The notes under the pieces: generated by a model
Databases searched by the model: none
Told to the model about the DNA's origin: nothing
What the model saw: the letters and a program-made list of their open reading frames with translations, nothing else
Program-made: the position numbers and the translations under genes
IMG/VR virus record: IMGVR_UViG_3300017987_000047
DNA: 64,000 bases
Reading direction: 5' to 3' (one strand)
Origin: a virus
Taxonomy: Duplodnaviria > Heunggongvirae > Uroviricota > Caudoviricetes
Shown here: one piece after another, positions 1 to 64,000 of the stretch
How the letters are laid out: every line of letters starts with the position of its first letter
Numbering within the stretch: position 1 is the first letter of the stretch

Positions 1-124
1 TCATCCTACTCATTATTCTTCGCCGGTAAAAAAAATTGAAGAGGATAAACCTCAAGATGTTTTCAATTTCAATATTGAAGATACCCATACTTTCGTGACA
101 AGCTTTGGAATTGCTGTTCATAAT
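1..124 (+). mobile_element. Intein, C-terminal part (blocks F/G), truncated by window edge
   Basis: Frame from nt 2 reads ...DVFNFNIEDTHTFVTSFGIAVHN|CLPIDPFYL: block F-like motif, terminal His-Asn, +1 Cys. Confidence 0.88.
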
Positions 125-625
125 TGCCTCCCAATCGACCCCTTTTACTTGACCTGGAAGGCTCGACAATTCGATTTCTCCACTAAGTTTATTGAATTAG
201 CCGGGGAAATAAATACCGCGATGCCTTCACATATTGTGCAAAAAACTATTTTAGCCTTAAATGAAAAAGGAAAAGCCTTAAAAGGTTCCGAGGTCCTCAT
301 CTTAGGGGTTGCCTATAAACCAAATGTTGATGATATTAGGGAATCTCCTGCCCTTCAAATCATTAAACAACTATCAGACCTCGGCGCAAAAATTTCTTAT
401 CATGATCCACACATACCACAGATTGGCAAAGGAAGAAAATACGAATTAAATATTAAATCGAAAATTCTTAATAAAAATCTTATAAACAAATCTGACTGTG
501 TCCTAATTCTCACCGACCATGCTGACGTTGACTACAAATTAGTTCTAACTAATTCTAGTTTGATTGTTGATACTAGGAATGTCTGTGAAAAGTTTGGGAA
601 GTTTCAAAATGTTGTAAAGGCCTAA
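2..625 (+). CDS. UDP-GlcNAc/nucleotide-sugar 6-dehydrogenase (WbpA/WecC-like), 5'-partial, intein-containing
   Basis: CLPIDPFYL catalytic motif, ELAGEIN, LGVAYKPNVDDIRESP, TDH and DTRN motifs. Confidence 0.92.
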   Translation, partial: HPTHYSSPVKKIEEDKPQDVFNFNIEDTHTFVTSFGIAVHNCLPIDPFYLTWKARQFDFSTKFIELAGEINTAMPSHIVQKTILALNEKGKALKGSEVLILGVAYKPNVDDIRESPALQIIKQLSDLGAKISYHDPHIPQIGKGRKYELNIKSKILNKNLINKSDCVLILTDHADVDYKLVLTNSSLIVDTRNVCEKFGKFQNVVKA

Positions 626-757
626 TTTCCAAAAAATAATTAGAAAAAGTCAGGTTTTTTCCTAAATACTCCGTTCTATATAATAGAAGCTCGGTCCCTC
701 AGAGGTTACAAAATATGTATAATCCGCTACTATCCTTTTTAAAAGGTAACGCCGAGT

Positions 758-1882
758 GTGGATGTGAATATTATGCGAAAAGAAAACAAAATCTTAATTA
801 TATCCGAAGATGATAATGTCTTTAGTTTTCTTAAGGCACAACTGGATTCTTCTACCTACGATATTCTCTTCCAAAAATTTCACCCTGAAAAGATTCAAGA
901 AATTCTCAACCGCAATTTTATCTCTCTTCTCCTTTATGAATCAAACGGGGAAGATTTAACCGAGATACAGCTCTTACATAAACTTTTAAGCAAAAAATCT
1001 ATTCCAATTTGGGTTTGTCCTACGCTAACAAAAATTAGCGACCAGTTTCTCGAGAATTTGTATGAATTAGGCATTTCGGATCTTTATATTAAGTTTTCAA
1101 CCTTAGAGGTCCTTAAAAGAAAAATTGAAAAACATTTCAAAAACTCAACCCGGCTTCAAGGTTTAAATCTTGCGAATAAACATATTCTTTCTTTACTCTC
1201 AAGGCCTCCAGACGTCCCAAGTTTGGATATTGGGATTAAGTACCAACCAAAAGATGTAATCGGCGGCGACTTTTATGATTTCTTTGTTACCGATAAACAG
1301 TCCCTAATAATTGTTCTTGGGGATGTGACCGGTCACGGCATTCAAGCTGCTGTTATCCAAACAATGGCCCGGAAAGTGATCCAGATGGCCTTAAAATCAG
1401 CCCCAACGGTTATGGAGGGATTAAAACAGGCGCATAAAGAACTATATCAAGATTTGCCGTCAGGTAATTTTGTAGCCCTCCTGGTAGCAGAATGGATTCC
1501 CAGCACCGGGTCCTTACAATTTTACCGTCTGGGAACCCCTCACCCAATTCTCAAATCAAAGAATGAAGTATTTACACTTCTTTCGAACGGGAGTGTTTTA
1601 GGCCTTTTACCTGAGGACCAATTTAATAAAACTGATCTCCTTCCCCTTGTAATAGAATTAGATGTTGGGGATATGCTTCTTTTGCATACTGATGGCCTTA
1701 TTGAGTCCGTAGCCAAAGACGGGAGTCTTTTCGGAATGGAAGGGCTAACCGAAGTTATGCAGAAAACGGATATAAAAGAATTAGCCAAAGATATCGTTGA
1801 AGAAATTTATAACCTGACAGAGTCCTCTGTGGGTAAAATTTCGGATGACCTTACCTGTATTGTTCTAAAAAGAGTCTTATAG
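758..1882 (+). CDS. SpoIIE/RsbU-type PP2C phosphatase with degenerate N-terminal receiver-like domain
   Basis: IGGDFYD, GDVTGHG, HTDGLIE, DDLT motifs. Confidence 0.88.
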   Translation: MDVNIMRKENKILIISEDDNVFSFLKAQLDSSTYDILFQKFHPEKIQEILNRNFISLLLYESNGEDLTEIQLLHKLLSKKSIPIWVCPTLTKISDQFLENLYELGISDLYIKFSTLEVLKRKIEKHFKNSTRLQGLNLANKHILSLLSRPPDVPSLDIGIKYQPKDVIGGDFYDFFVTDKQSLIIVLGDVTGHGIQAAVIQTMARKVIQMALKSAPTVMEGLKQAHKELYQDLPSGNFVALLVAEWIPSTGSLQFYRLGTPHPILKSKNEVFTLLSNGSVLGLLPEDQFNKTDLLPLVIELDVGDMLLLHTDGLIESVAKDGSLFGMEGLTEVMQKTDIKELAKDIVEEIYNLTESSVGKISDDLTCIVLKRVL

Positions 1883-2115
1883 TGTTACAAAAAATCCCAT
1901 TGCTCCGCATTCCAAGACTGGGAACACCATTAAAAATTGCAGTATTCTACCGTAATTTTAAGGGGGAGCTAATCATTTCAATTGGGTATATTAGAAATGC
2001 GTCGCTAGTAGATAAAGTCCTGTATAATGGGAAAAAATGCGGTTATAAAATTTTTAAGATAGTTGTTCTTAAAGACCCACGGAACCCAGAAAATAAGGGA
2101 AAAGACCTTATTTAG
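1882..2115 (+). CDS. Hypothetical protein
   Basis: ORF coupled to stop of upstream gene. Confidence 0.4.
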   Translation: MLQKIPLLRIPRLGTPLKIAVFYRNFKGELIISIGYIRNASLVDKVLYNGKKCGYKIFKIVVLKDPRNPENKGKDLI

Positions 2116-2372
2116 ACCAGGCGACTTAGTCTTCTAATTTCTTCCCCAACCTTAAAAACCGCTCGTTTTTCAAAGTTTCCTTTTACGGTGATATCGTCCC
2201 AAGCTTCGGGGATTTTTAAACTGCGGGGGTTTCCTCTTGCCTTTTCCCGGTTGGAAATCGAGATCACCATTTCTTTTGCATCGATAGTATAGGCATGGTT
2301 TTCTCTTCGTTCTTGGGTGGTTTTGGGGCGGCGATACCACCGAAAACTTTTTCTCCGAATTGTACGTGCCAT
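2112..2372 (-). CDS. Small basic phage protein (RRPKTTQERR...IPEAWDD)
   Basis: AGGAG RBS; basic composition; motif recalled from small phage proteins. Confidence 0.7.
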   Translation of the reverse strand: MARTIRRKSFRWYRRPKTTQERRENHAYTIDAKEMVISISNREKARGNPRSLKIPEAWDDITVKGNFEKRAVFKVGEEIRRLSRLV

Positions 2373-2420
2373 AACTTAAGTCTCCTTTTTGTTAAAGTAC
2401 CTAAGTCATAATTTCCTCCT
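2370..2420 (-). promoter_or_regulatory. Leader mini-ORF ATG-ACT-TAG within a hairpin occluding the downstream start codon
   Basis: AGGAGG-N5-ATGACTTAG; TATGACTTAGGT pairs with ACTTAAGTTATG (12 bp including G-U). Confidence 0.65.
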
Positions 2421-2442
2421 TTTAAAATTGATTAATTTAGTT

Positions 2443-3570
2443 TTATACGATATCTTTTCGTTTTAATTCTTTTAGCACCTTTTCACAAGTATTAAATGAA
2501 TCAAAATACATATTAATTACTGGAATATTATACTCCTGCGCAATTCGTAATGCTTGCCCGGTCCCTCCCGAATCCTTACCATCTTTAGTCCAACAAATAA
2601 TTGCTTTGGAGGGGTTATCTAATTTTTTACCTAAAACTTGAGTTGCATTTCTCCGCATAAAGCTCCATCCCGCGGTTCCAAGATTCTGTGGTGCCGGGTG
2701 ATATTTTTCAACGTAAGAATCAAGTTCTGGAGACTGTTTAATAATAACTGGATGCCCAACTATTGGCCTTTTCTTGTTAAATCCGGGCCAAGGCAAATAC
2801 ACAACACAATGTTTTTTTGCCCCTTTTTCAAAAGCATAATCGGCGCCGTCTGCGTGCCCAGACCGGATAAAGCCACCCCGGTTTGCGATTTCGAAACCAA
2901 TTTTTTGCATTTCAGATAGGATCTGACAAGGAGTTTCTCGAGATCCGATCCCTGTTAAAATTAATTCCTTATTAATTTTTTGTTCCATATTATATCCAAA
3001 TAAGCTAGCATCCTTTTGGAATGCAATCCCAATCTTTTTAGCCAGTTTCTTTGTATAAAACTGAGTATATCCCTTTTCTTTTCCCCGATATCCAAATTTT
3101 TCTTTTGCTAACCTTACTTCCCCCAGACCGACATGCTCACAAATATAATTAAAGTCGTGCTGGAGATGTTCGTAACTCCCAACAAAATCAACCCTTATTC
3201 TGTCATTAATGGTGGCATATCTAAATTGAAGATCATTAAGGTAGCCTCCATCTTTTAGATACTTTTTTACCCATTTTTTAAATCCTTTAATCGAACAATC
3301 TACTCCACGTTGATCCCAATAATACCGAGAAATAACAAGATCCCAAGGATTGCGGGTGAAAGCAAACTTAAAATAAGAGCTCCAGATATTCTTTCCAACA
3401 TATTTTCTTACTTCTTCAATCTTAGAGTGTTCATTAATCTCTGTAATTTTCCCGCCTGTTAAAATAAGATCATCTGGTCCACAGTGTTCTTCTAATGCTG
3501 TTTGAATGCTGGTACCAGCAGTTTTGCGGGATTTTAAAAATATATAACGGTGCCTATGGGATATAATCAT
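2443..3570 (-). CDS. Sulfotransfer_2 family protein fused to a DprA/SLOG-like domain
   Basis: RKTAGTSI and RNPWDLVIS; C-terminal GIGSRETP, SGHADGAD, SGGTGQA motifs. Confidence 0.8.
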   Translation of the reverse strand: MIISHRHRYIFLKSRKTAGTSIQTALEEHCGPDDLILTGGKITEINEHSKIEEVRKYVGKNIWSSYFKFAFTRNPWDLVISRYYWDQRGVDCSIKGFKKWVKKYLKDGGYLNDLQFRYATINDRIRVDFVGSYEHLQHDFNYICEHVGLGEVRLAKEKFGYRGKEKGYTQFYTKKLAKKIGIAFQKDASLFGYNMEQKINKELILTGIGSRETPCQILSEMQKIGFEIANRGGFIRSGHADGADYAFEKGAKKHCVVYLPWPGFNKKRPIVGHPVIIKQSPELDSYVEKYHPAPQNLGTAGWSFMRRNATQVLGKKLDNPSKAIICWTKDGKDSGGTGQALRIAQEYNIPVINMYFDSFNTCEKVLKELKRKDIV

Positions 3571-3586
3571 TGTATAATTTTATACT

Positions 3587-4778
3587 ATGGGTAGAAAGAA
3601 AAAACCTGAATCAACAAGCACTAAATTATACAAATTTAGAATCTATCCAACAAAAAATCAAATCAAGAAATTTAATCAGTTTTTTGGTACTCATAGATTC
3701 ATCTATAATTATTTTTTAGCTCTCAAAAAAGATCATTATAAAGCAGGATTAAAATTCAGCTCCTATAAAGAAGATCAAGCGGACTTAACTCAATTAAGAA
3801 AATCTTTAGATTGGATGAAAGAGATTCATTCTCAAGCTTGTCAAGCAGCCCTAAAAGACTTACACGATGCTTACAAAAACTTCTTTAATCCAAAATTAAA
3901 AGCAGGACCCTCGATTCAAAAAGAAAAATATTTCTGAGAAGTCTTTTAGAATCCCACAAGGGATTACAGTAACTAAGAATATCTTAAAAATGCCTGCTTT
4001 CATAGAAGGAATCCGAATCAAAAGACATAGAAAAGTTAATGGAAAGATTGCTTATTGTACTATTAAATTAAAACCCTCAGGAAAATATTTTGCTTCGATT
4101 TGTTTCCATGATGAATCAAAACCAAAAATCAAAAAGACTAAAAATGAAGTAGGATTAGATTTTGGAATCAAAAATGCTTTGATTGAGGATAACGGAACAA
4201 AACATGATAAACATGAGAATTTAGATAAATATCACAAGAAACTTAGAAAAAACCAAAAGAAATTGTCAAAGAAAAAGAAAGGATCGAATAATTATCAAAA
4301 ACAAAAACTAAAAGTCGCTAGATGTCATGAAAAGATAACTAATGCTAGAAAAGATAAATTAGACAAAATCTCAAAAAAGATAATTGACGAAAACCAAGCA
4401 ATTTATCTTGAAGATTTAACCGCCCAATTTATGATTAAGAATAAAAACCTAGCATTCTCTGCATCTAATACTGCAATTAATATGTTAAAGTCAATGCTAG
4501 TTTATAAATCGAAATGGCATGGACGAGAACTCGTTCTCGTCCCCCCAAGAAACACATCAAAAACATGTCATATTTGTGATTGGGTTTATAAAGATCTTGA
4601 GCTTTCTGAAAGAGACTGGACTTGTTCAGTTTGTGGAACTTTTCATGATAGGGATATCAACGCAGCTTTAGTTATTAAGAAAAAAGGAAAATTACGTAGG
4701 GCAGGGACTGTCCAAAATCATGCTTTTCTATTACCAGAGGACCCACCTAAAGTGGTAAATCCAACGGTTATTAATTAG
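3587..4778 (+). pseudogene. tnpB: IS200/IS605 TnpB RNA-guided nuclease, frameshifted near nt 3908
   Basis: YKFRIYPT HTH; alternate frame restores PRFKKK; RuvC residues in GLDFG, YLEDL, DRDINAA; CxxC...CxxC. Confidence 0.9.
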
Positions 4779-4834
4779 GAAAGAAACTCCTACTTTTACG
4801 TGGGGGTAGTTCACAAATATAAATTTATGCTGGG
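4690..4834 (+). ncRNA. Putative TnpB omega-RNA: IS right end (...GGGGGTAGTTCAC, 4814) plus flanking guide; 5' boundary approximate
   Basis: Subterminal hairpin CTCCTAC-TTTTAC-GTGGGGG and TCAC end typical of IS605 right ends. Confidence 0.55.
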
Positions 4835-4844
4835 ATATTATCAT
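4815..4844 (-). pseudogene. Stranded 5' remnant (MIISQHKFIF) of a sulfotransferase gene interrupted by the IS end
   Basis: Homologous to MIISHRHRYIF at 3570. Confidence 0.65.
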
Positions 4845-5618
4845 CTAAAGATGCAAAAACTCTTGCCATGATTTAAGTGGTCTGTTAAGTAACTTCTTAA
4901 GTTTTGCAACATCGTCTTCATAGATCTCAAGCAACTCAAATTTATCTTGTTTTGTTATTAAAGAATCAAATTCCGTTGTTCTTTTCCCATGGATAATATG
5001 GCCTGCTCGGTTAAACTTATGTTTCGAAACTTCTAGATAAGATGTTAGTTTATTTAATCCTTGGTCTGGGTTTGTTTTAATGTCGTCCTCGTAAACTAAA
5101 ACTAACATATTTGGAAAATATTCTAACCAAGCTTCCAAATGTTCGGAATAAAAACCCATATGGATTATCCCCATTTTCTTTTTCAAGATTTCTCTTGAAT
5201 AAATTTTAGGGAAAGGGTCTGTAAGTCTTCCTTTAACACAATGATGTATATATGCAGAGATAGCCCGGTGAACCGGATTACGTAATGAAACTATAATTTT
5301 TGTCTCAGGCCCGAGAACATCATAAACCATTTTAGGGATATCGCGTCTAAAAATCGATTTGTAGCGTAACCAGTTGTTGGGTTGTTGTGAAGCCCAAAAA
5401 TAAGTTGACGTTGCTTCCCCGTATCTTTTATATTTCCTATCTATATCAAAATAGGATTCATACTTGTTAAGATTATGAACCCCATTTGAATTTTTAGTGA
5501 AGAAATCTAATTCTTTAATTTTCTCGGGCATAAAAATCTCAGGGTGTTCTTTGAGGTTATAATATAACCAGGTTGTCCCCGATTTTTGTGCGCCGATTAC
5601 TAGAAAGTTTGGTAACAT
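4845..5618 (-). CDS. Sulfotransferase (Sulfotransfer_1/3)
   Basis: IGAQKSGTTWL PAPS loop; LRNPVHRAIS. Confidence 0.9.
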   Translation of the reverse strand: MLPNFLVIGAQKSGTTWLYYNLKEHPEIFMPEKIKELDFFTKNSNGVHNLNKYESYFDIDRKYKRYGEATSTYFWASQQPNNWLRYKSIFRRDIPKMVYDVLGPETKIIVSLRNPVHRAISAYIHHCVKGRLTDPFPKIYSREILKKKMGIIHMGFYSEHLEAWLEYFPNMLVLVYEDDIKTNPDQGLNKLTSYLEVSKHKFNRAGHIIHGKRTTEFDSLITKQDKFELLEIYEDDVAKLKKLLNRPLKSWQEFLHL

Positions 5619-6916
5619 TAGTACGATAAATATTTTTCATGTTCCCAAGGATAAACATGAACATTATATTTATCCCATTCGTTGGTTTTGGAGGCAATAA
5701 GTTTTTGCGAGATATGTTCCCCGATTGCTTCCTGTATAACCTCATCTTGCTTAAAAGCCTTGATTGCTTCCCCTAAATTAGCAGGGAGTACTGGAATTTT
5801 ATCTTTTTCTTCCCCTACCATTTCAAAGAGATTTACTTTAATAGGATCTCCCGGCTCAATTTCGTTTTTGATACCATCAAGCCCTGCTGCAAGCATCGCT
5901 GCAAATGCTAGGTAAGGGTTACATGCTGGGTCTGGGGAGCGTAGTTCCATTCTTGTCCCAATCTCACGCCGAGCTGGAATCCTAATCATTGGACTTCGGT
6001 TTGTATGAGACCAGCAAATATTTACAGGTGCTTCGTACCCTGGAACAAGTCTCTTATAACTATTAACGGTTGGGTTTGTAATAAAAGTCAAAGCCTTTGC
6101 GTGCTTTATGGTCCCGCCTATGTACCAGCGCGCAATATTGCTTAACCCATCTTCCGAGGAAGAATCATAAAAAACATTTTTGCCTTTATCGTTGAATAGC
6201 GATTGGTGGCAATGCATCCCGCTACCATTTTGCTTATAAAGAGGTTTGGGCATAAACGTGGCAAGGTAGCCTTCTGCCCGAGCAAGTTTTTTAATTACGA
6301 ACTTAAAGGTTGTAACATTATCAGCTACCTTAACGGGGTCTCCATACTTAAAATCAATTTCTTGTTGCCCCGGTGCAACCTCGTGATGCATTGCTTCTAT
6401 TTCAAATCCCATTTCTTCTAATTGGTCTACAATTCCCCGACGAAGGAGCTCTGCACTATCAAAAGGAACTGCATCAAAATACCCGCCTTGGTCCATTGGG
6501 AATATTTCACCATCTTTTTTAGAAAGAAGGAAAAACTCTGCTTCGGGACCAACTTGCATCTTAAACCCGAGATTTGCTGCTATTTCGTTCTGTTTCTTTA
6601 GAATATTCCGGGGGCAACCTAAGAAAGGCCGTTGGTCTTCTTTTCCAGGTGAAAAAACATCGCAAATAAGACGTGCTACCCTGTGTTCTGTTTTCGCAAA
6701 AGTCTCGATATCGGGCTTAAGAAACATATCGGATTCTTCTATTCGGACAAAACCTTCAATAGAAGAACCATCAAACATAATTTCCCCATTGACTGCTTTT
6801 TGGAATTGTGATCTTGGGACCTCTACGTTTTTTATACGGCCCAGGATATCAACAAATTGCAGTCTCAAAAAATCAAAGTCTTCTAATTTACTTAATACAG
6901 CTTCCTTCGTAAACAT
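5618..6916 (-). CDS. glnA: Glutamine synthetase type I
   Basis: FDGSSIEG, HHEVAPGQQEIDF, ATFMPKP, NGSGMHCHQS, NSYKRLVPGYEAP. Confidence 0.97.
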   Translation of the reverse strand: MFTKEAVLSKLEDFDFLRLQFVDILGRIKNVEVPRSQFQKAVNGEIMFDGSSIEGFVRIEESDMFLKPDIETFAKTEHRVARLICDVFSPGKEDQRPFLGCPRNILKKQNEIAANLGFKMQVGPEAEFFLLSKKDGEIFPMDQGGYFDAVPFDSAELLRRGIVDQLEEMGFEIEAMHHEVAPGQQEIDFKYGDPVKVADNVTTFKFVIKKLARAEGYLATFMPKPLYKQNGSGMHCHQSLFNDKGKNVFYDSSSEDGLSNIARWYIGGTIKHAKALTFITNPTVNSYKRLVPGYEAPVNICWSHTNRSPMIRIPARREIGTRMELRSPDPACNPYLAFAAMLAAGLDGIKNEIEPGDPIKVNLFEMVGEEKDKIPVLPANLGEAIKAFKQDEVIQEAIGEHISQKLIASKTNEWDKYNVHVYPWEHEKYLSY

Positions 6917-6963
6917 TACGGTTACCTTCTTTTCAAAGTTTCCAGGACTTTATAGAAAAATTT

Positions 6964-7113
6964 TTATTTTTCCGGTTTAAATTTATCTGCGATCTCCGGT
7001 GGGAAGTTTTCTTTAATCTCTTCGTACGTAATTTTGCGGGATTTCGGCTCTTCCTCCCATTCAAAATCATCCATATCATCTAAAGGATGTTGATCTTTTC
7101 TACTTTTTGCCAT
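6964..7113 (-). CDS. Hypothetical small protein
   Basis: ORF in co-oriented run. Confidence 0.5.
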   Translation of the reverse strand: MAKSRKDQHPLDDMDDFEWEEEPKSRKITYEEIKENFPPEIADKFKPEK

Positions 7114-7117
7114 GGTC

Positions 7118-7315
7118 TTATTTCTTTCTTTGTGGGTTTGAAGTTTCCCAATCATACCACTTATTCACATCTTCTTTCCACGTATTTTTACAATCTTTGC
7201 AAAAGATGATAGCGTTCGTTTTTCCTTTTCCAATGGTACCATCAATACCCTTGTTTTCAATAGCATGTCTCGGCTTACAAAAAAGCTGCCCTTTTAACCA
7301 TCTAAAAAGATTCAT
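7118..7315 (-). CDS. Hypothetical small CxxC protein
   Basis: Abuts epimerase stop; CKDC. Confidence 0.55.
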   Translation of the reverse strand: MNLFRWLKGQLFCKPRHAIENKGIDGTIGKGKTNAIIFCKDCKNTWKEDVNKWYDWETSNPQRKK

Positions 7316-8305
7316 TTAACTTCTCCAATTTTTAACGTCTTCTGCTATTTCAGGATGTTCTCGGTACCAAGCAACGAACTTTGGAACGCCTTCAGAAATA
7401 TTTATTTTATTTTGGAAGCCTAAGTCTTGTTTTGCCCTAGACACATCAACATGATTTTCAACAACATCCCCAAGTTGCATTGGTAAAAGGTTTTTCACAG
7501 CTACCTTTTTTGTTGCTTTTTCAATTGTTGCAACAAGGTCTAGTAAACCTTCACTTTTATCATTCCCTAGGTTATAAATCTCATATTTTGGCAATGCTGG
7601 AGTTTCGCAGGCAGCAGTAATCCCTTCCACGATGTCATCAATATAAGAGAAATCCCTTTTCATTTTTCCGTACCCAAAAATAGGCAGTGGTTCATTATTT
7701 AGAATCTTTTCAGTAAAGATCCATAATGCCATATCTGGTCTTCCCCAAGTGCCGTAGACTGTGAAGAATCTTAATCCAATTGTTTGAATACCGAAAAGTT
7801 CGGAATAGCAGTGTGCCATTAATTCATTAGATGCCTTTGTAGCAGCATATAAACTAATTGGGGTATCGATCCTCTGAGTCTCTACCAAGGGTTGAATTTC
7901 TTGTTTCCCGTAAACGGAAGAACTTGAGGCGTAAACAAGCCTTGCCGGATTTTTGCTTTCTTTAATGGCTTCTAAAAGATTTAGAAACCCATTGATATTA
8001 CACTTAATAAAACGATGGGGGTGTTCTATAGAATCCCGAACACCCGCAACGGCAGCTAAGTTACAAACGACGTCAGGTTGGAAATCTTTTACTACCCCTT
8101 GTAATTTTGGGTCGTTGAGATCCATGGTGATATGTTTAAAAGCAGAGAAATCTTTTTCTAGCTTCTCTTTTCTTTTATATTTGATTAGGGTTGGATATGC
8201 CGGGACAAAATTATCGATCCCTACAACTTCTATACCTCTTTGGAGGTATGACCTCGTAAGGTGGTACCCAATAAACCCAGCGGAGCCTGTTATAAGAATT
8301 TTCAT
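7316..8305 (-). CDS. NAD-dependent epimerase (UDP-glucuronate 4-epimerase-like)
   Basis: TGSAGFIG, ASSSSVYG, YAATK, RFFTVYG.WGRPDMA. Confidence 0.93.
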   Translation of the reverse strand: MKILITGSAGFIGYHLTRSYLQRGIEVVGIDNFVPAYPTLIKYKRKEKLEKDFSAFKHITMDLNDPKLQGVVKDFQPDVVCNLAAVAGVRDSIEHPHRFIKCNINGFLNLLEAIKESKNPARLVYASSSSVYGKQEIQPLVETQRIDTPISLYAATKASNELMAHCYSELFGIQTIGLRFFTVYGTWGRPDMALWIFTEKILNNEPLPIFGYGKMKRDFSYIDDIVEGITAACETPALPKYEIYNLGNDKSEGLLDLVATIEKATKKVAVKNLLPMQLGDVVENHVDVSRAKQDLGFQNKINISEGVPKFVAWYREHPEIAEDVKNWRS

Positions 8306-9576
8306 CGTTTTATAGTTTGGCTTCGTTTTGGTCCAACTGAAACGGTAGTAATTGGGATGTTCACAATCTTTTCAACTTCCTCAACGAAAAACTTTGCTTG
8401 TTCTGGAAGTTCCCCATAAGTTTTACACTCTGTAATATCCTCATCCCAACCAGCAAATTCAACATAGGTAGGGCTACAATCAAGTAACTCATGTGTCATC
8501 GGATATGCTTCATTTGTGTTTAGTCCTTGGTACCCGATACCTACCTTAATCTTTTTCAGCCCCGAGAGAACATCTAATTTCATCAAAGCAAATTCGGTAA
8601 TCCCGGAAACTCTGATCGAATATAAAATCTGGGTGAGATCTAACCATCCACATCTCCTGGGCCTTCCCGTCGTTGCCCCGTACTCCTTCCCCTTTTCCCT
8701 TACATAATTGTCAAAATCGTCGTCGAACTCGGTGGGAAAAGGTCCTGTTCCAATCCTAGTGCAATAAGATTTCATAATCCCAATAATTCGAATTTTTTCT
8801 CCTTCGTTGGGGTAGAAACCACTCCCGGTAAACATATTAGGTGCTACAACATTGCTTGATGTCACATACGGGTATGTTCCATGGTCAAGATCAAGCATTG
8901 TGCCTTGAGCCCCTTCCATTAAAATATGTTTGCCTTCTTTATAGGCTTGTTGTAACATTATTCCAACATCCTTTATATAAGGAGCTAGTTGTTTTCCAAA
9001 GTCATAGTAGTCCTCAAAAACTTCCCAACCATCAAAAGGATTGTCTACCCCGAGAGCTTTAATTTGAGCTTCAAAGTCATTTAAAAGAAGCTTGAACCTT
9101 TTCCTAAAGTAATTCCAATCCTGGAGTTCTCCAACACAAATGCCAACCCGGGATGCCTTCGCTTTATATCCAGGCCCCATCCCGCGCTTTGTAGATCCGA
9201 TCTTTTCCTTTGAATTATCTTCTTCCAAAAGACCATCTAGATATTTATAGAAAGGAAATACAACATGGGCGCGTGGAGAAATAAAAAGGCGATTCTCAAA
9301 ATTAATGCCTTCATTCCCCAGGGCCTCAAGCTCTTTTAGAAATGCTCCGGGGTCAATTAAAACCCCATTGCCTAAGGCACATTTAACCCCAGGACGAATA
9401 ATTCCCGAGGGAACTAAATGGAATACGTATTTCTTATCCCCCACCTCGACAGTATGCCCAGCATTCGCCCCACCTTGAAAACGCACAACATAATCTGCAT
9501 TTTCTGTTTCATAATCGACGATTTTCGCTTTTCCTTCGTCTCCCCACTGTAAACCTAAAATTGCTGTGATCGGCAT
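8302..9576 (-). CDS. purA: Adenylosuccinate synthetase
   Basis: QWGDEGK, GGANAGHT, EGAQG, GTYPYVTSS, GATTGRPRRCGW; start at MPITAILG after GGAG RBS. Confidence 0.97.
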   Translation of the reverse strand: MPITAILGLQWGDEGKAKIVDYETENADYVVRFQGGANAGHTVEVGDKKYVFHLVPSGIIRPGVKCALGNGVLIDPGAFLKELEALGNEGINFENRLFISPRAHVVFPFYKYLDGLLEEDNSKEKIGSTKRGMGPGYKAKASRVGICVGELQDWNYFRKRFKLLLNDFEAQIKALGVDNPFDGWEVFEDYYDFGKQLAPYIKDVGIMLQQAYKEGKHILMEGAQGTMLDLDHGTYPYVTSSNVVAPNMFTGSGFYPNEGEKIRIIGIMKSYCTRIGTGPFPTEFDDDFDNYVREKGKEYGATTGRPRRCGWLDLTQILYSIRVSGITEFALMKLDVLSGLKKIKVGIGYQGLNTNEAYPMTHELLDCSPTYVEFAGWDEDITECKTYGELPEQAKFFVEEVEKIVNIPITTVSVGPKRSQTIKR

Positions 9577-9589
9577 GCTGCCTCTCCTT

Positions 9590-10306
9590 TTAAAATAATT
9601 CCTTTTTCGATAAAATAACCATACCCGAATTCTGTTCTTTCTCTTTTCCCCTAAATAGATGGCCCCGGAAAGAAACAAGATAAGAATAATATTTTTCCGT
9701 ATTTAAGATTTGATCAACTACCCCTTTGACTGCGAATTTTACTGGGTCATAGTCATCAAATACAAAAATGGTATTTTCATTTGAATGTTTTTTGCCTATC
9801 TCAAAATCTTCCAGAATTATATTTTTATTACTATGGTCCCCATCAATAAAAACCAAATCAAAATCAAAGCTTTTTAGTTTTGCTGTTTCAGACCGATGTA
9901 ACATCTCAATCTTAGATTTTGTATCTATCGGGATCTTATTATAAATGTCTAGATTTGAAGCCCAAACCGCTCTATAACCGATAGCAGTTTTTCTTTGTTC
10001 GTCCTTCCTTAAAATATCGACCGTTTGAATTTCTCCAATCGAGGGAGAAAGAGAGACCATATAGCATGCTGTTCCTCTTCCTGTTCCAACCTCAAACATT
10101 CTTTTGCATTTACAGTGGTCAGCTAATGCTTTGAGAATAAGGGGTTGCTCCATGCCCCAAGAAAGTTCAAAACAGTCTAAGGCATTTGGTTTGTTTTGGT
10201 TTGTTCTTGTCTTTGTATAATAACAAATTTTCTTTAAGGACTCTTTATCTTTTAACCAGTCGTAGTTAAGCAGCGAAAAAAGGTCCAGGAGATTGATATT
10301 TCTCAT
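9590..10306 (-). CDS. Class I SAM methyltransferase (Methyltransf_24-like)
   Basis: EVGTGRG, FIDGDH, VFDDY. Confidence 0.8.
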   Translation of the reverse strand: MRNINLLDLFSLLNYDWLKDKESLKKICYYTKTRTNQNKPNALDCFELSWGMEQPLILKALADHCKCKRMFEVGTGRGTACYMVSLSPSIGEIQTVDILRKDEQRKTAIGYRAVWASNLDIYNKIPIDTKSKIEMLHRSETAKLKSFDFDLVFIDGDHSNKNIILEDFEIGKKHSNENTIFVFDDYDPVKFAVKGVVDQILNTEKYYSYLVSFRGHLFRGKEKEQNSGMVILSKKELF

Positions 10307-10342
10307 CTTTATATAAGCAAAATTTTTTGATAAACGAAAGAA

Positions 10343-10708
10343 CTAGAGGTTTTTTGCAAGCTCTTCTGCTAGTGCCCAACCTCTAATAGTGGGTTCTAGC
10401 CTGGCAACGGGAGAATATATATCTTCGCTAAAATGGGGATCTAGCTCCCCGGTTTTCATAAGCTTCTCAAATTCTTGGTAGTTGTCATAGACTAATATCT
10501 TAACACCACCATAGTTCACGCAGTCGTGGTAACGAACCTCGACAACAATTGCATCGTTAACTCTCTTTTTTCGTACTATACTCCAACGATATTTGTTTGG
10601 GTTTGGGATTACGATAATTTCTTTTTCTTTTTGGATAATTACTTCCCTCGTTGGGGAATTTGGGGTATCCTTATCACAAAAGCTAGAGCTAAATAACCTA
10701 AGTCCCAT
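10343..10708 (-). CDS. Hypothetical phage protein
   Basis: GGAGG RBS; LDPHF motif. Confidence 0.65.
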   Translation of the reverse strand: MGLRLFSSSFCDKDTPNSPTREVIIQKEKEIIVIPNPNKYRWSIVRKKRVNDAIVVEVRYHDCVNYGGVKILVYDNYQEFEKLMKTGELDPHFSEDIYSPVARLEPTIRGWALAEELAKNL

Positions 10709-10709
10709 C

Positions 10710-11393
10710 TTAGTCCTCCCTTCGAAGATTTATCATATGCCACATTTTTTCAACCGCCCGAGTATTATTATATTCTGTTATACTATAATTTTCCCACTTA
10801 ATAAAATCATCTAACGGGTTATTACGTAAAAGTTCAAGTTTTTCTTCTGCTTCTTCCTTCGTTGTATAGATTGCGATCACTCCGAATTCGTCATAATCAG
10901 AGTATGTAATTGCGTAAACGGTTAGAGGTTCTTTTACCGGATTTAATAAGAATGGGTGAGGTTTTTGGGCATTCTGTACCCTTTCAATTAAATCTTCTAG
11001 AGATACTTTACAGGCTCCAACTTTAAGCATTTCTTTTCTTTTTTCAACCGTAGCCCTAACACACCAGAGAGGGGACAGTTCATGTGTTTCCCACTTTAAT
11101 TCGACTTCGAATCCAAACCGTGCTGAAACTGCATATTTGGGGGGTAATCCTATTTCGTCAAATTTTTGAAGGACTTTTTCGGCATAACTTAGGAAAGCGT
11201 CGAGGGTTGTCCCATCTTCTTCGTCTTCCCGAAAAGCTTCAGGGGAGTTATACCTTTCCCTGCCTTCTTCCCCAAGACTCTCAATCTTAGCAAGGAATTC
11301 TTTTTCGAGAAGTTCTTTATAGCTTTTCATAGCTTTATGCCTTTTTAAATTCATATCCGTAATACTGGATATCTTTTTCGTAAATTCTGGCAA
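10710..11393 (-). CDS. Hypothetical protein (true start may be internal)
   Basis: Long ORF in operon. Confidence 0.6.
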   Translation of the reverse strand: MPEFTKKISSITDMNLKRHKAMKSYKELLEKEFLAKIESLGEEGRERYNSPEAFREDEEDGTTLDAFLSYAEKVLQKFDEIGLPPKYAVSARFGFEVELKWETHELSPLWCVRATVEKRKEMLKVGACKVSLEDLIERVQNAQKPHPFLLNPVKEPLTVYAITYSDYDEFGVIAIYTTKEEAEEKLELLRNNPLDDFIKWENYSITEYNNTRAVEKMWHMINLRRED

Positions 11394-11946
11394 CTATTTC
11401 TTTTCGGGTTTTGTTGTAGTACCTCGAATAGTGGGTACGTGAAGATTTATTTCGGTGGGGAATTTTTGTATTCGGGAGGCCAATGCGTTTGAATACTTTG
11501 TTTAAGTCTTCCTGCAAATTTTCAAAACTACACAGCTGGTCCGTAATTTGCTGCCCGTCGCTGTGGGTGTAGTGGTGTATGGCAAAAGAATGGGCTCTAA
11601 CCTTCTTTCTTTTTTTACAAATTTCCTCTATCTCTTCGATAAACTTTTCGGGCTGAATCTTAAAATAACTGGCAATTGAAACTACTCTATCCCAAGGATT
11701 TCGAGTGACCGCGAAAATGAAATAGTTTTCTAATTCTTTTTCTGTTATCTTTTTCAGCCATTCTGTAAATTGTTTTGGGTTATCCTTTTGGTGGATAATA
11801 CCTTTTATCCTTTTCAACAAAATGCTGCGAAGTATGCTTGTTCCCGCAGTTTTTGCTGGCTTCATATAAATAAATCTTTTAGCTGGGGAGACAATAATTC
11901 CACGGGGATGGATATGATTTATCAAAAACTGTTTGCGTATTTCCAC
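11335..11946 (-). CDS. Sulfotransfer_2 family protein
   Basis: KPAKTAGTSI, RNPWDRVVS, FENLQED. Confidence 0.85.
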   Translation of the reverse strand: MEIRKQFLINHIHPRGIIVSPAKRFIYMKPAKTAGTSILRSILLKRIKGIIHQKDNPKQFTEWLKKITEKELENYFIFAVTRNPWDRVVSIASYFKIQPEKFIEEIEEICKKRKKVRAHSFAIHHYTHSDGQQITDQLCSFENLQEDLNKVFKRIGLPNTKIPHRNKSSRTHYSRYYNKTRKEIVARIYEKDIQYYGYEFKKA

Positions 11947-11985
11947 TTTCCCAAACCTTTCCCAAGCCTTTTTCTATCTTTAGAA

Positions 11986-12058
11986 CGCACCCGGTGGGAT
12001 TTGAACCCACGATCAGAGGGTTAGAGCCTCCTGCATTAGGCCACTATGCTACGGATGC
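11986..12058 (-). tRNA. Amber suppressor tRNA (anticodon CUA)
   Basis: Full cloverleaf; GGAGG-CT CTA AC-CCTCT anticodon arm; TTCAAAT T-loop; no CCA. Confidence 0.88.
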
Positions 12059-12069
12059 ACTTGTTATAA

Positions 12070-12143
12070 TAGGCACGGTGAGACTTGAACTCACAACCCC
12101 TACCCTGTCAAGATAGTGCTCTAGCCAGTTGAGCTACGCGCCT
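12070..12143 (-). tRNA. tRNA-Val(GAC)
   Basis: CTATC-TT GAC AG-GGTAG; full cloverleaf. Confidence 0.93.
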
Positions 12144-12156
12144 AATTTATAATACC

Positions 12157-12924
12157 TTAATCCCAGTCAAAAAAGCCAGAAATGTTGTCAATTTCAGGCT
12201 CTCTTTCATCCTCGCCCTCGAAATCATAAAAAGCATGCAACCATCGCATTGGATAGTTATCTGTTAAATCGGCTGCTAGTTTATTCACCTCCTTAATATG
12301 TGGGGATAACTTTTTCCGATACCTCTTAATAATTTCTAATAATTCCTTTTCCATTTCTGCGTAAACAACATCAGAATAGTCGTGCAATTTGCTAGAAGCA
12401 TTTTCGTATTTACGCATTCGTTCTCGAATTATTATTTGATCCTTTTCCGTTAAATCCCATTGAAAATTACATGTGGGGCATTTATAGAAATATATTTGAT
12501 CTCCCCTATAGTCCCCCGCAACTAATGGCCTATCCAGGAGGTTCCTACAATATGCCCCACATTCGGTACATCTGCACGTTGGGCCTGACCGAAAAAATGT
12601 TTTTAAGGTAGTGTAGATTAACCTTATTTCTTCTTTTAGACCAAATTTTCGTGATGTAAATTTTCTTTTGACCTTGTCTTTACCAAGAAACAAGTCACTT
12701 GACCCATCTTCGTAAATTAGGAGTTGGGCAGTTAAGGTTTCCCAGCCGAGATGAATCCCAAGACTTGGTAGGGTAATGGGCTCGATTTGAGTAACCCTTT
12801 GATGTATAAAACCTCCTTGTTCCTTTTCCCCAATCTTAAAGAAAGTCTTAAGCACTTTCTTTTGCCTTCTCGTTGGTTTTTTCGACAATCTATCCAAAAA
12901 ACTTTCTAAATTTTTCATTTTCAA
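12157..12924 (-). CDS. Hypothetical Zn-ribbon protein
   Basis: CTEC...CPTC. Confidence 0.6.
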   Translation of the reverse strand: MKMKNLESFLDRLSKKPTRRQKKVLKTFFKIGEKEQGGFIHQRVTQIEPITLPSLGIHLGWETLTAQLLIYEDGSSDLFLGKDKVKRKFTSRKFGLKEEIRLIYTTLKTFFRSGPTCRCTECGAYCRNLLDRPLVAGDYRGDQIYFYKCPTCNFQWDLTEKDQIIIRERMRKYENASSKLHDYSDVVYAEMEKELLEIIKRYRKKLSPHIKEVNKLAADLTDNYPMRWLHAFYDFEGEDEREPEIDNISGFFDWD

Positions 12925-12956
12925 CCTCTTTCATCTAGACGAGTATTTCAATATAA

Positions 12957-13045
12957 AGGGCCGGGTGGGATTCGAACCCACGGAGGAACCTAAACTCCCC
13001 ATCCGGTTTCGAACCGGACGCCTTAAACCACTCAGCCACCGACCC
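12957..13045 (-). tRNA. tRNA-Ser(CGA)
   Basis: TCCGG-TT CGA AA-CCGGA; long variable arm. Confidence 0.93.
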
Positions 13046-13047
13046 AA

Positions 13048-13581
13048 TTAATCACTATCCTTATAATTCTCTTCTGGCTCTATCCCGTAGCTCCAATTTC
13101 CAGCATGGATTCTAAATTTGGGTTCTCCTTTCAAATTTTTCTTGCTTGGATCTAAACCGGCATGCCAGTCATAAAACTTTTTATGTTCTTTCGCTTCTTC
13201 GTTTACTTTCCCTATCGCCCTTTTCCCATCGCTATCATACTCTGTATGACATCCAACATATTTTGTAAACTTTGCGTGAACCTCATCTTCTATTTCCCAG
13301 TCTTCCTCCGAAAGATCTTCTAAGACATAAATTATTTCAGATACAGATTCGTACGAGTCCATAAAGGAATCGATCATTCTTTCCGAGACTTCAATTGCAA
13401 TCCTAAAAAAGTATCTTTTACCCCCAAAAGAACAAACCCCAGAGAGAGGAAAATCCCAATAGTTTTTGTGATAGAGCATGTAAGCTTCCATTGGCTCAAC
13501 CCTTGGGAGGCTTAAAACATAACGATATGAATACCCGTTTAACTCGTTGATGTTTCTATGTTCGTCCTCAATCCTATCCAT
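13048..13581 (-). CDS. Hypothetical protein
   Basis: ORF coupled to upstream gene. Confidence 0.65.
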   Translation of the reverse strand: MDRIEDEHRNINELNGYSYRYVLSLPRVEPMEAYMLYHKNYWDFPLSGVCSFGGKRYFFRIAIEVSERMIDSFMDSYESVSEIIYVLEDLSEEDWEIEDEVHAKFTKYVGCHTEYDSDGKRAIGKVNEEAKEHKKFYDWHAGLDPSKKNLKGEPKFRIHAGNWSYGIEPEENYKDSD

Positions 13582-14365
13582 TTAACGTTTCCTTTAACTT
13601 TGAATAAAGCTTATGCGGAGTATTGTTTGATAGGCCACTCATTTGCCCATCGTTGATTTCAATTAAAACCCAACCCCCGTCTTGTTTTTCAGCAACATCA
13701 AGAACGAAGAAGTCTACATGCTTAGATGCAATTTTCGCAACATCCCTTGCTAGTTGTATCCCCTCCTCGTCTATTTTTCCCAATTCGGGGTTTTCCATTA
13801 TTGACCAATAAAATCCATAAGTCAATATCGTTTCTTTATAAAAGAAAAAGCGGAATTCATTTGTGAAGGGGAGCCCGTTTAATCCGATTTCAAAAGTTTT
13901 AAGGGGGATATACTTTCTGTAAATAATTCCCTGCTGGCTAATCATGGGATCTTGCATTAATTCTGCTCCCATTAGGACAGCATCTCTTTTTGTCTCGGCA
14001 AACATGTGGGTATTCCACCGAAACTTACGACTGTTCGTTAATCCTTTGAGCACGAAAGGCCCCTCATCGCTACAGGAAGCGAATTCATTTTCTGTCCAGC
14101 TCCTAGGGGTGTACTCTTTAAGGTCCTGGTAATATTCGAAGTTTGCGATCCATAAATGAGATCTGTGAGAGTTAATAAGTGTTGACCCTAAATTATTAAC
14201 ATCAACTTCTAGCTCTTTATAATAAGGAAGCGCAGAATATCGGGGGATTACAAGCGAGCCTGTAGGAATTTCAGAGCGGTACTCAACCACTTGAAAATAC
14301 TCTTTTGCAATATTAAACTCTTCTTCGCTGTCGTAGTCTTTTCTAAAGAGGATAACCGGTTTCAT
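13574..14365 (-). CDS. ATP-grasp domain protein (R2K/DUF4343-like)
   Basis: EFRFF and FVLDVA...IEINDGQMSG. Confidence 0.8.
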   Translation of the reverse strand: MKPVILFRKDYDSEEEFNIAKEYFQVVEYRSEIPTGSLVIPRYSALPYYKELEVDVNNLGSTLINSHRSHLWIANFEYYQDLKEYTPRSWTENEFASCSDEGPFVLKGLTNSRKFRWNTHMFAETKRDAVLMGAELMQDPMISQQGIIYRKYIPLKTFEIGLNGLPFTNEFRFFFYKETILTYGFYWSIMENPELGKIDEEGIQLARDVAKIASKHVDFFVLDVAEKQDGGWVLIEINDGQMSGLSNNTPHKLYSKLKETLNG

Positions 14366-14366
14366 G

Positions 14367-14870
14367 TTAATCTGCTTTCTTTTTTGCTCTTTCTCTTCGT
14401 TTAATTGCTACTAATTCTTTTACGACCGGGAAGCTTTCCGAATCACCCTTATACCCATTACATTCAACACAAAGCGGTTGTAAGTTAAAAATCCGTGAAA
14501 TCCCCCCTTTGGATGCTGGTACAATATGATCCCTTGTTAAATCAATTTTATATCCGTACTCGTCCAAAACAAAAGGAAAGAGACGAATTCTTTTGCGAGG
14601 GTCTTTTACATTATTATTTTTCCGAATATCAAAACCAGCACAATCGAGGCCACAACAAACACATCCTGCTTTTTTAAGTTTTAAAAGTTGTAGGAGTTGA
14701 GTGTTTGTTCGGACAACATACCCCCGAATTTCGGAGTGGATAAAGTTTGTGAACTCTTTTCCCCCTTTGTCGTACATCTCTTTATAATTCGGGTCGAAGA
14801 TCGTCTTTAGATGTGGAAGTATTTCCTCTAAAGGGATATTCCTAACCAGTGTTGTCCATTCTTTAGCCAT
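14367..14870 (-). CDS. HNH-domain protein
   Basis: CVCC; DHIVPASKGG...NLQPLCVECNGYK. Confidence 0.8.
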   Translation of the reverse strand: MAKEWTTLVRNIPLEEILPHLKTIFDPNYKEMYDKGGKEFTNFIHSEIRGYVVRTNTQLLQLLKLKKAGCVCCGLDCAGFDIRKNNNVKDPRKRIRLFPFVLDEYGYKIDLTRDHIVPASKGGISRIFNLQPLCVECNGYKGDSESFPVVKELVAIKRRERAKKKAD

Positions 14871-14901
14871 ATTGTATCTTTAGTTCGAGAAATTCCTCCT
14901 A

Positions 14902-15255
14902 TTATATATACGGAAAAGTTTTAAAAGAAGTTGTCGTTAAGTCGTCGTAAATGCCATTTTTAAGAGCTTTCTTGGCTAAATCCCTTACAATTTTATGCGC
15001 GGAGGTTAAAAAAGCCCGGATTGGCACTTCTTCATGGTAGTTATTGTTATCCTTAAAATTCCAAGGGAAATCCCAGTCCCATGTGTAATAGGGGGTAGCT
15101 GAATTAATGTACAGTAACCCTTTTTCTAAAGCCGCTTCCCCCTTACGTTGATATGATATCCCCATAATAGGAAACGCAGAAATGGAGGAAGGAACATTCA
15201 TTGGGGAATACTTTATTTTTGGACGGAAAAAAGTTATGGGTGGTTTTTCAGCCAT
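14902..15255 (-). CDS. Hypothetical protein with LLTH-type tag
   Basis: AFLTSAHKIVRDLAKK. Confidence 0.65.
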   Translation of the reverse strand: MAEKPPITFFRPKIKYSPMNVPSSISAFPIMGISYQRKGEAALEKGLLYINSATPYYTWDWDFPWNFKDNNNYHEEVPIRAFLTSAHKIVRDLAKKALKNGIYDDLTTTSFKTFPYI

Positions 15256-15779
15256 TGTTTTGCATATTTTCTAAGTTCGGGGGCATCGCTGGTTAAAAGC
15301 TTTTCCATTTTGTTGTGCGCCTGGATTAAATAAAACCACCAACAATCCTTTGCAAATTTAAATTCGGGAACCTGAAAAGCTAAACAGTTCGTTGCTTGGT
15401 TTAGCAAAAAAGGAATTTCTGAAATGGGGTCTGGCCAAGGAAAAGCGACATTATCAAAAATTAAACAGGTTGGAGGTTCCATCCCCCGATGGCGGGTTAG
15501 GTCCACAACCCCAGGGAATACATAAAGCGTAGAATTTGATCCCGGTAAAGTAAACCTAGGATTATTATGCCTACCCGATTTATTTATCTCCGGAACCAAT
15601 CCAGTCAAATTTATATCATCATAGCCTGAAAAACAATAGATATTTTCATTTTGTTTTTTAAGATATTTGAGTGCGTATAAGGCGCATGTCGTAGTTGCCC
15701 CTTTTCTCCTTTCCCAAACATAAGCTTGAATAGAGTTTTCTTTTGCTAAAATGTCTTTTTGTTCTTGTCTAAGTATCAT
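15234..15779 (-). CDS. Hypothetical protein, degenerate P-loop-like, C-terminal tag
   Basis: ERRKGATT; KLLTSDAPELRKYAK. Confidence 0.65.
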   Translation of the reverse strand: MILRQEQKDILAKENSIQAYVWERRKGATTTCALYALKYLKKQNENIYCFSGYDDINLTGLVPEINKSGRHNNPRFTLPGSNSTLYVFPGVVDLTRHRGMEPPTCLIFDNVAFPWPDPISEIPFLLNQATNCLAFQVPEFKFAKDCWWFYLIQAHNKMEKLLTSDAPELRKYAKQWLKNHP

Positions 15780-16747
15780 ATTTTATGAGTTTGAGCTGCT
15801 TTATTACAGTAATCAATACAAACATCTAGACACATCTTTTTACAAATTGGGTCTTTTTGGGAGTTATGCCTTTTCAACCACTCGTACCTCTCTTCTCTCA
15901 TGTTTGGGCCAACCTTACCAATTGGGTCTCCCCCTTCCCTCAGGTAGATAATACATGGGAAGTGGTAGTCTCCAGCGATTGCCATATCATCTAAAACTAA
16001 CCAACATTTATCACAATCAGTTTCTCTTAATCCCCGAACATGTCGGACAGCATTAATATTTTTAATCCGATACTTAAGAATTGGGAGCCGGTCAAGAACT
16101 TCTCCCGGCAATTCTGCTAACTTGGATAAAGCCTGGTCGTACTGAGCCGCTGGTATAACCCGCACATCTGAAACCCCCAATGAATCTGCGAATAAGACTG
16201 ATTCTTTACAGTCGTCAATGTTGCTTTCGGTGAAAACCATCCCAACAGTGACATAGGTAATTTTGCTAAGCTCCCGAATTGTACCAACGACCTTATCCCA
16301 AGCACCTGGAATGCCCCCAGCCATTTTATCGCCAATTGAGCAACACCCACCATCCAATGATATGGAAAAGTCATTTGCTCCTGCTTCTACCAACTGGCGG
16401 TAAAGTTCCATAGAAGCAGAGCCGTTTGTGGAAATTGCTATACGCTCAACCCCACCATCTTTACATTGCTTAACTAGCTCAGGTAATCCTTTATAAAGAG
16501 TTGGTTCCCCTCCTGAAAACCTAACATTCTTGAGCTTTTCCTTTGTCCAGTATGAGAGAATCTGGGAAGCTTTTTCAAAAGGAATTGTTCCTTTGATATC
16601 GTCTCTTAGCCCTCGGCAATAAGGACACCGAAAATTACACTTATCAGTAAGAATAAGTTCACACCTCCATAAAGGCGTTTTCGTTGAACAATTGAATGCT
16701 CTTTGGTCGCTTAAGGTATAGAAACCGATATCTTCTAACTTACTCAT
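15776..16747 (-). CDS. Radical SAM protein
   Basis: CNFRCPYC, SGGEP, C-terminal Cys cluster. Confidence 0.9.
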   Translation of the reverse strand: MSKLEDIGFYTLSDQRAFNCSTKTPLWRCELILTDKCNFRCPYCRGLRDDIKGTIPFEKASQILSYWTKEKLKNVRFSGGEPTLYKGLPELVKQCKDGGVERIAISTNGSASMELYRQLVEAGANDFSISLDGGCCSIGDKMAGGIPGAWDKVVGTIRELSKITYVTVGMVFTESNIDDCKESVLFADSLGVSDVRVIPAAQYDQALSKLAELPGEVLDRLPILKYRIKNINAVRHVRGLRETDCDKCWLVLDDMAIAGDYHFPCIIYLREGGDPIGKVGPNMREERYEWLKRHNSQKDPICKKMCLDVCIDYCNKAAQTHKI

Positions 16748-16748
16748 T

Positions 16749-17315
16749 TTACTTTCCTAGCGCCTTCTTGGCTATTTTCCGTATAGCCTTGTCATCCGAT
16801 GTTAAAAGTTCCCGTGCGGGCCCTAGCTCTTTTGCATTTCTCCTTTCCCAAACGTCCTCGTTTATACGGAGGGTTGTAAAGGCCTTAAAAAAGAACGGGC
16901 TAAGGACATATGCTGTATAGATTTTTGGGTTACCTGTTTTCATATAACAAATCCTAAATAACCCATTATAGAAAAAGCTAATTCCGAAGTCATTAAATGT
17001 GGGGGATGGGTAAGCATAAATTGTGCGATCTTTCCATATTTCCCGAGCCTGAGAAACGGTAACAACAAAATGAATGAAACTAACGCCTAGAATAGGAAAG
17101 GTAGCATTAGATAAAATTTCAAAAATAAGCCCTCCTTCGAAGTTTAACTTTACACAGAGTATACTTAAAATTAAACAAATGAAAAATTCCAACGTGAGTA
17201 TTAAACTTGATACAAGAGGATGAACTCGACTGTATCCTATCTTTCTCAGAAATCTTCGGGAATTAACCCAGGTACTTTTTAGATAGCCGAACAGCTTCAT
17301 GGCGTGAGGACCCAA
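16749..17315 (-). CDS. Membrane protein with C-terminal tag
   Basis: Two hydrophobic segments; ELLTSDDKAIRKIAKK. Confidence 0.65.
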   Translation of the reverse strand: MGPHAMKLFGYLKSTWVNSRRFLRKIGYSRVHPLVSSLILTLEFFICLILSILCVKLNFEGGLIFEILSNATFPILGVSFIHFVVTVSQAREIWKDRTIYAYPSPTFNDFGISFFYNGLFRICYMKTGNPKIYTAYVLSPFFFKAFTTLRINEDVWERRNAKELGPARELLTSDDKAIRKIAKKALGK

Positions 17316-17601
17316 TCAACTTGTAAAGGTCGTCGGGATGAAATCCCTTAACAAAATCTTTTCCTTTTGAAGAATGGAAAACCTCTGCTTTAACGTGGCA
17401 GTGTTCGCATAAGCTTATTCCATTTTGGGGGATATACCCCCCACTCGGCATTTCATTCCTGTCTACAATATGGTGTGCGTCAAGCTCTTCCTCTGCCTTT
17501 TCGGGAGTGGTTTTAAAACCACAACCGCGACAAGTATATTTGTCTCGTTGAAAAACAGCGGTTCGAAAAGCTCTTCGCAACTCTTTTTTCTTATTGCCCA
17601 T
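17263..17601 (-). CDS. HNH endonuclease
   Basis: RDKYTCRGCG, DAHHI, NGISLCEHCH. Confidence 0.85.
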   Translation of the reverse strand: MGNKKKELRRAFRTAVFQRDKYTCRGCGFKTTPEKAEEELDAHHIVDRNEMPSGGYIPQNGISLCEHCHVKAEVFHSSKGKDFVKGFHPDDLYKLIGSSRHEAVRLSKKYLG

Positions 17602-17824
17602 CCTTTAATCCCTCATCTGCCTTTTTCTCTTGGATCGTCTTTTCTTTATACCATTTTCGAGGGTTCCCGCACATTGAACATGAGCACCTCTTTCCATGGT
17701 TTAATTCCCGGCTAACTTCCCGCTCAAGCATGTCCGGCCGCGCCCCAAACACCCATTGGAGTCTTTTCGAAAGTTTTTGGCGCATCCGTTCTCTTTGGTG
17801 CATTCTGAATGGGGTATCTCTCAT
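17591..17824 (-). CDS. Small basic CSCxMCGNPRK protein
   Basis: AGGAG RBS; Cys motif. Confidence 0.7.
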   Translation of the reverse strand: MRDTPFRMHQRERMRQKLSKRLQWVFGARPDMLEREVSRELNHGKRCSCSMCGNPRKWYKEKTIQEKKADEGLKDGQ

Positions 17825-17978
17825 TTTTATCTCCTGCTTTAATCTAGTTTTAGATCCTTATCGCGCGTAGTCATCCGTTTTGCTGCGCGTATTCGTGTCT
17901 CTACTTCTGGTCGGGGAGGCTTAGTATACGCTTCTTTTATGGCTTTGCTAACTTTTTCTCTAAAATCTCTTAAGCTTT

Positions 17979-18503
17979 TCATTTTGTCTGCGTCCCGCAT
18001 CCTTTCCCCTTTCTCATTTTTAATTTTGCGAATCGTCTTTGCTTAGGTTCCTTCGAGGTTAGTAGGGCTTTTATATTTTCACCTTCAAAGGCTTTATTGA
18101 ACGTAAACCAAATCCAAGGCCGCTCTAAGGAATGGAACCAATTATAAATATTTTTAATTTTTATCTTTTTCCCTTCCACCCATATTTTCGCGGTTGGAAT
18201 ATATAGTATCTCGTTCTTTTCTTGAGGTATCTTTTGAAGATACCCTTTTTCTACTGCTGCCGTAATCAAAGTAGCTAGGTAGGAACAAAGAATGATATCG
18301 TCAACGCTTAAGGCATGGCGACACCCGAGATAAAAACAATAAAAGACGCCCGGAGTCTCGCTTACCATCTCCATGCACCCTTGGAATACCTCAACCGGCG
18401 GCTCGTTAGTCATCCCTCCAGCGAAATTACTACGCAGAATTTGGAGTATTGAATGGGTAGGGGCGCTTCTTAAAAAGCTAATAAACTCTTCAAACCCTTC
18501 CAT
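17979..18503 (-). CDS. Hypothetical protein with C-terminal tag
   Basis: ALLTSKEPKQRRFAK. Confidence 0.65.
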   Translation of the reverse strand: MEGFEEFISFLRSAPTHSILQILRSNFAGGMTNEPPVEVFQGCMEMVSETPGVFYCFYLGCRHALSVDDIILCSYLATLITAAVEKGYLQKIPQEKNEILYIPTAKIWVEGKKIKIKNIYNWFHSLERPWIWFTFNKAFEGENIKALLTSKEPKQRRFAKLKMRKGKGCGTQTK

Positions 18504-18538
18504 GGCACTTCCTATTCATGAGACAATCTTCTGGTTAA

Positions 18539-18612
18539 TGGGCGTGGAGGGACTCGAACCCCCGATATCCTGCGCGTAAAGCAGGCGCTCTAGCCAGCTG
18601 AGCCACACGCCC
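18539..18612 (-). tRNA. tRNA-Val(TAC)
   Basis: CCTGC-TT TAC GC-GCAGG. Confidence 0.93.
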
Positions 18613-18969
18613 TTATGCATGATTCCAAAACCCCCAGGATACTTTTCCTCCGTTGTGTAAATCATCCGTAATAAATTTTACTTTATCGTAAAGCTCTTCA
18701 AACGTATAGAAATCGCCTGGCCCAGTCCATCTCCCATCTGGGAAAATATATTTATAATACCAGCCACGGCCGTCAACAGAAAAATTTTTCCCGATATGAA
18801 GAATTTCTTTATTTGGGAGCGTTATCTTAAAAAGAACCCTTTCCCAAAAATTAATTGCAAACTTTATGGCCTGGCACGTTGTTGGGAACCCAAGTCCCAA
18901 TATCATTTTCGCACGCTTACGAACTTCTGGATACTTATCCGTAAGAAGTTTTTCAGCCGGAAACTCCAT
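18613..18969 (-). CDS. Hypothetical protein with N-terminal tag
   Basis: GGAGG RBS; KLLTDKYPEVRKRAK. Confidence 0.65.
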   Translation of the reverse strand: MEFPAEKLLTDKYPEVRKRAKMILGLGFPTTCQAIKFAINFWERVLFKITLPNKEILHIGKNFSVDGRGWYYKYIFPDGRWTGPGDFYTFEELYDKVKFITDDLHNGGKVSWGFWNHA

Positions 18970-19415
18970 TTCTGCCTCCTGCGGTATTTTTTTGCCATTT
19001 TTCGAAGAAAAGGATCTTCGCTAGTTAAAAGTAAAAGTGTTGGTAGCTTCCTAAAAAGCTTCCCGAATTTTTCGGTGACCAAATCTAGGGTGTCTAGCTC
19101 TTTAGCTCCAAAGATATATTCACTATGGACACCACTTTTATAAGACTCCTCTCTCCGAACTTCTTCCACACGCCCTATAAAATCAACCTTAACAATATAA
19201 GATCTTCGAAACCGAGGGGCCCAGAAAATTTCAAACCATTTATATTTTTCATTGACGACCAAAGTTCCGGAGAAGAAATTCCAATATTTTCCCAGAGTCC
19301 CGAGGCCGAACCTTTTATTTACACGATTCCCTAGAGAATCTGCCTTCACGATTTTCCCATTTTTAGAGTTCTCAAAAACTACTTTAGCCAGGTATCCTAG
19401 CTCGTGGTTTTTCAT
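18903..19415 (-). CDS. Hypothetical protein with C-proximal tag
   Basis: Start moved downstream of tRNA; LLLTSEDPFLRKMAKK. Confidence 0.65.
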   Translation of the reverse strand: MKNHELGYLAKVVFENSKNGKIVKADSLGNRVNKRFGLGTLGKYWNFFSGTLVVNEKYKWFEIFWAPRFRRSYIVKVDFIGRVEEVRREESYKSGVHSEYIFGAKELDTLDLVTEKFGKLFRKLPTLLLLTSEDPFLRKMAKKYRRRQKWSFRLKNFLRISIQKFVSVRK

Positions 19416-19429
19416 AAGATATTCCTTAG

Positions 19430-19518
19430 AGGAACGGGTGGGACTCGAACCCACAAATCGCATAAACGACTACTGGTTTTCAAAACCAGGCCCCGCACCT
19501 ACTGGGGTCAACCGTTCC
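19430..19518 (-). tRNA. tRNA-Ser(TGA), atypical D-arm
   Basis: CTGGT-TT TGA AA-ACCAG; long variable arm; GGAACGG/CCGTTCC acceptor. Confidence 0.85.
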
Positions 19519-19525
19519 TAATTAC

Positions 19526-19777
19526 TTACATCTCTCTTGAAGATCCAAAGTGCTTAATCTCTTCTAAAAGAGTAAATAAATAGAAAGGCAACTTTTCTTT
19601 TTCTTCCTCGCTAAGCTTATCAATTCTCTCTTTTACTGTTTCGGCTTGCATCGCCATCCACCCTGCATGGTCGCCCCTAATGAAGTAACCAGTCCAATCA
19701 TCATTGATTTTGAGAGGGCCTGTTTCAATTCTTTGAGTTCTATCAATTGAATCTGTTTTAATTTCTTGCCGTTCCAT
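19526..19777 (-). CDS. Hypothetical protein
   Basis: DDWTGYFIRGD. Confidence 0.6.
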   Translation of the reverse strand: MERQEIKTDSIDRTQRIETGPLKINDDWTGYFIRGDHAGWMAMQAETVKERIDKLSEEEKEKLPFYLFTLLEEIKHFGSSREM

Positions 19778-19779
19778 TT

Positions 19780-20448
19780 TTACCTCAGTTCTAAAAGTGT
19801 CTTTCCAACATTCCGGATTTTCGGGCTCTTGTCTGTTAAAAGTGCTTCTACCTTTGCTTTCACAAGTTTTGAGTTCAATATAAAGTCATAAACAAATTGG
19901 GTAGTTTCATCTTTCACCGTAAGAGTATAAAACGTGCTACCTCCTTTATAAAAGCCACAAATCTTTTTACTATTTTGATTTACAAATAAATAGGCGTTTT
20001 GCTTATCTATAAAAAAATCTGTATACTCGGCTAACTCAGCAATCTTAGGAGGCTTCTCTCGTGTATTAATAGACCAATAAACTAGCTCTATATAAGTAAG
20101 AGTACCATAGTGATCATCCCCTTGAGGAAGATAATCTTCTACCATTCCTGTTTTGTATAGTTTTTGCCGATCCCCCAATAGGGCTAAGACGTAATGTTCG
20201 GAAAATTCTTTACAAAAGGTACGAAAATCTGTTTTCCCACTTAAATAATTCGTTAGTTTTTCTTTCGTTGTCTTTTCACAAGCCCAAGCTTGAAAATAAT
20301 TTTTGTGTCGGAACTCTTCTCGAAGAATCCTAAAAAACCAAACTTCCCCATCTTGAAAAGAAAAGATAGAGAGTGGGCCATCATACCAATCAAGGACGAA
20401 TCCCGTTTCTTCCCCCATTACAACATTCTTTAAGAATTTAACATCCAT
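19780..20448 (-). CDS. Hypothetical protein with C-terminal tag
   Basis: WYDGPL; ALLTDKSPKIRNVGK. Confidence 0.65.
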   Translation of the reverse strand: MDVKFLKNVVMGEETGFVLDWYDGPLSIFSFQDGEVWFFRILREEFRHKNYFQAWACEKTTKEKLTNYLSGKTDFRTFCKEFSEHYVLALLGDRQKLYKTGMVEDYLPQGDDHYGTLTYIELVYWSINTREKPPKIAELAEYTDFFIDKQNAYLFVNQNSKKICGFYKGGSTFYTLTVKDETTQFVYDFILNSKLVKAKVEALLTDKSPKIRNVGKTLLELR

Positions 20449-20824
20449 TTTTCTTTGCTAAAGCTCGAATTACTTGATTTTCATGGGTTAGTAGATTTTC
20501 AAAAGCGTCCTTGTCTTCTGTTAGGCGTAGGATCTCGGCACGAATTCTCCAAATATTTGTATTGTTCTGCCTACTTAAAAATCCGGCAGCAATCTTTAAT
20601 TCAAGATAAAAGGTATCAACCGTAATATCTAAAAGATTGTCTAGTTTCTGTTTCCAGAATTCGTATTCAAGGGATGCTTTAGTAACAACAACATCACTGG
20701 CGAAGACTAGAAACAGTTTAATAATGTCTTCCCCCGAGGGGAAGTTATCGAAAGTTTTTGTAATTAAGATATCATTTACGAAATCATGTTTTTGGTCCAA
20801 TCGTAAAGTTGTTTTATATTTCAT
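20438..20824 (-). CDS. Hypothetical protein with C-terminal tag
   Basis: NLLTHENQVIRALAKK. Confidence 0.65.
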   Translation of the reverse strand: MKYKTTLRLDQKHDFVNDILITKTFDNFPSGEDIIKLFLVFASDVVVTKASLEYEFWKQKLDNLLDITVDTFYLELKIAAGFLSRQNNTNIWRIRAEILRLTEDKDAFENLLTHENQVIRALAKKNGC

Positions 20825-20826
20825 GC

Positions 20827-21138
20827 CTAATTTTTCTTTGGGTTAATTGCAATCACTATCCCATATATATTTTTTGTCCATCCGTTTACGTGACCATGAT
20901 TATTTGAGATCCGAAAACGACCTTTTTCATCAATCGCAGTCACCAGATGTAGCATATAATTTCCGCGGACTTTACAATATACAATCGCTCCAACCTTAAC
21001 AGATTCCAAATCCTTAACGGGAGCAATTACCACAAGATCCTTTGATTCAATCCTACCGGACATGGATTGGCCGGAAGGTCTATATTGCACTTCATTGCCC
21101 TGGAGTAATTGTTCTAATATAAAATTTTTACGTGCCAT
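20827..21138 (-). CDS. S24/S26 peptidase-like protein
   Basis: SGQSMSG...GAIVYC...LHLV. Confidence 0.6.
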   Translation of the reverse strand: MARKNFILEQLLQGNEVQYRPSGQSMSGRIESKDLVVIAPVKDLESVKVGAIVYCKVRGNYMLHLVTAIDEKGRFRISNNHGHVNGWTKNIYGIVIAINPKKN

Positions 21139-21148
21139 CTCAAAAACT

Positions 21149-21433
21149 TTAATCAATCTCTGGGTTGTGTGGAGGGGGTACCGGTTCTGAATACTCTTCA
21201 ACCTCCGCATAGGTACAATTACGTAAAAGACTTTTTTGCCTAAACGGTTTGACGCTAGAGAATGTCCTCGTTTTTGGAGTCTTTAACTTAGACTTTTTAA
21301 TGTACTTTTTAGCCGCTTCTATCGTATCGAAAGTAGCAATCTCTTCCTGTGTTTCGTTGGGAACAAAATCTCCGCCAATTTCATCTTGGAAGTAATCAAT
21401 AGTAGTGCCAATAATGACGTATTTTTTCTTCAT
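21149..21433 (-). CDS. Hypothetical protein
   Basis: ORF in operon. Confidence 0.6.
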   Translation of the reverse strand: MKKKYVIIGTTIDYFQDEIGGDFVPNETQEEIATFDTIEAAKKYIKKSKLKTPKTRTFSSVKPFRQKSLLRNCTYAEVEEYSEPVPPPHNPEID

Positions 21434-21451
21434 GGTGTTTTTAATCCTATT

Positions 21452-21790
21452 CTAACACGTTAAATGTATTGCTAACCAAACCTTTTTCTTCTCAGCTCTT
21501 AAGTTTTTATACTCTTCTAACGCGTCGAAGGATTTAAGTACCTTAACCGCGTAGCCCCGGGATTCGAGATCAGAAATAGTTTCCGGGGGAACTAGCATCT
21601 TTCCTTCCACCCCGGTTCCAATAACTAAAATCGATTTTCCCAAGTCTAATGGGAGATCGTCTGGGATTAAATTATGTCCCGATTCCCTTCTCCAATTTTC
21701 TTGGACTTCTGCATCTGGAAGTATTATGAGATCTTTTTCGTATACCTCATTACCAATCCGCATCACTCCCCATCTAAAAACAATATCCAT
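21452..21790 (-). CDS. Mth938-like (DUF498) protein
   Basis: YEKDLIILP...WRRESGH...LVIGTG...IHLTC. Confidence 0.8.
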   Translation of the reverse strand: MDIVFRWGVMRIGNEVYEKDLIILPDAEVQENWRRESGHNLIPDDLPLDLGKSILVIGTGVEGKMLVPPETISDLESRGYAVKVLKSFDALEEYKNLRAEKKKVWLAIHLTC

Positions 21791-21799
21791 TTTAAGCTC

Positions 21800-22177
21800 C
21801 TAGAGATACAAAACCATTATTCTTGCGCTTCCAGGTAATAATTCAAAACCATAGCTTGCGTAAAAGTTGTATAGGTCCATCTGCCTTTTTGCTTCGTCCG
21901 CACAAGCTTCTACAATTATTGTTTGAACCTCGTGTAAGCATGCTTGATCTATAAACTTTTCTACCAACTCTGTCCCATACCCTAAGCCTTGATAATTTGA
22001 TTCAACATTTATATTTTTCAAAATCGCAACTGGCAATATCTCTACGTCGCTTAGGCTATTAAGACTACCATAGTTTCCGGCGTGAATCTTAATTAACCAG
22101 TTTTGTAAATTTTGTCTTTTGTGATGGACATAACCGCAAATTTGTCCATGTTCATTTTCAATTGTTATATCAGACAT
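21800..22177 (-). CDS. GNAT acetyltransferase
   Basis: YQGLGYGT; FYASYGF. Confidence 0.8.
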   Translation of the reverse strand: MSDITIENEHGQICGYVHHKRQNLQNWLIKIHAGNYGSLNSLSDVEILPVAILKNINVESNYQGLGYGTELVEKFIDQACLHEVQTIIVEACADEAKRQMDLYNFYASYGFELLPGSARIMVLYL

Positions 22178-22526
22178 TAGAGTTTTCTTTAAAGATTTTT
22201 TTAGCGGCCCTTCTTAAACTAGGGTCTTCATTAGTGAAATACTCTTTTAATCCTGGGAGGTCTTCCTCTATACAGAAGTAATCCCATTGCATTAGAAACT
22301 CTTCTGTACAATCACGATTTCCTCGTAAGGTCGAAAGAACTATTTTTATATACGAACCATACGCCTTCCAACTAATTTCTTGAATCCTAAGACCTTTTTC
22401 TATTTTTAATATTTTCTTACATGCCCAAAATACTAGGTCATTTGAGTCTGGGAGGCTTTGAAAGTAATTGTCATTGTCTTTCCAATGGTGTAAACAAGAT
22501 TGCAATTGTATTTTATAGATCCCCAT
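22170..22526 (-). CDS. Hypothetical protein with C-terminal tag
   Basis: EYFTNEDPSLRRAAKK. Confidence 0.65.
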   Translation of the reverse strand: MGIYKIQLQSCLHHWKDNDNYFQSLPDSNDLVFWACKKILKIEKGLRIQEISWKAYGSYIKIVLSTLRGNRDCTEEFLMQWDYFCIEEDLPGLKEYFTNEDPSLRRAAKKIFKENSNV

Positions 22527-23332
22527 TATTCTTTTGCCTTGTATCCAAGATGCTCCCAACTTTCAATAACTTCCAAAGGCAAGCCAACTTCTCTTTGGTC
22601 AAGACGATTTTGTGCGAGATCTAGTGCAAATGCTTCAATACTTTCTTGGGTTGCCTGGATTTTCCACTGAACTTCAGCCAGCTCCTTGTACCCCATGCCT
22701 TCCCAGAAAGATGGTTTCTGTGCCTCGTCTGGCCCAACAAGTTCAATTTTCCCCTCACGGATTTTCAACGCCACTAACGGCTTGGGCATTTCCTCACAAT
22801 GTTCCCGATCCATAAGAACACAGTTGATTGTGAGGAAAGGAAAAGCTTCCAATAAGATTTTCCAGTCCTCAAGGACGGCTTGCACGCTCGGCCACTTCCC
22901 AATATTTTCCCCAAAAAGTATTGTGCCGTCAGGGTGACACCATCCGCAGGGGCCTCCGATATAAGCATTAGAAATCCAGGAATTGTAAATATATTCCGTA
23001 GCAATATGTCCCCAACGTTTGCGCCAGGCAGCTATTGCATCCCAGTATGCATGGAAAGCTTTGAGGCGAGTTTCTTGAGAGTCCCCCGTTTCCCCTCGAA
23101 CTATTGCAGGTTCCTGAGGAATTTGGAGGATTCGTTCGACTGTCGCATTCCATTCCCTATTATTTCCGCCACCCCAAGAAAAGAAGTTATCCGTACGCCG
23201 AATAATTTCCAAAGCCTGTTTCGGCTCTAGTTTCTTCCCCACAATGATGCATTGGGGCCATTTAGGGAGGTTGGTGTTTAGCAAATCGTTCATGTTCTTT
23301 TCTTTCTGTGGGTCCTTTGCGTAAACTGCCAT
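22526..23332 (-). CDS. Hypothetical phage protein
   Basis: LPKWPQ, GWCHPDG, IGKWPS; start moved downstream of tRNA. Confidence 0.7.
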   Translation of the reverse strand: MAVYAKDPQKEKNMNDLLNTNLPKWPQCIIVGKKLEPKQALEIIRRTDNFFSWGGGNNREWNATVERILQIPQEPAIVRGETGDSQETRLKAFHAYWDAIAAWRKRWGHIATEYIYNSWISNAYIGGPCGWCHPDGTILFGENIGKWPSVQAVLEDWKILLEAFPFLTINCVLMDREHCEEMPKPLVALKIREGKIELVGPDEAQKPSFWEGMGYKELAEVQWKIQATQESIEAFALDLAQNRLDQREVGLPLEVIESWEHLGYKAKE

Positions 23333-23358
23333 AAACGGAACACTATGGATATATTTTA

Positions 23359-23433
23359 TGGCCCGAGGCGGATTTGAACCGCCGACCCCCATCTTATCAG
23401 GATGATGCTCTGAACCAACTGAGCTATCGGGCC
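23359..23433 (-). tRNA. tRNA-Ile(GAT)
   Basis: TCATC-CT GAT AA-GATGG. Confidence 0.93.
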
Positions 23434-23453
23434 TTTATAATTGTGACTATTTA

Positions 23454-23542
23454 AGGAGATGGTGGGATTCGAACCCACGGGGCGGCTTTCACCGCCCACC
23501 AGAATAGCAACCTAGCGCCATAGTCCACTCGGCCACATCTCC
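23454..23542 (-). tRNA. tRNA-Ser(GCT)
   Basis: CTAGG-TT GCT AT-TCTGG; long variable arm. Confidence 0.9.
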
Positions 23543-23583
23543 AAATTTTTTCTTTATCGGCTGGCCACATCTCCTTAAAATAT

Positions 23584-23946
23584 TTATGCTACTCTTATCT
23601 CTCTTGCCTTTTTTGCTACTTTCCTAACTTCTGGGTCTGAGTGGGTTAAGAACTCTTCGTAGTTGTGAAACGAGTATACGTGAATTTCAAAAACCAGGGA
23701 TGAAATATCCAAATCCCTATCGTCGGTATAAGCTAAAACTCTAAGATCTTCTTTTTCTACTCGCTTGAGTTTTACATCAAAGGAAAGGTGATAAATCCCT
23801 TTTTCCCAAGTTGAAATCCCATTTCTTACCGAAATTTCTTCCCAAGCATTCCTTTTGAGATAATCCTTAAAACTCTTAGTTGTGGGATATACCATTGAAA
23901 CATGCCCATTAATGTCCTTTAGGAAAAACTCTGGATACTTATTCAT
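23584..23946 (-). CDS. Hypothetical protein with C-terminal tag
   Basis: EFLTHSDPEVRKVAKK; paralogous to 23950-24333. Confidence 0.7.
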   Translation of the reverse strand: MNKYPEFFLKDINGHVSMVYPTTKSFKDYLKRNAWEEISVRNGISTWEKGIYHLSFDVKLKRVEKEDLRVLAYTDDRDLDISSLVFEIHVYSFHNYEEFLTHSDPEVRKVAKKAREIRVA

Positions 23947-23949
23947 CTT

Positions 23950-24333
23950 CTAATCCCGAAGTTTTTTCGCGGCCTTAGCAATTAAACGCAGTTCTGGAAT
24001 CTCGCTTGTAAGATATTGCTCATAATCATCTAATACCACTGCGAAAATATCTTTCCTTAGGTCTTCCCAGGTTTTCTCCTCTATAAACTGTAAAAGCTCT
24101 AGGGTTTCATCCTCTATATAAGTCTCTATAGCAGAGAAATCAAGATAAATTTCCTCTTCCCCTTTTTTCCAAAAAGACCTAAAATCCTTAACTTTAATTT
24201 CTTTCCACCCGATTGTTTTAAGATACCGCTTAAGCTCCAAAGGTTTTGGAAGGCGAACACTGCAAAAAACTTCATCCCCCTCGTAATAATACGTCGTGAT
24301 GAATCCTGGTGTTTCTAGATTAGTTTTTTCCAT
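23950..24333 (-). CDS. Hypothetical protein with C-terminal tag
   Basis: QYLTSEIPELRLIAK. Confidence 0.7.
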   Translation of the reverse strand: MEKTNLETPGFITTYYYEGDEVFCSVRLPKPLELKRYLKTIGWKEIKVKDFRSFWKKGEEEIYLDFSAIETYIEDETLELLQFIEEKTWEDLRKDIFAVVLDDYEQYLTSEIPELRLIAKAAKKLRD

Positions 24334-24343
24334 TTTTTCAACT

Positions 24344-24961
24344 TTATTTTAAGTCGTCAAGAAACTTCTTGATTTTCTTAGCGAAATTCCATATACCTTC
24401 TCTTAACCCCATTACGTACTCACGATCGATCGTCGGTATTTGGAAACATTGTTCATGACAAGCTTTAACTAATTTTCTAGTTTCGTCCCCGTATTTGTTT
24501 TTGAGAAATTCAGGATCTTGTATTGCAAAGTCTTGAATGTTATCCCAACGATCCACCAACTTAATTAGTTTTGCTTCTAGTGGGGCGTTTCTCATTCGCT
24601 CACACATCGCGAACTTACGCCATTTCCTTTTTCCTTTCAAACCTTTATCATTTGTCAACCAAAGTACCTGAGAGAGAATTGTATGAGCATCTTTCCCAAA
24701 AACTTCGAATTCTTCTAGCCGCATTTCGGTATCTTCGATAACATCATGCAGTAGAGCTGCTGCCACCATTTGGTAGTACCGTTTTGTTTCTTTAATCCCA
24801 TTTTCTTTACGATACCTATTTAATTCTTCCCAAACAGAAAGAGCTACTTTCTTGGGATGAGTAAAGTAAGGTTCTCCAGAAAACTTTCTTTTTTGTCCTT
24901 CATGCCAATACTCCCCTAATTGGAGAGCAGTTTCAATCATTTGATGTTCCGGTAATTCCAT
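24344..24961 (-). CDS. Stand-alone RelA/SpoT-type HD hydrolase (Mesh1/SAH-like)
   Basis: HEGQKRK.SGEPYFTHP, ALLHDVIEDT, IKLVDRWDN. Confidence 0.85.
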   Translation of the reverse strand: MELPEHQMIETALQLGEYWHEGQKRKFSGEPYFTHPKKVALSVWEELNRYRKENGIKETKRYYQMVAAALLHDVIEDTEMRLEEFEVFGKDAHTILSQVLWLTNDKGLKGKRKWRKFAMCERMRNAPLEAKLIKLVDRWDNIQDFAIQDPEFLKNKYGDETRKLVKACHEQCFQIPTIDREYVMGLREGIWNFAKKIKKFLDDLK

Positions 24962-24963
24962 TC

Positions 24964-25158
24964 TTATTTTTCCTCTTCAATAGTGTCACCACAATAGGCA
25001 CAGAAGCATGCTTCAATAGATGCTTTGTCAACCCCCATTATGATTCCATCAACATTATAAGGCGGGTAAATCAAGCCACAAGCTCGATCACGTTGATAAC
25101 TTTCTTTACAGTCATCGCTGCAAAGGTTAACTTTAATTCCGGCCACGGTCGTAATCAT
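24964..25158 (-). CDS. Small Cys-rich protein
   Basis: CSDDC, CAYC; AGGA RBS. Confidence 0.55.
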   Translation of the reverse strand: MITTVAGIKVNLCSDDCKESYQRDRACGLIYPPYNVDGIIMGVDKASIEACFCAYCGDTIEEEK

Positions 25159-25200
25159 TCCTAATCCTTTGTGTTTCTGACCTTAATCGTACCAAACTTA

Positions 25201-25276
25201 TGGGCTGGGAGGGCCTCGAACCCCCAACGCGCAGAACTTCACTCTGCCGCTCTACCAAAAATTGAGCTACCAACCC
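25201..25276 (-). tRNA. tRNA-Phe(GAA)
   Basis: GCAGA-GT GAA GT-TCTGC. Confidence 0.88.
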
Positions 25277-25298
25277 GTACACCTCAAACACTCACATC

Positions 25299-25577
25299 TC
25301 AAATACTCTCTTTCGTCGCTTTTCCAAAAATAGCTTCAAATTCAATTCGTCGCATATGAAACCAAAAAAATTGCTCATCTTCAAGCATTAAAATTGCATA
25401 GGTATTTGGTTTCGGCCTACAAATTAACTTTTCGCCTTCTAGATAACCAACTGTATGGTCTAAAAAATAATTCTTATGTGCTATTAGGTCATCCGTTCTG
25501 CATGAGAAACTCCGAAAGTCGCAAGCCCGCCACCGAGAAAAATCAAAAGAGTCAGCATAGAGTTTAGGAAGATCCAT
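25299..25577 (-). CDS. Hypothetical protein
   Basis: ORF in operon. Confidence 0.55.
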   Translation of the reverse strand: MDLPKLYADSFDFSRWRACDFRSFSCRTDDLIAHKNYFLDHTVGYLEGEKLICRPKPNTYAILMLEDEQFFWFHMRRIEFEAIFGKATKESI

Positions 25578-25578
25578 T

Positions 25579-26208
25579 TTAATCTTTTAGAAATTCCATC
25601 TCCAGGTGAGGGTAGTGTTCTTCAGCATGACAATTTGCACAAAGTAAAACACATTTGTCAGCCTCTTTTAATATTGAATCCCATTTCCGGGTTAAATTTC
25701 GTGCTGATAATGGAAAATTTTTATGTTTCATATGATGGAGAGTAAGACATCTTAAATCCTTTTCTTCACAGATAGAGCACTCTCCCCCTTTCATCCTAAT
25801 TATTTTTTCTCTTCGATTTTTCATTTTTCTCTTCATTAAGAAATTTCTTTGACAAGTTTTCGAACAATACTTTTTCATTGGAACAAAAACAGGGTTTCCA
25901 CAAAATAAACATGTCCCCTCTTTTGGAAAGCGAGAATGTATTTCAAAAGATATATGTTTTTTTGAGTGGCAATTTACACATAATAAAACACATTTTTTAG
26001 CTTCCTTTATAATAATCTCCCATTTTCTAGATGCTATAACATCTACTGAGAGCTTTAATCTTTTTTGAGCTGGGTCTTTATGGTGAAAAACTAGAGCAGC
26101 TAGGTTTTTTTGGTATCCACATGCGGAACATTTATGGCCTTTAAGTTTGACCAGCTTTAATTTCCTATCTATTTTTTTCTGCTTCCTTTGTTCCTCGTAC
26201 TTCGTCAT
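25579..26208 (-). CDS. Tandem double-HNH endonuclease
   Basis: Two CxxC...HH...KCVLLCxNCH units joined by CLFC/YCSKTC. Confidence 0.85.
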   Translation of the reverse strand: MTKYEEQRKQKKIDRKLKLVKLKGHKCSACGYQKNLAALVFHHKDPAQKRLKLSVDVIASRKWEIIIKEAKKCVLLCVNCHSKKHISFEIHSRFPKEGTCLFCGNPVFVPMKKYCSKTCQRNFLMKRKMKNRREKIIRMKGGECSICEEKDLRCLTLHHMKHKNFPLSARNLTRKWDSILKEADKCVLLCANCHAEEHYPHLEMEFLKD

Positions 26209-26257
26209 CTATTTCTTTTTCGCCAAAGCTGCTATAAAAACTGAGCTCTCTACTACA

Positions 26258-26504
26258 CTCGCCCGGTGGGATTCGAACCCACGACCCTCGGATTCGTCAC
26301 ACTATAGCTTTCGCTACCACTTACGTGTTTGTGCGCTGGACTTTCTCTTCGCCTTATCCTTTTTGGACTTAGGCGGCCCCCGTCAAGTCTCTACACCTTC
26401 CTCATTTCTAAGGCTTGGCTCGGGATTGCCATCAGCATTACCTGTTAAGGGTTCCCCGAATTTGAGGGCATTGCACGGTACTCTGGCCACTGAGCTACGG
26501 GCGA
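26258..26504 (-). pseudogene. tRNA pseudogene containing a 5'-truncated group I intron
   Basis: TCGCCCG/CGGGCGA acceptor with D and T arms; intron core AAATTCGGGGAACC, GGCAATCCCGAGCCAAGCC, GGAAGGTGTAGAGACTTGACG, AAAGTCC; 5' anticodon strand and P1 absent. Confidence 0.85.
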
Positions 26505-26552
26505 TTACTTTTATACGCTAAATTCTCCTTTCATTCTTAAAACTTGTTTTAA

Positions 26553-26632
26553 TGGGCCGGGCAGGATTTGAACCTGCGTAGGCTAACGCCAACGGGGTTA
26601 GCCGAACGCTCTGCCAATTGAGCTACGGATGA
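26553..26632 (-). pseudogene. Chimeric anticodon-less tRNA (Asn-like 5' half, Tyr-like 3' half)
   Basis: TCATCCG...TTCGG-CT|AA-CCCCG...CCGGCCCA; acceptor and anticodon stems do not match. Confidence 0.75.
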
Positions 26633-26655
26633 TTATTTCTCTTTTCTCGAACTCA

Positions 26656-26747
26656 TGGGAGACGGAGGAATCGAACCCCTACACCTATTCCACTGTTCTA
26701 CTTGGGTTAGGTACCAGATCTACAGTCTGGCGAACAGATCGTCTCCC
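26656..26747 (-). tRNA. Atypical tRNA-Tyr(GTA)-like RNA lacking a D-arm
   Basis: GGGAGAC/GTCTCCC-A acceptor; CCAGA-CT GTA GA-TCTGG; TTCGATT T-loop; 10-nt D region. Confidence 0.75.
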
Positions 26748-26765
26748 AAAACCTTTCTAAACGAA

Positions 26766-26836
26766 CTCACCCGCTGAGAATTGAACTCAGATCAACGGTT
26801 TAACAGACCGCCACATTACCATTATGCTACGGGTGA
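26766..26836 (-). tRNA. tRNA-Asn(GTT)
   Basis: GCGGT-CT GTT AA-ACCGT; G73. Confidence 0.9.
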
Positions 26837-26844
26837 CTAATAAC

Positions 26845-27714
26845 TTACTTCTTCCAAACCACTTCCTGAATATCCCTGTTAAAATCGATTCCTTGAAAAT
26901 CGGTAACAATGTTTGCTTGTTCTAATAAGTCTCTCACTTCATCTCGTACTTTCCTAATCTCTTTTGCTACCCGGGGAGATATTTTCTTTATCCTCATAAT
27001 CTGTTCGTCCGTGATTTTCTCAAAAGTCCCGGTTTCTCCTCTCCGCCAGAACTCATCGACCTGTGTCGATTTAATAATCTCTAAAATCTCGCTTATTTCA
27101 TCGAATTGGTCATAAACCATAATATCTTGGGAGGACCACTTTCGAACTTTAATTGTTATGGTAACCCTTTCTCCCTTAATCCTATCCGTTATTACCTTCG
27201 TTTTTGTTAAATGCTTTGCTTCTTTATATAATTTTTTCCGGTATTCCGTAAAAAACTGGACAGGGTTAAACTTTTTATTTCCGTTCAACCATCTTTTCAG
27301 ATAACTTTGAAACTTCTCATGCTCGTAGAGGGTTTCAAATTCGTCCAGCTTCTTAAATTTTTCTTGAACTCTTCCTTTAATAAAGGCTCTAATTTTTTTA
27401 TTTTCGTTTGTGAGAAGCATATTTAACGATGCTTCTTTTAATTCCAGCTCTCCCTTTTTGATTGCTGTTTCGTAATACTGCTTTATATGATGCTCAAACG
27501 TGTAATCAATTGGTCCAGAAAAACGGTGATATACATAACGGTGATAACTATCATTATTTCTGGCACCAGAAGAGGAGATTAAAACAAGAACCCCTGGGGT
27601 GGCATAACAAAAATCAGGGCGACATCCTGCTTCTTTATACCCAAACCGTACCGAGAATGGGTGCTCTTCTTTTTTGCGCCACAACAGTTGAAATAGTTTA
27701 TACTTCTGTACCAT
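26845..27714 (-). CDS. Hypothetical protein with internal tag
   Basis: AGGAG RBS; MLLTNENKKIRAFIK. Confidence 0.65.
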   Translation of the reverse strand: MVQKYKLFQLLWRKKEEHPFSVRFGYKEAGCRPDFCYATPGVLVLISSSGARNNDSYHRYVYHRFSGPIDYTFEHHIKQYYETAIKKGELELKEASLNMLLTNENKKIRAFIKGRVQEKFKKLDEFETLYEHEKFQSYLKRWLNGNKKFNPVQFFTEYRKKLYKEAKHLTKTKVITDRIKGERVTITIKVRKWSSQDIMVYDQFDEISEILEIIKSTQVDEFWRRGETGTFEKITDEQIMRIKKISPRVAKEIRKVRDEVRDLLEQANIVTDFQGIDFNRDIQEVVWKK

Positions 27715-27728
27715 TGTTCCATCTCCTA

Positions 27729-27802
27729 AGTCCCTGGTGGGATTTGAACCCACGGTTTTCTGATCTGCAATCAGACGCCTTTGGCCTCTTGGCTACAGGG
27801 AC
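27729..27802 (-). tRNA. tRNA-Cys(GCA)
   Basis: TCTGA-TT GCA GA-TCAGA; U73. Confidence 0.93.
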
Positions 27803-27804
27803 AG

Positions 27805-28191
27805 TCATAAAAGTTTTAGATGGCCGGTAATAAGATCTACTTTATTACCTCCCGCTGGCCCAACTGCAACAGCTGTTTTAGTAGCTTTCCCTCCAAATTC
27901 GGTTTTGCCTGCATCTTCGATAAGCGAAACTGGAAGTCCTTCATCTTTTGCTTTCTGGTATATTTCAAGGAGTTCTTCTTCGCTCTCTACTCCAACAGCT
28001 ATTTTAGTAAAGGAGTTGGAAACCCAAGAAAGCATTTCTTCATTAAGGTATCCAATTGTAATAGTATCTTTCTCTACCTCTTTAATGCGGTTGAAGAAAA
28101 TGGCTAAGGATGCGTGGGCTCCCTGAGCCACCATTTTTCCTTTGCGCATTTTTAAATCTTTTCGTAATACTATTACTTGTTTACTTTCCAT
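27805..28191 (-). CDS. pth2: Peptidyl-tRNA hydrolase type 2
   Basis: KQVIVLRKDLKMRKGKMVAQGAHA, DAGKTEF, AVGP. Confidence 0.93.
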   Translation of the reverse strand: MESKQVIVLRKDLKMRKGKMVAQGAHASLAIFFNRIKEVEKDTITIGYLNEEMLSWVSNSFTKIAVGVESEEELLEIYQKAKDEGLPVSLIEDAGKTEFGGKATKTAVAVGPAGGNKVDLITGHLKLL

Positions 28192-28204
28192 TTTTTCTTC
28201 TCAG

Positions 28205-28294
28205 CAGATCGGGTGGGATTCGAACCCACGAAGGTCATTAAAACGCCTTACTGGTCCTCCAAACCAGCGCCATAGTCCACTCGGCCACCGATCT
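28205..28294 (-). tRNA. tRNA-Ser(GGA)
   Basis: CTGGT-TT GGA GG-ACCAG; long variable arm. Confidence 0.9.
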
Positions 28295-28316
28295 GTTATA
28301 GTTAAATTTAGTTAAA

Positions 28317-28390
28317 GGGAACTTTTGTGTGTTCGTTAGCTACTAATTCGGAAACTATTAAAGTAGTAAAAGTAACGACACACGACATTC
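28317..28390 (-). ncRNA. Candidate Y-RNA (YrlA)-like structured RNA
   Basis: GTGTGTCGTTA...TAACGAACACAC stem, GTTACTT motif, 3' GTTCCC. Confidence 0.4.
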
Positions 28391-28537
28391 GAGGTGCTAG
28401 AGTAATAAACCCCGCGTGAGTTGGGTGTGTATGAGCGATTTGAGATATCTGCTCGTGCCGTTACCATTACAAGCTCCAAATTTAGTTAGGATGCCAAACT
28501 TACATTTATTACTGAATAGATTAACGGATTATTACAA

Positions 28538-29014
28538 TTATTTTTCTTTTTCTTTTGTTTGCTCTAAAATGCTGTTGAAACTGCAGTCCCTAAATACGAT
28601 ACTCCCATTCTTAAAAAGGGTATTAAATTGGCATTCTATACCCTCGGAGGCAAAGATAGGGCGTCTCTGGGAAGGGCCTCCTAGGTTAAGGTAACAACTA
28701 CTGATTTCGGCAATGTTAAAATAAAGGAAGCGTGCTTCTCCAAAAAGACTTAGGTCTTCAATCCAGGTAGTGCCAAGGAAAAAAAGAGGCTTATCAATAT
28801 AAATAGGAGTTTTCTCCTTTTTTCCTCTGAAATGGGCATCGTCTAAAAAGACCGTTGTCTTTTCAAACCGCTTCCTATGTGGGGATAGCAAAAAAGGCTC
28901 TGCCACGACTTCAACTTTTTTTGAACTTCCCAAAGCTCCTTTTGCAACCTTTCGGATATAGGGATCGTCGTGGGTGGTTAGGGTTACTAATTTTCTAAAA
29001 AGCGGTTTTTTCAT
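28538..29014 (-). CDS. Hypothetical protein with N-terminal tag
   Basis: TLTTHDDPYIRKVAK. Confidence 0.65.
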   Translation of the reverse strand: MKKPLFRKLVTLTTHDDPYIRKVAKGALGSSKKVEVVAEPFLLSPHRKRFEKTTVFLDDAHFRGKKEKTPIYIDKPLFFLGTTWIEDLSLFGEARFLYFNIAEISSCYLNLGGPSQRRPIFASEGIECQFNTLFKNGSIVFRDCSFNSILEQTKEKEK

Positions 29015-29645
29015 TATGGTGAAATTTTTTATAGTAGGCTTCCACTTGTCCGTTCATTTTAGAATGTGCGAAGATTTTACCATGAACGAATAAGTCGTTG
29101 GGAAGACTTTCAATCTCCGTATAAACTATATACAACGCACCCCTAACTCTAAGGGTTTTTGGCAGCTGCTTTATTCTTGTACGGGAAATACAAAGGCTTC
29201 CAGCTATTTCCAAATCATCTGCAAGCTCTTCTAGCCTGGAACCTTCAAGGTTTAGGCTCCCTCCTAGCTTCCTAAGTTTCGGAAACTTTTTTATTGGGGT
29301 ATATTCTAAATTAAGATTGCCCCCAATATAAATTGAATCGTGAATTTTTGATATGTTCGAAAAGCGCGCAAGAAGATGGAACCCTACCGACAGGTACGGG
29401 GGCAACTCCGTAATCTCTAAAACATCAAGTCTTAGCGATTGCTTTACCACTAAAGTTTCGGGTAACTTTTTTATTGGGTTGTTGCGAAGATCAAGACTTC
29501 CTTCAACACATAAACCGTTAGGCAGTTTAGAAACGCCAGTCCCAGAAAGATTCAAAGAATCCTTAATATAAAGTCCCTCTCCAGCAAGCCATCGCTTTGC
29601 TAGGTTTCGAATCTTTGGGTCTTTATGAGTTGCTAAAGTATGCAT
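28995..29645 (-). CDS. Leucine-rich repeat protein with N-terminal tag
   Basis: Repeated GSLDLxxxxIxxLP units; TLATHKDPKIRNLAKR. Confidence 0.8.
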   Translation of the reverse strand: MHTLATHKDPKIRNLAKRWLAGEGLYIKDSLNLSGTGVSKLPNGLCVEGSLDLRNNPIKKLPETLVVKQSLRLDVLEITELPPYLSVGFHLLARFSNISKIHDSIYIGGNLNLEYTPIKKFPKLRKLGGSLNLEGSRLEELADDLEIAGSLCISRTRIKQLPKTLRVRGALYIVYTEIESLPNDLFVHGKIFAHSKMNGQVEAYYKKFHHNEKTAF

Positions 29646-29686
29646 TTCCCTTTTAATACGTTTTTTTAATGCTTCCTTCTCTATTA

Positions 29687-29719
29687 AATATATTATGAGG
29701 TCCTGTAGAAAAACGTAAG
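29687..29719 (-). promoter_or_regulatory. CG-N21-TATATT promoter heading the leftward arm
   Basis: Exact match to recurrent intergenic motif. Confidence 0.65.
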
Positions 29720-29789
29720 ATTTTTTAGGAAAACTTGGGGTATAATTTCATATATATAAACTAGTTTTTCCAAGAGAAAGGGTTTAATA

Positions 29790-30896
29790 ATGGGCGTTCC
29801 TTTTATCGATCTTAAGAGACAACATAAAATTATAGAGGCGGAACTCTCCGAAAAATTTAAGGAGATCCTGGATAATACTGCTTTTATTCGGGGTTTTGGG
29901 GTGAAAAGGTTTGAAGAGGCTTTCGCGAAGTACCTTGGCGTTAACCACTGTGTTGGTTGTGGAAATGGGACAGACGCATTATACTTGGCACTCCGCGCAT
30001 TTGATATTGGGGAGGGGGACGAGGTTATAACACAAGCAAATACTTTCTTCGCCACTCCCGAAGCTATTAGCTTGACAGGCGCTACCCCGGTATTTGTTGA
30101 CTGTGATCAATACGGCTTAATGGATGTTTCTCAACTGGAATCCCGGATAACAGAAAAGACAAAGGTCATTCTTCCCGTACACCTTTTTGGGCAGATATGT
30201 GATATGCCTCAAGTTATGGAGCTTGCGGAGAAACATAACCTTATTGTTATTGAGGATGCTGCGCAGGCACATGGAGCAACTCAAAATGGTAAAAGGGCTG
30301 GATCTTTCGGGCATGCTGCGTGCTTCTCTTTCTACCCAAGTAAAAATTTAGGAGCTTGTGGGGATGCTGGCGCAGTTGTGACAAACGACCCCAAGATTGC
30401 GGAAGCGGTTATGAGTATTGGGGATCATGGTTCTTTTAAGAAATTTTCTCATCTCAAGGTTGGGGTAAATTCCCGTATGGATGGCTTCCAGGGTGCGGCT
30501 TTAGAGATCAAATTAAAGTATCTCGATACTTGGAATGCTTCCCGAGCAAAAGCAGCGGAGAGATATAATGAAAAGCTAGCAGAGGTAGAACAAGTAACTA
30601 TTCCGGAAATTGTTGATTCAAATACGTCTGTTTGGCATCTTTATATAATCCAGGTAGAGAATCCAAATGACCTCCATAATTACTTAAAACAAAAAGAGAT
30701 TTTCACAGGTTTCCATTATCCTACCCCTTGCCATTTACAGCCCGCCTTAAAGGATTTGGAGTATAGAGAAGGGGATTTTCCAGAGGCAGAAAAGAGAGCA
30801 CAAAAACAGTTATCCCTCCCAATGTTTGACCATATGAATGATTCAGAAGTAGATGAAGTAGTAGCGGCTATCAAGTCCTACTTTAGGGAGGTTTAG
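29790..30896 (+). CDS. DegT/DnrJ/EryC1/StrS aminotransferase
   Basis: GNGTDAL, EDAAQAHG, SFYPSKNLGACGDAG. Confidence 0.95.
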   Translation: MGVPFIDLKRQHKIIEAELSEKFKEILDNTAFIRGFGVKRFEEAFAKYLGVNHCVGCGNGTDALYLALRAFDIGEGDEVITQANTFFATPEAISLTGATPVFVDCDQYGLMDVSQLESRITEKTKVILPVHLFGQICDMPQVMELAEKHNLIVIEDAAQAHGATQNGKRAGSFGHAACFSFYPSKNLGACGDAGAVVTNDPKIAEAVMSIGDHGSFKKFSHLKVGVNSRMDGFQGAALEIKLKYLDTWNASRAKAAERYNEKLAEVEQVTIPEIVDSNTSVWHLYIIQVENPNDLHNYLKQKEIFTGFHYPTPCHLQPALKDLEYREGDFPEAEKRAQKQLSLPMFDHMNDSEVDEVVAAIKSYFREV

Positions 30897-30900
30897 CCCC

Positions 30901-31506
30901 ATGAATTCAGATGTTTTTATTCACCCCACTGCCTTAGTTTCTGAATTGGCGAAAATTGGTAAAGGGACTAGGATATGGGCTTTCGCAAATATTCAGGACG
31001 GCGTTGAGATTGGCGAAAATTGTAATATTTGTGACGGGGTCTTTATTGAGAAAGGTGTCTCCATTGGAAATGGTTGCACTATAAAGAATGGGGTTTATCT
31101 TTGGGCGGATATGAAACTTGGGGATAACGTCTTTGTAGGCCCAAACGTAACTTTCACAAACGATGAAATGCCTCGATCGCACCCGGATTACATAACTCTC
31201 CCTAATGATTGGCAACCTAATATTATAGGGGATGGGGCTACCATCGGCGCAGGAGCTGTTCTTTTGCCTGGGGTAAGTGTTGCGGAGTGGGCTTTTGTTG
31301 CTGCTGGGGCTGTTGTTACAAGTAATGTCCCTCCTTATACGTTAGTTAAGGGAGTTCCTGCGAAGGAAGATAGGTTAATCTGCCGGTGTGGCTCATATCT
31401 TATAAAAAAGGAACCTTATAATATAACTCTTCAATATGAATGTTGCAGTTGTGACTTAAAAATCGACCTCACTCGGGTTCCTCCGGAAGTCGAACAAGCC
31501 TACTAG
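30901..31506 (+). CDS. Hexapeptide-repeat sugar N-acetyltransferase (WbpD/FdtC-like)
   Basis: IHPTA, IGENCNI, VFVGPNVTFTND, GVPA. Confidence 0.9.
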   Translation: MNSDVFIHPTALVSELAKIGKGTRIWAFANIQDGVEIGENCNICDGVFIEKGVSIGNGCTIKNGVYLWADMKLGDNVFVGPNVTFTNDEMPRSHPDYITLPNDWQPNIIGDGATIGAGAVLLPGVSVAEWAFVAAGAVVTSNVPPYTLVKGVPAKEDRLICRCGSYLIKKEPYNITLQYECCSCDLKIDLTRVPPEVEQAY

Positions 31507-31526
31507 TTTTTAGATACCTTAAAATT

Positions 31527-31559
31527 CTTACGTTTTTCTTTGGGGTCTCCCAATATATA
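31527..31559 (+). promoter_or_regulatory. CG-N21-TATATA promoter
   Basis: Recurrent motif. Confidence 0.6.
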
Positions 31560-31608
31560 ACGGGTATTGGTACTTTTTCTACTTATTCCCAGGAAAAAGA
31601 GTGCCCAA

Positions 31609-32085
31609 ATGGATATCAGCAGTGGTTCAGGTTATCCTAGCTCTTCCTTAAGTAATTTCGCACCCCATCCTTTTGTTTTAGATGGGGTGGAGTGTAAATC
31701 AATGGAGGGCTTCTTACAATCACTTAAATTTGATAAACCACATATTCAGGTCGAAGTTTGTAAGCTTGTTGGCAAAGCTGCTAAATTCCGGGGCGGGAAA
31801 CGAAATAAAGCTTGGAAAAGTTCACAAACCCTTTGGTGGCAAGGGGTCGAATACCCTCGGAATTCGGATGAATATCAAGAGCTGCTGGACCGTGCGTACA
31901 ACGCTTTAGCTGAGAATCCTAGTTTCCAACGAGCGTTATTAGCATCAAAAAATGCAGTGTTCACTCACAGCATCGGCAAGTCTAAGAAAAGTGAAACAGT
32001 ATTAACAACCTCGGAATTTTGCTCAAGGCTAGCTAATTTGCGAGAGAGGCTTTCAAAAAAAACTAGACGAACATCTAAAAAGTAA
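31609..32085 (+). CDS. NADAR family protein (T4 gp30.3-like)
   Basis: LSNFAPHPF.LDG...SMEGFLQSLK; LWWQG. Confidence 0.85.
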   Translation: MDISSGSGYPSSSLSNFAPHPFVLDGVECKSMEGFLQSLKFDKPHIQVEVCKLVGKAAKFRGGKRNKAWKSSQTLWWQGVEYPRNSDEYQELLDRAYNALAENPSFQRALLASKNAVFTHSIGKSKKSETVLTTSEFCSRLANLRERLSKKTRRTSKK

Positions 32086-32320
32086 TACCTCTTAGGGGGT
32101 CATCCTTTGAATCCCTACCTTATATTATATATATTATAAGCGTCATTAAAAACATAATAATTTCGAAAGCTTTTGGAGATATTGATCTCGCCCTTGAATT
32201 TTCTAGAGAGAAAAACCCTTCTTTATTCAATTCGCCTTATCGATGGTATCCTTTTTTAACTAATACCTTTCCAGGGATTCGGATCTTAGCCAGAAAACTA
32301 ATCGGGAATTAATTAAAATT

Positions 32321-32353
32321 CCTACGTTTTTCAATTTAATTCCGCTATATTTT
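32321..32353 (+). promoter_or_regulatory. CG-N21-TATTTT promoter
   Basis: Recurrent motif. Confidence 0.55.
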
Positions 32354-32387
32354 TTAAGGTAGCAGTTTTAATTTGCCGGAGAGATTA

Positions 32388-33443
32388 ATGAGTTCTATAA
32401 ATTTAGAAAAAAAAGAAAGACTTCCTCTTCCTCCTTCAAACTATATCCAAAAAATTAAGCGGCTAAAAGCAGGGAAAAAAGTTAATATAAAGCTCCTCTT
32501 AAAACGTCATACTTTATCTAGCGATCAAATACTCGGGTTTCTTGAAATCCAGCAGCAAGCTTTTATTGAGGAATTTGCTGCCTATGCTAAAACGGATTCT
32601 TACGATGGAAGGGTAGCTCTAAAGTTTTATCTTGCAGGGACACTCCAGGACTTAAGTCCCTACAATACCTGGGAATACATTTTCAAAAACTTCCAACTAT
32701 TGCCCACGCACCATAAGTTAGAGCAACTTCAGAAAATGCTAGCAGCGGCTAAGGCACATATTAAGAACAAGTATAGTTATACAGCAGACAAAGCTAAGGC
32801 CCGTCTTACTGTTATTACCTATTGGTATCCTGATTTACTTAATCAGGGGATGATAGAAGAATACCTAGAGCTGGGGCTAGCGATTGGGAATCCTCTAAAT
32901 TATAGTGGCGAAACCTTAAAATCTTATATAAAGAACCTCAAAAACTTCCGAGTAAGTTATGATATATCTGAAGAGACCCTCAAAAGCTTTGCGGAGTCCC
33001 TAGCCAACCAAGGAACGGACTTTATTGAAGGCTGTTTAGAAGAGGGCGCAATTCCTTCCGATATTCTAAAATTCCGAAGGACATTATCCCCAAAAGAAAT
33101 ATCATTATTATTAAAAAGCACCTGGTGGGAGGAGAGGCGAACGTTTGAGGGAACAGTTTGCAATTCAATGTACTATTCCCCTCTAGATAGGCTGTTGGAG
33201 CAACCCTTAGAAAAAGAACAGTTTAACGAAATTTTATGTTCCTACATAATGGAAAAGAAGGAGGAATCAAGAATACAGTTAAGTGCGCATTCAACTGTTC
33301 AAGTGCTTTACCACCTTGATCGGACAAATTTAACCAAGCTTTTAACTCATAAAGATCCGAGCTTGCGTAAAGCCGCTAAGTTTTTCTACGAGAAATGTCC
33401 TGAAAAAGAGGACCTCGCAAAACTCTTGGAAGGGGGTTCGTAA
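32388..33443 (+). CDS. Hypothetical helical protein with C-terminal tag
   Basis: GGAG RBS; KLLTHKDPSLRKAAK. Confidence 0.7.
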   Translation: MSSINLEKKERLPLPPSNYIQKIKRLKAGKKVNIKLLLKRHTLSSDQILGFLEIQQQAFIEEFAAYAKTDSYDGRVALKFYLAGTLQDLSPYNTWEYIFKNFQLLPTHHKLEQLQKMLAAAKAHIKNKYSYTADKAKARLTVITYWYPDLLNQGMIEEYLELGLAIGNPLNYSGETLKSYIKNLKNFRVSYDISEETLKSFAESLANQGTDFIEGCLEEGAIPSDILKFRRTLSPKEISLLLKSTWWEERRTFEGTVCNSMYYSPLDRLLEQPLEKEQFNEILCSYIMEKKEESRIQLSAHSTVQVLYHLDRTNLTKLLTHKDPSLRKAAKFFYEKCPEKEDLAKLLEGGS

Positions 33444-33488
33444 TATCGGGGAACAGTTCGGAAAAACTCTTACTGGTTTTTAATTTTT

Positions 33489-33520
33489 ATTCGTTTTTCT
33501 AGGGTATTCCTTATTATAAT
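33489..33520 (+). promoter_or_regulatory. CG-N21-TATAAT promoter
   Basis: Recurrent motif. Confidence 0.6.
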
Positions 33521-33566
33521 GGGAAGCCCACACTTGGTTGGTTCCGTTACAAAAGGAGAATGTAAC

Positions 33567-34265
33567 ATGGCACGTAAGAAGAGCAAGAAGGCTGCAAGCA
33601 AAAAGGCATCGCGGAAGAACGCAACGGCAGTCGAGGTTGAAGAAAAAACGGAGGAAGTGGACGAGGACCAAGAAGTCCTAGAGGCCATCAAGAAGGCCGA
33701 GGAGGCTGTGGAGAAGTCCGAAGCTCGGAAGGTTGAAGACCTTGATGAGGTCGAGGAGACTGAAGCAGAGGTCGAGGAGGCTGAAGCAGAGGTCGAGGAG
33801 GCTGAAGCAGAGGTCGAGGAGGCTGAAGCAGAGGTCGAGACTGAGCCAGAGGAGGAGCTTGAGCCAGAGGAGGAGCTTGAAGCAATCAGCGAAATCGAGG
33901 AGGAAATTGACGGTGTCGCTTCCGATAAGGAAACTGACGAGGACACCATCGGGATCACCGAGATGAGCCAGCTTCTCCAGCGGAGTGAGATGCGTTGCAA
34001 GAAGTTCTGCCGGGATGAGCTTTCCAAGAACGATGGCGCGAAGAAGGAAGGCGGGAGTTGGAAGATTAGCCGCAAAGCGGTTGAGGAACTGAGCACGCAA
34101 ATCGAGCGTTATACGCTTACCCTCGAGGATGTCGCCAAGCGGCTGGAGCTCAGCGAGAAGGAAGTCCAGGAGCTAATTGACGCTGGAACGCTCAAGGCCG
34201 AAACGAAGGAAGATAAGACGCTTATCAGCAAGAAGAGCGTGTCTTTCTTCCAGAAGGGCAGCTAA
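33567..34265 (+). CDS. Protein with basic N-tail, acidic repeats and C-terminal excisionase-like HTH
   Basis: AAAGGAG RBS; KKAASKKASRK; (VEEAEAE)4; LTLEDVAKRLELSEKEVQELIDAGTLKA. Confidence 0.8.
   Translation: MARKKSKKAASKKASRKNATAVEVEEKTEEVDEDQEVLEAIKKAEEAVEKSEARKVEDLDEVEETEAEVEEAEAEVEEAEAEVEEAEAEVETEPEEELEPEEELEAISEIEEEIDGVASDKETDEDTIGITEMSQLLQRSEMRCKKFCRDELSKNDGAKKEGGSWKISRKAVEELSTQIERYTLTLEDVAKRLELSEKEVQELIDAGTLKAETKEDKTLISKKSVSFFQKGS
33750..33878 (+). repeat. Coding tandem repeats: 21 bp x4 and 18 bp x2
   Basis: GTCGAGGAGGCTGAAGCAGAG; GAGCCAGAGGAGGAGCTT. Confidence 0.95.
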
Positions 34266-34439
34266 ATCCTTCCATCCGCAAAATAGAATCAGCATCTTTT
34301 GGTTTAAGGATTTAGCGTCTATGGGAACCCGTAAAACTAATATGAGTATCCAATCTCTGAAACGCAAGCTAGAAAAAACAAAAAAGGGTTCAAAAACTAA
34401 GAACCAAAAAAAGAGATAGCAGGCGTTTAGAGTGGGAGG

Positions 34440-34473
34440 AAAAGGGGGCACAAATTGTGCCCCCTTTTTCTTT
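34440..34473 (+). terminator. Intrinsic terminator
   Basis: AAAGGGGGCACA-AAT-TGTGCCCCCTTT plus T-run. Confidence 0.85.
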
Positions 34474-34496
34474 CGTTTGGTTTTTTCTTGGTTTTC

Positions 34497-34528
34497 CCTC
34501 GTTAAACTTTTAGCTTTCCTCCTATAAT
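34497..34528 (+). promoter_or_regulatory. CG-N21-TATAAT promoter
   Basis: Recurrent motif just after terminator. Confidence 0.6.
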
Positions 34529-34595
34529 TATACCAGGTAGTTAATCCCTGGGCAGAAGCTCCGCGCAACTCTAACAGCCCTTAAAGGAAAAAGAA

Positions 34596-34916
34596 ATGGC
34601 TAAAGCCTGGGAAGAGGTTGAGTTTGAGGAAGTATCGGCAAGACTAACTTCTAATAGCCGTGATTCCCGGAATATCGCAAAAGCCGTAATTACGTTTATA
34701 CGAAACAAGAGCGAGGAGAAGCCAGTTATCCAAACTAAGGGAGGGAATATTCATGTGAAAACATACTCCACTTCCCTTTTAATTGTTCGGCCAGAATCAG
34801 GGGATCTCGTTACTCTAATTATCGCGAAAGCCAATAAACCTCTAGGGGAGGTTCATAACGTAATTCCGTCTTCCCTTTCCCTAAAAGTTTCCGAGATTTT
34901 AAAACAATGGGTATAG
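34596..34916 (+). CDS. Hypothetical protein
   Basis: AAGGA RBS. Confidence 0.65.
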   Translation: MAKAWEEVEFEEVSARLTSNSRDSRNIAKAVITFIRNKSEEKPVIQTKGGNIHVKTYSTSLLIVRPESGDLVTLIIAKANKPLGEVHNVIPSSLSLKVSEILKQWV

Positions 34917-35143
34917 TTATTTTTATTATCTTTCCCATTTTTGTAGCTTACTTTGCTATAGGGTCAGGGATTCTTGCGCTTCTTATTACTCAACGATATA
35001 AAGTTTGGGAAGAAAAGAATTTCCAGATTCGAAGGAATCAGGAAATTTCGAAAAAAGAAAAAGAAAAACTTCTTAAGAAAAATACACACCCCTCTCAACT
35101 TCCGAAACCTGTGTGGTGGAAAATACTAAATCCTTTTGTATGA
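34907..35143 (+). CDS. Small membrane protein
   Basis: N-terminal hydrophobic helix. Confidence 0.6.
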   Translation: MGIVIFIIFPIFVAYFAIGSGILALLITQRYKVWEEKNFQIRRNQEISKKEKEKLLKKNTHPSQLPKPVWWKILNPFV

Positions 35144-36282
35144 AACCGATTAAAGTTAAATTAAATGTTCCTTCGGGAAAGATTGTTTTCGAAAACGATC
35201 TAAGAGATTATTTCCCGATTGCGGGGGACACAGACCCCGAGGATTTATTTTTAAATAACTATTTCCTTGCAAAACAATACGCAAACGCAGGAATGGTACA
35301 TTTCTACGTCGGAAATACCTCTCCTTGTGTGCGACAATACTCAAAGAAAAAGTTACAAGTTGCGCAGAAAAAAACTGGGAAAAGCCTCGGAGTTATTTAT
35401 ACCAATTTGTGGTGGTATTGCGCGGCAGACTATGATGAGCTTGCAAAACGGCTTGACGTTAAAAAATTTAAGGACAACCCCAGTTTTATTATTGCCGATG
35501 TAGAACCTGGCGTTTACGAGTTTTCATATTTAACAGAAACTTTTAATAAGATAAGGGACTATTCTGAAACGAATCTAATTTTTACTGAAATTAAATGGTT
35601 GAGCCCTCCTGGTCCCATCATCGATTTTCGTGCCGGGTATGAGCAACTTAATTTTACAGCTGGGCAAATCGCTTATAGAGAAATGACTGATTGGCCGGGG
35701 CTCTATAAACATCGGGGCGAAGCTGAAAAAGCAATACCAGAAATTTTTCATAGTGGTGGCAAAATAAACCATGTTGCCTTTGAGGAGGAATGCACAAGAA
35801 TTAGAAGGTTGCATGCTGATTTCCCAATAAAAGCTCTCACAAAAGACGAATTAAAGTTTTCTACGTGTTTCATAGCAAGAGGCGTTTTTCTAGGCGAAGA
35901 CATATCCTGGCATGAAAACGGATGGCCAATAACATGTGCCGAAATCTCTCTTCATGATCCGGATTTAGAGCTTCCCCAGTTAACACAAGCTTTTCATTGG
36001 GATTTACAAGAAGACACCCCTCTCTGGAACGCAGCAGGTCTGGGCAAAAAAGAGATAAACCTCAATCCTTCATTCCAGGCACTAGCTTTTAATGTTTGTT
36101 ATAGTGCTTTAGAGTATGGAGTTTTACAACCATCTAAGTTTGATAAAAGAATAGTTGGGGACAACGTAAAGGTTAGAGAAAGGTTTAACCGAGTTCTACT
36201 TGGATTATCCGAGAGATACCCGGATAGTATTCCATCCTTCTGCCGTGGATTAATCGAAAGGGAAAAGAAAAATGGATCTTAA
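35140..36282 (+). CDS. Hypothetical protein
   Basis: ATGA overlap; long ORF. Confidence 0.7.
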   Translation: MKPIKVKLNVPSGKIVFENDLRDYFPIAGDTDPEDLFLNNYFLAKQYANAGMVHFYVGNTSPCVRQYSKKKLQVAQKKTGKSLGVIYTNLWWYCAADYDELAKRLDVKKFKDNPSFIIADVEPGVYEFSYLTETFNKIRDYSETNLIFTEIKWLSPPGPIIDFRAGYEQLNFTAGQIAYREMTDWPGLYKHRGEAEKAIPEIFHSGGKINHVAFEEECTRIRRLHADFPIKALTKDELKFSTCFIARGVFLGEDISWHENGWPITCAEISLHDPDLELPQLTQAFHWDLQEDTPLWNAAGLGKKEINLNPSFQALAFNVCYSALEYGVLQPSKFDKRIVGDNVKVRERFNRVLLGLSERYPDSIPSFCRGLIEREKKNGS

Positions 36283-36856
36283 TCAATTCAAGCAAACATT
36301 TGGGGACCTTAAACTTACTTTAGCCCTGGGAGATTTTGACCCTGACCAGGGAAAAATCTCTTGGGAACAGGAACTTTCGGTTGAAGAAATCTTTCAAATA
36401 CTGGAAAGAGATACTTTCCTTGATTGGGCAGATATAAAAACTCTCACAGATGTTAAGGAACGGGTGGAAAATGATTTTTGTGATGTAGCTGTTTGTTTCA
36501 TTGGGACTCCTAAAGAAGCCCAGGCTCGCAAGGAAGAAAAAGAGAGGGATCGCTTACAAAATCTTGCGGCTGAGTTCTGTGCCCAGCACAATGTCAAAAT
36601 TAACTCTCCTGAGTTTTTTGAACGGCTTGAAGGGTCTTTAGGGGCAGAAGAGGATTATCGCCACGGCCTTAAAGAAGACGGTTTATGTGCTACGGCCTAT
36701 CCTTTCTCTTCTGCTGGATACGACCAATGGAATGAGATGAATGACATGTCTCGCGGCCGCGAGGCCTCTCTTCAAGAATTATGGGACCACATCGTTGAAA
36801 CTTATCCCTTAACGTTCCTTGCCTACCAAGAGCAGATTGCAAGAGAAAATGTCTAG
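36272..36856 (+). CDS. Hypothetical protein
   Basis: Overlapping operon ORF. Confidence 0.65.
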   Translation: MDLNQFKQTFGDLKLTLALGDFDPDQGKISWEQELSVEEIFQILERDTFLDWADIKTLTDVKERVENDFCDVAVCFIGTPKEAQARKEEKERDRLQNLAAEFCAQHNVKINSPEFFERLEGSLGAEEDYRHGLKEDGLCATAYPFSSAGYDQWNEMNDMSRGREASLQELWDHIVETYPLTFLAYQEQIARENV

Positions 36857-37430
36857 GACAAAAACAATCATCACGAATTTTAGGGAGTTAATAGAAAAAC
36901 GCCCTGACCTAAAAAAAGAACTTAAAACATTATCAAAAGAAGACCTTTTTAGTATAATAACTGAGCGAGAACATTTGTTTGTCGGATCACCTTCGACGAT
37001 CCTTTCGGGTTTAAGGAAAGAAAAAGGGATTTACATTGAAAAACTTAAACCTTTTTCACTTATAACGCCTTTTCAGGAATCCTGTTATTATTCTGGTATC
37101 TATTTCCTTGGTTCCTCTAGGTATGCTCTAATTCCAACCTCTTCTGGTGATTCTAGATTTCTTGATCTGAGCCTTAAGAAAGTAGAAAAATGTCCTGCGG
37201 GGGTTGAAGATTTAATTGAAGATTTAGAATGCTGCTTTAGGGCAACGGTTCGCGAAACCGAGGAGTTCCTAACTTCAGAGATTCCTCAGCTACAAGCGTT
37301 GGCAAAACTTGTTCAGGGTTACAAATTTTCGGTATACTGGGGTTTGATAAAATCGCGTGCGACCCTTGACACCTATGCGGCTTTTCAGGGAAAATTCAGC
37401 TATAAACTAAAACAAAGGACGCGAAAATGA
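36849..37430 (+). CDS. Hypothetical protein with tag
   Basis: EFLTSEIPQLQALAK. Confidence 0.65.
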   Translation: MSRTKTIITNFRELIEKRPDLKKELKTLSKEDLFSIITEREHLFVGSPSTILSGLRKEKGIYIEKLKPFSLITPFQESCYYSGIYFLGSSRYALIPTSSGDSRFLDLSLKKVEKCPAGVEDLIEDLECCFRATVRETEEFLTSEIPQLQALAKLVQGYKFSVYWGLIKSRATLDTYAAFQGKFSYKLKQRTRK

Positions 37431-38062
37431 GACTCTACCCAAAAATAGATGGACCTACTTCTGGTCCTCTTGGAAAGCAGATGATTGCTTTCTATAAATA
37501 CGATGGTTCTAATTTGAGATTTGAGTGGGACAGAAGGAAACGAAAGAAGAAAAAAGAGGGGTGGTGTAAATTCGGAACCCGAACTCAACTTTTTGACGAA
37601 TCCCACCCGGTCTTTGGCGAAGCAATCCCAGTCTTTTTCGAAACTTATGCCGAGGATTTAGAGAAAATCTTCTTAGATAAATATCGGGATATTAAAAAGA
37701 TAACTGCCTTTGCTGAGTTCTTTGGCCCTAATTCTTTCGCCGGTTGGCACGATCCAAAGGATGCTAAAGAATTAATGTTATTTGATATTCATCTCGATAA
37801 AAAAGGTTTTCTTCCTCCTGGGGAATTTGTGAAAAATTTCGGGCACTTGAAATCCGCACAAATTGTTTATTCTGGAAATCTAAATAAAGAGTTTATCCAG
37901 AGTGTTAGAGATAATAAATTCAATCTTTTTGAAGGGGTTGTATGTAAAGGGGGAAACCGCCCGGCACAAATCTGGCGGTGTAAAATTAAAACGAGTGAGT
38001 ACTTAAAAACTCTGAAGGAACGTTTCTCAAAGGATTGGGAAAAACATTGGGATAACGCTTAA
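37427..38062 (+). CDS. RNA ligase-like nucleotidyltransferase
   Basis: KYDGSN motif I; EFFG; LFDI; EGVVCK; KIK. Confidence 0.8.
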   Translation: MRLYPKIDGPTSGPLGKQMIAFYKYDGSNLRFEWDRRKRKKKKEGWCKFGTRTQLFDESHPVFGEAIPVFFETYAEDLEKIFLDKYRDIKKITAFAEFFGPNSFAGWHDPKDAKELMLFDIHLDKKGFLPPGEFVKNFGHLKSAQIVYSGNLNKEFIQSVRDNKFNLFEGVVCKGGNRPAQIWRCKIKTSEYLKTLKERFSKDWEKHWDNA

Positions 38063-38072
38063 AATTAAAAGT

Positions 38073-38105
38073 CTAACGAAGTTCAAAAAGATTTCGCTAT
38101 ATTTT
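38073..38105 (+). promoter_or_regulatory. CG-N21-TATTTT promoter
   Basis: Recurrent motif. Confidence 0.55.
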
Positions 38106-38174
38106 TATTAGCGAATAAAATAGGAGTGCCCAATATCTTTGGGCTTTGTAGTCACGCAACCAGAGGAGCAGAGA

Positions 38175-39380
38175 ATGTTCAACTCATTCGACAGAGCGGT
38201 TAACGGGCTGATTTGCCAGGAGCCTTTTTATGGGCACCTAATCGCTCAGATGAATAAGATTTGCACAGAGAAGATTCCTACGATGGGGGTTGGCCTGCGT
38301 GGATCGAAAATCGAGTTGTTTTGGAATCCTAAGTTTTTTGGAACGATGAAAAAGTTCGACCATAAGCTAGCGATTCTCAAGCACGAGATCCTGCATATTA
38401 TCCTGCAGCATATCACACGCGGCGTCTCAATGCGGGATAAGCAGCGAGCAAACATCGCTATGGATCTGGTCGTCAACCAAATTATAGGGGAAGATCAGCT
38501 TCCGAAGGACGAAGGGCATAAGGGAACTTATATCCGGGAGTTCCAAGGAAAGTATGGGGCAGAGAATTTCCCAACAAACGAAACGGTTGACTTCTACTAT
38601 AAGAAGTTGAAGGATGTCTCCAACGAGGACTTGGGAATGGCACCCGAGCACCATTGGGTTATTGTCGGGGATGGCGAGGGGGATAGCGAAGGCGAGGGGA
38701 TGAAGATGAAGGTCATTTCAGACCAAAATCTCTCCGACGCACAAAAGACCATGCTGGAGGCTCAAGCAAAAGAAATGGTCGAACGCGCAAAATCCCAAGC
38801 GAGCGATTCCTGGGGTAACCTGCCAGGGAATCTCAAGTCGTTGCTGGATGATCTACTCTCAAAGCAAAAGCCGCAATTGCCGTGGAAGGTTATCCTTAAG
38901 CGGTTTGTTGCAAAGGCAAATAAGTCCTGCACAACTTTCACGATGAAACGTTTCTCCCGGCGTTTCGGTGTGCGGCCTGGCCTGAAAAAGCAGCAGAAAT
39001 TGCATCTCCTACTGGCGGTGGATACCTCGGGGTCAGTCGCGGATGATCAATACGTTGCATTCTTTGGGGAGATTAACGGGATGCATCGGGCTGGGTGCGA
39101 TGTTACAGTGGCAGAGTGTGACCACGGCATCCAAGCGGTTTACCCCTATAAGCCCAAGATGAAGCTTGAGCGGTCGGGGTATGGGGGCACTTCGTTTGAC
39201 CCGGTATTCTCTTGGGTCAACGAGGAGAGAATGGCCCGTAAGATTGATGCTATTCTCTATCTCACGGATGGCTACGCTTGCGAACCGACAATCAAGGTTA
39301 AGGTCCCGGTACTGTTTGTCTTGACAACCGATGGCGCAAAGGTACCAGGGTTTAAGAACCTCGTCCTGCCGAACGTTTAG
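38175..39380 (+). CDS. DUF2201-type metallopeptidase/vWA protein
   Basis: HEILH; DTSGS MIDAS; GGTSF; YLTDG. Confidence 0.88.
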   Translation: MFNSFDRAVNGLICQEPFYGHLIAQMNKICTEKIPTMGVGLRGSKIELFWNPKFFGTMKKFDHKLAILKHEILHIILQHITRGVSMRDKQRANIAMDLVVNQIIGEDQLPKDEGHKGTYIREFQGKYGAENFPTNETVDFYYKKLKDVSNEDLGMAPEHHWVIVGDGEGDSEGEGMKMKVISDQNLSDAQKTMLEAQAKEMVERAKSQASDSWGNLPGNLKSLLDDLLSKQKPQLPWKVILKRFVAKANKSCTTFTMKRFSRRFGVRPGLKKQQKLHLLLAVDTSGSVADDQYVAFFGEINGMHRAGCDVTVAECDHGIQAVYPYKPKMKLERSGYGGTSFDPVFSWVNEERMARKIDAILYLTDGYACEPTIKVKVPVLFVLTTDGAKVPGFKNLVLPNV

Positions 39381-39436
39381 GCAACCCATTATATAATATA
39401 AGGTATAGGCTCAAGCGCACTTTTAGGAGATCCTCC

Positions 39437-41743
39437 GTGAGACTTAAAAAAGAAGACAGGACATTTGTAAGCTCCGAGCCAAAAAAGAAGCAACGATTCC
39501 GGATTGGGGACGAGAGTGTTATCCTTAGGATTATCCGAGGAAAATTGTACTCGGACCCAATCCGGATCATCGTGCAAGAGTATGCATCTAATGCGAGAGA
39601 CGCACACCGGGAAGTTGGCAAAGCAGATGTCCCAATTGAAATCAAGCTTCCTAACAGGATGGAGTCAACCTTAGAGATTAGGGATTGGGGGCCGGGGATC
39701 TCTCCAGAAAGGATGGATGAGATCTTTACCCAATATGGAAAAAGCACAAAACGGGATTCCGACGAACAAACTGGGGGCTTTGGAATTGGCGCAAAATGTG
39801 CTTGGGCCTACACTGACCAATTTTCAATCACAACTACCGTCGACGGCGTCAAATACTTTTATATTGCAACCCTCGACGAACAGAGTGACGGAGCACTATT
39901 ACTCCAACATCAGGCAGAAACTGACGAACCAAACGGGACATCCATCTTAGTCCCGGTTAAGCATATGGATTTTAGAGAGTTTGAGAAAAATGCTTTTTGG
40001 GTAACTCAATATTGGGACCCAAGGCCTACAATCAAAAATTCGCAATCTTATTCTTACAACGAACCTGAAAAATCTGAAATCTTATTAGAGCATGAGCACT
40101 TCACATTATTTAATACCCGGAACTATTACGGCGGTGGAGATCAGTATGCAATCCTGGATGGTATCCCATATAAGCTAACCCAAAACTCAATTGCTGACCT
40201 AACACAAGAACAGAAACAATGTTTTAATTATCGGTTTAACTTAAAATTTAGTATTAATGATGTTACTGTTTCTGCCAATAGGGAAGCATTGTTTTATGAC
40301 GCACACACACAAAAAACAATTCGGGATGCCTTAGACTTTATTCTACAAAAAATTAAGGAACAGGCGGAAGAGATTTTATCGAATGCAAAATCTTATTGGG
40401 AAGCTTTAGAAATCTTTGCATACCTCAAGAATTCCTTTATCTATCAATATACCTTACCTAAGGCGGATTGGCGTGGTGTAAAAATAGAAGACTTTAATAT
40501 TTCTATACCGTATTCCTCGGAATGGAAAACTATAGTACACGCCACTAACTATAGGGAGTGGGAATCCGAACTAGATGGAGGAGGTAAAGAAAAATTTGAG
40601 AAGTTGAAGTTGACGGAAGTCTCTCATGGAATTACGCCGAATCGGTATTCTTCCTTACCTATAACTGCCTCAACGCTTTTTGTTTTGAACGATACTGGGA
40701 AAGAAAAACCCTGTAGAAGAAGGTTGCGAACGCTTCTTCATGAACATAAAAAGGATGACATTTTCCCAGATATCTATATTTTTACGTTTTATAAAGCTAA
40801 GCCAGGCCAAAAGGATAAGAAAAGGTGGCAGGAGGTTGAGTTTGAGTTGGGGGAAACGAAGGAAACAAAAAAATGGAAGAAAAACGTTAACTTTTCTCTC
40901 CTGAACGCAACTAAACTAAGTACGGTCGCCCCAACAAATATAAGAAGAAAATCCGGAAAATCGGGAACTAATAAATCTACTGTCGAAGCATTTTCAGTAT
41001 CAAAAATACATAGGATTAACTCAAATACTGTAGACAGATCGCCGGTTAAAGTTAATTTGAAAGAGGTGACGGGGTATTATATCCTTTACCAGGAGAAGAC
41101 TTTCTTATTGGGAACGGGAATAGACGACTCCTACAAATATGGAGCGGCAAGATCGCTCAAGGCACATTTAGACTTTATGGAGATTGATTGGACAAAAACA
41201 GGAATTTACGTTTTTCCAATTAGGTCCAAAAAGAGAGCGGTAGAATCAAAATTAAAGTCCCTTGACCTTGCCGTAAGAAGAAAGATTAAAACTTTTGATA
41301 TGACGGAGATCGCAAAATTCCAGCAGATCTCCAAGGGAAAGATAGAGTCGCATGATTTCCCAAACTGCCTTAGGACTCTTTCCCCAAGATTTGAGGAGAT
41401 AGAGGATAAAGAAAGTTCAATTTTTAAGGCTTTAAAAAGTTATAGAACGGTGCTAGCCGGAGAACGAAGGGAAGAGCCGCAAGGGTATAGTTTATATAAG
41501 CTGAGGTCTTCAGCTTTCCCAAAGTTGCCTGATCTTAAGAAGGATGATGTGGACGAAATCACAGAGGTTAGGGCTCTGATAAGGTCTTTCACCCACACTT
41601 TTCCTTTACTCTATTCTCGCTATGATTCTTATGAATCCCGTAGCACTGCTTTTGTAAGCGATGCTATCCTTTATATCAATTTGAAAAACAAACTTTTAAG
41701 AGAAGAGGAGGAAAGAAAGAAAAAGGCCGGGGGTAACGATTAA
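39437..41743 (+). CDS. rIIA: rIIA-like protein (N-terminal GHKL ATPase)
   Basis: LYSDPI...EYASNARDAH, DWGPGI, STKR, GGFGIGAK; adjacent to rIIB. Confidence 0.85.
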   Translation: MRLKKEDRTFVSSEPKKKQRFRIGDESVILRIIRGKLYSDPIRIIVQEYASNARDAHREVGKADVPIEIKLPNRMESTLEIRDWGPGISPERMDEIFTQYGKSTKRDSDEQTGGFGIGAKCAWAYTDQFSITTTVDGVKYFYIATLDEQSDGALLLQHQAETDEPNGTSILVPVKHMDFREFEKNAFWVTQYWDPRPTIKNSQSYSYNEPEKSEILLEHEHFTLFNTRNYYGGGDQYAILDGIPYKLTQNSIADLTQEQKQCFNYRFNLKFSINDVTVSANREALFYDAHTQKTIRDALDFILQKIKEQAEEILSNAKSYWEALEIFAYLKNSFIYQYTLPKADWRGVKIEDFNISIPYSSEWKTIVHATNYREWESELDGGGKEKFEKLKLTEVSHGITPNRYSSLPITASTLFVLNDTGKEKPCRRRLRTLLHEHKKDDIFPDIYIFTFYKAKPGQKDKKRWQEVEFELGETKETKKWKKNVNFSLLNATKLSTVAPTNIRRKSGKSGTNKSTVEAFSVSKIHRINSNTVDRSPVKVNLKEVTGYYILYQEKTFLLGTGIDDSYKYGAARSLKAHLDFMEIDWTKTGIYVFPIRSKKRAVESKLKSLDLAVRRKIKTFDMTEIAKFQQISKGKIESHDFPNCLRTLSPRFEEIEDKESSIFKALKSYRTVLAGERREEPQGYSLYKLRSSAFPKLPDLKKDDVDEITEVRALIRSFTHTFPLLYSRYDSYESRSTAFVSDAILYINLKNKLLREEEERKKKAGGND

Positions 41744-41776
41744 GCGTTTTATTTCTTTGTTACGAGGAGACGAAAA

Positions 41777-42757
41777 ATGTCCGAGTCCATTCCTTACACT
41801 ATGACATCCGATAGCTTGTCTGCCTTTGTTAACAACAAGCAAGTTGTTATCCGAAAAGGGGACGATCATTTCGATCTAATCGTGGAAGCGATCAAACAGG
41901 AAAATTGGGCCGAAGTTGCTAAGCTGGTAGATAAAGCTGAAGCAATTGCGAAGTACGGTGGCGATAGCTTTGAGGTCAAGGATGGTGTAATTAAAATTGA
42001 CGGGGAGGAGATCCCCCCAGTTCTAACAACACGTATCCTTGAGTTTATGAAAGATAAGATCGACGCAAACCGTCTGATTCTTTTCTGGCGCAGCCTCAAG
42101 AAGAACCCTAATCACGAAGCGGTAAAGGACCTTTACGCTTTTCTTGAGAAGAATGGCCATCCCATCACGGAAGACGGGTGTTTCATTGCGTACAAGCGAG
42201 TTCAGGAGGACTTCACTTCGGTACATGATAGAAAAACAATGAATGCCGTTGGGACAGAGGTCACAATGCCGCGTGAGGAGTGCGACTCCAACCGGGACAA
42301 AACTTGCTCTACCGGTTTACACGTGGCAAACTTCAATTACGCAAAGTCTTTCTATGCGGGAGGGAGACTTCTAAATGTTAAGGTCAACCCTGAAGATGTC
42401 GTAGCAATCCCCGTTGATTACGACCAAGAAAAGATGCGGGTATGCAAATACTTTATCGTGTCTGAAACTGAAGAGGAGTACCGGAAACCTTACGTAGATA
42501 CTTCGGACATCACTCAGAACGATGATGACTACGATGATGACTACGATGATGACTACGATGATGATGACTATGATGATGATTACGACAACGATGCAGCCGA
42601 GGAAGAAGAAGGCGCCGACGCGGAAGAAGAACTCTCTTCAGGAGAGATCCAAGAAGCCTTAGATCGTAACGAAGGCGCAGTTCAGCAAACGGCGGAGGAG
42701 CTTGGAATCCATCGCTCAACCCTATATCGGCTTCGGAAGAAGCACGGCTTACTCTAA
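41777..42757 (+). CDS. rIIB: rIIB-like protein with acidic linker and Fis-type HTH
   Basis: PITEDGCFIAYK, CSTGLHV, VNPEDVVAIP.DY..KMRVCKY; LGIHRSTLYR. Confidence 0.88.
   Translation: MSESIPYTMTSDSLSAFVNNKQVVIRKGDDHFDLIVEAIKQENWAEVAKLVDKAEAIAKYGGDSFEVKDGVIKIDGEEIPPVLTTRILEFMKDKIDANRLILFWRSLKKNPNHEAVKDLYAFLEKNGHPITEDGCFIAYKRVQEDFTSVHDRKTMNAVGTEVTMPREECDSNRDKTCSTGLHVANFNYAKSFYAGGRLLNVKVNPEDVVAIPVDYDQEKMRVCKYFIVSETEEEYRKPYVDTSDITQNDDDYDDDYDDDYDDDDYDDDYDNDAAEEEEGADAEEELSSGEIQEALDRNEGAVQQTAEELGIHRSTLYRLRKKHGLL
42521..42585 (+). repeat. Coding repeat (GATGATGACTAC)n encoding DDDY
   Basis: Three perfect 12-mers plus degenerate copies. Confidence 0.9.
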
Positions 42758-42780
42758 GATTCCCTAGCGTTTGAGTAGTT

Positions 42781-42820
42781 CTGGGGGGAGGATTTTTTTC
42801 CTCCCCCCAGTCTGCTTTTT
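42781..42820 (+). terminator. Intrinsic terminator
   Basis: CTGGGGGGAGGA/TCCTCCCCCCAG stem; T-run. Confidence 0.8.
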
Positions 42821-42842
42821 TGAATTCTTTTCGGAGAAAACA

Positions 42843-43022
42843 ATGCCTCAAATCGTTATTAGGACCGATAGCGGCAGAGTTTTGGGGGAGTTTGTCCAAT
42901 GTAAGGACAATGGAAAACAATTCTTTATTGTTACCTATAAAACCGACAAGAATAAGTATGGGAAAATCCAAGTCGAGAAAGTTACTTTTATCCGAGCAGA
43001 GAATAAAACATATGAAGCTTAG
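42843..43022 (+). CDS. Small hypothetical protein
   Basis: GGAG RBS. Confidence 0.55.
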   Translation: MPQIVIRTDSGRVLGEFVQCKDNGKQFFIVTYKTDKNKYGKIQVEKVTFIRAENKTYEA

Positions 43023-43947
43023 CAAACAACAAAGATTCATCAACCAGGTTCTTGGGGATTGCGGCGCGCTCGTAAATAATTTAGTGGTAAGTTGCTTTGA
43101 AGATGAATTCGAAGATATTGAAAAATTAGATGAATTTATCTTCTCCTTAGAAGATTCGTATCTCCAAAAACATCGGTTTGGGCGATTTAATGATAACGTT
43201 ACCCGAATAGCGGCTTACCTCCTAAAGGGATCTAAAGAAATCTTATCCGACACCCAAGCGCGGCGGCTAGTCCTTTTATTTCGGAATAACCTAGATTCGA
43301 CCTTGGTCATTCCTGCTGTGTTAGGGTATTATGATGGAAAAATTCCGGATGACCCATTCTTTAATTTTCTAATTCCTTGTTTACAAACCTTGCGAGATGG
43401 CGACTTAAAAATCGAATTATCTTCTGCACAAGGAAAAGAATTAGCGCGGCAACTCCACAGATTTGAAAGTTACGAGGCACTCCAAAATATTTCTTTTATG
43501 GATGCTTCCGTAGCTAGGCGTTTCTTAGATACGGTTTTAGAGAAAAAACTACCTTCCCCTGCTTACTTTAGGATTGTTTCAAATTGGGATATCCCAATAC
43601 CACACTCTTGGTTCCTAAGGCTAATTGAGCTTTACCCAGAATCCTACCAATGGGTAGAGACGAAAAGATCTTCTTTGCTTCGGGATATGAATTTACGGGA
43701 TTCCTTACTTATTAAGTATATCGGAAACCTAGTTTCTACCCCCGCCCTTGATAAGTGGGTTAAGAATCTTTCAAATCCTAAGTTAATGAAAATTTACCTC
43801 ACACACAAAAATAGTAAGTTACGTAGGTACGCTAAGAAATACCTAGAGAAACAGAAGAAAGCAGAGACAGACGGAACTGATAGAATAATTGATTTCATTA
43901 AATCAAACTCTTCCTTAACTTGGTTATCATTATTGGATTGGGAGTAA
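43012..43947 (+). CDS. Hypothetical helical protein with C-proximal tag
   Basis: IYLTHKNSKLRRYAKK. Confidence 0.7.
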   Translation: MKLSKQQRFINQVLGDCGALVNNLVVSCFEDEFEDIEKLDEFIFSLEDSYLQKHRFGRFNDNVTRIAAYLLKGSKEILSDTQARRLVLLFRNNLDSTLVIPAVLGYYDGKIPDDPFFNFLIPCLQTLRDGDLKIELSSAQGKELARQLHRFESYEALQNISFMDASVARRFLDTVLEKKLPSPAYFRIVSNWDIPIPHSWFLRLIELYPESYQWVETKRSSLLRDMNLRDSLLIKYIGNLVSTPALDKWVKNLSNPKLMKIYLTHKNSKLRRYAKKYLEKQKKAETDGTDRIIDFIKSNSSLTWLSLLDWE

Positions 43948-43952
43948 GATTC

Positions 43953-44180
43953 ATGCCTAGTTTAATTCCTCACTGGAGACCAGTTGAAGAAAAAGATAAA
44001 AAGGCTACAGGGTACCTGCTAGGGACAGATGGCAAAATTGTCGCCGCTGTTCGGTTTTTCATGGGGGGCTGGCATTATGATGATTACGAGGACGATGGGG
44101 GTTGGGCAGGAATAAACATTACGCATGTCCTTGACCCCGCGCTGCTTCTTAACCTACCTAAGGTAAGGCCCCTAAAGTGA
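43953..44180 (+). CDS. Hypothetical protein
   Basis: GGAG RBS. Confidence 0.55.
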   Translation: MPSLIPHWRPVEEKDKKATGYLLGTDGKIVAAVRFFMGGWHYDDYEDDGGWAGINITHVLDPALLLNLPKVRPLK

Positions 44181-44190
44181 AAAATAAAAC

Positions 44191-44222
44191 TCTCGTTTAA
44201 CTTTAAGTATTCGTTATATATT
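44191..44222 (+). promoter_or_regulatory. CG-N21-TATATT promoter
   Basis: Recurrent motif. Confidence 0.6.
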
Positions 44223-44258
44223 TAATAGAGGCCAAAAGGGAAAACGGGAGAAACAAAG

Positions 44259-45158
44259 ATGGCATTTGAACCAACGTATAGCTCTCCAATCTTTACCTTA
44301 AAAGAGCTCCCCCAACGTAAAACTGCTCTAGAAGTAGATTCCGTTGCCCTGGGGAAGACGCTTTTTTCGTTTGAATGCCCTTTATACGTTCTACGGCGCG
44401 AATGTGCATATATTTTTGGTGGCTTCATTCGGGACGCCTACCACCATGACTCCTTTGATGATCTTGACCTCTCGGTCTCTAAGAAACAGCAATTTTTTAG
44501 CCTGATTCGGGAATTAAGGGATGGCTGGGGATGGGAGATCGAGTTTATTAGATCTGCTTCCAACTACTACCGGGCGCATTCTAAATGTCGCCACTGTAGA
44601 CTTGTTAAGGACGATGGAAGGCAAATCGATATCATTATCCGGGGGGACTATGATGAACTTGACCTCTCTTGTAACTCTATTGTTCTAGATACTGCAACCT
44701 TAAAAGCAGGTATTCCAAATCACGATATTACAACGGATTCTTTTAGTTCCATTCTCTCGCCTTGGGGTAATGTAGACGAAATTTCCAATGCTATTTACTC
44801 TGATTTAGCCTCAAAAACTCTTCGGATCCTAAGGCCATTAGATGAAAAACGTCAAGAGAAATATTTCAAACTTGCTCGGCAAAAAGGATGGAGATACCAC
44901 CTAAAATCAATCCAATATCATTTAGAGGGAAATCGTGTAGAATTATACAGGTTTCTCCGAAACTTTACTTCAGCGGAACTCAAGTCGTTTATTTCGCCTC
45001 TCATGCTTCATAGGGATATAATCCTGCAAAATTTCGCGGCTGCGATTCTTAAAAAGGAGAAAAAATTTAATCTCGCTTTGGGTCTTTCGATGATACTCCT
45101 AGACCCAGGAAATAAAAGGCGTATCTTTGCATCCCCAGAATTGGCCTGGAAGGATTAA
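44259..45158 (+). CDS. CCA/poly(A) polymerase head-like nucleotidyltransferase
   Basis: FGGFIRD...DDLDL; IDII; DLSCNS. Confidence 0.7.
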   Translation: MAFEPTYSSPIFTLKELPQRKTALEVDSVALGKTLFSFECPLYVLRRECAYIFGGFIRDAYHHDSFDDLDLSVSKKQQFFSLIRELRDGWGWEIEFIRSASNYYRAHSKCRHCRLVKDDGRQIDIIIRGDYDELDLSCNSIVLDTATLKAGIPNHDITTDSFSSILSPWGNVDEISNAIYSDLASKTLRILRPLDEKRQEKYFKLARQKGWRYHLKSIQYHLEGNRVELYRFLRNFTSAELKSFISPLMLHRDIILQNFAAAILKKEKKFNLALGLSMILLDPGNKRRIFASPELAWKD

Positions 45159-45159
45159 A

Positions 45160-45504
45160 ATGGAAAAGAAATGGGCACTTGTCGTTTATAACGACGACTT
45201 ACACACTTTTGAAGAAGTAATTGATGCTTTTACTTCTGTCTTAGGTATAGAACAAGAAGGAGCAATTGCTTTAGCCTCTATGATCTCTTCCCCAATGGGG
45301 TTCGCTCCTGTTGCCCTCTTTCCTGAGGAAGAAATAGCACAAAAAGTTGCTCAGGAATTAAGGTACGCAACGGCAAAGGGCAATGCTCAGCAGGCTCTTG
45401 CCGGAATCCAGGTTGAAGTAGACGACGAAATTGCTAAAAAAATTGTGGAATCGGAAGATTCCTCCGACGATTCTCAGCCGTTTGATACACCTGACTTTCT
45501 TTAA
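45160..45504 (+). CDS. ClpS-like adaptor protein
   Basis: LVVYNDDLHTFEEVI. Confidence 0.75.
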   Translation: MEKKWALVVYNDDLHTFEEVIDAFTSVLGIEQEGAIALASMISSPMGFAPVALFPEEEIAQKVAQELRYATAKGNAQQALAGIQVEVDDEIAKKIVESEDSSDDSQPFDTPDFL

Positions 45505-45521
45505 CCCCAGGAGAAAAAAGA

Positions 45522-45803
45522 ATGCCGGAAACTACTACTCTTGATGTCCCTATTTCAGCAAACCGTCTTGTCTATATCGCCCGGCTTTGGGACCAAAATC
45601 TTTTTCTCATCTTTGATGGGGAATTATTGCATCTCAAAGAAAAAACTTTCAACTGGAAGACGGGGTCTGAGGTGGAAGCTGTTCCAGGGACCAAAAAGAT
45701 GCCCAACCCCGAAAAAGTAAATGAGTTAACTAAACCCGACATGGAAAGGGTGCAGCACTTGTTAACTCAAATTAACAAAGAATATGAGAACGACAAGCGA
45801 TAA
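45522..45803 (+). CDS. Hypothetical protein
   Basis: AGGAG RBS. Confidence 0.6.
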   Translation: MPETTTLDVPISANRLVYIARLWDQNLFLIFDGELLHLKEKTFNWKTGSEVEAVPGTKKMPNPEKVNELTKPDMERVQHLLTQINKEYENDKR

Positions 45804-45820
45804 AAAACGGAGAAGTTTTA

Positions 45821-46030
45821 ATGTATAAACACATCAATGAGGTCCAACCGGGCGATGTGGTCGTTGATCCTCTGGACGGTGTACCACGCACCGTATGCTG
45901 CTGTGACCTCAAGCAAGACGAGTTCTTTGGCAGAACCCTTTGGGGGGACTGCTACCGTCTCGGGACGGTCCCGGTCGAAGTCGTTACCCCTCCACATATC
46001 CGCCCGTGCTTGCGGGCAGAAAAACCTTAA
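45821..46030 (+). CDS. Hypothetical protein
   Basis: GGAG RBS. Confidence 0.55.
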   Translation: MYKHINEVQPGDVVVDPLDGVPRTVCCCDLKQDEFFGRTLWGDCYRLGTVPVEVVTPPHIRPCLRAEKP

Positions 46031-46053
46031 GCAATTCAAGGAAAATATAATTT

Positions 46054-46086
46054 CTTACGTAGCACAAAGGTAGTTCCCTATATATT
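46054..46086 (+). promoter_or_regulatory. CG-N21-TATATT promoter
   Basis: Recurrent motif. Confidence 0.6.
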
Positions 46087-46166
46087 AATTACCGGGTTTT
46101 TATTACCGGAGTGCAGTTTTGCCCCAAGCGGGCAGTATCCCTCAAAGCCCTGCAAGGAGAAGAGGA

Positions 46167-47360
46167 ATGTCGAAGGTTGAAGCAAGCAAAGTCCAAGCAG
46201 TGGAGTACGGGATTGTCGCTTCTGCTACGCGAGTGAAGCGATTCCTGGACTTGAACATGGAGCTGAATAGTTTGGCTCGCGAGGCTGGAAAACACGGGCG
46301 TGTCCCTTTCATCTGGGGCCCGAAAGGTATCGGAAAGACAGTAACTGTCCGGGACTGGTGTCTCCAGCGTGGGTACGAATGGCGGGAAGTTCCGCTAGCC
46401 CAGTTCGAAGAGATGGGGGATATCAACGGTTTCCCGATCGTCGTCGAGGAAGAGGGCCGGAAAGTCACTCGGACGGCTCCCCCAGACTGGGTGCCCGCAC
46501 AGCCCGCAGAGAAGGGTGGCATTCTTTTCTTCGACGACGCAAACCGGGCAGAGCCCCGAATTCAGCGTGGGTTGATGCAGCTGTACCAAACGTATGGCAT
46601 GGTTTCCTGGAAAATCCCTCCCGGCTGGATGATCGTTTGCACGGGTAACCCGGAAGATGGCGATTACGACGTTAGCGCAATGGATGAGGCGCAGGTCACT
46701 CGTCTAACGCACGTCCGGATGATTCCCAACGTCAAGGCGTGGGCCGAGTGGGCTGAGTGTAACAACGTTCACCCAATCGGGATCAACTACCTCATTCGGC
46801 ATCCCGAGACGCTTGAGACTCCGGGACAGCGCACTTGCCCTCGTACGCTGGTTGAGTTCTTCGATTCGCTTGGCCTGCTAGGGGGCACGACGGAGGCCCT
46901 GAAAGCGAGGCTTGAGGATGTTGAGCTGATGGGCAACGGTTCGCTGGATAGCGAGACGATCACCCAGTTCATCACGTTCCTGAGCTCAGATTCGGACAAG
47001 GTGCTGGAGCCGGAATTTATCCTCAGCAAGCCGAAGGAAACGCTGAAGCACCTCAAGACGCTTTACGGCGCCGGCAAGGATGCGGGTTGCAAATATTATG
47101 ACGTGATGAACGTCATGGCAACTCGCTTAACGAACCACCTCATGAAGGAGGGGGTGTCGAAGGACTTGAAAAAAGACCAGAAGACAGCCTTCCTCTCTTT
47201 CTTGCAGAGTGGGTTGACCCCGAAGGGCCTGCCAAAGGATCACGTATACCTGATTATCAAGACGATCAACGATTCGGGGGATCGGCATCTGATTGATATC
47301 TGGTCCGATAGCGATGAGTTGGTGGAGATGATCTCCGACGGCATCGAAGACGACATCTAA
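46167..47360 (+). CDS. MoxR-like AAA+ ATPase
   Basis: GPKGIGKT; FFDDANRA; TGNP; CPRT. Confidence 0.88.
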   Translation: MSKVEASKVQAVEYGIVASATRVKRFLDLNMELNSLAREAGKHGRVPFIWGPKGIGKTVTVRDWCLQRGYEWREVPLAQFEEMGDINGFPIVVEEEGRKVTRTAPPDWVPAQPAEKGGILFFDDANRAEPRIQRGLMQLYQTYGMVSWKIPPGWMIVCTGNPEDGDYDVSAMDEAQVTRLTHVRMIPNVKAWAEWAECNNVHPIGINYLIRHPETLETPGQRTCPRTLVEFFDSLGLLGGTTEALKARLEDVELMGNGSLDSETITQFITFLSSDSDKVLEPEFILSKPKETLKHLKTLYGAGKDAGCKYYDVMNVMATRLTNHLMKEGVSKDLKKDQKTAFLSFLQSGLTPKGLPKDHVYLIIKTINDSGDRHLIDIWSDSDELVEMISDGIEDDI

Positions 47361-47411
47361 TTTTCGAGTTGGTTTAGTTTACGGGATATCCCAGATTGGA
47401 GACACAGAAAA

Positions 47412-47756
47412 ATGGCAAAACGTTTCTTTCCCCTTTATGGGCACAAGTACATCTACTGGGATGAAAAACTTTCCCTGTGGGATGTGCGGGCGTACGACCC
47501 ACGCTCAAGCAAGACGCACACCGTGGGCCGCTTTGAAACCTATAAGGAAGCAATCGAAGCGCAACGCGAGTTCTATACCAAGGAACTGCACTTCGATCTC
47601 TCCTTCCTCAAGACCCTTATGCGGGACGACGCGCGTAAGACTGGGGTCTCGTTCAACGACCATACGAAGCTCTGGGTTGTCCGCAGCACCGGAAAAAACC
47701 AGAAGTATGTCGGAAGCTCGAAAAAATACCAGGAGGCGGTAAAGCTCCTCGGTTAG
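47412..47756 (+). CDS. AP2-like DNA-binding protein
   Basis: YIYWD...W...VGRFETYKEAIEA; second TGVSF...W unit. Confidence 0.65.
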   Translation: MAKRFFPLYGHKYIYWDEKLSLWDVRAYDPRSSKTHTVGRFETYKEAIEAQREFYTKELHFDLSFLKTLMRDDARKTGVSFNDHTKLWVVRSTGKNQKYVGSSKKYQEAVKLLG

Positions 47757-47784
47757 GGTTTCGTTCCTTGCAGGGAACAGCACG

Positions 47785-47834
47785 CACCCCCGATAACTTT
47801 TGAATGGTTATCGGGGGTGTTCGTGTTGTTTTTT
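47785..47834 (+). terminator. Intrinsic terminator
   Basis: CACCCCCGATAAC/GTTATCGGGGGTG stem; T-rich tail. Confidence 0.8.
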
Positions 47835-47871
47835 AGAGTTCGCTTGGTATATTATCAAAAACGGATACCAA

Positions 47872-48786
47872 ATGGGCTCTAGAAATAAAACAATCTCTTT
47901 AACAGAGAAAGAGAAACAGGAACTAAAGAAAAGAATACAAAAAGCGACGAAAAAATTAAAGAAAAGCCAGATTCTTAATCAGGTTTTTCAGGGGGATACC
48001 TTTAAGTGTTTGGAATATTTTCCACCAAAATCAATTGATCTCTTTTTTGCGGACCCTCCTTATAACCTAACAAAGACGTTTAATCAGCAAAAATTTAAGA
48101 AATTAACGAATGAATCCTATATTGTGTGGTTGGATTCTTGGATTCGCCAAATTCCTCCTCTATTAAAAGATAATGCTACTATTTATATCTGTGGGGATTG
48201 GAGAAGCTCGTCAGCCATTGAAAGAGTTTGTGAGAAGTATTTCCAGATTCAAAATAGGATCACTTTCGCGCGCGAAAAGGGGAGAGGATCAAAACGGAAT
48301 TGGAAAAATAATTCTGAAGATATTTGGTTTTGTACCGTAGATAAATCCAACTACACTTTTAACGTTGACGATATAAAGAGTAAAAAGAATGTTTTAGCTC
48401 CTTATAGGAAAGATGATAAACCAAAGGATTGGGTTAAAACAGAAAAAGAAAAATATCGCCTGACGTATCCATCTAATATTTGGGATGATTTGACAATACC
48501 TTTTTGGTCAATGGCGGAAAACACCCCCCACCCCACACAAAAGCCTGAAAAGCTATTAGCAAAGATTATTCTTGCTAGTTCGAATCCGGGGGATTTAGTC
48601 TTCGACCCTTTTCTTGGGTCGGGAACAACTGCAGTTGTGGCCCAAAAACTAAACCGTTCTTTTTGTGGAATTGAAACAGATAAGGAATATTGTTATTACA
48701 CCTTAAAGAGATTAGCTCTGGCCCAAGAGAATACTTCAATTCAAGGCTATTCGGGAGAATATTTTTTAGAACGGAATGCTCGCTAA
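47872..48786 (+). CDS. DNA N4/N6 methyltransferase (beta class)
   Basis: DPPY, HPTQKP, DPFLGSGTT. Confidence 0.92.
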   Translation: MGSRNKTISLTEKEKQELKKRIQKATKKLKKSQILNQVFQGDTFKCLEYFPPKSIDLFFADPPYNLTKTFNQQKFKKLTNESYIVWLDSWIRQIPPLLKDNATIYICGDWRSSSAIERVCEKYFQIQNRITFAREKGRGSKRNWKNNSEDIWFCTVDKSNYTFNVDDIKSKKNVLAPYRKDDKPKDWVKTEKEKYRLTYPSNIWDDLTIPFWSMAENTPHPTQKPEKLLAKIILASSNPGDLVFDPFLGSGTTAVVAQKLNRSFCGIETDKEYCYYTLKRLALAQENTSIQGYSGEYFLERNAR

Positions 48787-48818
48787 CTTCTAAAATTCGT
48801 AATAATAAAGTTGAGTTC

Positions 48819-49183
48819 GTTTGCTAAGTTGTTTTCTGATTGAAAGGTAACGATGATGTCTGCAAAGATGTTGGTGCTGGATGAACAGCAACAAAAGAAA
48901 ATCGCGCGTAATTTAACTAGAACATTAGGCTATGAGATTCGTTCCACGGATCTCCGTCTTTTCGGAGGAAAACAGATTCGTGTTGTGTCGATTGATGGTA
49001 TTTGCTTCCATAATGGGAGGCCGCAAGAACCGAGATGGGGAACCGAATCCGAACTATCTAAACGATTCGAATCTCCTACGGATGAGTATATAGGAAAAGT
49101 AGAGGACTATGAAGTTCGCTTTGATTCTTCTTTCTTCCCACGGCAAAATTCATAATATATAGATCTATAACAACTTAGCAAAC
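48819..49183. repeat. 15-bp perfect inverted repeat flanking one ORF
   Basis: GTTTGCTAAGTTGTT (48819) / AACAACTTAGCAAAC (49169). Confidence 0.85.
48853..49155 (+). CDS. Hypothetical protein
   Basis: AAGG RBS; followed by terminator. Confidence 0.65.
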   Translation: MMSAKMLVLDEQQQKKIARNLTRTLGYEIRSTDLRLFGGKQIRVVSIDGICFHNGRPQEPRWGTESELSKRFESPTDEYIGKVEDYEVRFDSSFFPRQNS

Positions 49184-49185
49184 AG

Positions 49186-49214
49186 GAAAAACCCCGCCTT
49201 GTGTGGGGTTTTTT
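49186..49214 (+). terminator. Intrinsic terminator
   Basis: AAAAACCCCGC/GTGGGGTTTTT. Confidence 0.8.
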
Positions 49215-49419
49215 CAAACCAAAAAAATATAAGGTCAAAAAAGTTTGTATCCTCCCTATATATTTTTAATGCCAGGCCCCTTTGGTTCTTCTTTGTTTGC
49301 CTTTTGTTTTTTATTTACAAGGTTAACAAAAAAGCAAAGGGGCCAGGGGGCCATAATGCTAATGTTTTAAAAGTAAATAAAAGTAAATAGGCAGTTAAAA
49401 AGGTGGAGTTAAAAATATA

Positions 49420-49452
49420 CTAACGTATTACTTTTATATTTCCGGGTATTTT
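49420..49452 (+). promoter_or_regulatory. CG-N21-TATTTT promoter
   Basis: Recurrent motif. Confidence 0.5.
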
Positions 49453-49465
49453 TAAATATAGTTCA

Positions 49466-49927
49466 ATGGCGTTAACCCTTGCTAGGATGCAAATGAAAAA
49501 GAACTTTCAAGTTAATATTTATATTCCAAACAAATACCAGTGCTTTGCTGATCTTTCTCGGGATAAGAACCATTGGGGGGAATGGCTTGACGCTGTCGAA
49601 CGTCTGGTTGGGCACAGAATTGAAAGAGAAGGTCTTGCGTTCATCCGGAATGACTTTTTACGGGGTGATTCCGCCCTTAAGTCTGCTTTAACGCTTCAAC
49701 TTGCGGGTATCCGGGAATACTATAGAAGTATCAATTTTGAGTTTTCCGATGAAAAGATTTGGGACTTTACCCCAGAAATAATGGAACTGCTTTTTGCTGG
49801 GAAAACGATAGAAGAAGCAGCAGAAAGTCTTAAGGGAAAGGTTGCAGCGATAAAAATAAGTATGCTCTTCTACTGTGCTCTTCTTGGTTGTATTACTGGC
49901 CTAATTCTTATCAAAGCATTGGTTTAA
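49466..49927 (+). CDS. Hypothetical protein with C-terminal TM helix
   Basis: Hydrophobic C-terminus. Confidence 0.6.
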   Translation: MALTLARMQMKKNFQVNIYIPNKYQCFADLSRDKNHWGEWLDAVERLVGHRIEREGLAFIRNDFLRGDSALKSALTLQLAGIREYYRSINFEFSDEKIWDFTPEIMELLFAGKTIEEAAESLKGKVAAIKISMLFYCALLGCITGLILIKALV

Positions 49928-49929
49928 AA

Positions 49930-51003
49930 ATGGAAGAAAACGAAACCCACGTCATCTTTGAAACTTTAACGGGCAGCCGCCTATATGGGACGGACCGGCC
50001 TGGTTCCGATTACGATTATAGAGGAGTCGCGCTGCCCCCATTTAAAACTTTCTTTGGGCAAGGGAAGTTTGAGCAGCTAGAGGATAAAAAATCTGATAGG
50101 GTAATCTACAATTTGGTTAAATTTACCCAACTAGCACTTAATGCTAATCCAAATATTATCGAGTTACTTTTTGTTCCCGAAAAATATTGGAAAACTGCTT
50201 CGCCAATCTGGCGCCATATTCTAAAATTTAGAGAGCTTTTTGTTTCTACTAAATGCAGATTTACTTTCTTAGGCTATGCTTATAGTCAGTTAAACAGAAT
50301 TAAAACGCATCAAAAATGGCTTCAAAATCCTCCGGAGAAGCCCGATCGGAGGGAAATGGGTCTTTCTCTCGAATCCAAGATTCAGGAAGATGCAATTAAG
50401 GCATTGAAAACAATCCCCGCTTCTGTTTTAGGGGACAACTTTACTGTGGCAATTCAAAAGGCCATGGAAGTTTCTTTAAACGCAGAACAGCAAGCTAGTG
50501 GTATTCAAGCGTTGCAAACAATCCCCGCAGAAATTTTGCGGGATTCGCTAAGAAACGTAATTCAAAAAGAGATTGAATACTACGATAAAAAGAAAGCTTG
50601 GGATTCTTATAGGGATTGGAAAGAAAACCGAAACCCAGCCCGATTTAAGCTTGAAGAGCAATTCGGGTATGATACGAAGCACGCAATGCATCTTGTGCGG
50701 CTCCTTCGAATGGGGAAAGAAATTATAAAAACCGGACAAGTTATAGTAGACCGCCGGGAAGTTGATGCTGACGAGCTAAGGGAAATTCTCAAGGGGGCTA
50801 TGACCTATGAGGAGCTAATCGCTTATGCCGCAAAAATGGAAAAAGAAATCGTAGAATATTATGATAAAAGCCCTCTTCCACGTAAACCTAAAATTGAAAA
50901 GGTAGATCGCCTTTTGTTAGAAATCTTTAGCGAATTCTATTCAATTGATTTGGAGTTAGCTGAAACTGCCGTGCGGCGTGCAAACGAGGAATTAGGAAGA
51001 TGA
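49930..51003 (+). CDS. Pol-beta family nucleotidyltransferase (RlaP/YcgL-like)
   Basis: GSRLYG...SDYDYRG; NPNIIELLF; YDTKHAMHLVRL. Confidence 0.88.
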   Translation: MEENETHVIFETLTGSRLYGTDRPGSDYDYRGVALPPFKTFFGQGKFEQLEDKKSDRVIYNLVKFTQLALNANPNIIELLFVPEKYWKTASPIWRHILKFRELFVSTKCRFTFLGYAYSQLNRIKTHQKWLQNPPEKPDRREMGLSLESKIQEDAIKALKTIPASVLGDNFTVAIQKAMEVSLNAEQQASGIQALQTIPAEILRDSLRNVIQKEIEYYDKKKAWDSYRDWKENRNPARFKLEEQFGYDTKHAMHLVRLLRMGKEIIKTGQVIVDRREVDADELREILKGAMTYEELIAYAAKMEKEIVEYYDKSPLPRKPKIEKVDRLLLEIFSEFYSIDLELAETAVRRANEELGR

Positions 51004-51377
51004 AGAAGGAAGAACCCAAAGATAAAGGAAACCTAAATCACCAATGGACTATCACTGCTAAAATTATAGTGGATTCTAAAGATTCCTTGTTAGATGGGGA
51101 ATCAAACAAGGCTCAAGCGGTTGCTGCCGAGATCGAAAAGCAATTCGCAGCATGGGGGAATAAATTTAAGAAAAGCACCCAAGGGGATACTCTAACTCTA
51201 GAATTCCACATGACCTATACAAACTTAACAAAAGGAAAAGAGATCCCGAAAGAACGAGCCAAGAAAAATCTTTTAGATGGGTTTATTTTTGATCTTAAGC
51301 TGTTGTTTCCAAGGGGAGCGATAGAGAAAGGTTGTACCTTCGAACAATTTTCAAGCGCCTGGGTTTACTTGAAATAA
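51000..51377 (+). CDS. Hypothetical protein
   Basis: ATGA overlap. Confidence 0.6.
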   Translation: MKKEEPKDKGNLNHQWTITAKIIVDSKDSLLDGESNKAQAVAAEIEKQFAAWGNKFKKSTQGDTLTLEFHMTYTNLTKGKEIPKERAKKNLLDGFIFDLKLLFPRGAIEKGCTFEQFSSAWVYLK

Positions 51378-51386
51378 GGATTAGGG

Positions 51387-51968
51387 ATGGAACTTAAAGC
51401 AACGCAAGAAAATGTAGTTGAGAAACTTAAAACAATTGATACCTTCTCGACGGAAACTCGGGAATACTATCATTTTAAAAGCAAGCTGTGGAAAGCGATT
51501 AGAAAACATATCGAAAGCAAAGAGTGTGTTATTTTGCGGAAGAGGACGGATGCCCGTTTTGCTTACTACCGGGGATCCTCAGCTGTTAAATTAAACAGCG
51601 TTAAATACAGAGAATATTTTAATGTGGGTAAGCCTCCTACAATTTATTTGGAATTTAAGCTAGAAATTGATTATTGTTTTGATCCGATCAATCATTTCGA
51701 GCCCGACCATAGTGCAGACCAAGTTGAGCCCTACTCTTTCTGTATCGACCCAGACCTAGAAACTAATTTTAGTGAGGAAGCCTTTGAGGCGTGGGTTAGG
51801 GAACAAGCAAGGGAGCTCAAAGAAACCAAAGAGAAGAAACTAGAATACTTTGTTCTTGACCTACTTCGCGCTTTTGGGGAGGACGCAAAAGGATTTTTAC
51901 AGGACCCCCAAAAGATTGAAAAAATTCTCAAGCGAGCCGAAAAGCGGGAAAAGGAGCAATGGCAATAA
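51387..51968 (+). CDS. Hypothetical protein
   Basis: Operon ORF. Confidence 0.65.
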   Translation: MELKATQENVVEKLKTIDTFSTETREYYHFKSKLWKAIRKHIESKECVILRKRTDARFAYYRGSSAVKLNSVKYREYFNVGKPPTIYLEFKLEIDYCFDPINHFEPDHSADQVEPYSFCIDPDLETNFSEEAFEAWVREQARELKETKEKKLEYFVLDLLRAFGEDAKGFLQDPQKIEKILKRAEKREKEQWQ

Positions 51969-52255
51969 TGAAAGATTACCTCGAAATTGGGTCATCCCCG
52001 GCAGACGAAAATTGTGTTCAAGTAGGGGAGAAAGATTACTCGGGCCGGGCAATAAAGGAGTGTGAACGTTTCATCAAACTAATCCGTGAGGAAATGGGGG
52101 AGGAACCGGAAGGAACAAAATTGGCTGTAAAAGGCTTTCCACACGATTTCGGCCACTATTATGAAGTGGTTTGCTGGTACGACCCCAACCTCCCAGAGAG
52201 TGTTGAATATGCTTTTCGTTGCGAATCAGACGCACCAGTAGCATGGAAATCTTAA
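51959..52255 (+). CDS. Hypothetical phage protein
   Basis: AAGGAG RBS; PADENCVQVG, PHDFG.YYEV. Confidence 0.7.
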   Translation: MAIMKDYLEIGSSPADENCVQVGEKDYSGRAIKECERFIKLIREEMGEEPEGTKLAVKGFPHDFGHYYEVVCWYDPNLPESVEYAFRCESDAPVAWKS

Positions 52256-52809
52256 TACTTGTCCTGCTATTTTGTGGTATCCTTAATGTGGTAGCAAGGG
52301 GGCTTTTATTCGAGTTTTCCTGGAAACAGAAGAGCTCTCTTCAACGTTTGCATGCTTTTCTGCGTCTTAGATCCTTAGAACCCTACCGCCTATATAGAAG
52401 TGTAACGTACCGGACCCGAGATTTCGGTGGACATCATATCCAGTTTTTTTACTTCACCGAAACGGAATTTATCGTTTTTGCTGGGCCAGACCGCCACGAC
52501 AAGAAGTCCTCTTTTTATAAGACGTACAATGACGATTCTACGAGGAAGTCTTTCGCATGTTTTGAAATTAGCCTGAAGGAACAAACTTTTCTTAAGAAAC
52601 AAAACACAAACCAACTTTCGAATCGCCGGCATGACCTAATTTCAGTAAAAGATTATGTAAAGAAAACTATACCGGAGCTTTTTCTGTTGGAAGAAGAAAA
52701 AACTCCCATTTCTTACATAACTTCTTCCGTCCCTGCGTTTCGTTCCTTTATCAAAGGATTTATAACAAGAAAGAAGATGCGAGATGGACATCCCAAAAAA
52801 GAAAGTTGA
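52243..52809 (+). CDS. Membrane-anchored protein with degenerate tag
   Basis: N-terminal TM; SYITSSVPAFRSFIK. Confidence 0.6.
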   Translation: MEILILVLLFCGILNVVARGLLFEFSWKQKSSLQRLHAFLRLRSLEPYRLYRSVTYRTRDFGGHHIQFFYFTETEFIVFAGPDRHDKKSSFYKTYNDDSTRKSFACFEISLKEQTFLKKQNTNQLSNRRHDLISVKDYVKKTIPELFLLEEEKTPISYITSSVPAFRSFIKGFITRKKMRDGHPKKES

Positions 52810-53155
52810 TGAGAGTTGGAAAGCTAGGGCCCGGAAAGAAAAAGAAGACCTAACAAAAAAGATAGAAGGAGATTGCCCTGCGGGTCCTCTTGACGAAATT
52901 TTTCTTCAGCTACTCCAGGACTTAATGATGCAGACTATGCAGGCATTACAATCCGGAGACTTGGATACCGCGAAGAAATTTTTAATGTTGTTTGATGCCC
53001 TTGAACACAAAACTCAAAAGACTCAAACTCTCAAGGATAAGGAATTCTTTACTAACATTGCAGAGCTCAAACAGCAGCTCGTGGATTTTGAGCACAAGAC
53101 TGTTGGGTTAAATTCGCTAGATGGTGATATCCAAGAAAATGGAATAATTTCATAA
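52784..53155 (+). CDS. Hypothetical protein (DUF1844-like)
   Basis: KKVDESWK...DLDTAKKFL. Confidence 0.5.
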   Translation: MDIPKKKVDESWKARARKEKEDLTKKIEGDCPAGPLDEIFLQLLQDLMMQTMQALQSGDLDTAKKFLMLFDALEHKTQKTQTLKDKEFFTNIAELKQQLVDFEHKTVGLNSLDGDIQENGIIS

Positions 53156-53190
53156 ACAAAGTTACATTTTCTGAGTATTATAGAAAATGT

Positions 53191-53272
53191 GCCAGAGTGG
53201 CGAAATTGGCTTACGCGCCGGTCTCAAGTACCGGTTCCTTCGGGAATGTGGGTTCGAATCCCACCTCTGGTA
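53191..53272 (+). tRNA. tRNA-Leu(CAA)
   Basis: CCGGT-CT CAA GT-ACCGG; variable arm TTCC-TTCG-GGAA. Confidence 0.93.
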
Positions 53273-53277
53273 TTTAC

Positions 53278-53350
53278 GCACCCGTGGCGCAACTGGAAGG
53301 GCACCGGTCTTCGAAACCGGGGGTTGTAGGTTCAAATCCTACCGGGTGTA
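53278..53350 (+). tRNA. tRNA-Arg(TCG)
   Basis: CCGGT-CT TCG AA-ACCGG. Confidence 0.9.
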
Positions 53351-53391
53351 CTAATAATCTGTTTATCTTTCCTACTTGTAGGGAGGTAGTC

Positions 53392-53898
53392 ATGGCAACT
53401 TTAGAAAAAGTTGTTTTCTATTTAAGAGAGCAGCTTCCCATTTGGAAAAGTTCCCCAGCTAGTTTGGGGTTTATTATCGCACTCGTCGAAGCTACCTCAT
53501 ATAATACCCACCAAAAATATATCATACCAAATCTCACTTGGAGCCCCGAATTTGCGGCCCACCTAAAAGAAGTCCGAAAAATTATGATGCGTGAAATTAT
53601 AAAGGAAACTCCCTACGATTATCTAACACACGCAGATTCTCTAATCCGAAGTCTTGCAAAAGGAGTGCTTTCTAAGAAAGGGGGTGATGCGGAGAACCAA
53701 CTGCTCTTAGATTGGGAAAAAAGTATCTTAGATAAGATAATAGATTCTGTTAAAGATCTCAAAGCACAAGTCGAACTACGAAAGTATGTTCGGCAGGAAA
53801 TCCAGTATTTTAGAGGGAAGGACGATGATAGAATCAAGCAGGAATTATATTCCAAAAAAAATGAAAGTAAAAGAGCAAAACGACTGGGAAGAGCTTGA
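53392..53898 (+). CDS. Hypothetical protein with internal tag
   Basis: GGAGG RBS; DYLTHADSLIRSLAK. Confidence 0.7.
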   Translation: MATLEKVVFYLREQLPIWKSSPASLGFIIALVEATSYNTHQKYIIPNLTWSPEFAAHLKEVRKIMMREIIKETPYDYLTHADSLIRSLAKGVLSKKGGDAENQLLLDWEKSILDKIIDSVKDLKAQVELRKYVRQEIQYFRGKDDDRIKQELYSKKNESKRAKRLGRA

Positions 53899-54031
53899 AA
53901 GATTCGAACAGAAACGTATACGAAGGGCACCCCATAAAAGGCATCGCCAAGAAAATAAAGCAATAATTCAAACAGAATTAGAAAACTTAGGCTACCGTAA
54001 ATAAAAAACGGAATAAAAAAAGTTGCTAGGG

Positions 54032-54676
54032 ATGACACAATTATACAAATATCCCCGAACGTACCATCTCCCATATTCTCCTGGGACTACTTCAGATGAT
54101 AGAATTCTGAAAGATATTTCCAGTTTTGAGGCTATGGGAGATGTTGTCGTAACAGAGAAGTTAGATGGGGAAAATACCTCTCTCTATTCCACTGCTCTCC
54201 ATGCTCGGTCTGTTGATAGCCGACATCATCCTTCTCGAGATTGGGTAAAGGGGCTGTGGGGACAAATAGGCCACGAAATCCCACAAGGAATGCGTATATG
54301 TGGAGAAAATGTTTTCGCCCGCCATAGTATTGAGTATAAAGAACTTCCTAGCTATTTCATAGTCTTTGGTATTTACGAAGGAGAAAAATGTTTATCCTGG
54401 GACGAGACGGCAGAATGGTGTTCTCTTTTGAATTTGGAAATGGTTCCGGTTTTATACCGAGGAAAATGGGAGGAAGGTGTAATAAAATCTTGTTATACTG
54501 GTATAAGTAAATATGGAGGAACCCAGGAAGGTTACGTGGTTCGGAATGCTAGGTCTTTTCCAATTAAAGATTTTAGTATTAACGTAACAAAGTATGTTCG
54601 GAAAAACCATGTCCAAACAACAGATTTTTGGATGAACCAACCCATTGTTCCAAACAAGTTAAGAAAGGCAAAATAA
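54032..54676 (+). CDS. RNA ligase family protein
   Basis: KYPRTYHLP.SPG; TEKLDGEN; CGEN; EGYVVR; KYVRKNHVQT. Confidence 0.88.
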   Translation: MTQLYKYPRTYHLPYSPGTTSDDRILKDISSFEAMGDVVVTEKLDGENTSLYSTALHARSVDSRHHPSRDWVKGLWGQIGHEIPQGMRICGENVFARHSIEYKELPSYFIVFGIYEGEKCLSWDETAEWCSLLNLEMVPVLYRGKWEEGVIKSCYTGISKYGGTQEGYVVRNARSFPIKDFSINVTKYVRKNHVQTTDFWMNQPIVPNKLRKAK

Positions 54677-54677
54677 A

Positions 54678-55250
54678 ATGGCATTCATACTAATATCCCT
54701 CTCCTTAATAGTTCTCCTCCTGCTTACACAGCTTATTCAGAAAGACCAAGAGGTCGAACACCTTAAAGCGAGGTATGTCGCCCGGGATAGAGGAGCTCGG
54801 CAGGAATATAACGACTTAGAATGTGAAAGATATGCCTTGAAGTGTGACTTAAAGGCAAGCCTTACAGCAGGCGACGGAGCGGTGATGATTGCGGAGAAAC
54901 ACGAAGTTGCCCGGAAGCGTTTGCTTCAAAAGCTAAAGGATTCTCGTAGCTTTGGGAAAGAAGCTCTTGACTCCGTTAAAGCCCTTGATATCCTAATAGA
55001 GAAAGAGCGTGCGGAGCAAAGTAATAAACTTAGCATCTCTCAACAACAGAAGTGTGCCCTAGAGGAAGTTTTGGCAAAGGTCCGACGCGACTTGGATGCT
55101 TCCCAGGCTGAAACATCTGAAGCGGAGGACAGAGCTAGGGCCGCAAACGCCCGTGCTGATATTGCCGTGGAGAATTATAACGAGCTTAGAGAAAAGTATC
55201 AGACTTTGCATCGTAAAATTCAACAATTAAATCAACTCTTTTCAGATTAA
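54678..55250 (+). CDS. TM-anchored coiled-coil protein
   Basis: N-terminal hydrophobic helix; heptads. Confidence 0.7.
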   Translation: MAFILISLSLIVLLLLTQLIQKDQEVEHLKARYVARDRGARQEYNDLECERYALKCDLKASLTAGDGAVMIAEKHEVARKRLLQKLKDSRSFGKEALDSVKALDILIEKERAEQSNKLSISQQQKCALEEVLAKVRRDLDASQAETSEAEDRARAANARADIAVENYNELREKYQTLHRKIQQLNQLFSD

Positions 55251-55259
55251 GGGGTTAAG

Positions 55260-55793
55260 ATGTCTTCAACTGCCGAACAGCTTGCTCAGCAGTTTCTAGA
55301 AGAATTTTTTCCTGCAGCGGTCTATAATACTATCTTTAGAAATGGGCGTACAGTTAGTATGCCCATTTGGGTAGCACAAATATACCAACAGGAACCCACT
55401 AGCCTTTCAATTTATTGGGAAAAAGATTTTTTTAAGAAAAACCAGAAGATTGTTGAAACCTTCGCTTCCCATTACAGGCGGGAGGCTGGCGGAAAAAATT
55501 ATACATTTAACCTCCCTTGTGGGAGTTCTCCTATTATTTTGAAGGCAACCTATAAGGATACTGAGCCATGGTTCTTTGCTGAGTCTGATTTCCCAATGCT
55601 TCGCGATCCAAGATTTGGAAATTATCACTTAAATAGAGTACTCTACCCCTCAACAAGCTTTGCTGCGTTTTTAACGTGCAGTGACGGACTTGAAGTCCAA
55701 AATTTAGCAAAAGAGATAGTTAAAACTCAAAGACCGGCAAACGTCTATTTTAATCGTTCCATTAGTGGAGTCCCCCAAAGGTATTGGCCCTGA
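55260..55793 (+). CDS. Hypothetical protein with degenerate tag
   Basis: AFLTCSDGLEVQNLAK. Confidence 0.6.
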   Translation: MSSTAEQLAQQFLEEFFPAAVYNTIFRNGRTVSMPIWVAQIYQQEPTSLSIYWEKDFFKKNQKIVETFASHYRREAGGKNYTFNLPCGSSPIILKATYKDTEPWFFAESDFPMLRDPRFGNYHLNRVLYPSTSFAAFLTCSDGLEVQNLAKEIVKTQRPANVYFNRSISGVPQRYWP

Positions 55794-55796
55794 AAA

Positions 55797-56234
55797 ATGA
55801 CAATTAGTTATAAGACAGCAATTTCAAGACAATCTTTATCTTCCCCAGCAAAGTATTTAGCAAAAGAAAATTTGTTCGTTGGTAGAATCCTGGATTACGG
55901 CTCTGGGCGAGGAGACCTTGCCCGTTTTCTAAAAGTAAAACAACCCATTGAAGAATGGGACCCCCATTGGTCTCCAAAAGAGATAATTGGAAAGTTCGAT
56001 ACAATTTATTGTGGTTATGTCCTGAATGTTCTCCCAAAGAAAGAAAGAGAAAGTGTTGTTGAATCTTGTAAGTCCCTTTTAAACCCAGGCGGAAAAATAT
56101 ATTTTGCGGTGCGAAGGGACCTTAAAGAAAGTGGTAAAACTAAACGGGGCTACCAGTACCTTGTTCGACTTCCCTTCCCGCTAGTCGTCGAGACCTCTTC
56201 TTTTGCGATTTATGTCCTATGCTATTCAAATTAG
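55797..56234 (+). CDS. Small class I SAM methyltransferase
   Basis: ILDYGSGRG; YVLNV. Confidence 0.8.
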   Translation: MTISYKTAISRQSLSSPAKYLAKENLFVGRILDYGSGRGDLARFLKVKQPIEEWDPHWSPKEIIGKFDTIYCGYVLNVLPKKERESVVESCKSLLNPGGKIYFAVRRDLKESGKTKRGYQYLVRLPFPLVVETSSFAIYVLCYSN

Positions 56235-57139
56235 ACCCACATCGAATAAGGCAGGAAGTCGAAGAGAGATTTAAGATCCCTTTCGACCTATTGCAAAAAC
56301 ATAGCGTCCATCCTTTTGGTGGGATTGTCCGGGATCTTTACCACGGAAAAAGCCCCCACGACCTGGATTTAGTTACAAAGAGCAAGGCTAGAATCTTCCG
56401 TTTCTTAAAAGATTTGACGGCCAACAAAGACCATTATTTGATGTTGTACCCTTCTCAGCATCATAATCCTCCAGGGTATAACAGCGATACGCATTCTAGG
56501 GTCGCATGTCTTAAAACTAAAGAGAACCATAAGATAGATATTTTAAAAATAGATTTTCCTGCGGACCCAATGGATAATCTAGATTTCACAGCTAACGCTT
56601 TTGCTTTTGATTGCCAGGCCTCGGGGATTTTTGCTTGGACGAAGGGTTCAAGCCTTTTTAAAAGGCTTACTAAACATGAGTTTTCTGTTAAAGCGGCAGT
56701 AAAAGACCTTGAAAATAAAAGGCTCATATTTCTTAAACCCCATAGGGGACTAAAACACTTAAAGAAAGTTTTACGGTTGAGGGAGGCAGGGTGGGAAATC
56801 TCATGGAAAAATGTTGTATTGAATTTTTCCCAACCTACCTTAATTGAGGGTATTTATGAGATTTTTTCTTTAGAGGAAAGAAAGGCAATCTTAATATCCC
56901 TCTTAACTCATAAAAATACGTATATTCGTTTGTTGGCAAAATATTTTAGAAAGAATATTGAGAGTTTAGAGTCAATGGATTTTATTGATTTGCTGAAAGA
57001 AAGTATCTACTCTAAATTCGCGTTGTTAGAAAGATTTGCCTGGCCTCTTTGGGATATCTTAAAAGAAGGGACTAATAAACTTCCTGGGAAGGAACAAAAA
57101 GAAATCCGGAGCCACATCCCAGAAGATTTACAATTTTAA
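56219..57139 (+). CDS. CCA/poly(A) polymerase head-like nucleotidyltransferase with tag
   Basis: FGGIVRD...HDLDL; DFTANA; SLLTHKNTYIRLLAK. Confidence 0.75.
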   Translation: MLFKLDPHRIRQEVEERFKIPFDLLQKHSVHPFGGIVRDLYHGKSPHDLDLVTKSKARIFRFLKDLTANKDHYLMLYPSQHHNPPGYNSDTHSRVACLKTKENHKIDILKIDFPADPMDNLDFTANAFAFDCQASGIFAWTKGSSLFKRLTKHEFSVKAAVKDLENKRLIFLKPHRGLKHLKKVLRLREAGWEISWKNVVLNFSQPTLIEGIYEIFSLEERKAILISLLTHKNTYIRLLAKYFRKNIESLESMDFIDLLKESIYSKFALLERFAWPLWDILKEGTNKLPGKEQKEIRSHIPEDLQF

Positions 57140-57140
57140 C

Positions 57141-57172
57141 CCTCGTATTTCAAAAGAAATTCCATGTATATA
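57141..57172 (+). promoter_or_regulatory. CG-N21-TATATA promoter
   Basis: Recurrent motif. Confidence 0.6.
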
Positions 57173-57207
57173 TATTAATAGGAAAAAACCTTTAACGGGA
57201 AAGAAAA

Positions 57208-64000: not shown

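Follow-up and report, generated by a model that had tools for sequence, protein, structure and literature searches.

The window, which is the whole 64,000-nucleotide stretch of DNA that was analysed, is phage DNA. It carries adjacent homologues of rIIA and rIIB (positions 39437-42757), many small open reading frames (ORFs) that cannot be assigned, and 13 canonical tRNA genes. A tRNA-Tyr(GUA)-like gene of 92 nt is located on the minus strand and runs from position 26747 down to 26656, so that its RNA is the reverse complement of window positions 26656-26747. The gene is positioned 18 nt downstream of a tRNA-Asn gene on the same strand, in a region where tRNA genes and short ORFs follow one another on the minus strand. 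A gene for a PTH2 peptidyl-tRNA hydrolase (27805-28191) and a gene for an HD-domain protein are nearby, and a gene for an RNA-repair nucleotidyltransferase of the RlaP type is located at 49888-51003. The 13 canonical tRNA genes all lack an encoded CCA, as does the tRNA-Tyr-like gene, whose flanks look like theirs. Tyrosine codons account for 4.0% of the 4,989 codons in twelve ORFs of the window. A canonical tRNA-Tyr gene may be present elsewhere in the phage genome, beyond the 64,000-nt window.

Several other elements surround the gene. A group I intron is located approximately 100 nt downstream of it, and the phage carries interrupted tRNA genes. A clearly degenerate tRNA-like sequence adjoins at 26553-26633. 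The motif CGGAUGA at 25495, considered as a partner of the neighbouring element X, was rejected as a chance match that lies inside an ORF and has no T arm. The neighbouring protein of 302 residues has no relatives in IMG/VR, and scans for promoters and terminators gave results at chance level.

The tRNA-Tyr-like RNA is composed of an 8-bp acceptor stem, a 5-bp anticodon stem, a 5-bp variable-arm stem, and a 6-bp pseudoknot, all of which are perfectly Watson-Crick paired, and of a 4-bp T stem with one G-U pair (Table 1). The acceptor/T branch has the 8/4 rather than the 7/5 geometry, with G8-C as the eighth pair. The nested part of the structure was obtained from RNAfold and comprises the 8-bp acceptor stem, the 4-bp T stem, and the ACCUA/UAGGU and CCA/UGG helices. 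A single U separates the anticodon arm from ACCUA, AA is inserted between UGG and UAGGU, and GUA connects UAGGU to the T arm.

Table 1. Features of the tRNA-Tyr-like gene, listed from the 5' to the 3' end of the RNA.
Feature	RNA positions	Window positions	Strand	Remarks
Acceptor stem, 5' strand GGGAGACG	1-8	26740-26747	-	8 perfect pairs with 26657-26664
Linker AU, 2 nt	9-10	26738-26739	-	
Strand A, CUGUUC and G	11-17	26731-26737	-	abuts the anticodon stem directly
Anticodon arm CCAGA-CUGUAGA-UCUGG	18-34	26714-26730	-	from sequence layout and RNAfold run
Anticodon GUA		26721-26723	-	flanked by U33 and G37; 7-nt loop
Variable-arm stem, 5' strand ACCUA	36-40	26708-26712	-	pairs with 26683-26687
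A/C-rich spacer ACCCAAGUA before strand B	41-49	26699-26707	-	
Strand B, GAACAG	50-55	26693-26698	-	6-bp pseudoknot with CUGUUC
UGG just 3' of strand B	56-58	26690-26692	-	conserved in the family
Variable-arm stem, 3' strand UAGGU	61-65	26683-26687	-	
T arm GGGG-UUCGAUU-CCUC	69-83	26665-26679	-	4-bp stem, 7-nt loop
Acceptor stem, 3' strand CGUCUCCC	84-91	26657-26664	-	
Discriminator A73		26656	-	no encoded CCA; 3' flank UGAGUU

The acceptor stem with its discriminator (GGGAGAC(G)/(C)GUCUCCC and A73), the anticodon arm with U33, and the T loop of the GUUCRANYC type are those of a cloverleaf. The D region is different. The 7-bp acceptor stem and the anticodon stem are separated by 10 nt (GAUCUGUUCG), or by 9 nt if the eighth pair G8-C is counted, and the usual D arm at the same place has about 17-21 nt. 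A D hairpin is impossible within these 10 nt, and the RNA lacks the D stem-loop (positions 10-25) of the cloverleaf. CUGUUC from this region is a perfect 6-bp Watson-Crick complement of GAACAG, which is located in the loop closed by ACCUA/UAGGU. A previous sequence-only reading had placed a tRNA-Tyr-like RNA at 26656-26747, with perfect acceptor and anticodon (GUA) arms, a T loop, and an exact complementarity of CUGUUC in the D region to GAACAG in the variable loop. The coordinates are right, with the RNA read from the minus strand; the layout and the RNAfold run bear out the arms and the T loop, and the complementarity stands as described.

The gene escapes standard searches. ARAGORN reports 13 tRNAs in the window, and the tRNA-Tyr-like gene is not among them. 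Rfam gives no match at the gathering thresholds, and RF00005 (29 bits) has none at gathering and none at E ≤ 10. Six of six relatives of the gene are also missed by Rfam, and ARAGORN finds none of the family members in 28 member-bearing loci.

A family of tRNA-like genes in phages and bacteria

Relatives of the gene were collected by scanning IMG/VR for the pattern CTGTARA, a gap of 34-50 nt, and GGTTCRAWTCC; the scan was repeated with ACCA added, and the hits were filtered for acceptor and anticodon pairing. Since the search patterns fixed both the anticodon loop and the T loop, the conservation of these two elements is partly by construction. At least 66 genes, at least 58 of them distinct, have exactly 10 nt between the 7-bp acceptor stem and the anticodon stem, and in a second subtype the two stems are separated by 8 nt. 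A similar scan, in which each prokaryotic species was represented by one genome, provided at least 42 further members from bacterial genomes. The sets that we compared contain at least 59 distinct viral and at least 45 bacterial sequences, and the family is larger than the collected set.

In all members inspected, part of the variable region (strand B) is complementary to the 6-7 nt before the anticodon stem (strand A), as in the A/B pairs CCACAC/GUGUGG, CUCUAC/GUAGAG, CCCGUC/GACGGG, and CCCUUC/GGAGGG. Almost without exception, UGG comes next after strand B in the inspected members. In the compared sets, it is present in 47 of 59 viral and 40 of 45 bacterial sequences (87 of 104 together), and it is conserved even in members in which its proposed CCA partner is not. 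The linker between the acceptor stem and strand A has a fixed length of 2 nt and ends with U in 53 of 59 viral and 38 of 45 bacterial sequences. In the alignments, the spacers before strand B are approximately 4-11 nt long. Among the 62 viral members scored, 52 have C-G and 6 have U-G as the pair that borders the anticodon stem. At the seventh position of strand A, the window gene and 30 of 45 bacterial members have G.A, and G opposite U also occurs. A73 is present in every GUA member, and G1-C72 in 102 of 104. Most of the phage members encode CCA directly after A73. Position 37 is A in 100 of 104 members and G in four of 104, and the window gene has G37.

The gene in the window belongs to this family. 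Covariance model R2, which was built from the 45 bacterial-genome members only, with the window sequence left out, recognizes the entire gene with 63.5 bits (E 3.5e-13) and aligns it in the correct register; the next best match in the window, among its canonical tRNAs, scores at most 20.8 bits. The gene has the 8-bp acceptor stem, the 4-bp T stem, and the AU linker of the family, its CUGUUCG runs straight into CCAGA, and GAACAG-UGG is enclosed by ACCUA...UAGGU. Its identity to five relatives is 52-61%, with every helix kept. The closest architectural relative found in the metagenome scan is L476/L477, which is also 92 nt long and shares G37 and UGGAA with the window gene at 53% identity. G37 is common to L476 and to the canonical tRNA-Tyr adjacent to it; therefore, we read G37 of the window gene as a trait of the lineage, including its cloverleaf tRNA-Tyr, and not as decay. 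BLAST searches of a cultured-phage collection gave no useful match for the window region or the gene, and none for three other members with the 10-nt gap. An exact 24-mer of the gene is absent from IMG/VR and from the JGI metagenomes, and a pattern tuned to the T arm of the window gene gave no hits.

The same design occurs with other anticodons. Versions with the GCA anticodon carry U73 (L226:1057-1142 and L259:1202-1287), and a version with the UCU anticodon carries G73 (L031:13635-13719). U73 for cysteine and G73 for arginine fit the identity rules. Judging from these sequences, the change of anticodon in the cysteine and arginine versions is accompanied by a change of the identity marks; the cysteine version rests on two very similar planctomycete sequences. 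Members of the cysteine type were not found among 118 IMG/VR loci scanned.

The phage members are located within tRNA clusters and the bacterial members within tRNA arrays, most of which otherwise lack a tRNA-Tyr. ARAGORN identifies 336 tRNAs in the 28 member-bearing loci, and only one of them is tRNA-Tyr. The 36 tRNAs of locus L049 represent every amino acid but tyrosine, and the family member there adjoins tRNA-Asp. In nine planctomycete arrays, none of the 192 called tRNAs is specific for tyrosine, and the family member is found among or beside the called tRNAs in all nine. The bacterial members reside among 16-34 tRNA genes in 5-8 kb, which are accessory to the housekeeping set. The complete genome of the cultured phage crAss001 contains a member of the related subtype with the 8-nt linker at 4148-4235, which is flanked by tRNA-Lys and tRNA-Phe and has no annotation. 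No other tRNA-like gene of this phage has a GUA anticodon. None of the 25 annotated tRNAs is tRNA-Tyr, and none of the 26 RF00005 hits in the genome coincides with the family member.

The tyrosine slot is not empty everywhere. Locus L088 carries a cloverleaf tRNA-Tyr together with a family member, and in L476/L477 a canonical tRNA-Tyr with G37 and CCA is positioned 4 nt upstream of the family member. In all five planctomycete genomes checked, a Thr-Tyr-Gly-Thr cluster contains a canonical tRNA-Tyr, and the family member is located in an accessory array. Hits were obtained in six of 151 sampled Planctomycetota genomes only, which identifies the gene as accessory and not core.

Covariation of the pseudoknot

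A complement of the D region of any six nucleotides arises in 5.3% of 200,000 shuffles of the variable region, and the form that has the register of the family, GAACAG followed by UGG, in 0.02% of the same shuffles. Because of the 5.3%, a 6-nt match in a single sequence is only suggestive, and it is the covariation in the family that establishes the pseudoknot as real. For this analysis, covariance model R1, which contains nested helices only and leaves the pseudoknot out, was used to align 73 hits, 65 of them distinct. Since R1 lacks the pseudoknot, the alignment is not fitted to it.

In the viral set, 92.6% of the pseudoknot cells are paired, compared to 70.9% in shuffled controls, 87 cells are doubly changed compared to 20.6, and the covariation score is 0.557 compared to 0.178. 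None of 500 shuffles reached the observed values, and the paired fraction falls to 57% or less when the 3' partner is shifted by 1-3 columns. Single pairs of the pseudoknot are realized by up to six standard pair types, for example UA 28, CG 12, GU 8, AU 6, GC 5, and UG 1. The bacterial set of 45 sequences, collected and aligned separately, has 82.5% of the pseudoknot cells paired compared to 70.7%, and a score of 0.401 compared to 0.184, again reached by none of 500 shuffles. In both the viral and the bacterial set, the covariation of the pseudoknot is as strong as that of the ordinary stems. In 43 of 58 sequences, strand A finds seven of seven pairs in the variable region of the same molecule, compared to 6.6% with the variable regions of other members and 2.9% with shuffled ones.

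The window sequence itself is affected by an alignment shift. MAFFT and R1 displace its strand B by 3 nt, and its row counts as unpaired in alignment A2. We consider strand B to be misplaced by both, because GUAG resembles the GUAGGG of the family; R2 aligns it in the family register.

Covariation also defines the remaining helices. The eighth acceptor pair covaries (GC 42, UA 9, UG 7, AU 4), and therefore the 8/4 geometry is fixed in the family. The anticodon stem covaries and is 99.1% paired. The variable region had been read as two stems, and these fared differently. The distal ACCUA/UAGGU stem is supported by RNAfold and by changes such as GCC/GGC, GUC/GAC, ACC/GGU, and others. The inner CCA/UGG stem does not covary convincingly: it is 79% paired compared to 74% in shuffles, and its third pair is unpaired in 25 of 60 sequences.

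The larger claim of the sequence-only reading was an alternative tRNA architecture, with the D arm replaced by a pseudoknot that involves an enlarged variable arm. This claim is supported by the pairing, for which both of the separately collected sets of homologs show conservation and covariation. A covariance-model analysis of the 6-bp pairing in homologs had been proposed as its check, and the observed score lies beyond all 500 shuffles. The proposal had also been made dependent on homologs with compensatory changes, and these exist: L476 has CCGUUC/GAACGG and UGGAA where the window gene has CUGUUC/GAACAG and UGGAA. Random decay, which had been argued against from the intact stems, is further contradicted by the recurrence of the layout with its covarying pseudoknot across the family.

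Proposed fold and function

We consider it likely that the gene encodes a functional 8/4 elongator tRNA-Tyr(GUA), which is not a cloverleaf and has a permuted D arm. In the proposed fold, the 8-bp acceptor stem would stack on the 4-bp T stem to form the usual 12-bp acceptor branch. CUGUUC and the subsequent G, just 5' of the anticodon stem, would pair with GAACAG in the loop of the variable arm, with no D hairpin formed. Since strand A runs straight into the anticodon stem, it would take the place of the 3' strand of the D stem and not of the 5' strand. The pseudoknot helix is contiguous with the anticodon stem and could therefore stack on it in the manner of a D stem.

By position, strand A would correspond to D-stem positions 22-25 and G26, and strand B to positions 10-15. 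The pair beside the anticodon stem would resemble G10-C25 or G10-U25, and the next position G26.A44. The UGG after strand B would be the counterpart of U17-G18-G19, with the canonical spacing to position 10 provided that residue 16 or 17 is missing, and its two guanines would be placed to dock on the T loop. The conserved UGG is thus more likely to be the equivalent of G18-G19 than the partner of CCA. This mapping, reasoned from connectivity and conserved bases, suggests that the D arm is circularly permuted and not lost, its loop being opened, with one strand joined to the acceptor stem and the other to the variable arm. The D arm had been described previously as replaced; the lack of a D hairpin and the presence of the pseudoknot are confirmed, and the arm is better called permuted. 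The 5-bp variable stem would project as the long arm does in bacterial tRNA-Tyr of class II.

The RNA would be cut out of the minus-strand tRNA cluster and, as for its neighbours, CCA would be added post-transcriptionally. The identity set of bacterial tRNA-Tyr consists of A73, the anticodon bases G34 and U35, and a long variable arm. At the level of sequence, the gene has A73, GUA, G1-C72, and the 5-bp variable stem. Tyrosyl-tRNA synthetase would charge the RNA through A73, G1-C72, G34-U35, and the long variable arm, and the charged RNA would read UAY codons. We infer the three-dimensional mimicry of a tRNA, the processing, the charging, and the decoding from sequence. The functional reading is favoured because several indirect lines of evidence agree: the marks at A73 and the anticodon, the CCA encoded by members, the discriminator shifts, the empty tyrosine slots, and the placement in tRNA clusters. 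Functional tRNA, decoy, and nuclease-resistant mimic had been left side by side in the sequence-only reading, and among them the evidence favours the functional tRNA.

As the permuted design does not always replace a canonical gene, a specialised or non-decoding role is possible. It is rather improbable, however, that the RNA is a tRNA-shaped molecule that does not decode, such as a decoy or sponge for a nuclease targeting tRNA-Tyr, a regulatory mimic, or an amino-acid donor outside translation, with tRNA marks kept only for recognition by host proteins. Such an RNA would suit the contigs and the five planctomycete genomes that also hold a canonical tRNA-Tyr, where the gene is possibly redundant for decoding. 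It would also suit phages facing retron-Eco7 and Septu, whose PtuAB cleaves E. coli tRNA-Tyr in the variable stem (PMC13096335, PMC11555353); extra phage tRNA-Tyr has been discussed as a decoy or a supplement (PMC13096335), and non-canonical roles of array tRNAs have been raised (PMC8421152). Nevertheless, the gene is the only one with GUA in many near-complete phage sets and arrays, and its anticodon loop, A73, and the encoded CCA of members are what a charged decoder needs. The discriminator shifts with the anticodon in the cysteine and arginine versions, and a pure decoy would need no precise 12-bp acceptor branch.

We regard it as very unlikely that the extra sequence of the variable region is an intervening or processing element, whose removal is guided by the pairing of strands A and B and leaves a short, D-armless mature RNA. 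The interrupted tRNA genes of the phage and the nearby group I intron would be in line with such processing, and covariation proves that the RNA strands pair, not that the pairing is present in the mature molecule. However, Rfam detects no intron or ribozyme family at the gene, the insert would be only approximately 20-30 nt long, and the UGG is conserved and the linker lengths tightly constrained. The variable stem, which the removal would destroy, itself covaries, and we know of no precedent in bacterial translation for a D-armless tRNA with a short variable loop.

That the gene is a pseudogene of tRNA-Tyr, decayed by a D-arm deletion and complementary over 6 nt by chance, has next to no probability: the frequency of single-sequence matches among shuffles and the degenerate tRNA-like neighbour would fit, but the stems are intact, the covarying layout is shared by 59 distinct viral and 45 bacterial sequences, with 52-61% identity to the gene where measured, the independent model scores the gene at 63.5 bits, and the family covariation already contradicts the idea.

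The functional tRNA-Tyr that we favour may have a connection to phage defence. The tRNA-Tyr of phage T5 escapes PtuAB by its distinctive variable loop, and phage T6 escapes by amplification of its tRNA-Tyr gene (PMC13096335, PMC11555353). Because the T5 tRNA-Tyr resists PtuAB, the remodelling of the variable region of tRNA-Tyr has a documented selective reason. By analogy, the remodelled D/variable core could shield the tRNA against defence nucleases whose cleavage site in tRNA-Tyr is the variable arm, an idea that we put forward as tentative and somewhat doubtful. It is plausible, if speculative, that nuclease conflict gave rise to the rebuilt D/variable core, which is nearly confined to phage clusters and accessory arrays. 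More generally, the pseudoknot with the permuted D arm might be a second long-lived tRNA fold beside the cloverleaf, adopted by several identities (mostly tyrosine, with examples for cysteine and arginine) and deployed in accessory sets because it is competent in translation yet unrecognised by nucleases of the D/variable core such as PtuAB/Septu; we would not expect this broad proposal to hold in full.

We did not find the permuted design described in the literature searched in full text, and a review of natural non-canonical tRNAs includes no phage or pseudoknot case. The passages searched in the L-array paper (PMC8421152) mention no non-cloverleaf member. Textbooks treat bacterial tRNAs as cloverleaves throughout, and a 2024 article (PMC11551756) states that all known bacterial tRNAs are cloverleaves. 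The gene is a new member of a large and apparently unpublished family of non-cloverleaf tRNAs.

If the proposed fold and function are true, the L-shape can be reached by a different chain topology, and the tRNA sets of phages and arrays that were scored as being without tRNA-Tyr may be complete. The tRNA finders and Rfam would have a blind spot, genetic-code engineering would gain a naturally distinct tRNA-Tyr scaffold, and there would be a concrete candidate in the arms race over tRNA-cleaving immunity (Septu, retron-Eco7). Cultured systems are available in phage crAss001 with its host Bacteroides intestinalis and in two planctomycetes, Thalassoglobus neptunius KOR42 and Neorhodopirellula pilleata Pla100.

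Comparison with known RNAs

The canonical cloverleaf (RF00005) does not describe the gene, which stays below the gathering score, is not detected by the finder, and lacks the D hairpin. The best match in the tRNA clan at E ≤ 10 is tRNA-Sec (RF01852), with 24.7 bits compared to the cut-off of 47 bits. tRNA-Sec resembles the RNA in its 8-bp acceptor stem, 6-bp D-type helix, and long variable arm. However, its T stem has 5 bp instead of 4 bp, the D helix of the RNA described here is not a hairpin, and the anticodon is GUA and not UCA; together with the score, this excludes the assignment to tRNA-Sec. The tRNA-like structures of plant viruses were also rejected, since Tymo_tRNA-like (RF00233) scores 13.8 bits of the 40 required. 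These structures have a pseudoknotted acceptor arm and form the 3' end of an RNA genome, whereas the RNA of the dsDNA phage has an ordinary acceptor helix and a pseudoknot in its core.

The 8/4 tRNA-Ser and tRNA-His of bacteria and phages have D stem-loops in all species (Mukai et al. 2017, PMC5389517). These tRNAs and the allo-tRNAs share with the gene the 12-bp 8/4 branch, the long variable arm, and the occurrence in phage tRNA clusters. They are nevertheless cloverleaves with a normal, often long D hairpin, and neither a tyrosine species nor a pseudoknot is described among them (PMC5389517). The gene has their 8/4 branch and lacks their D hairpin, and was therefore not assigned to them. Metazoan mitochondrial tRNA-Ser(AGY) likewise has a short connector at the place of the D arm (PMC9427863, PMC7609411). 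The mitochondrial tRNA is small and flexible, with co-evolved synthetases and EF-Tu, whereas the RNA from the window is, with 92 nt, longer than normal. The D-armless mitochondrial tRNA was rejected as a model, as its arm is truly lost and the helix described here is rebuilt from a distant strand.

The gene was also compared with class II tRNA-Tyr(GUA), for which we used the canonical genes L349:1467-1550, L476:835-920, and L088:3253-3333, and the tRNA-Tyr of phages T5 and T6 (PMC11555353, PMC13096335). The tRNA-Tyr of T5 is phage-encoded and has a variable region unlike that of the host, as does the RNA described here; however, the T5 form is a cloverleaf (PMC11555353, PMC13096335). Class II tRNA-Tyr and the gene have in common the 7-nt anticodon loop, U33, A73, G1-C72, a long base-paired variable arm, a T loop of the GUUCGAUU type, and the location in tRNA clusters. 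Class II tRNA-Tyr has a D hairpin and the 7/5 geometry, whereas the gene has the 8/4 geometry and half of its putative D stem inside the loop of the variable arm. From there it reaches over the anticodon arm to form the pseudoknot, which the canonical tRNA-Tyr lacks.

Permuted D-arm tRNAs with other anticodons and in tandem

The design in which the D-arm strand pairs with a strand in the variable-arm loop is not confined to tyrosine. Two members with a cysteine anticodon (L226, L259) belong to tRNA arrays, one of Ca. Kuenenia and one of Planctomyces sp. SH-PL62; ARAGORN called neither a Cys nor a Tyr tRNA in the array stretch examined at either locus. The Cys type is absent among the 118 IMG/VR pattern matches. 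A phage contig, L031, bears both an arginine and a tyrosine version. In the freshwater-sediment tandem, the cloverleaf and permuted tRNAs-Tyr are separated by 4 nt and have G37 and an encoded CCA in common. The tandem could be a snapshot of a duplication, or a deliberate pairing of both designs.

Coordinates of tRNA-like and associated features (L-numbers, loci collected from IMG/VR, bacterial genomes, metagenomes and the cultured phage crAss001; R1, covariance model of the permuted family with nested helices only)
Feature	Location	Strand	Remark
Permuted tRNA, GCA (Cys)	L226:1057-1142	(-)	discriminator U
Permuted tRNA, GCA (Cys)	L259:1202-1287	(-)	discriminator U
Permuted tRNA, UCU (Arg)	L031:13635-13719	(+)	discriminator G; R1 41 bits
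Cloverleaf + permuted tRNA-Tyr tandem	L476:835-1016; L477:1526-1707		freshwater-sediment contig
tRNA-like element	window 26553-26633	(-)	directly 3' of permuted tRNA-Tyr gene
Group I intron + split tRNA gene	window 26262-26549	(-)	Rfam RF00028
209-aa ORF	window 25579-26208		after intron/split tRNA region
PTH2 peptidyl-tRNA hydrolase gene	window 27805-28191	(-)	E 3.8e-33
HD_4-domain protein gene	window 24344-24961	(-)	domain match
RlaP-family RNA-repair nucleotidyltransferase gene	window 49888-51003	(+)	E 1e-22
tRNA-Ser(UGA)	window 19429-19518	(-)	D arm tRNA-Sec/allo-tRNA-like
CUA-anticodon tRNA	window 11985-12059	(-)	ARAGORN label Pyl
RF00005 match, 144 nt, unannotated	L470, crAss001 MH675552.1 96453-96596	(-)	46.6 bits

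Further tRNA-like elements

In the element downstream of the permuted tRNA-Tyr gene, the 5' end (UCAUCCG-UA-GCUC...) resembles that of tRNA-Asn, the D arm is normal and the T arm is good. The place of its anticodon arm is taken by a 7-bp hairpin, GGCUAAC/GUUAGCC, with a 9-nt loop, and its 3' end, CCGGCCCA, forms only 3 bp with its own 5' end. The element scores 26.1 bits with the Rfam tRNA model, under the cut-off, and looks degenerate or chimeric.

A tRNA-like gene of ~77 nt, obtained solely as by-catch of the IMG/VR pattern scan, recurs in loci L001, L022, L062, L073, L122, L128, L133, L138, L140, L156 and L164. It starts with UCUCUGUA-AAGCGUUAUCAGG, ends with GGUUCGAAUCC...UACGGAGA-CCA, and combines an 8-bp acceptor with a 6-bp hairpin, for example ACACCG-UUUGGGG-CGGUGU. 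This gene may represent a further non-canonical tRNA design. The RF00005 match in crAss001 adjoins Gp96, a TROVE (Ro60-like) gene, and probably corresponds to the tRNA-like module within a Y-RNA-like RNA.

Intron, protein genes and unusual tRNAs of the window

The group I intron matches RF00028 with 51.9 bits at 26314-26549 (-). The 5' exon of the split tRNA lies near 26504 (UCGCCCG-UA-GCUCAGUGGCCAGAGU...), and the 3' exon, ...GUGGGUUCGAAUCCCAC-CGGGCGA-G, extends to about 26262. A Pfam search gave no match for the 209-aa ORF. The PTH2, HD_4 and RlaP genes, connected with translation and RNA repair, are interspersed with the tRNAs. The CUA-anticodon tRNA is of amber-suppressor type and belongs to the same phage tRNA cluster. 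The D arm of tRNA-Ser(UGA) has a stem of ~6 bp and a 4-nt loop. This tRNA scores 49.5 bits, above the Rfam tRNA-Sec threshold of 47 bits, despite its serine anticodon, UGA, and its 7/5 branch.
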